UHGV virus genome: UHGV-1607176
Length of the DNA: 11,799 nt
Source: a virus
Direction: 5' to 3' (one strand)
Shown: positions 1-11,799 of the stretch, one piece after another
How the letters are laid out: every line of letters begins with the position of its first letter
How positions within the stretch are numbered: the stretch's first letter is position 1
Translations under genes and position numbers: made by a program
Notes under the pieces: generated by a model
What the model saw: the letters and a program-made list of their open reading frames with translations, nothing else
Told to the model about the DNA's origin: nothing
Databases searched by the model: none

Positions 1-1
1 T

Positions 2-1273
2 TACTGTACCGTCGTAGTCCTTATCGAAATTCGTTATACGGCGCATACGGGCGCGGAAACGCGATGCCGTAGGCAACTGCCCGTAGATAGACGTACCGAC
101 GTAATCCGTGCTATTACCAGTAATCGTAGCCTGTACCGTGTAGATATCGCTCAACGGGTTGCGTTGAGAATCAATCATCTGGTACTGGAGTTCTACGGTT
201 ACGCTGGTGCGGTTATAGCCGCCGTCGTATTTGTAGAGGCCGTTCTGCCCTGCAACGTTAACGAGCACACGATCAACTTCTCCTCGCACCATGTAGTACC
301 AGTCCGTAAGAGATACGTCATAGGTGTTGCTTGGGCCTATAAACGTATCCGAACGCTCTGTAAGTGCGTAAGTCTCTCCGTTATTAAGGTTGCCCCAGTT
401 ACCTATATCCCCGACGTACAACCGAACCTCAAAGTCGTCGACGTATAAAACTTCAAACGAGCCGTTTAGGTTAGTGACGTCCTTAACGTCGAAATTGCTT
501 AACACTGCGACATCACCAACACTAAGAAACTCAGAAAAAGCAGAGTCACCCGACGGGTCATATAGGTAGCCGGTGGTCGAAATACGTTTGGCGGTTCCAC
601 CGGAGCTTGGGTTAGCCCCAATGTCGTTTGGCGCTTTGAGCACAATACCGTCAACGTCGTCATTGGAGTACGTCACATAGAGCTTCTGATCAATGACGTC
701 GCCGATTTGTACCTGCGGCGATGTGGTGTTGTTCGGTGACGTATACGGCGCGTACACGGCAACAGAGGAACCTGTGATGTCGCTTATCAGGGTGTCGCCT
801 TCCGTGACGCCATCGGCCTCAATATACAGATGTCCGCGCCCGGCGTCGTAGTACGAATACTCCAGCAAAGCACCAGTGGAGTTGAACGCTTTATACGTCT
901 GCATAAGGTCGTTAGGGATTGTCTGCACAGTCCCGCAGATGTCATAAGAGCGCTCGTAAGGGCGTGGTTTGTTTGAGCGGTCCGTGAGGCTGTTATTTGG
1001 CGATGTTGTCTGGTTGTTAGTCGCCGTATAGTTGGCGTTTGCGGACATGTTCAGGCCAAACAACTTAGCGATTGGCTTAAGGATAAAACCAAATACCTTA
1101 CTAACTGCACCAAGCGCCCCGCTACCCGCACCCTCAATAATATGGTACACGGCGTCTTCGTCTTTAAGCGCTTCGAAGTCGTCTGTAACATCAGTATCAT
1201 CGCCAATCTCGCCGAGGTAGACGCGCACAGGCACACCGTCCGGAATACGGCTAACAACAAACTCCATCGGCAT
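2..1273 (-). CDS. Tail-tip / host-specificity protein, 5' part only (3' end lies beyond the left window edge). A gpI-like N-terminal segment is followed in the same frame by a lambda gpJ-like N-terminal region.
   Basis: Manual minus-strand translation in codon phase 3k+2 is open from 1342 down to position 2 with no stop. It is absent from the ORF track because its stop is outside the window. First ATG is at 1273..1271 (alternative 1267..1265). Translation begins MPMEFVVSRIPDGVPVRVYLGEIGDD...DAVYHIIEGAGSGALGAVSKVFGF, continues through an internal Met (1048..1046, MSANANYTATNNQ...), and at the window edge reads ...IYGQLPTASRFRARMRRITNFDKDYDGTV. That last segment resembles the conserved G-LP...F-IRMRRMT segment of the lambda J N-terminal domain, recalled from memory. 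Position directly after the gpK-like gene fits. Confidence 0.6.
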   Translation of the reverse strand, partial: MPMEFVVSRIPDGVPVRVYLGEIGDDTDVTDDFEALKDEDAVYHIIEGAGSGALGAVSKVFGFILKPIAKLFGLNMSANANYTATNNQTTSPNNSLTDRSNKPRPYERSYDICGTVQTIPNDLMQTYKAFNSTGALLEYSYYDAGRGHLYIEADGVTEGDTLISDITGSSVAVYAPYTSPNNTTSPQVQIGDVIDQKLYVTYSNDDVDGIVLKAPNDIGANPSSGGTAKRISTTGYLYDPSGDSAFSEFLSVGDVAVLSNFDVKDVTNLNGSFEVLYVDDFEVRLYVGDIGNWGNLNNGETYALTERSDTFIGPSNTYDVSLTDWYYMVRGEVDRVLVNVAGQNGLYKYDGGYNRTSVTVELQYQMIDSQRNPLSDIYTVQATITGNSTDYVGTSIYGQLPTASRFRARMRRITNFDKDYDGTV

Positions 1274-1329
1274 CCCGACGTGTTTTGTACGGTCGAAAGC
1301 GCCATCAGCGTTTCGCGAGTAGTGCAGGA

Positions 1330-1695
1330 TTATCGCCAAAATTCAATCTCCGTGTACGTGTCTCTGAGGTCCGCCAGCCTGTCAAGCCGTACCTGGCGGG
1401 ATGCAAGCTCGCAATGACTCACCATCCCGTCGAAGTAAACTCCCGCATGCCACACGATACGACCCCCGCGGCGATAACCCATAAGCACCGCGCAGAAGTT
1501 TTCAGGCTTATCAATTTTTGTAAGCCCCTTCGTGTCACGGCGGCCTTCGTCAAACGCTTCGTTAATTGCCGTTGGGCTTGTAACGTCGAACGCAGGGGTT
1601 TCTAACCCGGCATCCGCGCGGACAATGCGCACGTGATGCCAGCAATTGCGTTTGCGAAAGTCGTAAGGTATGCCCGTGTAGTCGTTAATATTCAT
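1330..1695 (-). CDS. NlpC/P60-family tail protein (equivalent to the C-terminal peptidase domain of lambda gpK)
   Basis: 121-aa ORF with ATG start. Cys...His...His arrangement (RNCWHHV ... VWHAGVYFDGMVSHCE) is typical of the NlpC/P60 papain-like fold. Sits between the gpL-like gene and the gpI/J-like gene. Its start overlaps the upstream stop (ATGA). Confidence 0.6.
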   Translation of the reverse strand: MNINDYTGIPYDFRKRNCWHHVRIVRADAGLETPAFDVTSPTAINEAFDEGRRDTKGLTKIDKPENFCAVLMGYRRGGRIVWHAGVYFDGMVSHCELASRQVRLDRLADLRDTYTEIEFWR

Positions 1696-2207
1696 GTGGT
1701 CAACAGGCCGCGTAATAACGGTATCTCTTTAGGTGTCATCAGTATACCAGTGCTTCGTTGGTTCAGCATAGGTGTACCGACATCTGCGGAAAACTCGCCT
1801 TTCTCCTGATTGATGGCCTGTAACTCGTACACGACAGGGCCGTCCGCAGGATAAGACAGGTCGGTGCCGACGTAACGGCGGAATACAAACTTCGGCAACT
1901 CGGTGTTACTCATCGGGATTTTATCCATCTCATCATCAAGTTGATTGAGAATATCCGGTAGTGTAAACGTCGTCGTCTGGTCCATATCGCTGTTGTTAGC
2001 GGCCCCGGACGCCTCCATCGGGGTGGGTTCGAATGTTATTGTTTCGCCTGTCTCCAGTGTTGCCGTAAGTTCCTGCAGCCCGCGCACAAGATAATACGTC
2101 TTTGACAGCAACGGGTGGCTGATTTGCAACGTGATATAGTCCATCTCGCCGTCGGGGTTTGAGGCCAGCTTACGTCGATAGGCTGCTTCTACTGATTCCT
2201 GGCTCAT
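1692..2207 (-). CDS. Minor tail protein, gpL-like by position (weak sequence support)
   Basis: The track ORF 1692..2225 begins at a TTG (plus-strand caa at 2223-2225). The first ATG is at 2207..2205 and overlaps the stop of the upstream gene (ATGA), so that start is preferred. Segment FVFRRYVG loosely resembles a gpL motif. No C-terminal Cys cluster. Lies between gpM-like and gpK-like genes. Confidence 0.4.
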   Translation of the reverse strand: MSQESVEAAYRRKLASNPDGEMDYITLQISHPLLSKTYYLVRGLQELTATLETGETITFEPTPMEASGAANNSDMDQTTTFTLPDILNQLDDEMDKIPMSNTELPKFVFRRYVGTDLSYPADGPVVYELQAINQEKGEFSADVGTPMLNQRSTGILMTPKEIPLLRGLLTT

Positions 2208-2707
2208 GATTGCATAGGGTCCCAAATTCGTGGAAACGTTGATTGTGCGGTTCCATAGGCTTTAAGGAAACATCCCAGCCCATCGCCATAGCAACCGTAC
2301 AAATCCGGAAGATTGTTAATCAGGCACTGGTTCTCAAGGTCCTGGAACGGCGATTTCTCGGCGGTTGCCGTGAAGGTAATTGTCCAGTTAATCCCGTCTT
2401 CGGTGGACTCGGCGATAGTGGACGTAATGGTTACCTGATAATCTTCGATGCCCATGCCGAAGTCGTGCGCCATCCAGAAACTTGACGCACCGCCGTCTAC
2501 TTTTTCGAGGAACGACAGAAACGCCTGTCGCCCCATTGCGGATGTAATCAGGGTTACGCTCACCGGGAACACGTCGTAATACGTGTCGCGCCCCTGACGT
2601 ACACCGCCACCAGCTAAATCAACGCTCCAGACGTTGTTACGTCTGGTCATCGAGTAGCCTTTCGATACAATTGGCTTAAGGCTACGTGGGAAATATAAGT
2701 CGCTCAT
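2204..2707 (-). CDS. Minor tail protein, lambda gpM-like
   Basis: 167-aa ORF immediately downstream of the tape measure gene (start overlaps the TMP stop). Segment YYDVFPVSVTLITSAMGRQAFLSFLEKVDGGASSFWMAHDF resembles the gpM core pattern SVTLS...FLE..GG..SF-W, recalled from memory. Confidence 0.55.
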   Translation of the reverse strand: MSDLYFPRSLKPIVSKGYSMTRRNNVWSVDLAGGGVRQGRDTYYDVFPVSVTLITSAMGRQAFLSFLEKVDGGASSFWMAHDFGMGIEDYQVTITSTIAESTEDGINWTITFTATAEKSPFQDLENQCLINNLPDLYGCYGDGLGCFLKAYGTAQSTFPRIWDPMQS

Positions 2708-4725
2708 TATTTGAACCCCGGCGCGTTTCTTGTGGCCTTGCGAGCCTTGCTAATCTTACTGTTGCTGTTCTGCAAAGACGCGGCAACCTGTTCTTCAATG
2801 ATGATACGCAAACGGCCCTCATCATCTTGCTCAGTGGATACGTTGCCGATTTGAGAACTCGTGTTGTTTACGATAGTAACATTAGATGGGCCACTATTTC
2901 CGCTATTATTACCGTTTAACTGCTGCCGTGTTTGACTTGCATTGGTCGCCCTGCCAGAACCCGCCATCTTGATAATCTCAGGGCCGCGTTCACCAACCAG
3001 GTAACTACCGCCAGCGTTCATTTGCCCGCCTTGCTCACGCGCGCCGCTAATCTTGGCGATGTTCGCCACCCCCGCCGCGACAGCCAGACCCGCGGCAACC
3101 GGAGCGAGTGCCGGGCCGACAATTGGAATAGCAGCAGTTGATTTATAGGCTTCGATAGCAGCCGTGTAAGTGGCAATAGTCGCTTGCGTTATGGCGAACG
3201 CTTTGTACGCAGCGGACGTCTCCCCCAGTGCGGATTTAGCATCCGCTGCCATGCTGCCGAATGCGTCGGCGGTGGCGTTGGCTTGTGCAATATTGCTCTG
3301 TTCGTTCAGGTTACGCACTGCATTAGCGTATTCTTCTTCGCTGATTAGTTTCTGTTTAAGGAAATCGTCCAGTTGCTTAAGTTTGGCGTCATTCTGCCGT
3401 TGGATTTCCTCGAACTCTGTGCCACCAAGCGCCTGTAGTTTCTCCAGATATGCATCAGCATTGTTATACAGCGCATCTCGTTGTGCCTGAAACTCCGCCA
3501 TGATGTCACTTTTCGACTTCTCGTAGTCAGCGTCGCTTACGAGTTGCTTGTCGTGGAACTCCTGCAATTTAGCCAGTTTCTGTTTCTCTTTGGCGTCTAT
3601 CCGTTCTAACTCTGTTCCGGTGTTTGTGTCTATTTGAGCTATAAACTGGTCTGCGGCTTTCTGTGCGCTTTCCTGCGCGCGAGCGTCGGCGCGGGCTTGA
3701 GCATCTGCTCGTTTCTTAGCTGCGGCAGCGATACGATTCTGCCTGTCTATTTCCTTCTGTGCCCTGTCCGCCTTATCCTTTTCATACGTCTTCTCAGATT
3801 GCTCTACCCCTTTTCGCTCGGCTGCGCGGGTCTTTTCCTCCACACCAAGGTAGTTAAGTTCATTTCGCAGTTTATTTATTTCCATCTGCGCTTCTGGCGT
3901 TTTGGCGTTTATGCCGTCCAGGTAGGCGACCAGCCCTTCTCGAGCTCCAGGAACCCCAGCTGCGATTGCTTTCTGAGCAACTTCAATACTGCGTAACTCT
4001 TTGGCGGTCAACCCCGCAGCTTCCGCAGCGGATTCGTACTGGAAAGCCACGGCCCCGGCAGCGTCCCCGCCTTGGGCTATCTGTGATGCGGCAAGGTTGG
4101 TGGTCAACTTCTGAAACAGAGATTGGGCTTTTGTTACCTTATCAATAGCTTCAACAATCTTATCTGCGGTGGAGTTAGCCTGTATGGCGGTTGCCTCTAG
4201 TGCCTTATTAAGAAATGCCATCTTCTCCGCTGTTGTTGCCCCGACAGCGTCCAGTTTTTCCAGTGCGTCATTCATGTCATACACACCGGGTGTGGCCTCA
4301 TTAAGAGCGTCATCAAGGAACTTAGTAGCTTCCTCCAGTTGTTTAGCGGTATCCGTTGAGTTACTCAAAGACGCGTACAGCGCGCCGCCGATTACGGTGG
4401 CGATAGTCAATACCGTGCCCGCAATTGGATTGAATGCGGACACTAACTGACTACCTTGTTGCGTGAAAGCCGTGAGGGCGGACTGCCCCCCTTGGATTTG
4501 TACGATAAAGTCCTGTACCTGATACCCAGCATTACCTATTGACGCCCGCATCGCGTTCATCTTCGGGGTTGCCGCGGAGGTGGTGTCCGTTAGTTTCTTT
4601 GTGCTGGAATCCGCTTTCCCAGCGGAACTACTAAGGTTATCTAACTGCTTTGCTGCTTGCTCCGCTCCAGTTGCCTGGACTCGCACCATTAAACTCGCGG
4701 TATCAGCCATTATAATCGTCCTCAT
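2707..4725 (-). CDS. Tail tape measure protein
   Basis: 672-aa ORF, the largest in the window. Ala/Gln/Lys/Glu-rich coiled-coil-like central region. C-terminal GGSYLVGERGPEII-type motif typical of tape measure proteins. Canonical position after the chaperone pair and before gpM-like. Possible alternative start at 4710 (MADTASL). Confidence 0.85.
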   Translation of the reverse strand: MRTIIMADTASLMVRVQATGAEQAAKQLDNLSSSAGKADSSTKKLTDTTSAATPKMNAMRASIGNAGYQVQDFIVQIQGGQSALTAFTQQGSQLVSAFNPIAGTVLTIATVIGGALYASLSNSTDTAKQLEEATKFLDDALNEATPGVYDMNDALEKLDAVGATTAEKMAFLNKALEATAIQANSTADKIVEAIDKVTKAQSLFQKLTTNLAASQIAQGGDAAGAVAFQYESAAEAAGLTAKELRSIEVAQKAIAAGVPGAREGLVAYLDGINAKTPEAQMEINKLRNELNYLGVEEKTRAAERKGVEQSEKTYEKDKADRAQKEIDRQNRIAAAAKKRADAQARADARAQESAQKAADQFIAQIDTNTGTELERIDAKEKQKLAKLQEFHDKQLVSDADYEKSKSDIMAEFQAQRDALYNNADAYLEKLQALGGTEFEEIQRQNDAKLKQLDDFLKQKLISEEEYANAVRNLNEQSNIAQANATADAFGSMAADAKSALGETSAAYKAFAITQATIATYTAAIEAYKSTAAIPIVGPALAPVAAGLAVAAGVANIAKISGAREQGGQMNAGGSYLVGERGPEIIKMAGSGRATNASQTRQQLNGNNSGNSGPSNVTIVNNTSSQIGNVSTEQDDEGRLRIIIEEQVAASLQNSNSKISKARKATRNAPGFK

Positions 4726-4972
4726 TACGGCCTTCGAACAGTGCGTCTAGGCCCATTATTAAGTCTACCTCAAGCAACGAGAACGGCTGTTTATGCAACT
4801 CTGCGTACGCTGTAAGGTGGTGATATTGGAGCATTTCCCTTGGTATTAGCACATTATTGCGGCTTACAAACTTCAATGCGTAGTATTTATCCATTATTTT
4901 CATCATATCGCTCGGGCATTCCGGCGGGGTTTCCTCAGGCTCCTTCGGTACAGGTAACCCCATAGCCGCCAT
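4703..4972 (-). CDS. Tail assembly chaperone, gpT-like segment (possibly made as a -1 frameshift extension of the upstream chaperone)
   Basis: 89-aa ORF between the gpG-like gene and the TMP. Its reading frame is -1 relative to the upstream gene and stays open across the 89-nt gap back into the last about 7 codons of that gene. Weak ribosome-binding site before its own ATG. Confidence 0.45.
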   Translation of the reverse strand: MAAMGLPVPKEPEETPPECPSDMMKIMDKYYALKFVSRNNVLIPREMLQYHHLTAYAELHKQPFSLLEVDLIMGLDALFEGRNEDDYNG

Positions 4973-5061
4973 AGCGGCCTTGTGCCCGTCGGCGATGGAG
5001 TCGAACTCACGTCTCCTTTGCCGTATAACCCAGCGATACCTCGCATATTCGTAAAGCGCTT

Positions 5062-5478
5062 CTACTTTACAGATAAAGCTTTGCGGCTCTCAGCATGGTG
5101 TTGAGCGACAGCCCCTCCCAACCCTTTATACTCCTTCAACAGCTTGACCAACGCTTTCTTAGTGAACTTCTCCTCGAAGGACCACCCTACAACAACAACG
5201 GCAGCAAGTGCATCGTTAAGTTTAGCCAATTCACTGTTTAATTCCGTGTTATAGCGCGCCCAGTCCCCTTTCTCGCGGCACTCCGCGTCGAGCGGTTTCA
5301 GGCGGTCAAGGATGTCGCGGTAAGCGGAGATAAAATCCTTAGCTGCGGCGATTGAGTCGTCGCAGTCAGGCCCCATCACCTGCAACCACTCCCCTGAGTC
5401 ACTGCCGTCCGGTAGCAGGATAGGCATCTTAGTTCCCGCAGCGTGGCGGGACGCGAAATAAAAATCAGAAAGTTTCAT
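5062..5478 (-). CDS. Tail assembly chaperone (gpG-like)
   Basis: 138-aa ORF immediately upstream of the T-like ORF and TMP. AAGGA ribosome-binding site 8 nt upstream of the ATG. Assignment is by position and size class only. Confidence 0.5.
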   Translation of the reverse strand: MKLSDFYFASRHAAGTKMPILLPDGSDSGEWLQVMGPDCDDSIAAAKDFISAYRDILDRLKPLDAECREKGDWARYNTELNSELAKLNDALAAVVVVGWSFEEKFTKKALVKLLKEYKGLGGAVAQHHAESRKALSVK

Positions 5479-5571
5479 TCTTTAATCCTTTGGTTAAGAG
5501 GTTGTTGGTTAAAGAGAAATGCACCAGGCGGTAACCAACCGCTTTTCGTGCGCGACACTAGGTGCAAAATT

Positions 5572-5601
5572 ATTCTAACACACTACTTGCACACCCCAAT
5601 A
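5572..5601 (-). promoter_or_regulatory. Candidate extended -10 promoter for the minus-strand tail genes downstream of the island
   Basis: On the minus strand: TGtTAGAAT (reverse complement of plus 5572-5580), with a poor -35 (ATTGGG region). It is positioned to restart transcription of the chaperone/TMP genes after the terminator at 8131-8150. Sequence-only prediction. Confidence 0.3.
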
Positions 5602-5615
5602 TAATAGGGTACTAT
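5587..5615 (+). promoter_or_regulatory. Candidate sigma70 promoter driving the plus-strand island
   Basis: TTGCAC (5587-5592), 17-nt spacer, TACTAT (5610-5615), about 40 nt upstream of the first island ORF. A TATAAT at 5600-5605 overlaps but has no good -35. Confidence 0.35.
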
Positions 5616-5655
5616 TCACTTACACCAACGTTATTAACTTAAATAAGGAATTAAA

Positions 5656-5982
5656 ATGCGTAAATTAATCATAGCCATGGGTCTTATTTCTTTTTGCGCG
5701 GTAGGGTCCCAGTGTGAGCAAGTATATAGTGAAACCCCTTTAGTAACTTCCGGGGTGCTTGATTCAGCCCCTCCGTCTGCCGTTAGTGCGTTTAAAACCG
5801 CTGCTATTCGCGAATGTAATGCTGCCGTGCGCGCTGGCGGGTCTGGCCTTGGTCTTGAATTGATGACATCCCTTGTTGTTGAGTCTGTAGATGTTAACAG
5901 CCCCACTTTCAGCAGCCTACTGTTAGCCACTCGTTTGCAAATGGTTACAACCGGATGGTCAATAGGCGCAGAAAGTAAATAG
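5656..5982 (+). CDS. Small exported protein of unknown function (108 aa, N-terminal signal peptide)
   Basis: Strong ribosome-binding site (AAGGAA 6 nt before ATG). N-terminus MRKLIIAMGLISFCAVGSQC has a basic n-region, hydrophobic core and an A-V-G cleavage-type site. Not a canonical lipobox. Mature part is Ala/Ser/Val-rich with two Cys. Confidence 0.6.
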   Translation: MRKLIIAMGLISFCAVGSQCEQVYSETPLVTSGVLDSAPPSAVSAFKTAAIRECNAAVRAGGSGLGLELMTSLVVESVDVNSPTFSSLLLATRLQMVTTGWSIGAESK

Positions 5983-6047
5983 TTGCCTTTATTTAAAGGA
6001 ATGCACTGTGGTTAAATAGGACAAATCCTAAACACGAGGAAATAGGC

Positions 6048-7202
6048 ATGGCCCAGAAGAAAATAACCGACGAACAGTTACAGGAAGAATTGAACGCTGG
6101 GATGAAGAATATCGACATTGCTCGTAAATACGGCATCTCAGACCGCGTTATTCGTATCCGTAAAGCGAAACTAGCGAAGAAAGGCGTAGGCCACGGGCGT
6201 GACGTTAGCCACCTTGTGCCGGACGGCTACAAGATTAAGGGTACATCGTCTCTGGTTGATGAGTTAGGCAACACTAAACTGCAATGGGTTAAGACCGACA
6301 CCGATGCGGAACGTCAGGTCGAGTTAATGAAAGCCGTTGTGGACGAGATGAAAAAAGATTTACCCAAGTATAAGCCAGTCACTTTGGCCAAAAATGGGAC
6401 AGATGACGACTTATTAAATCTTTACACAATAACAGACCATCACATAGGGATGTTGGCGTGTCAAGAAGAAGGCGGGGATGATTACGACACCACAATCGCG
6501 GAATCTCTCGCGGTTGACTGGTTCAACAGTGCGGTTTGTATGAGTCCACAGAGTGGTGAATGTATCATTAACTTCTTAGGGGACCAAATGCACAACGACG
6601 GCATGAAGGCAATGACCCCTATGAGCGGTCATATTCTTTCAGCGGATAGTCGCCTGTTTAAAATGATACGCACGGCCATTAAGGTTATCAAGCTGGCTGT
6701 CTCACTGTGCTTGCGAAAACACAAGAAGGTTAAACTTCTTATCTGTGAAGGTAACCACGACCTTAGTTCTTCTCTGTGGCTCCGGGAGATGTTCTACGAG
6801 GTATACACAAATGAGCCTCGCGTCGAGGTTAACCGGGAGGTGTCACCGTATTATGCGTACAAGTTCGGGGATTGTATGATTTCAGCACATCACGGGCATT
6901 GTTCTAACTTTGCTAAGGTAGAGCAGGCTATAATCGGTAAGTACCGGGAGATGTACGGGCGGTGTAAGTTCACATATGTCCATACGGGGCACCTCCATCA
7001 CAGGGCGGTTAAAGAGACTAATCTGCTAATTGTTGAGCAACACCAGACATTAGCGGCTAAAGATGAGTATTCTAGTAAGGGCGGCTATTATTCAGGTAGA
7101 AGCGCAAATGTGATTACATACCACAAACGTTACGGGGAGGTGTCCCGCATAAGTATACCTGTCGAAATGCTGCGAGACATAAACCCAAAATCGACATACT
7201 AA
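6048..7202 (+). CDS. HTH domain fused to a calcineurin-like metallophosphoesterase (predicted phosphodiesterase/nuclease)
   Basis: 384-aa ORF with GAGGAA ribosome-binding site. N-terminal about 45 aa is helix-turn-helix-like (NIDIARKYGISDRVIRIRKAKL). It carries the full ordered metallophosphoesterase motif set: DHH (6435-6443), GDQMHNDG (6579-6602), GNHD (6750-6761), HHGH (6888-6899), GHLHH (6987-7001). Confidence 0.8.
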   Translation: MAQKKITDEQLQEELNAGMKNIDIARKYGISDRVIRIRKAKLAKKGVGHGRDVSHLVPDGYKIKGTSSLVDELGNTKLQWVKTDTDAERQVELMKAVVDEMKKDLPKYKPVTLAKNGTDDDLLNLYTITDHHIGMLACQEEGGDDYDTTIAESLAVDWFNSAVCMSPQSGECIINFLGDQMHNDGMKAMTPMSGHILSADSRLFKMIRTAIKVIKLAVSLCLRKHKKVKLLICEGNHDLSSSLWLREMFYEVYTNEPRVEVNREVSPYYAYKFGDCMISAHHGHCSNFAKVEQAIIGKYREMYGRCKFTYVHTGHLHHRAVKETNLLIVEQHQTLAAKDEYSSKGGYYSGRSANVITYHKRYGEVSRISIPVEMLRDINPKSTY

Positions 7203-7217
7203 AATATAGGTGAAAGT

Positions 7218-7718
7218 ATGGATTGGAGTGAGGTTTTTAGCTACAAAAATGGCGTCCTATACTGGAAAGTCAAATCATGTCGCCGTAACGATGTGAATAT
7301 AGGTGATGTGGCCGGGAGTTTGTGTAAAAACGGCTATTGGTATGTCATGTTTGGTAACCGTAAGTTTAAAAGGTCGAGGGTGGTGTATGAGATGTTCTCA
7401 GGTAAGATTCCAAAAGGATTTGTCATAGACCATACTAACCATGATACCTGTGACGACAGAATTGAAAACCTGTCATGCAAATCTAGAAGGGACAACATGG
7501 TTAACGTGAAAAGGCGCAAAGATAATACCTCTGGAGTTACGGGTGTGGCGCGGAAAGGAAAAACTAAGTGGAGAGCTTATGCCGTTGTCAACGGTAAGCA
7601 GATTAGTAAAACATTTGACAGAATAGAGGACGCTTTCGCTGAAAGAATTTACATGTCTGTGGCTAATAGGTTTCACATAAATCATGGACTGACAACATTC
7701 AACAACGGTTATAAATAG
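7218..7718 (+). CDS. HNH homing endonuclease with C-terminal AP2 DNA-binding domain
   Basis: 166-aa ORF with AGGTGA ribosome-binding site. HNH motif GFVIDHTNHDTCDDRIENL (about 7425-7472). AP2-like segment SGVTGVARKGKTKWRAYAVVNGKQISKTFDRIEDAFAERIY (about 7530-7655). Confidence 0.85.
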   Translation: MDWSEVFSYKNGVLYWKVKSCRRNDVNIGDVAGSLCKNGYWYVMFGNRKFKRSRVVYEMFSGKIPKGFVIDHTNHDTCDDRIENLSCKSRRDNMVNVKRRKDNTSGVTGVARKGKTKWRAYAVVNGKQISKTFDRIEDAFAERIYMSVANRFHINHGLTTFNNGYK

Positions 7719-7727
7719 GGTGTAGAG

Positions 7728-7958
7728 ATGACTTCAAAATACAACCGCACAATGACAAACACTCACGGCAGCACCATGACAGTAGACGTTTATGATGTGC
7801 TCCGTGCTTTCGATATCCGTGACCCGGCGCTACAGCATGCGTTAAAGAAGTTATTGTGCATGGGCTTGCGCGGACACAAGGACACCGGAACCGACTTAGC
7901 AGAAGCAATTGAAAGTCTGGAGAAGTTACGGGAATACCGAAGCAATATTGATGAGTGA
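7728..7958 (+). CDS. Small phage protein, DUF3310-like (function unknown)
   Basis: 76-aa ORF with ATG start. Pattern VYDVLRAF...ALQHALKKLLCMGLRGHKDTGTDLAEAIESLEKL resembles the DUF3310 signature (AIKYL-RAG-KG...DL-KA-YL) as I recall it. Not verified by search. Confidence 0.5.
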   Translation: MTSKYNRTMTNTHGSTMTVDVYDVLRAFDIRDPALQHALKKLLCMGLRGHKDTGTDLAEAIESLEKLREYRSNIDE

Positions 7959-7965
7959 AAATATT

Positions 7966-8127
7966 ATGAAAACAATATATGTAATCCGAGTATACGACGA
8001 AGAATGGGACGAGTGGGTTGATATTTATGCCGTTAGTAGTAAGGAAGAGGCCTCTAAAGAAATGACAGAACGAAGGGACCGAGGCCAGTTAACTAACTTC
8101 TACGAAATGCCGTTCAAAAGTGAGTAA
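7966..8127 (+). CDS. Small acidic hypothetical protein (about 53 aa)
   Basis: The track ORF 7909..8127 starts at a TTG and overlaps the previous gene. In-frame ATGs lie at 7951 and 7966, and 7966 is chosen because it follows the upstream stop. Sequence MKTIYVIRVYDEEWDEWVDIYAVSSKEEASKEM... is acidic. Followed directly by the terminator. Confidence 0.4.
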   Translation: MKTIYVIRVYDEEWDEWVDIYAVSSKEEASKEMTERRDRGQLTNFYEMPFKSE

Positions 8128-8130
8128 GAA

Positions 8131-8157
8131 AAGGCCCCTTTCGGGGCCTTAGTTTTA
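8131..8157. terminator. Bidirectional rho-independent terminator between the convergent island and major tail gene
   Basis: Perfect 8-bp stem AAGGCCCC (8131-8138) / GGGGCCTT (8143-8150) with 4-nt loop TTTC. Followed by a T-run on the plus strand (8153-8156) and a TTCTT stretch on the minus strand. Lies in the 27-nt gap between the plus-strand stop (8125-8127) and the minus-strand stop (8155-8157). Confidence 0.75.
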
Positions 8158-9321
8158 TGCGTAACTAATACGTTGAATTACGATAGACGACTGATACTGG
8201 TTGCCTGTGGACTGCCCTTCTATACTTTGGGTAATTGACTCAGGCCCACCAATCTCAGGTGTAACCGCCGTGAGTTCTGCGCGTTTCAAACTAAAAGACA
8301 TAGCCCCGTTTACCCCCGCCAGAATAGAGTTAATCTCCACCTGCTGTTCGTTGATAAACTTCTGAATCATAGCCATGTCGTACAGCTTGCCGGAGATGGA
8401 GAAGGTGTTAGCCGCGCGGCTACGTTCCACAAACGCTACGTTAGTGTTGCCGAGTTCGAACTGCGCCGACGCGCTGTTGTCGTTGGTGATGGTCAGGCTG
8501 TCGCAACGCAACGGCGTAGAACCGTCGAACACAGAAACATCGACCGAGGAGAATGGCTCGTCACCAAACGTAACAGAGGAGAAATCAGAACCAGACGGCT
8601 GCGTGGTGAGAATCTCCTGACTGCGACCGATGAACGGGAAGCTGCCAGTTACCATCGCGTTAACAGCCTGTTCGATGGTAAAACCAGAAACTTCCACGCC
8701 TTTGGTTAACGTGTACGCGTCAGTACCGCCGCACTGGCCTTTGTACCAGGTAAGGATAGAGAACGTCTTACACGCGTTACCGGTTTCCAACGTGTCGCCA
8801 GTTTTAGCCTTACTAGTTTTTGTCTCGGTGGTCAGGGTGTGTTGGATGCCCGCACCAGTAACAACCGTAGCCGTTACTGCAGTAACAATAAATGGTTTTG
8901 CGTTATCGCCTGTTAAATCGGTAAACGCAATCAGGTCGCCTACCCCAACTCCGTCAGTGATAAAACTGCCGGTAGCGCGTGTGAACGTCTTGCCCGCGGG
9001 TGCGACGGTAATCGATAGTCCTGACCGGGAAACGCCGGATTGCCACGTAGAGCCTAAAGCCCCGGCTAACCAGTCGTCCTGACTTTTAGAGCTAAGCTCA
9101 ATAGCGTATTCTCCGCTAACCTGCTTGTTACCGGTGCGGATGGATGTGGTTTCTCGGCTGCCGTCAAGTTCGTTGGAGGTCAGCGTGTCGCGGGTAATGG
9201 CAGGAACGCCGCCCGTGTTGCGCAACGGCGACCATACCGGGTTAGCCGGTGTTACGCCCGGGGTAGTTTCTGCCACATAGAATTGCGCAGTATTCGCGCC
9301 CTTAAAAGGAGTTGTAGCCAT
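8155..9321 (-). CDS. Putative major tail (tube) protein
   Basis: 388-390-aa ORF. The track start at 9327 is a GTG overlapping the upstream stop, and the first ATG is 9321..9319 with AAGAGG upstream. It is the last large gene of the neck module before the chaperone/TMP genes and is followed by a strong terminator. Thr/Gly/Ser-rich. Assignment is by synteny; a capsid-related role is not excluded. Confidence 0.5.
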   Translation of the reverse strand: MATTPFKGANTAQFYVAETTPGVTPANPVWSPLRNTGGVPAITRDTLTSNELDGSRETTSIRTGNKQVSGEYAIELSSKSQDDWLAGALGSTWQSGVSRSGLSITVAPAGKTFTRATGSFITDGVGVGDLIAFTDLTGDNAKPFIVTAVTATVVTGAGIQHTLTTETKTSKAKTGDTLETGNACKTFSILTWYKGQCGGTDAYTLTKGVEVSGFTIEQAVNAMVTGSFPFIGRSQEILTTQPSGSDFSSVTFGDEPFSSVDVSVFDGSTPLRCDSLTITNDNSASAQFELGNTNVAFVERSRAANTFSISGKLYDMAMIQKFINEQQVEINSILAGVNGAMSFSLKRAELTAVTPEIGGPESITQSIEGQSTGNQYQSSIVIQRISYA

Positions 9322-9323
9322 AT

Positions 9324-9740
9324 TCACAGCCTCTTGGTGAATGCAATAAAGTTAATTGACAATGGTCGTTTGGCCCATCCGTTTTCTACAATCAGCGGCC
9401 CCAGGCTAACCGATTGAACCTCGGCGCAGATGTCGTTACGTGAAAATGACTTACCTGCTTTAAACGCCGTGTTAAGTAAGTCTGCCATTTTATTGATTGG
9501 CGCGCTACCTTTCACCGATGCGTAGTTAATATCTACCTGATAGACGCCAGCGCGTTGTTCCGTGAAGAACAAATCCGCCTGTTCCGTATCCGCCAGCAAC
9601 ATGTAACTTGCCAGATATGGTGTATCGGTTGACGTCGGTGCGCCGATATTTTCAAGCGCGACTTTGATGCCGTTGGCGGTTCCGAAGGCTACCAGCGGCA
9701 CATCAAACGCTTTTGTTAAGTCCTCAAAGTAGCCCATCAT
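9324..9740 (-). CDS. Neck / tail completion protein (tail terminator-like by position)
   Basis: 138-aa ORF with ATG start, translationally coupled to both neighbours by ATGA overlaps. Lies immediately upstream of the putative major tail gene. Confidence 0.4.
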   Translation of the reverse strand: MMGYFEDLTKAFDVPLVAFGTANGIKVALENIGAPTSTDTPYLASYMLLADTEQADLFFTEQRAGVYQVDINYASVKGSAPINKMADLLNTAFKAGKSFSRNDICAEVQSVSLGPLIVENGWAKRPLSINFIAFTKRL

Positions 9741-10132
9741 TTCACCTTGTTGGCTTCTTCGTTAATGAGTTGCTGGAAGCGGGACACGTTAGTCCTGACC
9801 ACCCCGGCGGGTGCCTGTTGCGACCAGCCATACTCCAGCCGTTGTGCATACGGCAGGTTATTTGTCAGCGTGAACTCGTGCCAGTCTGCGGCTTTCAGTA
9901 CGAAACTCGTAGCGTTTCCGGTTGCCGTGTTTCCTGATTTATCCGTAGCGTCTGTAATACCGGAAGCAGGAGTACCGCCAGATGCCATCCAGTTCATACG
10001 AAAGCGACCCGTATCTACCGGACTCGCCTCTATAATAGCGGAAAACAGCTTGATAGACACCTGGCGCATCACCGTCTCAGGGTTCTTCTTCGCCTTTTCC
10101 ACGAACTTAGAGACATCGAGCGCGAAACTCAT
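9737..10132 (-). CDS. HK97 gp10-like tail-component / head-tail joining protein
   Basis: 131-aa ORF containing DTGRFRMNW and YAQRLEYG, which resemble the hallmark DTGRLR...YA..EYG pattern of the HK97 gp10 family (from memory). ATGA overlaps on both sides. Confidence 0.55.
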   Translation of the reverse strand: MSFALDVSKFVEKAKKNPETVMRQVSIKLFSAIIEASPVDTGRFRMNWMASGGTPASGITDATDKSGNTATGNATSFVLKAADWHEFTLTNNLPYAQRLEYGWSQQAPAGVVRTNVSRFQQLINEEANKVK

Positions 10133-10488
10133 TTTCTCACCTGAATAAAGTAGGCCACGACATCATCATTAACCATCTTCTTCTCAATGGTTACGACGGA
10201 CCATTGCTCTCCGCCGAATTGAACCTTGTCTTCCATCTTCGGTACGACACTGTAATCGGCTTTAACAATCATGTCGCCGGCCTGAATCGTCGTACCATTT
10301 ACCAGTCCCGCGTTTACCGGAACCGGAACGGCCTTCAACGGCAACACTTCATCGTCAGACCATACGTACTCGCCGAGGGCTTCATCCCACACTTTCGAGC
10401 CAGCGCGAATCAGCGACACCGTGCTGCCGAATTTGGTTAGCAGGTGCGTACCCACGCCTTGCATACGCTTACTGAAAGCGGTGCTCAT
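10129..10488 (-). CDS. Head-tail adaptor / head closure-like protein
   Basis: The track ORF extends to 10542, but the ATG at 10488..10486 overlaps the stop of the upstream gene (TGATG), matching the coupling pattern of neighbouring genes. That gives about 119 aa. Assignment by position and size. Confidence 0.4.
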   Translation of the reverse strand: MSTAFSKRMQGVGTHLLTKFGSTVSLIRAGSKVWDEALGEYVWSDDEVLPLKAVPVPVNAGLVNGTTIQAGDMIVKADYSVVPKMEDKVQFGGEQWSVVTIEKKMVNDDVVAYFIQVRK

Positions 10489-11102
10489 CAGGCGGCCTCC
10501 AGTCTTGAGATAACCAGTAGCGCGGATGGTGCTGTGCCCCATGCGGTCACGGTAGCCGCTTGCGGGTATACGCCGCCGTAGTTGCTTCCGGAGCTATCTC
10601 GCATAATCTGAACGGCAAACGTCTGGCCTGCTGTCGGGTTAATAACAACGCGGGATTCAATCGGAATCGTTACGTCGGCGCTGACTAGTTTCGTGGCGGC
10701 GGGCGAGCCGTACTGAGCGCCATTTACTAAAATACGTGATGGCAAGATTGATGTACCGCTAGCACCCGTGCGCCCCGCCTGCAACTTGATGCGAACGGCG
10801 TAGTTTCCGGGGGTGTTGAACGTAACCAGCCCTGCGGCATTAATCGTTACTGGGTCGGATGCGCTACCCTGAGCGGAGCCAAAAGTTAACTGCAATGCTG
10901 TATCTACCGCGGTTGGTGCTTGTGCTATGGTAGACGCAGCACGTAGAACTTCAACTTCTTTAACGCCTGGAGTGGCGTAGATAGGCGAGTCCGCCATCTG
11001 CGTCATTACCTCGCGCAATGCGGCGGGGGTAATAAGACCGGTCGTGTTGTCAGGTAGCTCGGACCCGATTAGCGTAAATATCTCTGTTTTAGTCTTCGCC
11101 AT
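10488..11102 (-). CDS. Phage structural protein of unknown role (neck/head module)
   Basis: 204-aa ORF with ATG start. Ala/Thr/Gly/Ser-rich with beta-rich appearance. No motif I can name. Confidence 0.4.
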   Translation of the reverse strand: MAKTKTEIFTLIGSELPDNTTGLITPAALREVMTQMADSPIYATPGVKEVEVLRAASTIAQAPTAVDTALQLTFGSAQGSASDPVTINAAGLVTFNTPGNYAVRIKLQAGRTGASGTSILPSRILVNGAQYGSPAATKLVSADVTIPIESRVVINPTAGQTFAVQIMRDSSGSNYGGVYPQAATVTAWGTAPSALLVISRLEAA

Positions 11103-11104
11103 TT

Positions 11105-11617
11105 TTAACCCCGGTACACATTAAATGAGAAGCCGTTGTTAAGACCGCCACACAGTAACGGGCGTAAAGCGTCGTCCGCGGCGGTAATAGCAGTTGTAGC
11201 CCCGCTGTTGCCGTTGTTGAAGTAGGTCACTGTCACCGCACCCTCAACACGCTCAGTCTGCACGGAACGCCCGTCTGAGTTAGCCCGCACCTCAGTACCC
11301 GCGCCATAGGTAACAGCAGCAATTACCTGCGCAAGAATTACCTGCTTCGGGATGACGTTGTTAGCTACAGGGAAGCCGTTCAACGTTACACCAGTGCGAG
11401 GATATGCCAGTGACTGTTCGGCGGATACACGACGACCACACATCTGCGGTTCTGCAAGCCCGACATAAGTAGCACCGTTGCGCAAGGCCACCTCTGCGGC
11501 GGTATCGTCCGCAGGCAGCTCCAGACCATAATTAGCCGCTAACGCGCGGGCGTCAGCCAGACTAATGTAACTGTCGGCATTAGGGACGATTGCCCCAGTT
11601 TCCACGATTAGCGGCAT
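11105..11617 (-). CDS. Head-tail connector protein (gp6 / DnaT-like domain family, tentative)
   Basis: 170-aa ORF with GAGGA ribosome-binding site. N-terminus MPLIVETGAIVPNADSYISLADARA resembles the conserved N-terminus of phage gp6-type head-tail connector proteins as I recall them. Confidence 0.45.
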   Translation of the reverse strand: MPLIVETGAIVPNADSYISLADARALAANYGLELPADDTAAEVALRNGATYVGLAEPQMCGRRVSAEQSLAYPRTGVTLNGFPVANNVIPKQVILAQVIAAVTYGAGTEVRANSDGRSVQTERVEGAVTVTYFNNGNSGATTAITAADDALRPLLCGGLNNGFSFNVYRG

Positions 11618-11620
11618 GAA

Positions 11621-11799
11621 TTATTCCTCTGACTTACGGCGTCGACGCTTAGTACCACCACCGTTGTTGTGCGCTTCTTCGTTGTCCGGTTGAGTAGCAA
11701 CCAGTTCATCCGCGTCTACAACACCGCGAACAGGCATCACCTGACCATCAACAACATCAACGTGAGTGTACTTTTCACGGATTACATAATTATCTGCCA
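11621..11799 (-). CDS. 3' end of an upstream head-region gene (partial; start beyond the right window edge)
   Basis: Manual minus-strand translation in phase 3k+2 is open from 11797 to the stop at 11623..11621. C-terminus reads ...VIREKYTHVDVVDGQVMPVRGVVDADELVATQPDNEEAHNNGGGTKRRRRKSEE. Its stop lies 3 nt before the next gene start. Identity unknown. Confidence 0.45.
   Translation of the reverse strand, partial: ADNYVIREKYTHVDVVDGQVMPVRGVVDADELVATQPDNEEAHNNGGGTKRRRRKSEE

Follow-up and report, generated by a model that had tools for sequence, protein, structure and literature searches.

The gene at the edge of this window raises the question of whether the tail-tip hub of the phage is made as one polypeptide or two, and of what the segment ahead of its lambda J-type domains represents. 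The window is the whole stretch of DNA analyzed, 11,799 nucleotides of UHGV virus genome UHGV-1607176. In phage lambda, I is a separate gene; the original prediction for this locus placed a gpI-like segment and a gpJ-like protein in one uninterrupted minus-strand frame, with either a fusion polypeptide or a J protein started at an internal ATG as the outcome. The reading that we consider reasonably probable is that of a single, TTG-started Kagunavirus hub gene whose N-terminal module is a covalently attached counterpart of gpI.

Genomic context and gene order

The best matches to window positions 1-4800 in a megablast comparison with GenBank phages (171 records) were K1-specific coliphages of Kagunavirus (Guernseyvirinae), among them BUCT825, K1H and K1G with 91-95% identity over positions 1-2892. 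Judged by these matches, the source phage is a K1-type coliphage of Kagunavirus. The minus strand of the window encodes a siphophage tail module (Table 1). Two distant loci retained the full cassette of tail assembly chaperone, tape measure protein, a protein of about 160 aa, a DUF1833 protein, a K-like protein of about 120 aa and the hub. A separate gene I was absent from the tail cassettes of the K1H and BUCT825 records and of the two distant loci.

Table 1. Features of the tail module and of the 5' part of the hub gene in the window; residues are counted from the TTG.
Feature	Position	Strand	Residues	Remarks
Tail assembly chaperones	5062-5478 and 4703-4972	minus		
Tape measure protein	2707-4725	minus		
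167-aa protein	2204-2707	minus		
DUF1833 protein	1692-2225	minus		
K-like gene	1330..1695	minus		121 aa; TAA stop (1332..1330) overlaps hub gene start
Shine-Dalgarno GGAG	1348..1351	minus		8 nt upstream of TTG, within 3' end of K-like gene
Hub start codon TTG	1337..1339	minus	1	About 70 of the 78 loci compared also have TTG here
Tail-tip hub/host-specificity gene, 5' part	2..1339	minus	1-446	446 codons; one ORF, exits window edge; 851 aa in close relatives
Ubiquitin-like (beta-grasp) domain (predicted) and Gly motif	1118..1339	minus	1-74	
Gly motif E-[GS]-[AP]-G-[GS]-G	1118-1135	minus	69-74	Conserved
Helix after Gly motif	1052..1117	minus	75-96	AlphaFold2 helix 80-94; amphipathic here (K81, K88, K92)
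Variable linker	1019..1051	minus	97-107	Holds non-conserved internal ATG (1048..1046)
Near-invariant motif	893..1018	minus	108-149	N.Q..SPNNSLTDR.NK.RPYER.YDICG.VQ.IP..LM..Y
J-type hub region	2..892	minus	150-446	
Beta-rich insertion (predicted)	350-622	minus	about 240-330	AlphaFold2 pLDDT 85-95
RMRR	38-49	minus		Within FNIII-A(GpJ)-like domain

The hub gene as a single open reading frame

Translation of the minus strand from 2..1342 gave 447 codons and no stop, which bears out the stop-free frame of the original prediction; the chance of 447 stop-free codons in random sequence is approximately (61/64)^447 = 5e-10. The frame opens at 1342 because an in-frame TGA lies just upstream (1345..1343), and its earliest start codon is the TTG at 1339..1337. 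Given the position of the K-like TAA, the hub and K-like genes therefore overlap by 10 nt. The strings that had been read from the translation, VRVYLGEIG and AVYHIIEGAGSG, were found, as were the Met at 1048..1046 and the RMRR at 49..38.

The GenBank records of K1H and BUCT825 each carry a single 851-aa "tail protein" with a start equivalent to the TTG at window position 1339. For comparison, 80 related IMG/VR loci with 50-97% protein identity were fetched, of which 78 were usable. One continuous ORF of about 850 aa was kept across these loci, and its length was 843-865 aa in nearly all that were complete. The annotated 851-aa proteins, the continuous ORF in the 78 loci and the one-chain model of Sf11 gp14 all support a single polypeptide of the I-J type. 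The single-frame hub gene is real and ordinary for this phage group. The arrangement is no departure from the norm; all of the group has it, and I-J fusions have been on record since 2006.

The J-type hub region and its structural relatives

Downstream of the N-terminal segment, the gene encodes a tail-tip hub protein of the lambda gpJ/TipJ type. The J-type sequence with its RMRR motif that had been predicted was upheld by two comparisons. BLASTP aligned K1H residues 330-762 to lambda J 86-533 (E=3e-6) and paired RMRR with 'FNIRMRRMT' of lambda J, and the TipJ-related NCBIfam profile NF040662 matched residues 354-831 of the K1H orthologue with E=1e-112. The Pfam FNIII-A_GpJ profile scored E=2e-4 on the window protein, which is under the curated cut-off; of the J hub domains, only the FNIII-A part lies within the window. 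A Foldseek search with the 446-residue AlphaFold2 model gave 9OCC_E as the top match (1.9e-8), followed by lambda gpJ chains.

The 9OCC_E match is gp14 of phage Sf11, the 'Baseplate hub 2 protein', which is a single chain modeled by cryo-EM from residue 81 to 827 (J Virol, 2025; PDB 9OCC chain E), with three copies per virion and the first 80 residues unmodeled. The two proteins are homologous over two stretches, 32-245 and 527-832 (phmmer E=1.5e-25), and a profile of the N-terminal 225 aa matched Sf11 gp14 residues 64-189 (E=3.5e-9). The N-terminal layout is shared, but identity is only about 14-25%. In the searched text of the Sf11 paper, the N-terminal 80 residues of gp14 are not discussed and gpI is not mentioned, and the supplement gave no peptide coverage for gp14.

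Gp32 of Salmonella phage Jersey, the Guernseyvirinae prototype, is the orthologous hub protein. It was analyzed with AlphaFold in the LSH1 paper (CSBJ, 2026), which described an Ig-like domain, 'HDII-ins3', and an N-terminal domain that was called 'problematic' and was not linked to gpI. The position in the lumen named in that paper is the one that gpI occupies in lambda. [quoted passage not shown]

Layout of the N-terminal module

An AlphaFold2 model of residues 1-112, built on a 16-sequence alignment, gave pLDDT values of 88-95 for residues 1-70 and the order strand 2-9, strand 15-22, helix 24-31, strand 38-42, short helix 55-58 and strand 64-69. On this model, residues 1-70 are predicted with confidence to form a ubiquitin-like beta-grasp domain. 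After the last strand, the model has a Gly-rich stretch of low confidence and then the helix at 80-94. Within the Gly motif, G72 and G74 are invariant. The helix is amphipathic in the window protein and its close relatives; its maximum 19-residue Kyte-Doolittle value was 1.36, compared with 1.78 for lambda gpI, and the helix was TM-like (1.6 or greater) in 56 of 74 distant members, with a median of 2.44.

Most columns of the near-invariant motif at residues 108-149 were identical in all 76 aligned sequences. The motif aligns with approximately residues 100-140 of Sf11 gp14, which are modeled in the virion, and is a candidate counterpart of either the C-terminal plug/strand region of gpI or the N-terminal strand of J.

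A word-indexed homologue search with a 107-aa query found only two fragments, and a longer query and a profile found few sequences. The distribution of the module was characterized with a profile of the N-domain, which HMMER compared exhaustively with 1.84 billion representatives (E<=1e-3). This search matched 72 proteins, almost all of which were 750-1459 aa in length and carried the domain at residues 1-115. The features common to this superfamily were the beta-grasp, a hydrophobic helix and the motif 'SPNN.L..R.N..R...RIPDI[FY]G', and the 108-149 motif was conserved across it. The module is present in many hubs of uncultured phages and is without a Pfam model, and therefore a family definition would improve annotation. 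Some matches were 165-211 aa in length; as stand-alone gpI-like proteins these were rejected, being truncated fragments that continue into hub sequence.

Comparison with lambda gpI

According to Iyer et al. (Genome Biol 7:R60), the N-domain of lambda gpI is a beta-grasp of the ThiS/MoaD-like kind whose C-terminal Gly is conserved, and a Gly-rich linker connects it to a C-terminal domain of small size. In the cryo-EM structure of the lambda tip there are three copies of gpI. [quoted passage not shown] The window protein likewise has a predicted N-terminal ubiquitin-like beta-grasp with a conserved Gly at its end. Beyond it lie a helix and a short conserved segment, which are candidate equivalents of the hydrophobic helices of gpI and of its short conserved segment that contacts the J hub. 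In both phages these elements are encoded directly after K and ahead of the J hub domains. The N-domain of gpI is invisible in virion maps, as are residues 1-80 of Sf11 gp14. The differences are that lambda I is a separate gene of 223 aa with two Gly/Ala-rich helices, whereas here there is no stand-alone gene of about 200 aa between K and J and the module, with one amphipathic helix, is fused to J. Lambda K also carries a JAB domain, which the 121-aa Kagunavirus K-like protein is without.

Sequence comparison gave a different picture. The Pfam family PF06805 (Lambda_tail_I; 83 positions) covers the ubiquitin-like domain of lambda gpI at residues 14-97 and scores gpI at 1e-28; it did not match the N-terminus of the window protein at E<=10 or any of 69 superfamily members at E<=1. 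When the N-terminal 107-202 residues were scanned with Pfam and NCBIfam, nothing was returned even at E<=10, and BLASTP against lambda gpI found only an 'AVYHI..GAGSG' patch (11/24, E=1.1). For profile comparison, the 80 IMG/VR loci from a scan with lambda gpI were unusable because they were 99-100% identical to lambda, and 12 diverse gpI genes from GenBank phages replaced them. A gpI family of 13 sequences and a family of J N-termini were built, both from GenBank phages. Comparisons of the superfamily N-terminus with the gpI family, the gpI ubiquitin-like domain, the gpI C-terminal region and lambda-type J N-termini by hhalign were non-significant throughout (P=0.35 between the two ubiquitin-like domains, 0.31 between the motif and the gpI C-terminal region, and 0.6 with the J N-terminus as target). 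A co-linear segment of 'helix end, L-x-P, motif' gave the best alignment, with P=0.006 and a probability of 6%. The gpI HMM gave co-linear matches of at most 10.7 bits to some superfamily members, with 9.8 bits for locally shuffled and 4.7 for reversed controls. The two-way hmmsearch was marginal, and the controls showed much of its signal to be compositional. The term 'gpI-like' in the original prediction therefore stands for the fold, the domain order and the position of the gene; it does not extend to demonstrable homology.

That result leaves room for the beta-grasp and its tether to be a small lineage-specific appendage unrelated to gpI that hangs beside or below the hub, such as a short fiber or a domain for contact with the cell surface, and lies at the 5' end of the J gene by chance, an explanation that we give a minor but appreciable chance. 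The sequence link to gpI is not significant and the Guernseyvirinae helix is amphipathic rather than TM-like, as an appendage of separate origin would allow. Against this, both the order of elements and the place in the gene order are those of gpI, the cassette is without a separate gene I, the helix is clearly TM-like in distant members, as in gpI, and the gpI HMM matches, though weak, are co-linear throughout. The N-domains of gpI and Sf11 gp14 are also alike in being absent from the virion structures. An earlier report, moreover, describes I-J fusions next to a JAB-less K.

That report used sequence profiles to identify TAPI-TAPJ fusions in 'some prophages', in operons whose neighboring K homologue is NlpC/P60 only, with no JAB (Iyer et al., 2006). 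The Kagunavirus hub has the same architecture: a ubiquitin-like domain, here a predicted fold, at the N-terminus of an otherwise J-type protein, with a JAB-less K that is probably of the NlpC/P60 type. That the TAPI-TAPJ fusions and the Guernseyvirinae/Sf11-type domain belong to one sequence family could not be confirmed from the text of that report. An I-J fusion interpretation is thus reasonable and has precedent, and because of the 2006 architecture and the Sf11 and Jersey studies, the fusion itself was already known. The LSH1 paper and the searched text of the Sf11 paper, however, apparently do not identify the Guernseyvirinae/Sf11 N-terminal module explicitly as a beta-grasp module of the gpI type. 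[quoted passage not shown]

Under the reading of the module as an attached gpI, translation starts at the conserved TTG with its own Shine-Dalgarno sequence, overlapping the K-like stop, and yields one polypeptide in which the predicted 74-residue beta-grasp with its Gly motif, the helix, the variable linker, the invariant motif of about 40 residues and the lambda-J-type hub domains follow each other. The product would be a trimeric tail-tip hub/host-specificity protein and its N-terminal module the covalently attached counterpart of gpI. [quoted passage not shown] The beta-grasp may be an accessory or assembly domain on a flexible tether, which escapes detection by cryo-EM; this fits the missing N-domain of lambda gpI and the missing residues 1-80 of Sf11 gp14.

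The gpI reading supplies a plausible identity for a domain that went unexplained in two recent structural studies, as residues 1-80 in Sf11 gp14 and as the N-terminal domain in Jersey gp32. Should the equivalence to gpI hold, the helix would belong inside the hub lumen, under the tape measure, in tail-tip models of Guernseyvirinae, Sf11 and chi-type phages, and one and the same device would exist in a split version, the L/I/J genes of lambda, and in a fused one. The overall view of siphophage tail tips is unchanged, and the added value is modest.

The Gly motif and the K-like neighbor

The position of the Gly motif suggests a second alternative, in which the full-length protein is only a precursor. 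As the tail is assembled, the beta-grasp would be cut away at residues 69-74, with the K-like papain-fold peptidase as a possible agent, and J in the mature virion would begin at approximately residue 75. We regard such cleavage as unlikely. It would account for the conservation of E-[GS]-[AP]-G-[GS]-G directly after the beta-grasp and for the start of the Sf11 gp14 model at residue 81, and a peptidase-like gene with conserved Cys/His/His lies immediately upstream in translational overlap. Iyer et al. (2006, Genome Biol 7:R60) also proposed that TAPI is processed in the manner of ubiquitin at the Gly of its C-terminus, but cleavage was assigned there to the JAB domain, which is absent here. 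Flexibility explains the missing density equally well, only one Gly is well conserved in the wider superfamily, and direct evidence of cleavage is lacking for every member.

The candidate peptidase was examined on its own. C18, H83 and H94 of the 121-aa K-like protein are invariant, and a short K-like gene with the same Cys/His/His pattern lies upstream of the hub in distant relatives as well. The protein matched phrog_329 (E=6e-12) and had no matches in Pfam, NCBIfam or PDB sequences. By hhalign it aligned co-linearly with residues 60-151 of lambda K, the NlpC/P60 half, although the match was weak (E=0.004, probability 9%). A JAB domain is absent because 121 aa are too few to hold one. From these sequence features, the K-like protein is probably an NlpC/P60-type cysteine peptidase without a JAB/MPN domain.

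A more specific proposal, which we consider doubtful, is that the module of beta-grasp, hydrophobic helix and 'SPNN..R.N..R...IPDIYG' at the N-terminus of the 750-1459-aa siphophage hub proteins is the ancestral covalent form of gpI, which the co-translated NlpC/P60-type K clips at the Gly motif during tail-tip assembly, leaving the helix as the lumen plug and membrane-inserting element. Were this true, phage tail morphogenesis would include a ubiquitin-style processing step that proceeds without a JAB peptidase.

Translation start and integrity of the gene

The attached-gpI reading, with or without clipping, has the hub gene translated from the TTG. Alternatively, the locus could give two products, with J starting at ATG 1048 or at ATGs 1273/1267 and the upstream part either a separate small protein or untranslated. 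In-frame ATGs are present at all three positions, and some database entries begin at the 'MEF/MNF' Met (P0003, P0006). The other evidence favors the TTG. GGAG, AGGA or GAGG occurred 4-12 nt upstream of the hub start in 75 of the 78 loci, with GGAG/AGGA at a spacing of 8-9 nt, whereas no Shine-Dalgarno sequence was found upstream of ATGs 1273, 1267 or 1048, and the 10-nt overlap of the K stop with the hub start recurred in 67 of the 78. Residues after the TTG, among them H6, G13 and F15, stay conserved in the proteins of relatives with as little as 24-34% identity, and the same holds for residues 1-23 as a whole, which precede the first ATG. The internal Met at 1048..1046 is residue 98 counted from the TTG, and alignment column 98 is occupied by T (22), Q (14) and V (12) among 76 sequences. 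The beta-grasp fold requires strands 2-9 and 15-22, and an upstream product would have no stop codon to end it.

A start of J at the internal ATG was rejected because of the conserved TTG and its Shine-Dalgarno sequence, the unconserved Met98 and the conserved residues 1-23, and two products of any kind are highly improbable. The N-terminal segment of the original prediction is present; its beginning had to be moved from ATGs 1273/1267 to the TTG, with residue 1 opening 'MAIILHYSRN...'. The annotation is settled as one hub protein from the TTG with no I/J split.

Five loci had shorter hub ORFs, none of them interrupted near the proposed I/J junction. Four (L013, L030, L058 and L059) are frameshifts, at approximately residues 264, 381, 620 and 661, with homology resuming in another frame. 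These few frameshifted public relatives could suggest an assembly or sequencing artefact that merged two genuine genes through a frameshift or missed stop, but they are scattered and far from the junction, the same continuous ORF is found in more than 70 independent genomes and contigs, and the cryo-EM model of the Sf11 homologue is unbroken across the junction, which makes the chance of an artefact negligible.

The protein family phrog_31307 (276 positions) was considered as a true, separate N-terminal gene. This is unlikely because the short ORFs are all frameshifted or truncated, and the 273-aa frameshifted ORF of L030 is a plausible source of the family.

Start and architecture of the hub gene

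The gene for the tail-tip hub, a virion protein present in three copies, was compared with its counterparts at 78 related loci. Its start codon is a weak TTG, which is kept in about 70 of these loci down to approximately 50% protein identity, and the corresponding Shine-Dalgarno sequence lies within the K-like gene in 75 of the 78. The hub start and the K stop share a fixed 10-nt overlap (TTG-GCN-NTA-A) in most of these loci. The conserved weak start, the position of the Shine-Dalgarno sequence and the usual fixed overlap suggest that coupled, low-level translation of the hub is under selection.

Locations of features in the window and of one frameshifted public relative
Feature	Location	Strand	Remarks
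Hub start / K-like stop region	1330-1351	minus	
Beta-rich insertion of hub	350-622		hub residues ~240-330; confident prediction, pLDDT 85-95
DUF1833 protein	1692-2225	minus	177 aa
167-aa protein	2204-2707	minus	phrog_384 match
Tape measure gene	2707-4725	minus	
Tail assembly chaperone ORF	4703-4972	minus	Phage_TAC_18
Tail assembly chaperone ORF	5062-5478	minus	Phage_TAC_4
Hub gene of L030 (IMGVR_UViG_641201315_000001)	4001-6557 of that locus		frameshifted

The hub is also confidently predicted to contain a beta-rich insertion, for which lambda J has no counterpart. This insertion is probably the equivalent of the Ig-like HDII-ins3 of phage Jersey gp32, which has been proposed as a possible antireceptor (LSH1 paper, CSBJ 2026).

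The exhaustive search (proteins P0031-P0095) showed that the N-terminal module, consisting of a beta-grasp, a TM helix and the motif SPNN...IPDIYG, is common to a large set of uncultured-phage hubs of 750-1459 aa. Pfam matched few of these proteins, and weakly, and none of the matches fell in the N-terminal module. The hubs are encoded in a conserved cassette (loci L176 and L177) comprising TAC, TMP, a ~160-aa protein, DUF1833, a ~120-aa Cys/His/His protein and the hub.

Neighboring tail genes

Neither the DUF1833 protein nor the 167-aa protein had a lambda-type Pfam match. The former is the gpL-like hub-1 protein, which is reported to be C-terminally truncated in Jersey (LSH1 paper, CSBJ 2026), and the latter presumably represents the distal tail protein. 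In comparisons with all close relatives, nucleotide similarity ended at about position 2892, and the tape measure protein has 672 aa vs. 757-770 aa in BUCT825 and K1H. Together, these sequence comparisons indicate that the tape measure part of the tail module (2893-4800) is mosaic or divergent. The tape measure protein of the distant contig L176 likewise has 672 aa. In K1H, the corresponding chaperone pair is annotated as yielding a joined product via a programmed frameshift.

Annotation of related hub genes

Frameshifts within the hub gene were observed in four public relatives (L013, L030, L058 and L059). The L030 hub ORF is truncated to 273 aa, and the PHROG family phrog_31307 "tail protein" (276 positions) was plausibly derived from it; if so, this family would be an annotation artefact. 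In Burkholderia phage phiBtTUL1a (OR360541.1), a gpI-type ORF is intact in a single frame (391-988). In the record, this region is instead annotated as a pair of small hypothetical proteins plus a "host specificity protein J" whose start lies within the ORF; this is probably a misannotation.

Follow-up and report, generated by a model that had tools for sequence, protein, structure and literature searches.

The five plus-strand genes lying among the minus-strand tail genes of the virus genome UHGV-1607176 are best explained as cargo at an old Guernseyvirinae insertion hotspot, which is bounded by the tube stop codon on one side and by an RNA structure in front of the chaperone gene on the other; we regard this reading as likely. 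The source phage is a virulent, Kagunavirus-like siphophage of the Guernseyvirinae. In the 11,799-nucleotide stretch analyzed here (the window), the island consists of ORFs of 108 aa (5656-5982), 384 aa (6048-7202, the largest), 166 aa (7218-7718, an HNH gene), 76 aa (7728-7958) and 53 aa (7966-8127), all on the plus strand. The original prediction had recognized this arrangement of five genes, which holds; the ORF listing gives the fifth gene as 7909-8127 with a TTG start, but its conserved part begins at the ATG at 7966. The flanking genes are all on the minus strand: on the right, the tail tube (major tail) gene (8155-9327; Phage_tube_2, PF18906, E 7e-37) followed by the tail terminator gene (9324-9740), and on the left, the tail assembly chaperone pair (5062-5478 and 4703-4972; PF08748 and PF23812, both ORFs being covered by phrog_15027) and the tape measure protein gene (2707-4725). 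Between the convergent island and tube genes, a terminator scan recovered the predicted strong bidirectional terminator on both strands, as a hairpin at 8131-8150 with a loop of 4 and 8 pairs, 6 of which are G-C; the segment 8121-8220 that contains it is 83-90% conserved among relatives. The impression that the island is more A/T-rich than its flanks is borne out by computed GC contents of 0.445 for the island versus 0.519 and 0.530 for the left and right flanks, and the island is the lowest-GC 2.7-kb stretch of the window. As judged by GC3, this shift is uneven among the island genes: the 108-aa, HNH and last ORFs have values of 0.40-0.46, and the 384-aa and 76-aa genes, at 0.54, fall near the bottom of the flank range (0.535-0.66). 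Pfam and PHROG searches gave no structural family match for any island product, in agreement with the earlier view that none has a structural role.

Comparison of 80 related tube-to-chaperone loci revealed that the gap between the two genes extends from 93 bp in island-less loci up to 3.4 kb, with 9 loci below 200 bp, 12 at 200-700 bp, 14 at 700-1700 bp and 45 at 1700 bp or more. Relatives in which the tube gene adjoins the chaperone gene therefore exist: nine loci have gaps of 93-184 bp (L060, L063-65, L067, L071, L079, L080 and L087), and the tube, chaperone and tape measure genes are contiguous in more distant outgroups. Among the occupied gaps, 71 of 71 have a GC content below that of their own flanks, with a mean deficit of 5.6 points, and the cargo varies. 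The tabulated island-gene matches all run against the tail genes, as do the longest ORFs of the small gaps, except in L078; L038 carries an additional 613-aa ORF on the same strand as the tail genes. Kagunavirus, Jerseyvirus and Cornellvirus share the insertion site, its divergent promoter-like cassette and the terminator. The layout had been described as typical of acquired moron cassettes. The accessory nature of the insertion is upheld by the empty-site relatives, the variable cargo and the low GC, but a recent or single acquisition is not, as the same site is used in three genera, and the moron label sits awkwardly on the largest gene, whose family occurs in 2009 phage records, mostly in DNA-metabolism contexts. 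By the definition of Juhala and Hendrix (PMC3594210), the island shares with morons its absence from syntenic relatives ("more DNA") and a base composition deviating from that of neighboring genes. Of the promoter and terminator that a moron should own (PMC3594210), the terminator was found, and the candidate promoter is a conserved -35/-10-like pair below the scan threshold. Classical morons are also expressed from a repressed prophage to the advantage of the lysogen, a criterion probably inapplicable to the Guernseyvirinae, for which a lytic lifestyle has been described (PMC8425127).

The left border of the hotspot is formed by a three-way-junction RNA motif (5503-5568, minus strand) just upstream of the chaperone gene that resembles the int-alpA RNA (RF02996). 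The window motif scored 35.0 bits (E 3e-4) against a gathering score of 35.8, and the motifs of three relatives scored 35.8 (L003), 34.2 (L001) and 31.6 bits (L011), that is, at or slightly under the gathering score; a gathering-mode run of RF02996 on the relatives gave zero matches. The likeness to int-alpA includes the three-way junction, the U-rich tail and identical conserved single-stranded stretches (CCUAG, CGAAAAGCGG and CCGCCUGG). The genomic context differs: here the motif lies between tube and chaperone genes, in virulent phages, rather than in an integrase or alpA neighborhood. A covariance model built in this study recovered the motif in 31 loci, island-less ones included, and the whole XY1 genome contains one copy. 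In the alignment, both partners have changed in a compensatory way in 12 of 14 pairs, and the share of cells that can pair is 93% versus 35-58% in slid controls, counts that lean towards structure because the alignment was fitted to the model; an independent RNAalifold run gave 5 of 14 pairs. As island-less relatives also carry the motif, the island sits between the tube stop codon and the motif, which is an ancestral border of the insertion site and part of the tail operon, not of the island.

Two candidate promoters adjoin this RNA motif. The leftward one (5572-5599, minus strand) comprises a TAGAAT -10 element (reverse complement of 5572-5577), preceded by TG, and a TTGGGG -35 element (reverse complement of 5594-5599), and its predicted start coincides with the 5' end of the RNA motif. 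All island-bearing loci have a TAGAAT-like hexamer immediately upstream of the motif, a place taken by the tube stop codon in the island-less loci. The rightward candidate (5587-5615, plus strand) consists of TTGCAC (5587-5592), a 17-nt spacer and TACTAT (5610-5615), so that the -35 boxes of the two candidates interdigitate. The rightward -35/-10-like elements are conserved in position in an alignment of 38 relatives: Jerseyvirus has TTGCAT-N17-TATTAT in the same columns irrespective of the gene that follows, and the single-gene island of L050 has, as read by eye, TTGCGC-N17-TATATT at equal spacing from the opposite-strand -10. The promoter-like cassette is thus conserved regardless of cargo. 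A generic sigma-70 consensus scan of 5479-5655 called no promoter, the leftward candidate included. For the 177-bp region 5479-5655, described earlier as non-coding with promoter-like elements, these elements stand in view of the 38 relatives, but it is not solely an island promoter, and most of its length is taken up by a tail-operon RNA element that is ancestral. These compact back-to-back elements suggest a mechanism in which one element would drive the cargo against the direction of the tail genes, the bidirectional terminator would end the island, and transcription of the tail operon would begin anew from the other element at the RNA structure. In Kagunavirus K1B4, a coarse time course placed the first island gene in a temporal class other than that of the tail genes (PMC12645636).

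The 384-aa protein (6048-7202, plus strand) combines an N-terminal helix-turn-helix, a small beta domain and a calcineurin-like metallophosphoesterase domain. All five metallophosphoesterase motifs with their metal ligands are present (DxH, GD, GNH[DE], H and GHxH), and D130, H132, G178, D179, N236, H237, H282, G314 and H317 are invariant and H315 nearly so among 37 homologues of 31-73% identity. It matches phrog_704 and phrog_284 and no Pfam family at E <= 0.01, although PF12850 is a precomputed match in one homologue cluster; the helix-turn-helix gave a weak FixJ-type match. A search of the PDB returned no sequence match. The fold is that of a metallophosphoesterase, with Mre11, SbcD and PolD DP1 as the nearest folds and the cyclic-nucleotide phosphodiesterase Rv0805 as the top-ranked Foldseek match. 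In contrast to Mre11/SbcD and related metallophosphoesterase nucleases, the window protein has an added N-terminal helix-turn-helix, and Pfam and PHROG searches of the island showed no Rad50/SbcC partner gene. The "SbcD" label in the XY1 record belongs to a 45-aa ORF elsewhere in that genome. Metallophosphoesterases that degrade host DNA have been reported in mycobacteriophage A10ZJ24 (Gp48; PMC12287305) and in T5 (A1; bioRxiv 10.64898/2026.04.02.716235). Membership in the T5 A1 family was rejected: A1 matches phrog_1745 only, and hhalign of the window protein with A1 gave a probability of 21% over a 21-residue motif. The 384-aa protein is probably a DNA-directed phosphodiesterase or nuclease; it would bind DNA and act on it in a Mn2+/metal-dependent manner during takeover or replication, with breakdown of host DNA as the leading guess.

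The distribution of this phosphoesterase bears on whether the island is accessory at all. Its family, with 4218 representative clusters, closes the replication module in Drexlerviridae and immediately precedes the small terminase gene in Dhillonvirus, and every Kagunavirus and Jerseyvirus locus examined has the gene, as would be expected if the island were a core DNA-metabolism operon of early or middle timing that replication or recombination requires and that lies in the tail region by chance. However, the genus Cornellvirus lacks the gene, the complete genome of FSL SP-031 having no homologue at any position, which makes the phosphoesterase accessory at the subfamily level; about 35 related loci lack it in the gap, nine lack any island, and all other island genes are variably present. 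We therefore consider a core operon unlikely. A different function is suggested by the neighbors of the gene in relatives, where the 76-aa gene is replaced by a HAD phosphatase (HAD_PNKP PF25109, E 9e-21; PHROG "polynucleotide kinase") and a dNMP-kinase-like P-loop kinase directly after the phosphoesterase. Bacterial Pnkp has a metallophosphoesterase healing domain. The island could then be an RNA-repair or anti-defence module, in which the phosphoesterase would heal 2',3'-cyclic phosphate ends in the manner of bacterial Pnkp and, with the kinase and HAD phosphatase of relatives, undo tRNA cleavage by anticodon nucleases of the host, or would degrade cyclic-nucleotide immune signals, as the best rank of Rv0805 might suggest; this is less probable still.

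The homing endonuclease noted in the original prediction is confirmed by an HNH_3 domain in the 7218-7718 product (PF13392, E 6e-16, 58.2 bits versus a cut-off of 24.8). The HNH gene separates the phosphoesterase gene from the 76-aa gene in the window and in L002, L031, L042 and L043; in L003 and L014 these two neighbors abut or overlap without it, and L056, L044, L068 and L001 retain HNH remnants. Two independent microhomology deletions have left such remnants, phage XY1 carries a chimera, and at least three unrelated HNH genes occupy the island of different relatives at two junctions. The window-type phosphoesterase allele (92-99% identical) is accompanied by the HNH gene or a remnant in 8 of 8 loci, which span Kagunavirus and Jerseyvirus backbones, and none of the other alleles (50-61%) has this HNH gene or a remnant. 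The phosphoesterase-HNH block is 92% identical in nucleotide sequence to Jerseyvirus, with tube proteins merely 68% identical. On this sequence evidence, the HNH gene is a selfish mobile homing endonuclease. Like the free-standing HNH endonucleases of virulent phages (T4, T5 and SPO1 types), it encodes an HNH_3 domain, is inserted between genes, has a patchy distribution and decay remnants, and is linked to particular flanking alleles. The linkage of allele and HNH gene could reflect co-conversion but also fits the inheritance of one linked block, and the loci are not phylogenetically independent; by co-conversion, the endonuclease may have moved the phosphoesterase allele next to it between phages of Salmonella and E. 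coli.

Of the small 3' genes, the 76-aa product matches the C-terminal part of phrog_2452 and belongs to a family of 774 phage records. The 53-aa product shares 96% identity with the ORF at the 3' end of the island in XY1; its gene is variably present and absent from most loci. The nearest relatives change along the island, being Kagunavirus-like for 5454-5643 and 6016-6337, Jerseyvirus-like for 6338-7727 and XY1-like for 7972-8220, a pattern indicating that the hotspot cargo is modular and that its modules are exchanged independently. With these different nearest relatives and a site, promoter cassette and terminator common to three genera, a single cassette newly acquired by this phage alone, as the original prediction would most simply be understood, is very improbable, despite the low island GC, a 108-aa allele with no more than 60% identity to deposited phages and the finding of no phage record covering >=80% of 4600-9400.

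The first island gene points to the cell envelope. The 108-aa protein (phrog_14165) has a conserved N-terminal signal peptide, invariant cysteines C20 and C54 and a predicted helical fold (AF2, pLDDT 80), and is probably exported and disulfide-bonded on the strength of these features. It has no Pfam, NCBIfam or PADLOC match, no characterized member of its family was found, and a fold search with the model gave no informative match. The family, as defined by iterative HMM search, contains 47 clusters, nearly all on contigs of <= ~45 kb, and in several loci it alone makes up the island. The first island gene of Kagunavirus and Jerseyvirus belongs either to this family or to Imm_superinfect (PF14373, E 8e-14), never to both, and the latter, T4-Imm-like gene occupies the position in many genomes behind the same promoter region. 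An assignment of the 108-aa protein itself to Imm_superinfect was rejected, as it has no PF14373 match and its positional equivalents in relatives match instead; Imm_superinfect is a two-helix membrane protein, in contrast to the predicted helical, two-cysteine protein with a cleaved signal peptide. The hotspot of other relatives carries lipoproteins and true homologues of HK97 gp15 (41% identity, pairwise E 2e-10). The first position of the island is not taken by the envelope genes in L057-61.

HK97 gp15, of the YebO family, is an experimentally demonstrated exclusion protein encoded in the tail operon beside the chaperone and tape measure genes (PMC3594210). Like the island, HK97 gene 15 is an accessory element in a siphophage tail operon with deviating composition; it is autonomous, being equipped with a promoter and a terminator of its own, and its product is located in the envelope (PMC3594210). 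However, HK97 is temperate and the present phage virulent, and gene 15 stands alone, on the tail-gene strand and flanked by the chaperone and tape measure genes, whereas the island is multi-gene, on the opposite strand and between the tube and chaperone genes; the 108-aa family is also unrelated to gp15. The superinfection exclusion guessed for the island in the original prediction fits this context of T4-Imm-like or HK97-gp15-like proteins. Position alone makes the 108-aa protein a candidate superinfection-exclusion or envelope factor, which would act in the cell envelope, most likely by excluding superinfecting phages. A wider proposal, which we rate as doubtful, is that the tube/chaperone junction is a docking site for interchangeable envelope exclusion genes (Imm-like, HK97-gp15-like, lipoproteins and the secreted two-cysteine family), that the 108-aa family is a new periplasmic class of superinfection exclusion directed against tail-mediated genome delivery, and that the interdigitated divergent promoters and the int-alpA-like RNA form a switch between expression of the cassette and of the downstream tail genes.

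As a phage accessory cassette, the island is an element of a well-known kind and leaves current concepts unchanged. It is a textbook-style case of a virulent phage tolerating foreign, oppositely transcribed genes inside an essential late operon, at a site that brings its own terminator and a promoter-like element that may be able to restart the operon, and a natural series from the empty site to a six-gene island is available. The int-alpA RNA, an orphan motif, gains here its first context other than integrase, and the helix-turn-helix metallophosphoesterase is widespread, occurring in thousands of small siphophages. The exported 108-aa family may block superinfection, which would matter for phage cocktails because Kagunavirus and Jerseyvirus phages are in therapeutic use.

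The minus strand of the window encodes the neck and tail module of a siphophage, comprising a head-tail adaptor (11105-11617), neck and tail-completion proteins, a tail terminator (9324-9740), a tail tube protein (8155-9327; Phage_tube_2, E 7e-37), two tail assembly chaperone ORFs (5062-5478 and 4703-4972), a tape measure protein (2707-4725) and minor tail proteins. A further ORF (at least 447 aa) is cut off by the left end of the window. Megablast places the window in Guernseyvirinae, with 402 matching phage records, and its backbone is that of Kagunavirus, with a tube protein 95-98% identical to that of E. coli phages. The two chaperone ORFs (4703-5478, minus strand) are separated by an 89-bp gap (4973-5061) and are spanned by a single PHROG profile, phrog_15027 (259 positions), suggesting the programmed frameshift product that is usual for tail assembly chaperones. 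The tape measure protein is 672 aa long, versus 779 aa in phage XY1, and the two align only over the C-terminal ~320 residues (56% identity); tail length or the N-terminal region of the tape measure may differ between the window and its close relatives.

As the original prediction stated, five plus-strand genes (5656-8127) lie within this minus-strand operon. They encode proteins of 108 aa (5656-5982) and 384 aa (6048-7202), an HNH_3 endonuclease (7218-7718), which is the homing endonuclease anticipated in the island, and small proteins of 76 aa (7728-7958) and 53 aa (7966-8127). A hairpin at 8131-8150 closes the island and scores as a terminator on both strands, in agreement with the strong bidirectional terminator proposed there. 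The A/T-richness that had been judged by eye is borne out by computed GC contents of 0.445 for the island versus 0.519 and 0.530 for the flanks, and the island is the lowest 2.7-kb stretch in the window. The shift is uneven: the first gene, HNH gene and last ORF show it most. Searches of Pfam, NCBIfam and PADLOC with the 108-, 384-, 76- and 53-aa proteins gave nothing except a weak FixJ-type helix-turn-helix match. That the HNH insertion had split a gene and left the 76-aa ORF as a piece of it was ruled out; the same ORF is intact in HNH-less relatives.

The distance between the tube gene and the chaperone gene was measured in 80 loci retrieved via the tube protein. The gap is gene-free and only 93-184 bp long in nine loci, 200-700 bp in 12, 700-1700 bp in 14 and 1.7-3.4 kb in the remaining 45. 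In distant outgroups (Vibrio and Stenotrophomonas phages; tube identity 27-32%), the tube, chaperone and tape measure genes are contiguous. The gene-free gaps and the contiguous outgroup genes together indicate that the island was inserted into an operon that ancestrally lacked it, as had been predicted. All tabulated island-gene matches across the 80 loci run in the opposite direction to the tail genes, as do the longest ORFs of the small gaps, except in one locus (L078), and the GC content of occupied gaps is below that of the flanks in 71 of 71 cases, with a mean deficit of 5.6 points. The insertion site is common to Kagunavirus, Jerseyvirus and Cornellvirus. Regarding the acquired moron cassette that had been proposed, its accessory, moron-like character is upheld; a private or recent single acquisition is not, since three genera share the site, and the island is old and modular. 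In the related locus L038, the gap (8171-11245) holds a same-strand ORF of 613 aa and an opposite-strand member of the 108-aa family, with none of the other island genes. Elsewhere, XY1 carries a lone opposite-strand gene between its tape measure and minor tail genes (L089:5247-5897), and a Cornellvirus carries an opposite-strand PAPS reductase gene and a small ORF among its head genes (L090:24473-25327 and 26333-26512). Opposite-strand inserts in late operons seem to be a recurrent habit of the subfamily. The uncultured relative L057 has two tRNA genes (216-287 and 518-605; Rfam, 58 and 39 bits) upstream of its structural genes. An imm gene and homing endonucleases have been listed as genome features of Jerseyvirus (PMC8425127), and in the literature searched, neither the hotspot nor the 108-aa family nor the RNA motif discussed below was found described for these phages.

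The cargo of the island is assembled from exchangeable parts. In Kagunavirus and Jerseyvirus, the first gene belongs to the 108-aa family or to Imm_superinfect (PF14373), with no locus having both, and the second encodes a metallophosphoesterase of 376-384 aa. The phosphoesterase gene is followed by the 76-aa gene or by genes for a HAD_PNKP-type phosphatase and a dNMP-kinase-like P-loop protein; in XY1 (L001:4663-5720) and many Kagunavirus loci, such a pair (162 and 189 aa) replaces the 76-aa gene, and its deposited names ("acid phosphatase" and "replication factor C large subunit") are misleading. HNH genes and the small terminal ORF are variably present, as is an Ant/Rha protein in Jerseyvirus. 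The window itself is a mosaic, ~90% identical to Kagunavirus at 5454-5643 and 6016-6337, 92% identical to Jerseyvirus at 6171-7961 and 95% identical to XY1 at 7972-8220; no deposited phage exceeds 60% identity to its 108-aa allele.

The HNH gene lies between the phosphoesterase and 76-aa genes, which abut or overlap in HNH-less Kagunaviruses. Two Jerseyvirus loci (L056 and L044) retain an in-frame HNH remnant of 16 codons (L056:9216-9275), the deletion falling between short AA(T/C)GG repeats corresponding to 7253 and 7700 of the window. A third Jerseyvirus locus, L068, has a different deletion between TGAAAG repeats at 7217 and 7640 and keeps the last 26 HNH codons (L068:9291-9340). The remnants in L056 and L068 derive from two different microhomology-flanked deletions. 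In XY1, a chimeric ORF (L001:4103-4666), deposited as "calcineurin-like phosphoesterase", begins with HNH codons 1-61 and ends with the terminal ~125 codons of an additional phosphoesterase copy, of the Kagunavirus type, and looks like the scar of illegitimate recombination during allele replacement. The HNH gene of the window, or a remnant of it, accompanies the window-type phosphoesterase allele in eight of eight loci, whether the backbone is that of an E. coli or a Salmonella phage, and is found in none of the loci with other alleles. Unrelated HNH genes occupy the same junction in two loci (L008 and L015) and follow the 76-aa gene in two others (L032 and L036). This distribution is the picture that would be expected of a homing endonuclease cycle with co-conversion.

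The 177-bp spacer at 5479-5655 is kept whichever first gene follows, as judged from an alignment of 38 relatives. On the tail-gene (minus) strand, positions 5503-5568, which immediately precede the chaperone gene, match the int-alpA RNA motif (RF02996) at 35.0 bits versus a gathering threshold of 35.8 (E 3e-4), and the single-stranded stretches are identical to the int-alpA consensus. Scores in relatives range from 31.6 to 35.8 bits, and a gathering-mode Rfam run on the relatives returned no int-alpA match. Weak hits to DUF2815-RNA and the histone stem-loop were treated as chance. A covariance model built from 12 sequences found the motif in 31 loci, including island-less ones, in which it fills the tube-chaperone spacer; the whole XY1 genome has a single copy. 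Compensatory changes occur in 12 of 14 pairs, with 17 G-U cells favoring the tail-gene strand, and RNAalifold, run on an alignment made independently, supported 5 of the 14. As the motif is also present in island-less loci, it is ancestral to the tail operon, with the island lying between the tube stop codon and the motif.

The promoter-like elements originally predicted in this spacer escaped a generic sigma-70 consensus scan of 5479-5655, but conserved candidates emerged from the alignment of the 38 relatives. Immediately upstream of the motif, every island-bearing locus has a TAGAAT-like hexamer, often preceded by TG, and in island-less loci the tube stop codon occupies its place. This pattern suggests a leftward promoter (within 5572-5615; TTGGGG-N16-TGnTAGAAT) that would start transcription of the tail operon anew from the base of the motif. 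A candidate rightward island promoter (5587-5615; TTGCAC-N17-TACTAT) has a counterpart, TTGCAT-N17-TATTAT, at the same columns in Jerseyvirus; both promoters are assigned from conservation. The -35 boxes of these back-to-back elements interdigitate, the rightward one lying inside the spacer of the leftward promoter. Since the predicted starts are ~57 bp apart, RNA polymerase at one promoter may exclude it from the other. In the transcriptome of the Kagunavirus K1B4, which shares the island layout of the window, the first island gene and the tail genes fall into different temporal classes, although the classes are coarse, over a 120-min course, and this is the only island gene named (PMC12645636).

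The 384-aa protein is a full-length member of phrog_704, a family with 4218 representative clusters and 2009 phage records. It had no Pfam match, and a PDB sequence search with it gave nothing meaningful. The metal-ligand residues are invariant across 37 homologues. An AF2 model (pLDDT 86.6) comprises an N-terminal three-helix domain, a beta hairpin domain and a catalytic domain; its Foldseek ranking was generic (TM 0.3-0.45), and no subfamily could be assigned. The gene ends the replication module in Drexlerviridae and lies just before the small terminase gene in Dhillonvirus. The complete Cornellvirus genome FSL SP-031 is without it, so that the phosphoesterase is dispensable for the life cycle of the subfamily. 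Destruction of host DNA has been demonstrated for two phage metallophosphoesterases, mycobacteriophage Gp48 (PMC12287305) and T5 A1 (bioRxiv 10.64898/2026.04.02.716235). We therefore propose that the 384-aa protein would be a nuclease or phosphodiesterase acting on DNA, its leading role being the breakdown of host DNA and the salvage of nucleotides; the dNMP-kinase and phosphatase neighbors in relatives fit with this proposal. T5 A1 itself was rejected as a homologue; the two belong to different sequence families and different PHROGs, and the alignable part is limited to a 21-residue GNHD..S.WL motif. Nothing relevant emerged from the literature searched for Drexlerviridae phosphoesterases in connection with escape from defence.

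The 108-aa protein begins with a predicted, typical signal peptide (MRK, a 13-residue hydrophobic stretch and AVG/SQ). A word-based search with this protein alone found three near-identical proteins; iterating an HMM search across the ORFs of every gap linked it with 24 proteins encoded at other loci, and a profile search gave 47 clusters, nearly all on contigs of up to ~45 kb. None of these clusters has an annotated function, the named ones being "hypothetical protein". C20, just past the predicted cleavage site, and C54 are invariant in the family, and a lipobox is present instead in some members (L057-61). The 108-aa family supplies the sole island gene of Cornellvirus FSL SP-031 and of several uncultured relatives. 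The AF2 model is a small helical bundle (pLDDT 80), for which no informative structural match was found. The same hotspot can also hold Imm-like proteins, lipoproteins or single-helix proteins of 62-66 aa, the last being homologous to HK97 gp15 (41% identity across 34 residues; pairwise E 2e-10). HK97 gp15, an inner-membrane exclusion protein, is the original moron product, and its gene lies inside the HK97 tail operon beside the chaperone and tape measure genes (PMC3594210). Considering these occupants, our best guess for the 108-aa protein would be an envelope or exclusion role, by hotspot position only. The functions given here for the island are inferred. The island is a real feature of a well-known kind, a moron-like accessory cassette that includes a homing endonuclease and sits in a tail operon, and the parts most worth pursuing are the family of predicted exported proteins with two cysteines and the int-alpA-like RNA of the junction.

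Follow-up and report, generated by a model that had tools for sequence, protein, structure and literature searches.

The described systems that most resemble the RNA reported here are three structured RNAs of phages and mobile elements. The int-alpA motif is reportedly one of the 224 motifs of Weinberg and colleagues (2017; NAR 45:10811). The term "alpA" is absent from the main text of that paper, and a literature search found no functional study of the motif. In E. coli KFu015 the canonical copy fills a gap of 92 nt that follows a tyrosine recombinase gene; it stands at the start of a satellite-like element ordered int, motif, 313-aa ORF, HTH, KilAC, Icd-like, DUF927. The P4 CI RNA pairs with the sequences seqA and seqC and thereby controls downstream expression. 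Finally, IsrK of the Gifsy-1 prophage is a leader, an sRNA and an mRNA; its short form acts on the read-through form and changes translation of the downstream gene. Here we compare these systems with the control region at the head of a tail operon in a virulent siphophage.

Genomic setting

The analyzed window is a stretch of 11,799 nucleotides from the virus genome UHGV-1607176 and represents the tail region of a Guernseyvirinae (Kagunavirus/Jerseyvirus-like) virulent siphophage. Escherichia phages BUCT823 and vB_EcoS_XY1 share 93-97% identity with its island and spacer, and the gene order is the same as in XY1 and K1H. The spacer between the tail assembly chaperone gene and the island (Table 1) is the largest gap in the list of open reading frames and is non-coding, as a preliminary description of this DNA had proposed; a check of the sequence found every feature of that description in its place. 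The first island gene encodes a product of 108 aa with a hydrophobic, signal-peptide-like N-terminus, and an HTH domain is present in a 384-aa island protein encoded beside the spacer. The interpretation of the spacer as a divergent regulatory region is borne out, as the region is conserved in at least 244 phage records and both of its promoters are conserved in position. The preliminary description had also suggested that expression of the chaperone, tape measure and tail-tip genes depends on elements of the spacer, which is plausible because of the strong bidirectional terminator between the island and the head-tail genes.

Table 1. Features of the spacer and its surroundings in the window.
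Feature	Coordinates	Strand	Details
Head-tail and tail-tube genes	8155-11617	minus	
Strong bidirectional terminator	8131-8150	both	terminator scan
Island	5656-8127	plus	
First island gene, Shine-Dalgarno AAGGA and ATG	5645-5658	plus	from sequence
Spacer, 177 bp	5479-5655		between minus ORF 5062-5478 and plus ORF 5656-5982
Promoter candidate TTGCAC, 17 nt, TACTAT	5587-5592, 5610-5615	plus	conserved block ATAGGGTACTATTCAC 5604-5619
Weak -35-like TTGGGG	5594-5599	minus	16 nt upstream of -10
Putative extended -10 TGTTAGAAT	5580-5572	minus	hexamer TAGAAT 5577-5572; from sequence and conservation
int-alpA (RF02996) match, Rfam	5503-5568	minus	model positions 1-71 of 71, 35.0 bits
Core three-helix fold, about 47 nt	5520-5566	minus	P1 encloses P2 and P3
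P1, 6 bp	5566-5561, 5525-5520	minus	UGCACC with GGUGCA
P2 hairpin	5548-5558	minus	GUG(U)-CGC-(G)CAC
Invariant GAAAA junction, P2-P3	5543-5547	minus	upper-case in Rfam consensus
P3 hairpin	5528-5542	minus	GCGGU-UGGUU-ACCGC, loop 5537-5533
Complementary stretch UUGGUUA of P3	5538-5532	minus	
Site 1, UAACCAA	5505-5511	minus	inside repeat 5506-5516; predicted duplex -6.3 kcal/mol
Site 2, UAACCAA	5490-5496	minus	directly 5' of Shine-Dalgarno, inside repeat 5491-5500; predicted duplex -6.6 kcal/mol
Chaperone Shine-Dalgarno AGGA	5489-5486	minus	ATG at 5478-5476
Tail assembly chaperone gene	5062-5478	minus	followed by frameshift extension; annotated "tail assembly chaperone" in relatives
Tape measure gene	2707-4725	minus	followed by distal tail genes

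The features of the spacer are real, yet individually non-significant. A consensus scan of the window found 8 promoter-like sites where 11.8 were expected from shuffles, and the 5-bp hairpin is unremarkable by itself. The heptamer TAACCAA occurs five times in the window against 1.6 expected; three of the five copies lie inside the RNA element described below, while the remaining two are intragenic, away from start codons, and no other Shine-Dalgarno sequence of the window adjoins a copy. It is the covariance-model match and the comparative data that give these features their significance.

A probable leader RNA of the int-alpA family

The Rfam scan of the window gave one notable match, a minus-strand match to int-alpA, with E = 3e-4 for the whole window and 8.5e-6 for a 321-nt region; its score is 0.8 bits below the curated Rfam gathering score of 35.8. 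No second copy was found, the match being single in the window and likewise in the whole K1H genome. Matches to the DUF2815 RNA (17.7 bits) and CRISPR-DR55 (20.5 bits) were far under threshold and aligned only RBS-like or low-complexity sequence, and were rejected. A structure prediction for the 92-nt minus-strand leader, proposed as a check in the preliminary description, yielded a minimum-free-energy fold that reproduces the family structure; the fold energy alone is non-significant, being only slightly better than that of shuffles (z = -1.31). The window junctions CC-UA-G, C-GAAAA-GCGG and CCGC-CU-GG align to upper-case positions of the int-alpA consensus, in which the invariant junction nucleotides are C-UA-G, GAAAA, GCGG/CCGC and CU-G. 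The architecture, the junction sequence and the significant, though sub-threshold, model match together support placing the leader RNA in the int-alpA motif as a divergent member.

The enclosing three-helix fold and the match to a described RNA family had been overlooked in the preliminary description, which listed a short hairpin GCGGT-AACCA-ACCGC (5528-5542) followed by TTTT (5543-5546). Both are present, but not as a stand-alone feature: they are P3 and the GAAAA junction read from the other strand. Hairpin, T-run, direct repeats and complementary segment thus all belong to one structured RNA of the minus strand. Reading the hairpin with TTTT as a plus-strand terminator was rejected: its Ts are the conserved GAAAA junction seen from the opposite strand, the terminator scan was silent here, and no plus-strand gene ends upstream.

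Conservation of the fold

Loci of relatives were collected via the chaperone protein, so the sample is independent of the RNA. The element is found at the same position in all of them except L002 and L012-L014, the latter three having a divergent version of the fold. L002, whose chaperone is closest to that of the window, has no such leader, so chaperone expression as such can do without the element. Compensatory changes can be seen by eye. For P1, the window has GCACC/GGUGC, most relatives have GCGCC/GGCGC, and L017 has GCGUC/GGCGC, while P2 reads GUG/CAC in the window, CGG/CCG in L017-19 and CCG/CGG in L034. A search with the core pattern GAAAAGCGG-N3-11-CCGYCTGR recovered copies of like architecture in numerous unrelated contigs of IMG/VR.

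In an alignment of 33 sequences, 87% of cells are paired, compared with 64% in shuffles, and the covariation score is 0.58 against 0.16 for shuffled alignments (reached in 0/500) and 0.07-0.13 when the pairing partners are slid. Changes on both sides were seen in 8 of the 9 P1 pairs and in all four P2 pairs. The P3 stem and the GAAAA bases were fixed by the retrieval pattern, so that P3 covariation is uninformative in this alignment and the invariance of the GAAAA columns concerns preset bases. At several positions, including the P3 closing pairs of relatives, there are G-U pairs that fit the minus strand only; the element therefore belongs to the chaperone strand, as an RNA or at the least as a single strand.

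Scores against the int-alpA model form a continuous series, from 40-66 bits for copies with the same core in unrelated contigs, above the gathering score, down to 31.6-35.0 bits in Guernseyvirinae (31.6 bits at the homologous position of K1H, 33.5 bits in L034). The Guernseyvirinae copies thus constitute a divergent branch just below the Rfam cut-off, and the threshold narrowly misses the whole lineage.

Complementarity between the P3 loop and the leader

The UUGGUUA stretch of P3 finds its complement, UAACCAA, twice downstream of P1, at distances of 9 and 24 nt. The preliminary description had noted direct repeats and a complementary segment in this part of the spacer. The repeats, TGGTTAAGAG (5491-5500) and TGGTTAAAGAG (5506-5516), are present, and a repeat search returned TTGGTTAA at 5490-5497 and 5505-5512; these TGGTTAA(A)GAG repeats correspond on the RNA strand to the two UAACCAA copies. 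The complementary segment is confirmed as GTTGGTTA (5504-5511) against TAACCAAC (5532-5539), with 8/8 positions complementary. Two readings had been offered for the repeats, regulator binding sites and leader RNA structure. The second stands; the first is not supported, as the repeats are complementary to the P3 loop and change together with it in unrelated elements.

In the wider set of elements the P3 loop is freely variable and is complementary to one, usually two, sites in its own leader. Examples are CCCCCUA with UAGGGG and UAGGGGG, AUCACUCAA with UUGAGUGA, UCAUUA with UAAUGA (twice), ACCUCCC with GGGAGGU and GGAGG, and AUAUACCG with CGGUAU and GGUAUAU. This relation was evaluated, counting sites of 5 nt or more, for 13 loop classes with no 5-mer in common, drawn from unrelated phage and satellite contigs. 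With values that depend on the chosen definition of independent loop classes, the complementary sites in the own leaders total 126 nt, compared with 11.8 +/- 7.9 nt when loops and leaders are deranged (0/5000), and at least two sites are present in 10 of the 13 classes, where 0.17 would be expected (0/5000 derangements). Measured from the end of the motif, these other classes have their sites at about 11-17 and 25-32 nt and the start codon at 33-51 nt; the distal site abuts or overlaps the Shine-Dalgarno sequence. In many of them the distal site and the Shine-Dalgarno sequence are predicted to fall in the loop of a short hairpin, a kissing-loop geometry.

Within Guernseyvirinae hardly any variation is seen in the loop UGGUU or in the sites AACCA. 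In L034 the loop GGUUA is replaced by GGUCA and both sites UAACC by UGACC, in one compensatory event, a covariation that 35-36 of 500 shuffles also reached. Evidence for loop-site pairing from Guernseyvirinae by themselves is hence weak, consisting of one event only, and the strong statistics come from the other classes. The modeled loop-site duplex has 5 bp in most relatives and 7 bp in the window, with about -6.5 kcal/mol. An alternative hairpin is also predicted in the window, UCUUUAACC with GGAUUAAAGA, which pairs site 1 with the Shine-Dalgarno/AUG region, so that loop pairing at site 1 could activate instead of repress. Overall, complementarity with repeats adjacent to the Shine-Dalgarno sequence points to a possible RNA-based control of tail-gene expression. 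For int-alpA, the match between the loop and its sites offers a mechanistic clue.

Putative divergent promoters

Neither of the spacer promoters was listed by the consensus promoter scan of the window; it is their conservation that supports them. On the minus strand, the extended -10 candidate proposed earlier proved to be positionally conserved. TGTTAGAAT has TGn directly before a -10 hexamer whose second base is A and whose sixth is T, and relatives keep TGnTAGAAT or TGnTATTCT, where TG is retained and n is T, C, A or G. All four bases at n are the pattern expected for an extended -10. The -35-like TTGGGG is not conserved in Jersey-like relatives, which fits a putative extended -10 promoter that would need no -35. 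As the -10 ends 5 nt before P1, the start of minus-strand transcription is predicted at about 5564-5566, at the foot of P1. A -10 box (at least 5/6 match) that ends 4-10 nt before P1 is likewise present in most phage-borne copies of the other classes.

On the plus strand, the candidate TTGCAC-17-TACTAT matches the consensus at 7 of 12 positions (manual count). It also withstood comparison: TTGCAy-17-TAyTAT is kept in Jersey-like relatives, which have TTGCAT-17-TATTAT at the same position, and the site is repeated in K1H. The 33-nt promoter sequence (5587-5619) recurs in K1H at 35237-35269, and the 16-mer ATAGGGTACTATTCAC has six copies in that genome against 0.14 expected, three of the six with TTGCAC at a distance of 17 nt. 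These copies are located upstream of a gp20 homologue, gp41 (HTH), gp44 and an unannotated ORF. The plus-strand site therefore belongs to a repeated phage promoter family. Where phage records matched the region in more than one place, the additional places proved to hold this promoter block and no further RNA copy. Because the -35 of the plus strand falls between the -10 and -35 of the minus strand, the two polymerase binding sites would overlap. A literature search for start sites yielded one Kagunavirus time-course RNA-seq paper, which gives gene-level classes only.

Proposed mechanism and alternative explanations

We propose that the spacer combines divergent promoters with an int-alpA-type leader in which loop-site pairing controls ribosome access to the chaperone gene, a reading to which we assign a probability of roughly 0.6. 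The TTGCAC-N17-TACTAT copy would drive the island genes rightward, while leftward transcription would start at the foot of P1 from the extended -10. In the leftward transcript, the three-helix scaffold would present the P3 loop for pairing with the UAACCAA repeats. This pairing may be intramolecular, or it may join a leader fragment that has been released to a read-through transcript. Pairing with the distal site, adjacent to the Shine-Dalgarno sequence, would limit 30S access at the chaperone start, and the tape measure and distal tail genes may also be controlled, via translational coupling and polarity. The proximal site could be a competing decoy, a second binding site, or part of a hairpin sequestering the Shine-Dalgarno sequence. 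Occlusion of the ribosome binding site, and hence repression, is the most likely direction of control, and we infer that the most likely role of the element is that of a promoter-proximal riboregulator of chaperone and tape measure translation with a logic similar to that of P4 CI.

Several other explanations were considered. First, the RNA could act mainly in trans, which we regard as unlikely although more probable than the remaining alternatives. Pausing, termination or RNase cleavage in the U-rich stretch that follows P1 would free the first 50-65 nt, and the resulting stable small RNA would bind both repeats of later read-through transcripts and block chaperone translation, with Rho-dependent polarity, in an autoregulatory or immunity-like circuit as with P4 CI RNA. 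Two targets per loop would suit several RNA molecules better than one intramolecular pseudoknot, and Rfam classes int-alpA as an sRNA gene. A conserved scaffold with very diverse loop/target pairs among elements is reminiscent of antisense specificity systems, but the Guernseyvirinae loops are almost uniform and give no sign of specificity diversification. Precedents exist in P4 CI RNA, with its two pairing sequences, and in IsrK, which is both leader and sRNA. The spacer at 5489-5519 is G-free and C-rich and, read as sequence, resembles a Rho loading site; however, the terminator scan predicts no intrinsic terminator after P1, and the window has no further TAACCAA next to a Shine-Dalgarno sequence. 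Moreover, a fall in tail-gene expression as the RNA accumulates is hard to motivate for a virulent phage.

Second, the fold might merely stabilize the mRNA 5' end against 5'-end-dependent decay by RNase E, the match between loop and repeats being non-regulatory. P1 does begin at the predicted 5' end, and E. coli mRNAs are reportedly stabilized by 5'-terminal stem-loops, as described by Emory, Bouvet and Belasco in 1992. This explanation accounts neither for the invariant junction nucleotides across unrelated elements nor for the joint change of loop and sites, and is improbable.

Third, the repeats and the palindromic segment might serve as DNA operators, for instance for the HTH domain of the 384-aa island protein acting on both promoters. 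This is very improbable: the direct repeats are spaced 15 bp apart in a region between divergent genes with an HTH-bearing protein encoded next to it, but they lie 55-75 bp downstream of the minus-strand start, in the transcribed leader and away from the promoters, the pairing is strand-specific owing to G-U pairs, elements whose neighboring proteins are entirely different share the architecture, and the repeats track the loop sequence. Finally, there is little to be said for a processive antiterminator of the HK022 put RNA type, acting on RNA polymerase so that transcription traverses the long tail operon: a promoter-proximal RNA with two hairpins at the head of a long late operon, and an invariant core suggestive of a conserved host partner, would suit it, but no convincing minus-strand terminator was found from 5478 to the left end of the window (weak sites only, e.g., 1280-1265), the complementarity of the loop to sites at the Shine-Dalgarno sequence would go unexplained, and put RNAs are not known to have an enclosing helix.

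Control of ribosome access by loop-site pairing is thus the reading we prefer. A protein common to the elements did not emerge from a Pfam search with ten downstream proteins of the other classes, nearly all of which had no match, one being an Endonuclease VII. That the core is invariant across elements without common proteins points to a fold that is self-contained or has a partner in the host, and not to a phage protein. The Guernseyvirinae form a large group, whose Salmonella and E. coli phages are used in biocontrol and therapy; at the head of their chaperone/tape-measure/tail-tip operon stands an unannotated, putatively regulatory RNA, and this leader explains a conserved intergenic block that is left blank in present annotations. 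The function of an orphan motif becomes directly testable, since its variable loop is matched to sites at the downstream ribosome binding site.

Comparison with known systems

The promoters themselves are nothing unusual: the minus-strand site resembles extended -10 sigma-70 promoters in having TGn beside a TAnnnT hexamer and a poor -35, and the overlap of the two polymerase binding sites is like that in closely spaced divergent promoter pairs.

IsrK is likewise a promoter-proximal structured RNA. There is no match to it in sequence or structure, the isrK model matching P4 and not the window, and IsrK activates and ends at a defined intrinsic terminator.

The likeness to int-alpA includes a full-length covariance-model match on the correct strand, 0.8 bits under the gathering threshold, the P1(P2,P3) topology, identical invariant junctions, a position just upstream of a start codon, and loop-to-downstream-site complementarity as in copies above threshold. 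The window P1 (6 bp) and P3 loop (5-7 nt) are shorter, and the loop is UGGUU instead of the anti-Shine-Dalgarno-like CCUU/CCCU of the consensus, so that the sites flank the Shine-Dalgarno sequence instead of being that sequence. The name-giving context of the motif, which is not a defining one, is int-proximal in an integrative satellite, between integrase and alpA-like genes, whereas the window RNA stands between the chaperone gene and the island and heads a tail-assembly operon. Copies above threshold also occur without int/alpA context: L098 precedes an Endonuclease VII gene (Pfam), and those of L104 and L145 precede cysteine-rich ORFs that look HNH-like on reading of their translations.

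A system of similar design is that of P4 CI and P1/P7 c4 (Rfam C4, RF01695), where a closing helix surrounds two hairpins, the second with an antisense loop whose two complementary sites belong to the same transcription unit. The resemblance is functional only. Region 5400-5720 has no C4 match at E<=10, while P4 CI, taken as a control, scores 74.9 bits for C4; identity of the leader with P4 CI was accordingly rejected, CI belonging to C4 and not to int-alpA. The C4 closing helix is of about 17 bp, with other junctions, and the P4 sites lie on both sides of the RNA, whereas both window sites are downstream; P4 CI is released by processing, and the window RNA appears to start at its promoter. 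As a broader and rather speculative view, which we consider improbable at present, the int-alpA scaffold may be a general, portable "programmable antisense" module, independent of P4 CI/P1 c4, with a freely evolvable loop and two sites at the ribosome binding site, acting partly in trans. Its conserved core would be recognized by, or folded for, a host-wide partner, and the genes it heads would range from satellite regulators and homing endonuclease genes to the Guernseyvirinae tail-assembly operon, the RNA serving as an autoregulatory or immunity-like small RNA in parallel to P4 CI and P1 c4.

Mosaic structure and island content

A mosaic junction lies within the 5' end of the tail assembly chaperone gene. 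From that point rightwards, across the spacer with its divergent promoters and the island of plus-strand genes, sequence comparison showed the Escherichia phages BUCT823 and vB_EcoS_XY1 to be near-identical to the window. The chaperone protein of the window shares at most 60% identity with any IMG/VR relative, and the region upstream of the closest chaperone gene (locus L002) differs and carries no int-alpA-like leader. It appears that promoter, leader and island are transferred together as a cassette. Coordinates of the features are collected in the table.

Coordinates of sequence features in the window and in the compared genomes
Feature	Genome	Position	Strand
Mosaic junction	Window	~5454	
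Inverted repeat	Window	5481-5498 and 5638-5655	
Direct repeat	Window	5555-5566 and 5580-5591	+
DUF2815 RNA match	Window	5606-5658	+
Variable part of the island	Window	7218-7718	+
Palindromic hairpin	Window	8131-8150	
Promoter-like block	K1H (L037)	4486-4501	-
Promoter-like block	K1H (L037)	31724-31784	+
Promoter-like block	K1H (L037)	35237-35269	+
Promoter-like block	K1H (L037)	36570-36602	+
Region with Proteo-phage-1 RNA	Contig L051	2370-2735	

The gene content of the island varies. Where the window has a 166-aa HNH-like ORF and two small ORFs, XY1 (L001) and the related phage K1H have genes for a phosphoesterase, a polynucleotide kinase and an ATP-binding protein; the HNH gene of the window looks like a replacement by a homing endonuclease. 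Beyond the island there is a palindromic GC-rich hairpin with a perfect 8-bp stem (AAGGCCCC-TTTC-GGGGCCTT), which can terminate both the tail-tube gene on the minus strand and the island on the plus strand. An Atu_C8 match in the K1H counterpart of this hairpin was weak and was dismissed as spurious.

Endonuclease-type genes were also found directly downstream of int-alpA copies on unrelated phage contigs from IMG/VR (L098, L104, L121, L132, L145, and L065). The int-alpA score was above the threshold in L098, L104, L145, and L065, while the copies in L121 and L132 were identified through the core pattern. The downstream gene of L098 encodes Endonuclease VII (Pfam), and those of the other five contigs were judged by eye to be HNH/NUMOD-like. 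The leader may travel with homing endonuclease cassettes. Separately, contig L051, which has a strong int-alpA copy (66 bits), contains a Proteo-phage-1 RNA (69 bits) adjoining a tRNA.

Repeats and promoter-like sequences

The direct repeat ACACTAGGTGCA/ACACTACTTGCA, with a start-to-start distance of 25 nt, is kept in relatives. Read on the RNA strand, the stretch from the P1 5' arm through the junction into the beginning of P2 resembles the spacer of the promoter immediately upstream, and the repeat may be a relic of duplication. The inverted repeat (78% over 18 nt) exists because the ribosome-binding contexts of the two divergent genes are nearly identical (AAGGAUUAAAGAAUG, AAGGAAUUAAAAUG).

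In K1H, the promoter-like block ATAGGGTACTATTCAC is repeated, with six copies found against 0.14 expected, and TTGCAC often lies 17 nt upstream of it. Downstream of one of the copies is an unannotated ORF (MFKNGQLVKC..., start near 35301), situated in a 2-kb stretch without annotated genes.

The DUF2815 RNA motif match in the window is weak (17.7 bits vs. a gathering score of 41.2), its alignment being limited to AGGGUA and the RBS/AUG. Although a gene for a DUF2815 protein is present in K1H, this phage gave no DUF2815 RNA match at E<=5. The match in the window is probably not meaningful.

Comparison with other leaders

A short hairpin with a stem of 4-6 bp, whose loop shows the Shine-Dalgarno (SD) sequence or the distal site, is predicted right upstream of the start codon in a number of leaders (L042, L053, L063, L081, L104, L109, L110, L132, L136, L138, L145, and L051/L157), for example, GCGU-GAAAGGUG-ACGC and UGCC-GGAG-GGCA. 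Its stem sequences vary from class to class, and it falls outside the Rfam model. This predicted hairpin suggests loop-loop kissing with P3.

Upstream of the chaperone homologue in L012-L014, a leader of a more divergent form was observed, consisting of P1 GCCGAGGA/UCCUCGGC, P2 GGG-UCAUU-CCC, the junction GAAAC, and P3 GCG-CUUGGUUAU-CGC. It retains UUGGUU as its loop and AACCA(A/G) as its sites, but the "invariant" junction bases are altered; this form would be of use in redefining the core of the int-alpA family (RF02996).

Follow-up and report, generated by a model that had tools for sequence, protein, structure and literature searches.

The described systems closest to the locus analysed here are phage-encoded envelope proteins implicated in superinfection exclusion. 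T4 Spackle is made as a 97-aa precursor, matures to a periplasmic bundle of alpha helices (75 aa, one disulfide), and works alongside Imm (PMC7677548). Ltp of the Streptococcus phage TP-J34 and gp15 of HK97 block injection, and the exclusion that they bring about is overcome by changes in the tape measure protein (PMC10883804; PMC3952083). Glo of the Vibrio cholerae phage K139 is described in PMC3952083 as a soluble periplasmic superinfection-exclusion protein. Cor (phages T1, phi80, and N15) and Llp (phage T5) are likewise small exported proteins implicated in exclusion; both are lipoproteins that block the receptor. An earlier note, made from the letters of the DNA alone, had offered Cor and Llp as models for a small signal-peptide protein encoded among phage tail genes, here called ORF108. 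The comparative analysis suggests that ORF108 would work like T4 Spackle and Imm, TP-J34 Ltp, and K139 Glo, unlike Cor and Llp.

The window, by which we mean the whole analysed stretch of 11,799 nt from the virus genome UHGV-1607176, is the tail module of a Kagunavirus/Jerseyvirus-like siphophage (Guernseyvirinae). A megablast search with the window returned 387 Salmonella and Escherichia phage records, the best being those of the Kagunaviruses XY1 and BUCT823. The minus strand encodes the tape measure protein (2707-4725), a tail assembly chaperone (5062-5478, a frameshifted pair with 4703-4972), and the tail tube (8155-9327), together with a DnaT_2-like connector, a tail terminator, and distal tail genes. 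An island of plus-strand genes (5656-8127), whose GC content is 0.39-0.48 versus 0.52-0.53, separates the tail tube gene from the chaperone genes. ORF108, which is divergent from the chaperone gene, is followed in the island by a gene with HTH and SbcD-like exonuclease domains (6048-7202), an HNH endonuclease gene (7218-7718), and two small ORFs (7728-7958 and 7909-8127); a bidirectional terminator at 8131-8150 closes the island. No terminator was found between ORF108 and the rest of the plus-strand island (6048-8127).

ORF108 occupies positions 5656-5982 of the plus strand, starts with ATG, and encodes a predicted small exported-protein precursor of 108 aa. The strong ribosome-binding site that had been claimed for it is present as the Shine-Dalgarno sequence AAGGA (5645-5649), 6 nt upstream of the start codon, and similar motifs are placed likewise in the relatives. 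ORF108 was also correctly named the first gene of the island, as the divergent intergenic control region that separates it from the chaperone gene (5479-5655) contains no other credible plus-strand ORF. This region has a GC content of 0.38 and a mean column identity of 82% across genera, and it contains a conserved hairpin at 5526-5546. The promoter predicted there stands in part. A candidate with the elements TTGCAC (5587-5592) and TACTAT (5610-5615) at a spacing of 17 nt lies at 5587-5615 on the plus strand and overlaps a perfect TATAAT (5600-5605), and the alignment shows this block to be conserved across both genera, in phages that carry Imm as well as in phages that carry the ORF108 family; a sigma-70 promoter scan, however, made no call upstream of ORF108. 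An antisense ORF at 5634-5930 on the minus strand was dismissed, since conservation and selection track the plus-strand frame.

The N-terminus of ORF108 consists of MRK, a 13-residue hydrophobic stretch, LIIAMGLISFCAV, and then GSQ. The mean hydropathy of the core reaches 2.6 in an 11-residue window, and no second segment of TM grade was found by hydropathy downstream of the N-terminal stretch. Residues 1-17, MRKLIIAMGLISFCAVG (5656-5706, plus strand), are the predicted signal peptide, with a predicted signal peptidase I site AVG|SQC; the cut would fall after G17, two residues ahead of the invariant Cys20. This cleavage site is a rule-based call, obtained by reading the -3/-1 rule across the alignments. 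More distant proteins encoded at the same position have textbook A-x-A sites (SAEA|VSC and SAGA|ATC), which favour signal peptidase I as the processing enzyme and Gly17 as the last residue removed from the window protein. ORF108 thus has the sequence attributes of a Sec substrate of signal peptidase I: a positively charged start, a hydrophobic core, a polar end with small residues at -3 and -1, and a single hydrophobic segment. The signal-peptide form is kept in all 25 relatives examined, despite the fast sequence change of the region. The clear Sec-type signal peptide of the earlier note is therefore confirmed in its sequence form by hydropathy and the -3/-1 rule and is common to the relatives, and we infer that ORF108 is exported to the periplasm.

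A search of ORF108 for a lipobox (PROSITE PS51257 or [LVI][ASTVI][GAS]C) gave no match; the residue before Cys14 is F and that before Cys20 is Q. The absence of a lipobox, and with it the view that the protein is not a lipoprotein, holds for the window allele, whereas a distant branch of its family, PHROG 14165, does bear one. The PROSITE pattern matches 9 of 23 relatives, in each case at Cys17; these proteins have Ser at +2 and a short linker of Ser, Gly, and Ala. Judged from these sequences, the family alternates between a soluble and a lipid-anchored form, of which the window allele is predicted to be the soluble one.

ORF108 matches PHROG 14165 with E=1.8e-33, residues 1-108 aligning to positions 1-109 of the 109-position profile. 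This family, to which K1H ORF18 and Jersey gp25 belong (58% and 48% identical to ORF108, respectively), carries a function-unknown label. Full-length homologues were found by tblastn in 99 deposited phage records or genomes; the phages Bas70-76 are among the relatives that bear the family. The dN/dS ratio of ORF108 against close alleles (Nei-Gojobori) is 0.18-0.41, which is higher than in the flanks and places the gene under purifying selection. The full-length profile match, the 99 phage records, and this ratio together identify ORF108 as a genuine phage gene. An arms race, which the elevation over the flanks might suggest, was rejected: most of the amino acid differences between close alleles fall in the signal peptide (9 of the 14 replacements relative to allele P0003), so the mature domain gives no sign of one.

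How many relatives were recovered depended on the search. A word-indexed search with the single sequence recovered no more than three close relatives, which are 87-98% identical, and a profile query extended the family to 18 clusters. An exhaustive HMMER search over 1.84 billion protein representatives returned 11 hits, six of which are genuine small proteins; two long hits (4377 and 3692 aa), matched over numerous short segments, were taken as low-complexity artefacts, as was a dockerin protein of 832 aa. Single-protein and motif scans of 185,579 species-representative bacterial genomes found no relatives, and plasmids gave no match. Within these collections the family is confined to Guernseyvirinae-like phages. 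Databases already list ORF108 as a hypothetical protein (PHROG 14165), and we found no paper that discusses the gene.

From the alignments we derived a family signature, which comprises the signal sequence, two invariant cysteines 34-37 residues apart, the first of them two or three residues past the predicted cleavage site, and the C-terminal motif SLLxATRxxMxxGWxxGAE. The window protein carries it as C20, C54, and SLLLATRLQMVTTGWSIGAE. The family is conserved over many lineages from 98% down to about 30% identity, with the cysteines and the motif kept. The mature domain (5707-5979, plus strand) has about 91 aa, 9.3 kDa, and a pI of 4.6; it is predicted to be all-alpha, with Cys20, Cys54, and a C-terminal helix. 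An AlphaFold2 model computed from an 18-sequence alignment is all-alpha, with a mean pLDDT of 79 and a pTM of 0.71; the blocks of the mature domain lie mostly at pLDDT 79-94 but fall to 67 at residues 81-90.

In a Foldseek search, this model matched nothing in the PDB below E=5. Against the predicted viral structures of BFVD, the sole named confident match was the K1H orthologue; a weaker, unnamed match has 110 aa (E=7.8e-4, 22% identity). A PDB profile sequence search gave only matches to ribosomal P0 that we attribute to chance (E about 0.5). Pfam contained no family for ORF108 and six relatives even at E<=10, and NCBIfam and PADLOC contained no meaningful family for ORF108 and no match to an anti-defence family. 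One distant member gave a Tad3 hit that fell far short of the cut-off (E=0.058) and was discarded as noise. Two labels attached to homologues in GenBank were not reproduced, namely the DUF3718 label of the S4lw orthologue (OQ660438), for which S4lw and six other members gave no Pfam match at E<=10, and the label "glycoprotein precursor".

In all members examined, the gene sits in one slot, between the chaperone and tail tube genes, at the chaperone-proximal end and on the strand opposite to the tail genes. The contexts read were those of phages K1H, Jersey, and S4lw, of seven metagenomic contigs (L006-L010, L094, and L095) whose family proteins are 33-89% identical, and of 17-19 IMG/VR loci. 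The family gene leads the slot unless a tiny ORF comes before it, and in three loci (L008, L053, and L072) it is the slot's sole gene. Its constant position and these three loci make it the most persistent element of the island, as judged from gene content, and not a passenger of the DNA-metabolism genes. An association with receptor-binding genes, raised in the earlier note, was not borne out: the family gene is never beside the tailspike gene in the loci examined.

To survey the slot more broadly, we recovered 80 IMG/VR loci by alignment of the tail tube; the slot was empty in seven. Leading genes were counted from a length of 55 aa upwards; of the 58 slots that have one, 52 lead with a gene for a small membrane or exported protein. 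In four loci (L020-L022 and L025) a 41-aa ORF, probably spurious, lies nearer to the chaperone gene and falls below this threshold. The commonest leader, in 23 loci, is a protein of 59-72 aa with two TM segments. It matches Pfam PF14373 (Imm_superinfect) with 51.8 bits against a cut-off of 27.9, and also PHROG 1039 ("immunity to superinfection"), of which T4 Imm is a member; attention had earlier been drawn to its Jerseyvirus version (PMC9409062). PHROG 14165 leads in 19 loci, including distant forms of 114-137 aa. The remaining leaders are a 66-aa protein with one TM segment (seven loci), Cys-rich lipoproteins (two), and another two-TM protein (one). A small lipoprotein that occupies the slot has a faint match to the Cor PHROG, in the signal peptide only (E=0.008). 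Slots of this type can hold functionally unrelated accessory genes.

XY1 and BUCT823, the closest DNA relatives of the window, bear Imm where the window bears ORF108. In the alignment of the window with XY1, the shared sequence ends some 10 nt short of the ATG and starts again roughly 30 nt ahead of the ATG of the exonuclease gene. The left border of this exchangeable cassette lies in the intergenic control region and the right border in the spacer between ORF108 and the exonuclease gene (5983-6047, plus strand); on the evidence of the alignment, one ORF has been exchanged exactly, under a single set of expression signals. Imm is present in 26 of 88 loci or genomes, the ORF108 family in 21, and both in none (naive hypergeometric P=2e-4, which ignores kinship and rests on few independent lineages). 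Complete genomes agree: K1H has only the family, XY1 only Imm.

Between the window and XY1 or BUCT823, the exonuclease is 98-99% and the tail tube 95-98% identical, but the chaperone is only 42% and the tape measure protein about 50% identical. Between the window and K1H, the corresponding values are 97% for the tube, 58% for ORF108, 57% for the chaperone, and 42% for the tape measure protein. When chaperone (TAC), tape measure (TMP), and exonuclease alleles were clustered at 80% identity, Imm occurred with TAC1/TMP1 and TAC2/TMP2, and the family with TAC3/TMP3, TAC7/TMP8, and the window's own type; exonuclease alleles were shuffled across Imm and family backgrounds. By these allele combinations, the slot gene goes with the alleles of the chaperone and the tape measure protein and not with those of the exonuclease. 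This linkage may reflect plain physical proximity in few independent lineages. One background, TAC9/TMP7, bears either gene (the family in locus L073, Imm in L054), from which it follows that the two can substitute for one another in one tail context.

Our best explanation, held tentatively and with a little less than even confidence, is that ORF108 brings about superinfection exclusion from within the periplasm, by interfering with DNA delivery once the incoming phage has adsorbed. The exclusion role is suggested by the combination of a signal peptide without a lipobox, the position at the head of the operon that runs divergently from the chaperone and tape measure genes, and the interchangeability with a gene of the Imm family, whose presence in the slot of sister phages supports the idea independently, if indirectly; by analogy, ORF108 would serve the same end as Imm, the exclusion of superinfecting relatives. 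Action on DNA delivery is made plausible by precedent, in the pairing of Imm and Spackle in T4 and in Glo. The precursor of 108 aa would be expressed from the rightward operon, in which its gene is promoter-proximal, then exported by Sec, and cut by signal peptidase I after Gly17. The product would be a soluble, acidic, all-alpha periplasmic domain of about 9 kDa, its fold probably clamped by a Cys20-Cys54 disulfide. This domain would then hinder the periplasm-spanning DNA delivery of incoming related siphophages, its target being either the conduit formed by the tape measure protein and tail tip or a wall-degrading activity of the tail tip. Naming the tape measure protein as the target is pure inference on our part. 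A more far-reaching version, which we consider doubtful, is that ORF108 founds a new, structurally unmatched family of periplasmic exclusion proteins and that the slot, immediately next to the chaperone and tape measure genes, is dedicated to exchangeable exclusion cassettes (the family, Imm-type genes, and other small envelope proteins), each matched to the type of tape measure protein or DNA conduit with which it travels.

T4 Spackle (gp61.3) and ORF108 have several traits in common. Both proteins come from virulent phages and are short precursors with a cleavable export signal (97 aa in Spackle, 108 aa in ORF108); both have a small alpha-helical periplasmic domain (75 aa versus about 91 aa, predicted in ORF108) and two cysteines, one of which is near the mature N-terminus (PMC7677548). 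Spackle shares its process with Imm, and ORF108 occupies the slot of Imm. No similarity of sequence or fold between Spackle and ORF108 was found, so that only the general architecture is common to the two. Spackle inhibits a tail-associated lysozyme; the window encodes no gp5-like lysozyme. The XY1 gene that corresponds, by position only, to the 121-aa tail-tip ORF of the window (1330-1695) is annotated "peptidoglycan endopeptidase"; the window ORF itself has no match in Pfam. The Imm proteins of sister Guernseyvirinae share with ORF108 the identical slot, upstream region, and orientation, and a similarly small size. They differ in being inner-membrane proteins with two TM segments, whereas ORF108 is predicted to consist of one cleavable N-terminal segment and a soluble domain. 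ORF108, with its single hydrophobic segment, does not match PF14373, and the protein that replaces it in XY1 does.

Ltp and HK97 gp15 resemble ORF108 in being siphophage products of the cell envelope, sited either in the membrane or outside the cytoplasm. Ltp is a lipoprotein, and the nine distant relatives of ORF108 are predicted to be lipoproteins too. Sensitivity to exclusion by Ltp and gp15 maps to the tape measure protein, and ORF108 is genetically linked to chaperone and tape measure alleles. However, Ltp and gp15 are accessory genes of temperate phages, expressed from the prophage, whereas the Guernseyvirinae isolates are lytic; searches of PDB sequences and of folds detected no homology of either to ORF108. 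Glo, compared by its description only, has the compartment and the soluble state that are predicted for ORF108, but is encoded by a temperate phage. The PHROG scan of ORF108 gave phrog_14165 only and no match to Cor (PHROG 1119), and T5 Llp, whose structure is solved, has no similarity to ORF108 in sequence or fold. The caution in the earlier note that ORF108 may belong to neither family was thus well placed. In these comparisons ORF108 falls outside all of the known exclusion families, yet its anatomy and position suit a function of this sort.

The receptor-blocking analogy with Cor and Llp was not supported. In that reading, ORF108 would bind and inactivate the outer-membrane receptor of the phage, block adsorption of superinfecting phages, and spare the progeny from being lost to debris. 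In its favour, ORF108 is a small protein with a predicted export signal in a virulent siphophage, the Ser at +2 of the lipobox in nine distant members points to the outer membrane by the Lol sorting rule, and the slot also houses small lipoproteins, including the one with the faint Cor match. Yet the window allele is not a lipoprotein and resembles neither Cor nor Llp nor any solved structure, its gene never adjoins the tailspike gene in the loci examined, and the Kagunaviruses are reported to depend on surface glycans and not on an outer-membrane protein receptor (PMC11990801); for Kagunaviruses and Guernseyvirinae, which use O-antigen or capsule glycans via their tailspikes, no protein receptor is known (PMC11990801). 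These points make receptor masking the less likely reading, and Imm, the positional alternative, acts on DNA entry, not on adsorption. We consider receptor masking improbable. Equally improbable is a control of lysis timing, in which ORF108 would be a periplasmic antiholin or lysis-inhibition factor like T4 RI or Spackle and bind part of the holin or spanin. Its similar size, predicted periplasmic location, and all-alpha prediction fit, and Spackle mutants show lysis-inhibition collapse (PMC7677548). Against this, the holin/endolysin/spanin cassette is located elsewhere and is unlinked to ORF108, the signal peptide is of the cleavable type and not a signal-anchor-release domain, no solved structure of any function matches the fold, and the gene is swapped with Imm and not with lysis genes.

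In a further reading, ORF108 serves the phage's own infection and not the exclusion of other phages, by inhibiting or redirecting a host or prophage envelope component as a means of takeover or counter-defence. Candidate components would be a periplasmic enzyme, a protease, a stress sensor, or an envelope-located exclusion system. The promoter-proximal position and the DNA-metabolism genes of the same operon suggest that ORF108 is expressed ahead of the late genes, the slot is a hotspot of several unrelated small envelope proteins, and the family is restricted to phages, all of which this reading would accommodate. But no PADLOC or anti-defence family was matched, no host target can be named, and, of the alternatives in the slot, a superinfection-immunity protein is the only one with a functional annotation; we regard takeover or counter-defence as unlikely. 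That ORF108 is a chance ORF or a non-functional remnant has almost no probability left. It would account for the lack of a Pfam or NCBIfam family and of a fold match, but the dN/dS of 0.18-0.41, the invariant cysteines and motif kept down to about 30% identity, the Shine-Dalgarno sequence that is always present, and the confident structure prediction all speak against it, and the comparative data effectively refute it.

Phage therapy and biocontrol directed at E. coli and Salmonella commonly draw their candidates from the Kagunaviruses and Jerseyviruses, which are often combined in cocktails, where exclusion among related phages decides whether the components help or hinder one another. The natural allelic series in the slot, made up of the ORF108 family, Imm, and other envelope proteins behind a shared upstream region, makes the function testable by gene swaps, and the same series addresses whether exclusion specificity matches the tape measure protein. 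Should ORF108 have some other function, the slot would still be a clear hotspot at which virulent phages carry accessory genes directed to the envelope. If it is an exclusion factor, ORF108 would add a new family to the short list of periplasmic exclusion proteins that includes Spackle and Glo; and if the reading of the slot as an exclusion cassette is true, virulent Guernseyvirinae would hold self-recognising, lock-and-key exclusion modules.

The second gene of the + strand island encodes a 384-aa protein (6048-7202) that matched the 'DNA repair exonuclease' family PHROG 704 with an E value of 7e-150. No Pfam domain scored above threshold in this exonuclease. An HTH-like N-terminal region of about 45 residues, with weak GerE and late-activator matches, precedes its SbcD-like metallophosphatase part. 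An HNH_3 endonuclease (7218-7718, + strand; Pfam E=6e-16) follows, and then a 76-aa ORF (7728-7958, + strand) with a partial match to PHROG 2452. This match is confined to the C-terminal third of the profile (positions 150-220 of 235). In phages K1H, XY1, and Jersey, the last gene of the island encodes 184-223 aa, and the 76-aa ORF looks like a remnant of that gene. The arrangement of the window is as if insertion of the endonuclease had displaced a kinase-phosphatase gene together with the front of this closing gene. The island and the - strand tail tube gene (8155-9327) converge, and their ends are separated by a strong terminator-like hairpin that reads on both strands (AAGGCCCC-TTTC-GGGGCCTT, 8 pairs; 8131-8150).

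Comparison of 2707-5478 and its flanks with the closest DNA relatives of the window, XY1 and BUCT823, revealed a sharp mosaic junction. The exonuclease and the tail tube protein are nearly identical between these phages and the window (98-99% and 95-98%, respectively), whereas identity is 42% for the chaperone and about 50% for the tape measure protein. In addition, the window encodes a short tape measure protein of 672 aa; those of relatives have 735-820 aa. The two - strand chaperone ORFs, 5062-5478 and 4703-4972, cover positions 1-138 and 172-258, respectively, of a single 259-position profile, PHROG 15027. This shared profile points to a programmed frameshift of the usual kind in the ORF pair (4703-5478); the K1H counterpart is annotated as a joined CDS.

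The 177-bp divergent intergenic region between the chaperone gene and ORF108 (5479-5655) is conserved across Kagunavirus and Jerseyvirus. In the alignment of the window with loci L001-L004, L006, and L007 (L001 is XY1; L006 and L007 are metagenomic contigs with family members), mean column identity over this DNA is 82%, whereas the protein identity of the flanking genes drops to 40-60%. The chaperone and tape-measure operon probably needs a - strand promoter of its own within this region. A hairpin at 5526-5546, AGGCGGT-AACCA-ACCGCTT with TTTT after it, is conserved within this region. The alignment shows that its T5532:A5538 pair is G:C in XY1, K1H, Jersey, and S4lw, which is a compensatory change. 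The hairpin looks like a + strand terminator; alternatively, it could belong to the sequences that control the divergent promoters.

Elsewhere in the window, a 137-aa ORF overlaps the gene upstream of it by 55 nt (10129-10542 and 10488-11102, respectively). Because the protein at the same position in relatives is called as 119 aa, the true start is probably an internal ATG (MSTAFSK...). In L009, a metagenomic contig that is a distant relative, a Tad2-like gene (PF11195, anti-Thoeris family) was found at 14449-14715, within the head-tail connector region.

The slot between the tail tube and chaperone genes holds further uncharacterised small envelope proteins in IMG/VR loci L037-L039, L043-L045, L047, L050, and L055-L057. 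One of these, 66 aa long, has a single transmembrane segment and a YebO-like match below the threshold, and is found alongside the ORF108 family in L055-L057. The others are Cys-rich lipoproteins of 84-89 aa and a protein of 65 aa that has two transmembrane segments.

Follow-up and report, generated by a model that had tools for sequence, protein, structure and literature searches.

The window, by which we mean the whole stretch of 11,799 nucleotides analysed here (UHGV virus genome UHGV-1607176), is placed by megablast in the Guernseyvirinae. It aligns best with E. coli Kagunavirus phages, among them XY1, JSSK01 and K1G, which match 56-68% of its length at 85-95% identity, and the source phage is a Kagunavirus-like E. 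coli siphophage; no record found by megablast covers 80% of the window. The minus strand carries a siphophage tail module, with the tape-measure gene (2707-4725), a pair of ORFs for tail-assembly chaperones (4703-4972 and 5062-5478; Pfam Phage_TAC_18 and Phage_TAC_4), the tail-tube gene (8155-9327; Phage_tube_2, 7e-37), and neck and connector genes beyond the tail-tube gene. Guernseyvirinae genomes are mosaic throughout, and the part of the window that holds the tape-measure and chaperone genes had no blastn match among the relatives' genomes compared.

Between the chaperone and tail-tube genes, both on the minus strand, a plus-strand block at 5656-8127 forms an island whose G+C content is lower (0.41-0.47 versus about 0.52). 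The island holds a 108-aa ORF (phrog_14165); exo, which encodes a 384-aa metallophosphoesterase-type 'DNA repair exonuclease' (6048-7202, plus strand; phrog_704, 6.9e-150); the endonuclease gene that is our subject, which we call HNH-A; ORF76, a small conserved gene encoding 76 aa (7728-7958, plus strand; phrog_2452, 2.4e-36); and a short ORF of about 58 aa. A terminator scan finds a bidirectional hairpin at 8131-8150, which closes the plus-strand island against the minus-strand tail-tube gene, and the same hairpin also lies 3' of ORF76 in relatives. Since only the C-terminal part of phrog_2452 matched, we suspected that ORF76 might be the remnant of a kinase gene left by insertion of HNH-A; this possibility is out, as ORF76 is found complete, at 76 aa, both in relatives that carry HNH and in relatives that do not, and its translation is, by reading, unlike the kinase-like protein of XY1 and K1G.

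An earlier interpretation of this DNA made from its letters alone (below, the sequence-only reading) had put HNH-A inside the island, where we also find it, and had offered the gene as a plausible mechanism by which the island was acquired or is maintained. The latter proposal has to be given up. In every Guernseyvirinae genome examined, with HNH present or absent, the same island separates the tail-tube gene from the tail-assembly-chaperone genes, and in K1G, TH07, AG11, Bas71 and JSSK01 it occupies the identical place without HNH at the locus. Because the island occurs throughout the subfamily with or without the gene, HNH-A does not explain it.

HNH-A itself (7218-7718, plus strand) is an intact ORF that runs from an ATG at 7218 to a TAG at 7716-7718 and encodes 166 aa; its identification draws on the ORF, Pfam HNH_3, phrog_99, database matches and dN/dS. 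In the protein an HNN-type His-Me finger stands between a beta-hairpin region on the N-terminal side and an AP2-like domain on the C-terminal side. Between the exo stop and the HNH-A start lies a 15-nt spacer (7203-7217), in which we read an AGGTGA ribosome-binding site at 7208-7213 and which is conserved together with this site in Ent1, SETP3 and SE2, and the gap between the HNH-A stop and the ORF76 start is 9 nt. The gene is free-standing, as had been proposed: it has its own ribosome-binding site and start codon between exo and ORF76, and a search for Rfam families gave zero matches anywhere in the window, so that no group I intron was found.

The HNH motif, which the sequence-only reading had called clear, is confirmed. 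Pfam PF13392 (HNH_3) matches residues 53-95 (7374-7502) with 58.2 bits against a cut-off of 24.8 (E=6.1e-16), and the PHROG family phrog_99, 'HNH endonuclease', matches at 1.4e-49. The catalytic residues (D71-H72, N84 and N93/N96) are conserved; a 31-sequence alignment of homologues shows no variation at D71, N84, L85 and N96, and at least 90% conservation at H72 and N93. Judged by alignment, this residue pattern is the Cys-less 'HNN' of I-HmuI from Bacillus phage SPO1. While phmmer of HNH-A against PDB returned noise only, the family profile matches I-HmuI (1U3E) at 1.8e-9. A single-sequence AlphaFold model reached a pLDDT of 39 and was unusable, and we used instead an alignment-based model (pLDDT 83.7), which has finger strands at residues 68-72 and 85-89 and a helix at 90-94, and for which I-HmuI (1U3E) is the top Foldseek match.

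The two proteins are alike in their 'HNN' His-Me finger, D-H general-base pair and Asn ligands, in being without Cys4 zinc sites, in their N-terminal beta-hairpin region and in size (174 aa for I-HmuI, 166 aa for HNH-A), at a Foldseek identity of 18%. The gene for I-HmuI lies in a group I intron of the DNA polymerase gene, and the enzyme has a helix-turn-helix-type DNA-binding domain at its C-terminus. Unlike this intron-encoded enzyme, HNH-A is free-standing and has an AP2-like C-terminus. Pairwise comparisons of the 501-nt HNH-A gene, which involve 7-11 synonymous differences, yield a dN/dS of 0.064 versus Ent1 and 0.034 versus BUCT823, values that indicate purifying selection. Our analysis indicates that HNH-A is an intact free-standing gene for a homing-type endonuclease of the I-HmuI-like 'HNN' class, with predicted activity.

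The AP2 domain had been called clear as well, and of this claim only part stands. An AP2-like DNA-binding domain at about residues 105-150 (7530-7667) has support from profiles, structure and homologues, but Pfam AP2 (PF00847) gives zero matches, even at E<=10, to either the HNH-A protein or its C-terminal 63 residues. The full-length homologues P0012-14, P0017, P0020 and P0023 carry precomputed PF00847 together with PF13392, and the HNH-A family profile also picks up AP2 domains from plants, those of WRI1 (6e-4) and TEM1 (1.8e-3). An hhalign comparison with the AtERF1 AP2 domain, the sequence of which was entered by hand, gives E=7.5e-5 and 62% probability. In the AlphaFold model this region has strands at 110-113, 117-124 and 127-133 and a helix at 136-149, with a pLDDT of 73-94 for the block, and Foldseek pairs it with TEM1 AP2 chains at a probability of 0.91-0.99, but with E-values of only 0.1-0.4. 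We take the AP2-like domain to be detectable by profile and structure comparison and to lie below Pfam detection on the sequence itself.

How widespread is the gene, and how much about it is already known? With tblastn we find HNH-A at an aa identity of at least 95% (95-99%) in 117 phage records, mostly Salmonella Jerseyvirus, with Ent1, wksl3, Jersey and the Kenya-K series among the carriers; records with the whole gene number 115, and these counts, like those below, are of database records and include RefSeq/GenBank duplicates and many near-identical isolates. The carrier records label the gene variously as HNH endonuclease, HNH homing endonuclease, homing endonuclease, putative endonuclease or hypothetical protein. 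In the literature on Jerseyvirus and Guernseyvirinae genomes, homing endonucleases appear at the annotation level only, and we found there no analysis of the exo-ORF76 locus. As expected of a selfish mobile gene, HNH-A is present in some close relatives and absent in others, and its similarity is far above that of the backbone. The sequence-only reading had counted against itself the case of a fixed, non-mobile gene conserved in all relatives; what we find instead is that presence and absence vary.

Work by Magnani et al. from 2004 is said to be the source for the free-standing phage endonucleases of the HNN-AP2 / HNH-AP2 kind, which have the same domain architecture and lifestyle as HNH-A. 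Hosts named for the HNN-AP2 class are the Xanthomonas phages Xp10, OP1 and Xop411, the T4-related phages RB16, RB43 and RB49, and T1 and T5. HNH-AP2 homing endonuclease genes have been tabulated for T4-related phages (PMC2993671). HNH-A is an already annotated member of a known HNN-AP2 class and an ordinary selfish element. What is new here lies at the population level, namely the structure of the cassette in which the gene travels, its transfer between genera, its scars, and a competing endonuclease at the same junction. These facts are of interest to specialists in homing endonucleases and phage mosaicism, yet they are unsurprising.

The cassette becomes apparent in exo. A sliding comparison of ten exo genes separates two deeply diverged allele types, I and II, and shows the window exo to be a mosaic, in which the 5' 190-290 nt or so are of Kagunavirus type and the remainder is of type I, the Jerseyvirus type. 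The first 200 nt or so are mostly 92-100% identical to Bas71 and TH07, and over a transition zone at about nt 200-300 the two allele types resemble each other. In its type I part the gene shares 92-97% identity with the Jerseyvirus phages Ent1, SETP3 and SP101, but just 45-60% with the type II alleles of K1G, TH07, Bas71 and JSSK01. By informative sites the window exo switches type within nt 183-192, and a patch extends as far as nt 291. Three Kagunavirus backbones each have a left breakpoint of their own: nt 183-192 for the window, nt 192-231 for XY1 and nt 264-291 for BUCT823. At the other end, ORF76, the right flank of the insertion site, is back to Kagunavirus type from its start codon (92.8% versus Bas71, 82.9% versus Ent1). 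The imported cassette, common to Jerseyvirus, runs from the type I 3' part of exo through HNH-A to the end of the 9-nt spacer, about 1.4 kb in all on the plus strand (6338-7727, with a fuzzy left edge between 6231 and 6338).

Sequence divergence follows the same boundaries. Positions 6171-7961 of the window are 92% identical to Ent1, as against about 70% for the tail genes, and the HNH-A gene shares 97% nt identity with its Ent1 counterpart, with the protein about 98-99% identical between E. coli and Salmonella phages. Relative to Ent1, dS is lowest for HNH at 0.12 (from the few synonymous differences mentioned above), 0.27 for the exo 3' part and 1.0 for ORF76, and dN/dS is 0.03-0.07 throughout. 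Within Jerseyvirus, a comparison of Ent1 (type I with HNH-A) and SE129_1TP2 (type II with a second endonuclease gene, HNH-B) has the same two cassette boundaries, with 96% identity up to exo nt ~305, no alignment across the cassette, and 88% from the ORF76 ATG. These comparisons argue that the mobile unit is a cassette made of the 3' three-quarters of exo and HNH, not the gene alone, and the earlier suggestion that neighbouring genes spread along with the endonuclease is borne out for this portion of exo. Transfer was likely from the Jerseyvirus pool into a Kagunavirus backbone, since the type I exo end is found in 160 records, 154 of them from Salmonella phages and 4 from Escherichia phages.

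What, then, do the HNH-less alleles look like? A search with the last 270 residues of type I exo gives 164 records at an identity of at least 95%, and almost every type I exo allele is followed by HNH-A or by a remnant of it. Using a query made of the last 118 nt of type I exo and the first 36 nt of HNH, we find that 157 of the 160 records matching the type I exo end extend into the first HNH codons, with near-full query cover; the difference between these and the 115 whole genes is made up of remnants. The SETP3-type scar, defined by a three-way junction alignment, is an in-frame deletion of 456 nt (7254-7709) between AAYGGY microhomologies (AACGGC) at 7248-7253 and 7704-7709, and it leaves the mini-ORF MDWSEVFSYKNG followed by YK and a stop. 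It occurs in some 40 Jerseyvirus records, an approximate count combined from several searches, as HNH-positive genomes also match the right half of the junction query. In FSL SP-101, and only there, the segment 7217-7645 is missing between TGAAAG microhomologies at 7211-7216 and 7640-7645, so that the start codon and the first 428 nt are gone and the last 73 nt of the gene are kept. XY1 alone has a truncation (7388-7397) in which the first 180 nt of HNH are kept and HNH nt 180 is joined in frame to type II exo nt 738 via a 9-nt microhomology, TGAGATGTT; the type II exo 3' end is then followed by polynucleotide-kinase and kinase-like genes, as in K1G.

All three types sit at microhomologies of 6-9 nt, and their junctions point to at least three independent microhomology-mediated deletions or truncations. 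SE2 had the look of a further independent loss, a candidate that we rejected, as it has the SETP3-type scar with a 1.18-kb DNA-methylase cassette inserted within it. SE40 is without everything from the exo stop to mid-ORF76, in a record of only 28.9 kb in which an assembly artefact is possible. The N-terminal codons left in the remnants correspond, in the alignment, to the N-termini of distant members of the family that occur in unrelated contexts. Because these codons are homologous to distant members, the HNH-less type I alleles are deletions and not pre-insertion sites, and we found no naive empty site for type I exo, every HNH-less type I allele being a deletion derivative. The comparison with relatives lacking the gene that was recommended for locating the insertion site is for this reason of limited use: the closest HNH-less alleles are deletion remnants, and it can be made with type II exo alleles only. 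HNH-A as a simple insertion was never seen, and type II alleles would be the presumed recipients. By the evidence of these alleles HNH-A is dispensable, and it appears to have been fixed in the type I lineage and to be undergoing loss there now.

This dispensability bears on two roles in which HNH-A would not be selfish. One is that HNH and the exonuclease are functional partners, cooperating for example in a nick-and-resect reaction on phage or host DNA and kept for this benefit. Such a partnership would account for the position of HNH-A-clade genes, which directly follow an exo orthologue both in Guernseyvirinae and on T1-like contigs, and so in two phage families. The homologues concerned, P0003, P0004 and P0006 (61-63% identity), lie on contigs of about 39-47 kb with a T1-type holin, directly downstream of an exo orthologue 40-69% identical to the window exo. 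In our main reading this position, like that of the second HNH-AP2 gene at the junction, reflects a preference of the family for the site, whereas the lasting linkage to exo could alternatively mean cooperation. It would also account for a second HNH-AP2 gene adjoining exo, and for the strong purifying selection on HNH-A. We nevertheless regard exo cooperation as very unlikely, because few records with exo have either HNH (about 1,960 phage records encode an exo homologue, and only about 115 of them carry HNH-A and 39 HNH-B) and because viable deletion alleles exist, in about 40 isolated, viable phages with an in-frame deletion of nearly the whole gene. In the HNH-less type II alleles, moreover, the exo stop overlaps the ORF76 start. 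The other role, assistance to the terminase in concatemer cutting as by HK97 gp74, is barely conceivable. It has in its favour only the shared His-Me finger superfamily; the gene lies in a tail-module island and not beside terminase or portal genes, it is of the I-HmuI-like HNN + AP2 type, and its dispensability in many relatives, with viable deletion alleles, effectively refutes a part in packaging.

The type II alleles take three forms at the junction. In the first, the exo stop overlaps the ORF76 start (AG11, Bas71, JSSK01); in the second, polynucleotide-kinase and kinase-like genes come after exo (K1G, TH07); and in the third HNH-B comes after it, inserted exactly between the exo stop and ORF76. 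HNH-B is an HNH-AP2 gene encoding 156 aa, 33% identical to the HNH-A protein, with Pfam matches to HNH_3 (5e-10) and AP2 (1e-3), and it occurs at 95-100% identity in 39 records from Salmonella and E. coli phages. Five Kagunavirus carriers of HNH-B are near-identical to a Jerseyvirus carrier (mostly 93-100%) from exo nt ~841 to the ORF76 ATG, and the linked exo nt 841-1131 are only 62-80% identical to the HNH-less type II alleles of either genus. Each of the two endonuclease genes, HNH-A and HNH-B, is thus transferred together with an exo 3' end that has diverged, as would be expected if the target lies there and the linked copy is resistant. As a side observation, exo nt ~740-1131 are replaced in both cassettes, which is compatible with a candidate target in that segment; the type II exo 3' end of XY1, which adjoins only a truncated HNH, is compatible with a target in the same nt ~740-1131.

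I-HmuI and I-HmuII are two related HNH endonucleases at one locus in related phages, each of which could exclude the other's flanking markers. Their competition between phages SPO1 and SP82 was reportedly described by Goodrich-Blair and Shub in 1996. Here, likewise, one junction has alternative occupants, HNH-A alongside type I exo and HNH-B alongside type II exo. One can go further and picture the exo-ORF76 junction as the site of two mutually exclusive endonuclease/allele cassettes that cross the genus boundary, each enzyme cutting exo nt ~740-1131 of alleles without its own cassette, with the divergence of the exo 3' end being 'immunity' sequence kept by conflict. We put this forward tentatively, and think it possible but doubtful. 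If true, it would be a natural reciprocal marker-exclusion system like that of I-HmuI and I-HmuII, readable from several hundred genomes.

How could a cassette with these boundaries have crossed between genera? In our judgement the best explanation, to which we give a probability of roughly 0.7, is intronless homing of the exo 3'-HNH cassette through presumed cleavage. In a mixed infection the HNH-A enzyme would nick or cut the HNH-less type II exo region of a co-infecting relative, and recombinational repair would copy the donor allele. The exo alleles would be too diverged to pair across their 3' three-quarters, and this 3' divergence would lead to a conversion tract running from the first homology (exo nt ~180-300) through HNH to the ORF76 start. 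The moving unit would then be the ~1.4-kb cassette of exo 3' part and HNH, and the window's Kagunavirus-type genome would have received it from the Salmonella Jerseyvirus pool. Once fixed, a dispensable gene would be lost by microhomology-mediated deletions, as in the usual rise-and-decay cycle of homing endonuclease genes. That the enzyme cleaves, where its target lies, and that cleavage rather than ordinary recombination drives the spread are steps that we infer.

The last of these steps is where a passive passenger has to be considered, that is an endonuclease gene, present or past, that spread by ordinary homologous recombination alone, with no homing. The ends of the cassette tract coincide with the limits of homology, the breakpoints falling exactly where the allele types regain it (exo nt ~180-300 and the ORF76 start), and plain recombination explains the co-travelling exo 3' part equally well; the mosaicism of Guernseyvirinae genomes and the window's tape-measure/chaperone region, with its lack of blastn matches in the relatives compared, would fit such a history too. 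We consider it unlikely all the same. The catalytic residues are conserved and dN/dS is 0.03-0.06, so that the gene is under selection though dispensable, and synonymous divergence is lowest at HNH itself. Furthermore the HNH-B exo alleles are alignable over their full length, yet the near-identical tract shared across genera has the endonuclease gene at its centre and goes no further than the downstream edge of that gene. Homing-type spread of HNH-A is, on balance, well supported by the comparison of these genomes.

Known systems provide parallels for several parts of this scheme. For T4 SegF, SegG and MobE, intronless homing with co-conversion is established, as cited in PMC2993671; according to the same source, these free-standing genes lie between conserved genes and their enzymes cleave the endonuclease-lacking allele, sometimes from a distant site. 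The pattern of the HNH-A cassette resembles their co-conversion tracts. The Seg proteins are, however, GIY-YIG enzymes for which cleavage and marker exclusion have been demonstrated experimentally, whereas for HNH-A we infer them. The HNN + AP2 genes of Xanthomonas phages are free-standing and sporadic, degenerate after spreading, and are scattered without conserved flanks (PMC2248197). Loss of HNH-A in the type I lineage matches the decay phase of these genes (PMC2248197). Unlike them, the HNH-A lineage keeps its site after exo across two phage families, and it has a defined flanking cassette.

The cassette explains why the window exo is a chimera of E. coli-phage and Salmonella-phage sequence, and the HNH-A locus marks a recombination hot spot in a subfamily from which phages are widely isolated for the biocontrol of Salmonella and E. 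coli. The allelic series at this junction, with intact copies, three kinds of microhomology deletion, a methylase cassette in a scar and a rival endonuclease at the site, could serve as a natural model of the life cycle of a free-standing homing endonuclease gene, and it gives concrete substrates for mapping the target site. As an ordinary selfish element, HNH-A matters mainly for annotation and for an understanding of mosaicism.

In relatives of the phage, the junction between the exonuclease gene (exo) and ORF76, where the window carries its free-standing HNH-AP2 endonuclease gene, HNH-A, is also the exact insertion point of a second HNH-AP2 gene, here called HNH-B, which adjoins the type II allele of exo. 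HNH-B, which lies at 2986-3456 in our sequence of Salmonella phage SE129_1TP2 and occurs also in L018-L022, is 33% identical to HNH-A of the window; across 39 records from Salmonella and E. coli phages it is 95-100% identical. It has its own diverged segment of exo, at nt ~841-1131 of that gene, with which it has been co-transferred, and the HNH-B-linked tract ends at the ATG of ORF76.

The SETP3-type scar, an in-frame 456-nt microhomology deletion within HNH-A, has now itself become an insertion site in Salmonella phage SE2. The 1.18-kb insert there (1641-2812 of the SE2 sequence) carries a DNA-methylase gene, broken by a frameshift in that record. In Salmonella phage SE40, the middle of ORF76 directly abuts the stop of a type I exo (fusion point at 1590-1640), with the HNH gene and the 5' half of ORF76 absent, a junction that is possibly an assembly artefact since the record is just 28.9 kb long. 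In the T1-like contigs (L012-L014), the motif ATAGCACYTTTTG followed by a hairpin lies in intergenic sequence on either side of the HNH homologue (3926-4000 and 4484-4557 in L013, and likewise in L012 and L014), and this repetition suggests that a duplicated regulatory element is present where the gene is inserted.

Among the other island genes, the first (window 5656-5982; phrog_14165) encodes 108 aa with a hydrophobic, signal-peptide-like N-terminus, and in its place XY1, K1G and Ent1 have a "superinfection immunity" gene of 59-63 aa; AG11, Bas71 and NTEC3 have an ORF of similar size (108-109 aa) and position. ORF76 (window 7728-7958) resembles longer phage protein families only over their C-terminal ~70 positions, partially matching phrog_2452 (positions 150-220 of 235) and the "ATPase" phrog_17613 (positions 172-237 of 246).

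In both XY1 and TH07 an additional + strand ORF of 216 aa (4147-4797 in XY1, 2740-3390 in TH07) separates the tape-measure gene from the downstream tail gene; the window has the uninterrupted form of this site at 2704-2707, where stop and start overlap. The ORF carries the annotation HNH endonuclease (phrog_953), and in Pfam it matches AP2 at 2e-4 and does not match HNH_3. The XY1 homologue of window gene 2204-2707 is ~957 nt longer (466 vs 167 aa), and the extra segment (XY1 2708-3664, opposite window 2208-2260), in which a search for Pfam domains found none, may be an intein or an insertion.

Window 3227-5454, comprising most of the tape-measure gene and both chaperone ORFs, has no blastn similarity to any of the fetched relatives, and the tape-measure protein is 672 aa long, against 757-779 aa in relatives. 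This region is a divergent module that was exchanged separately.
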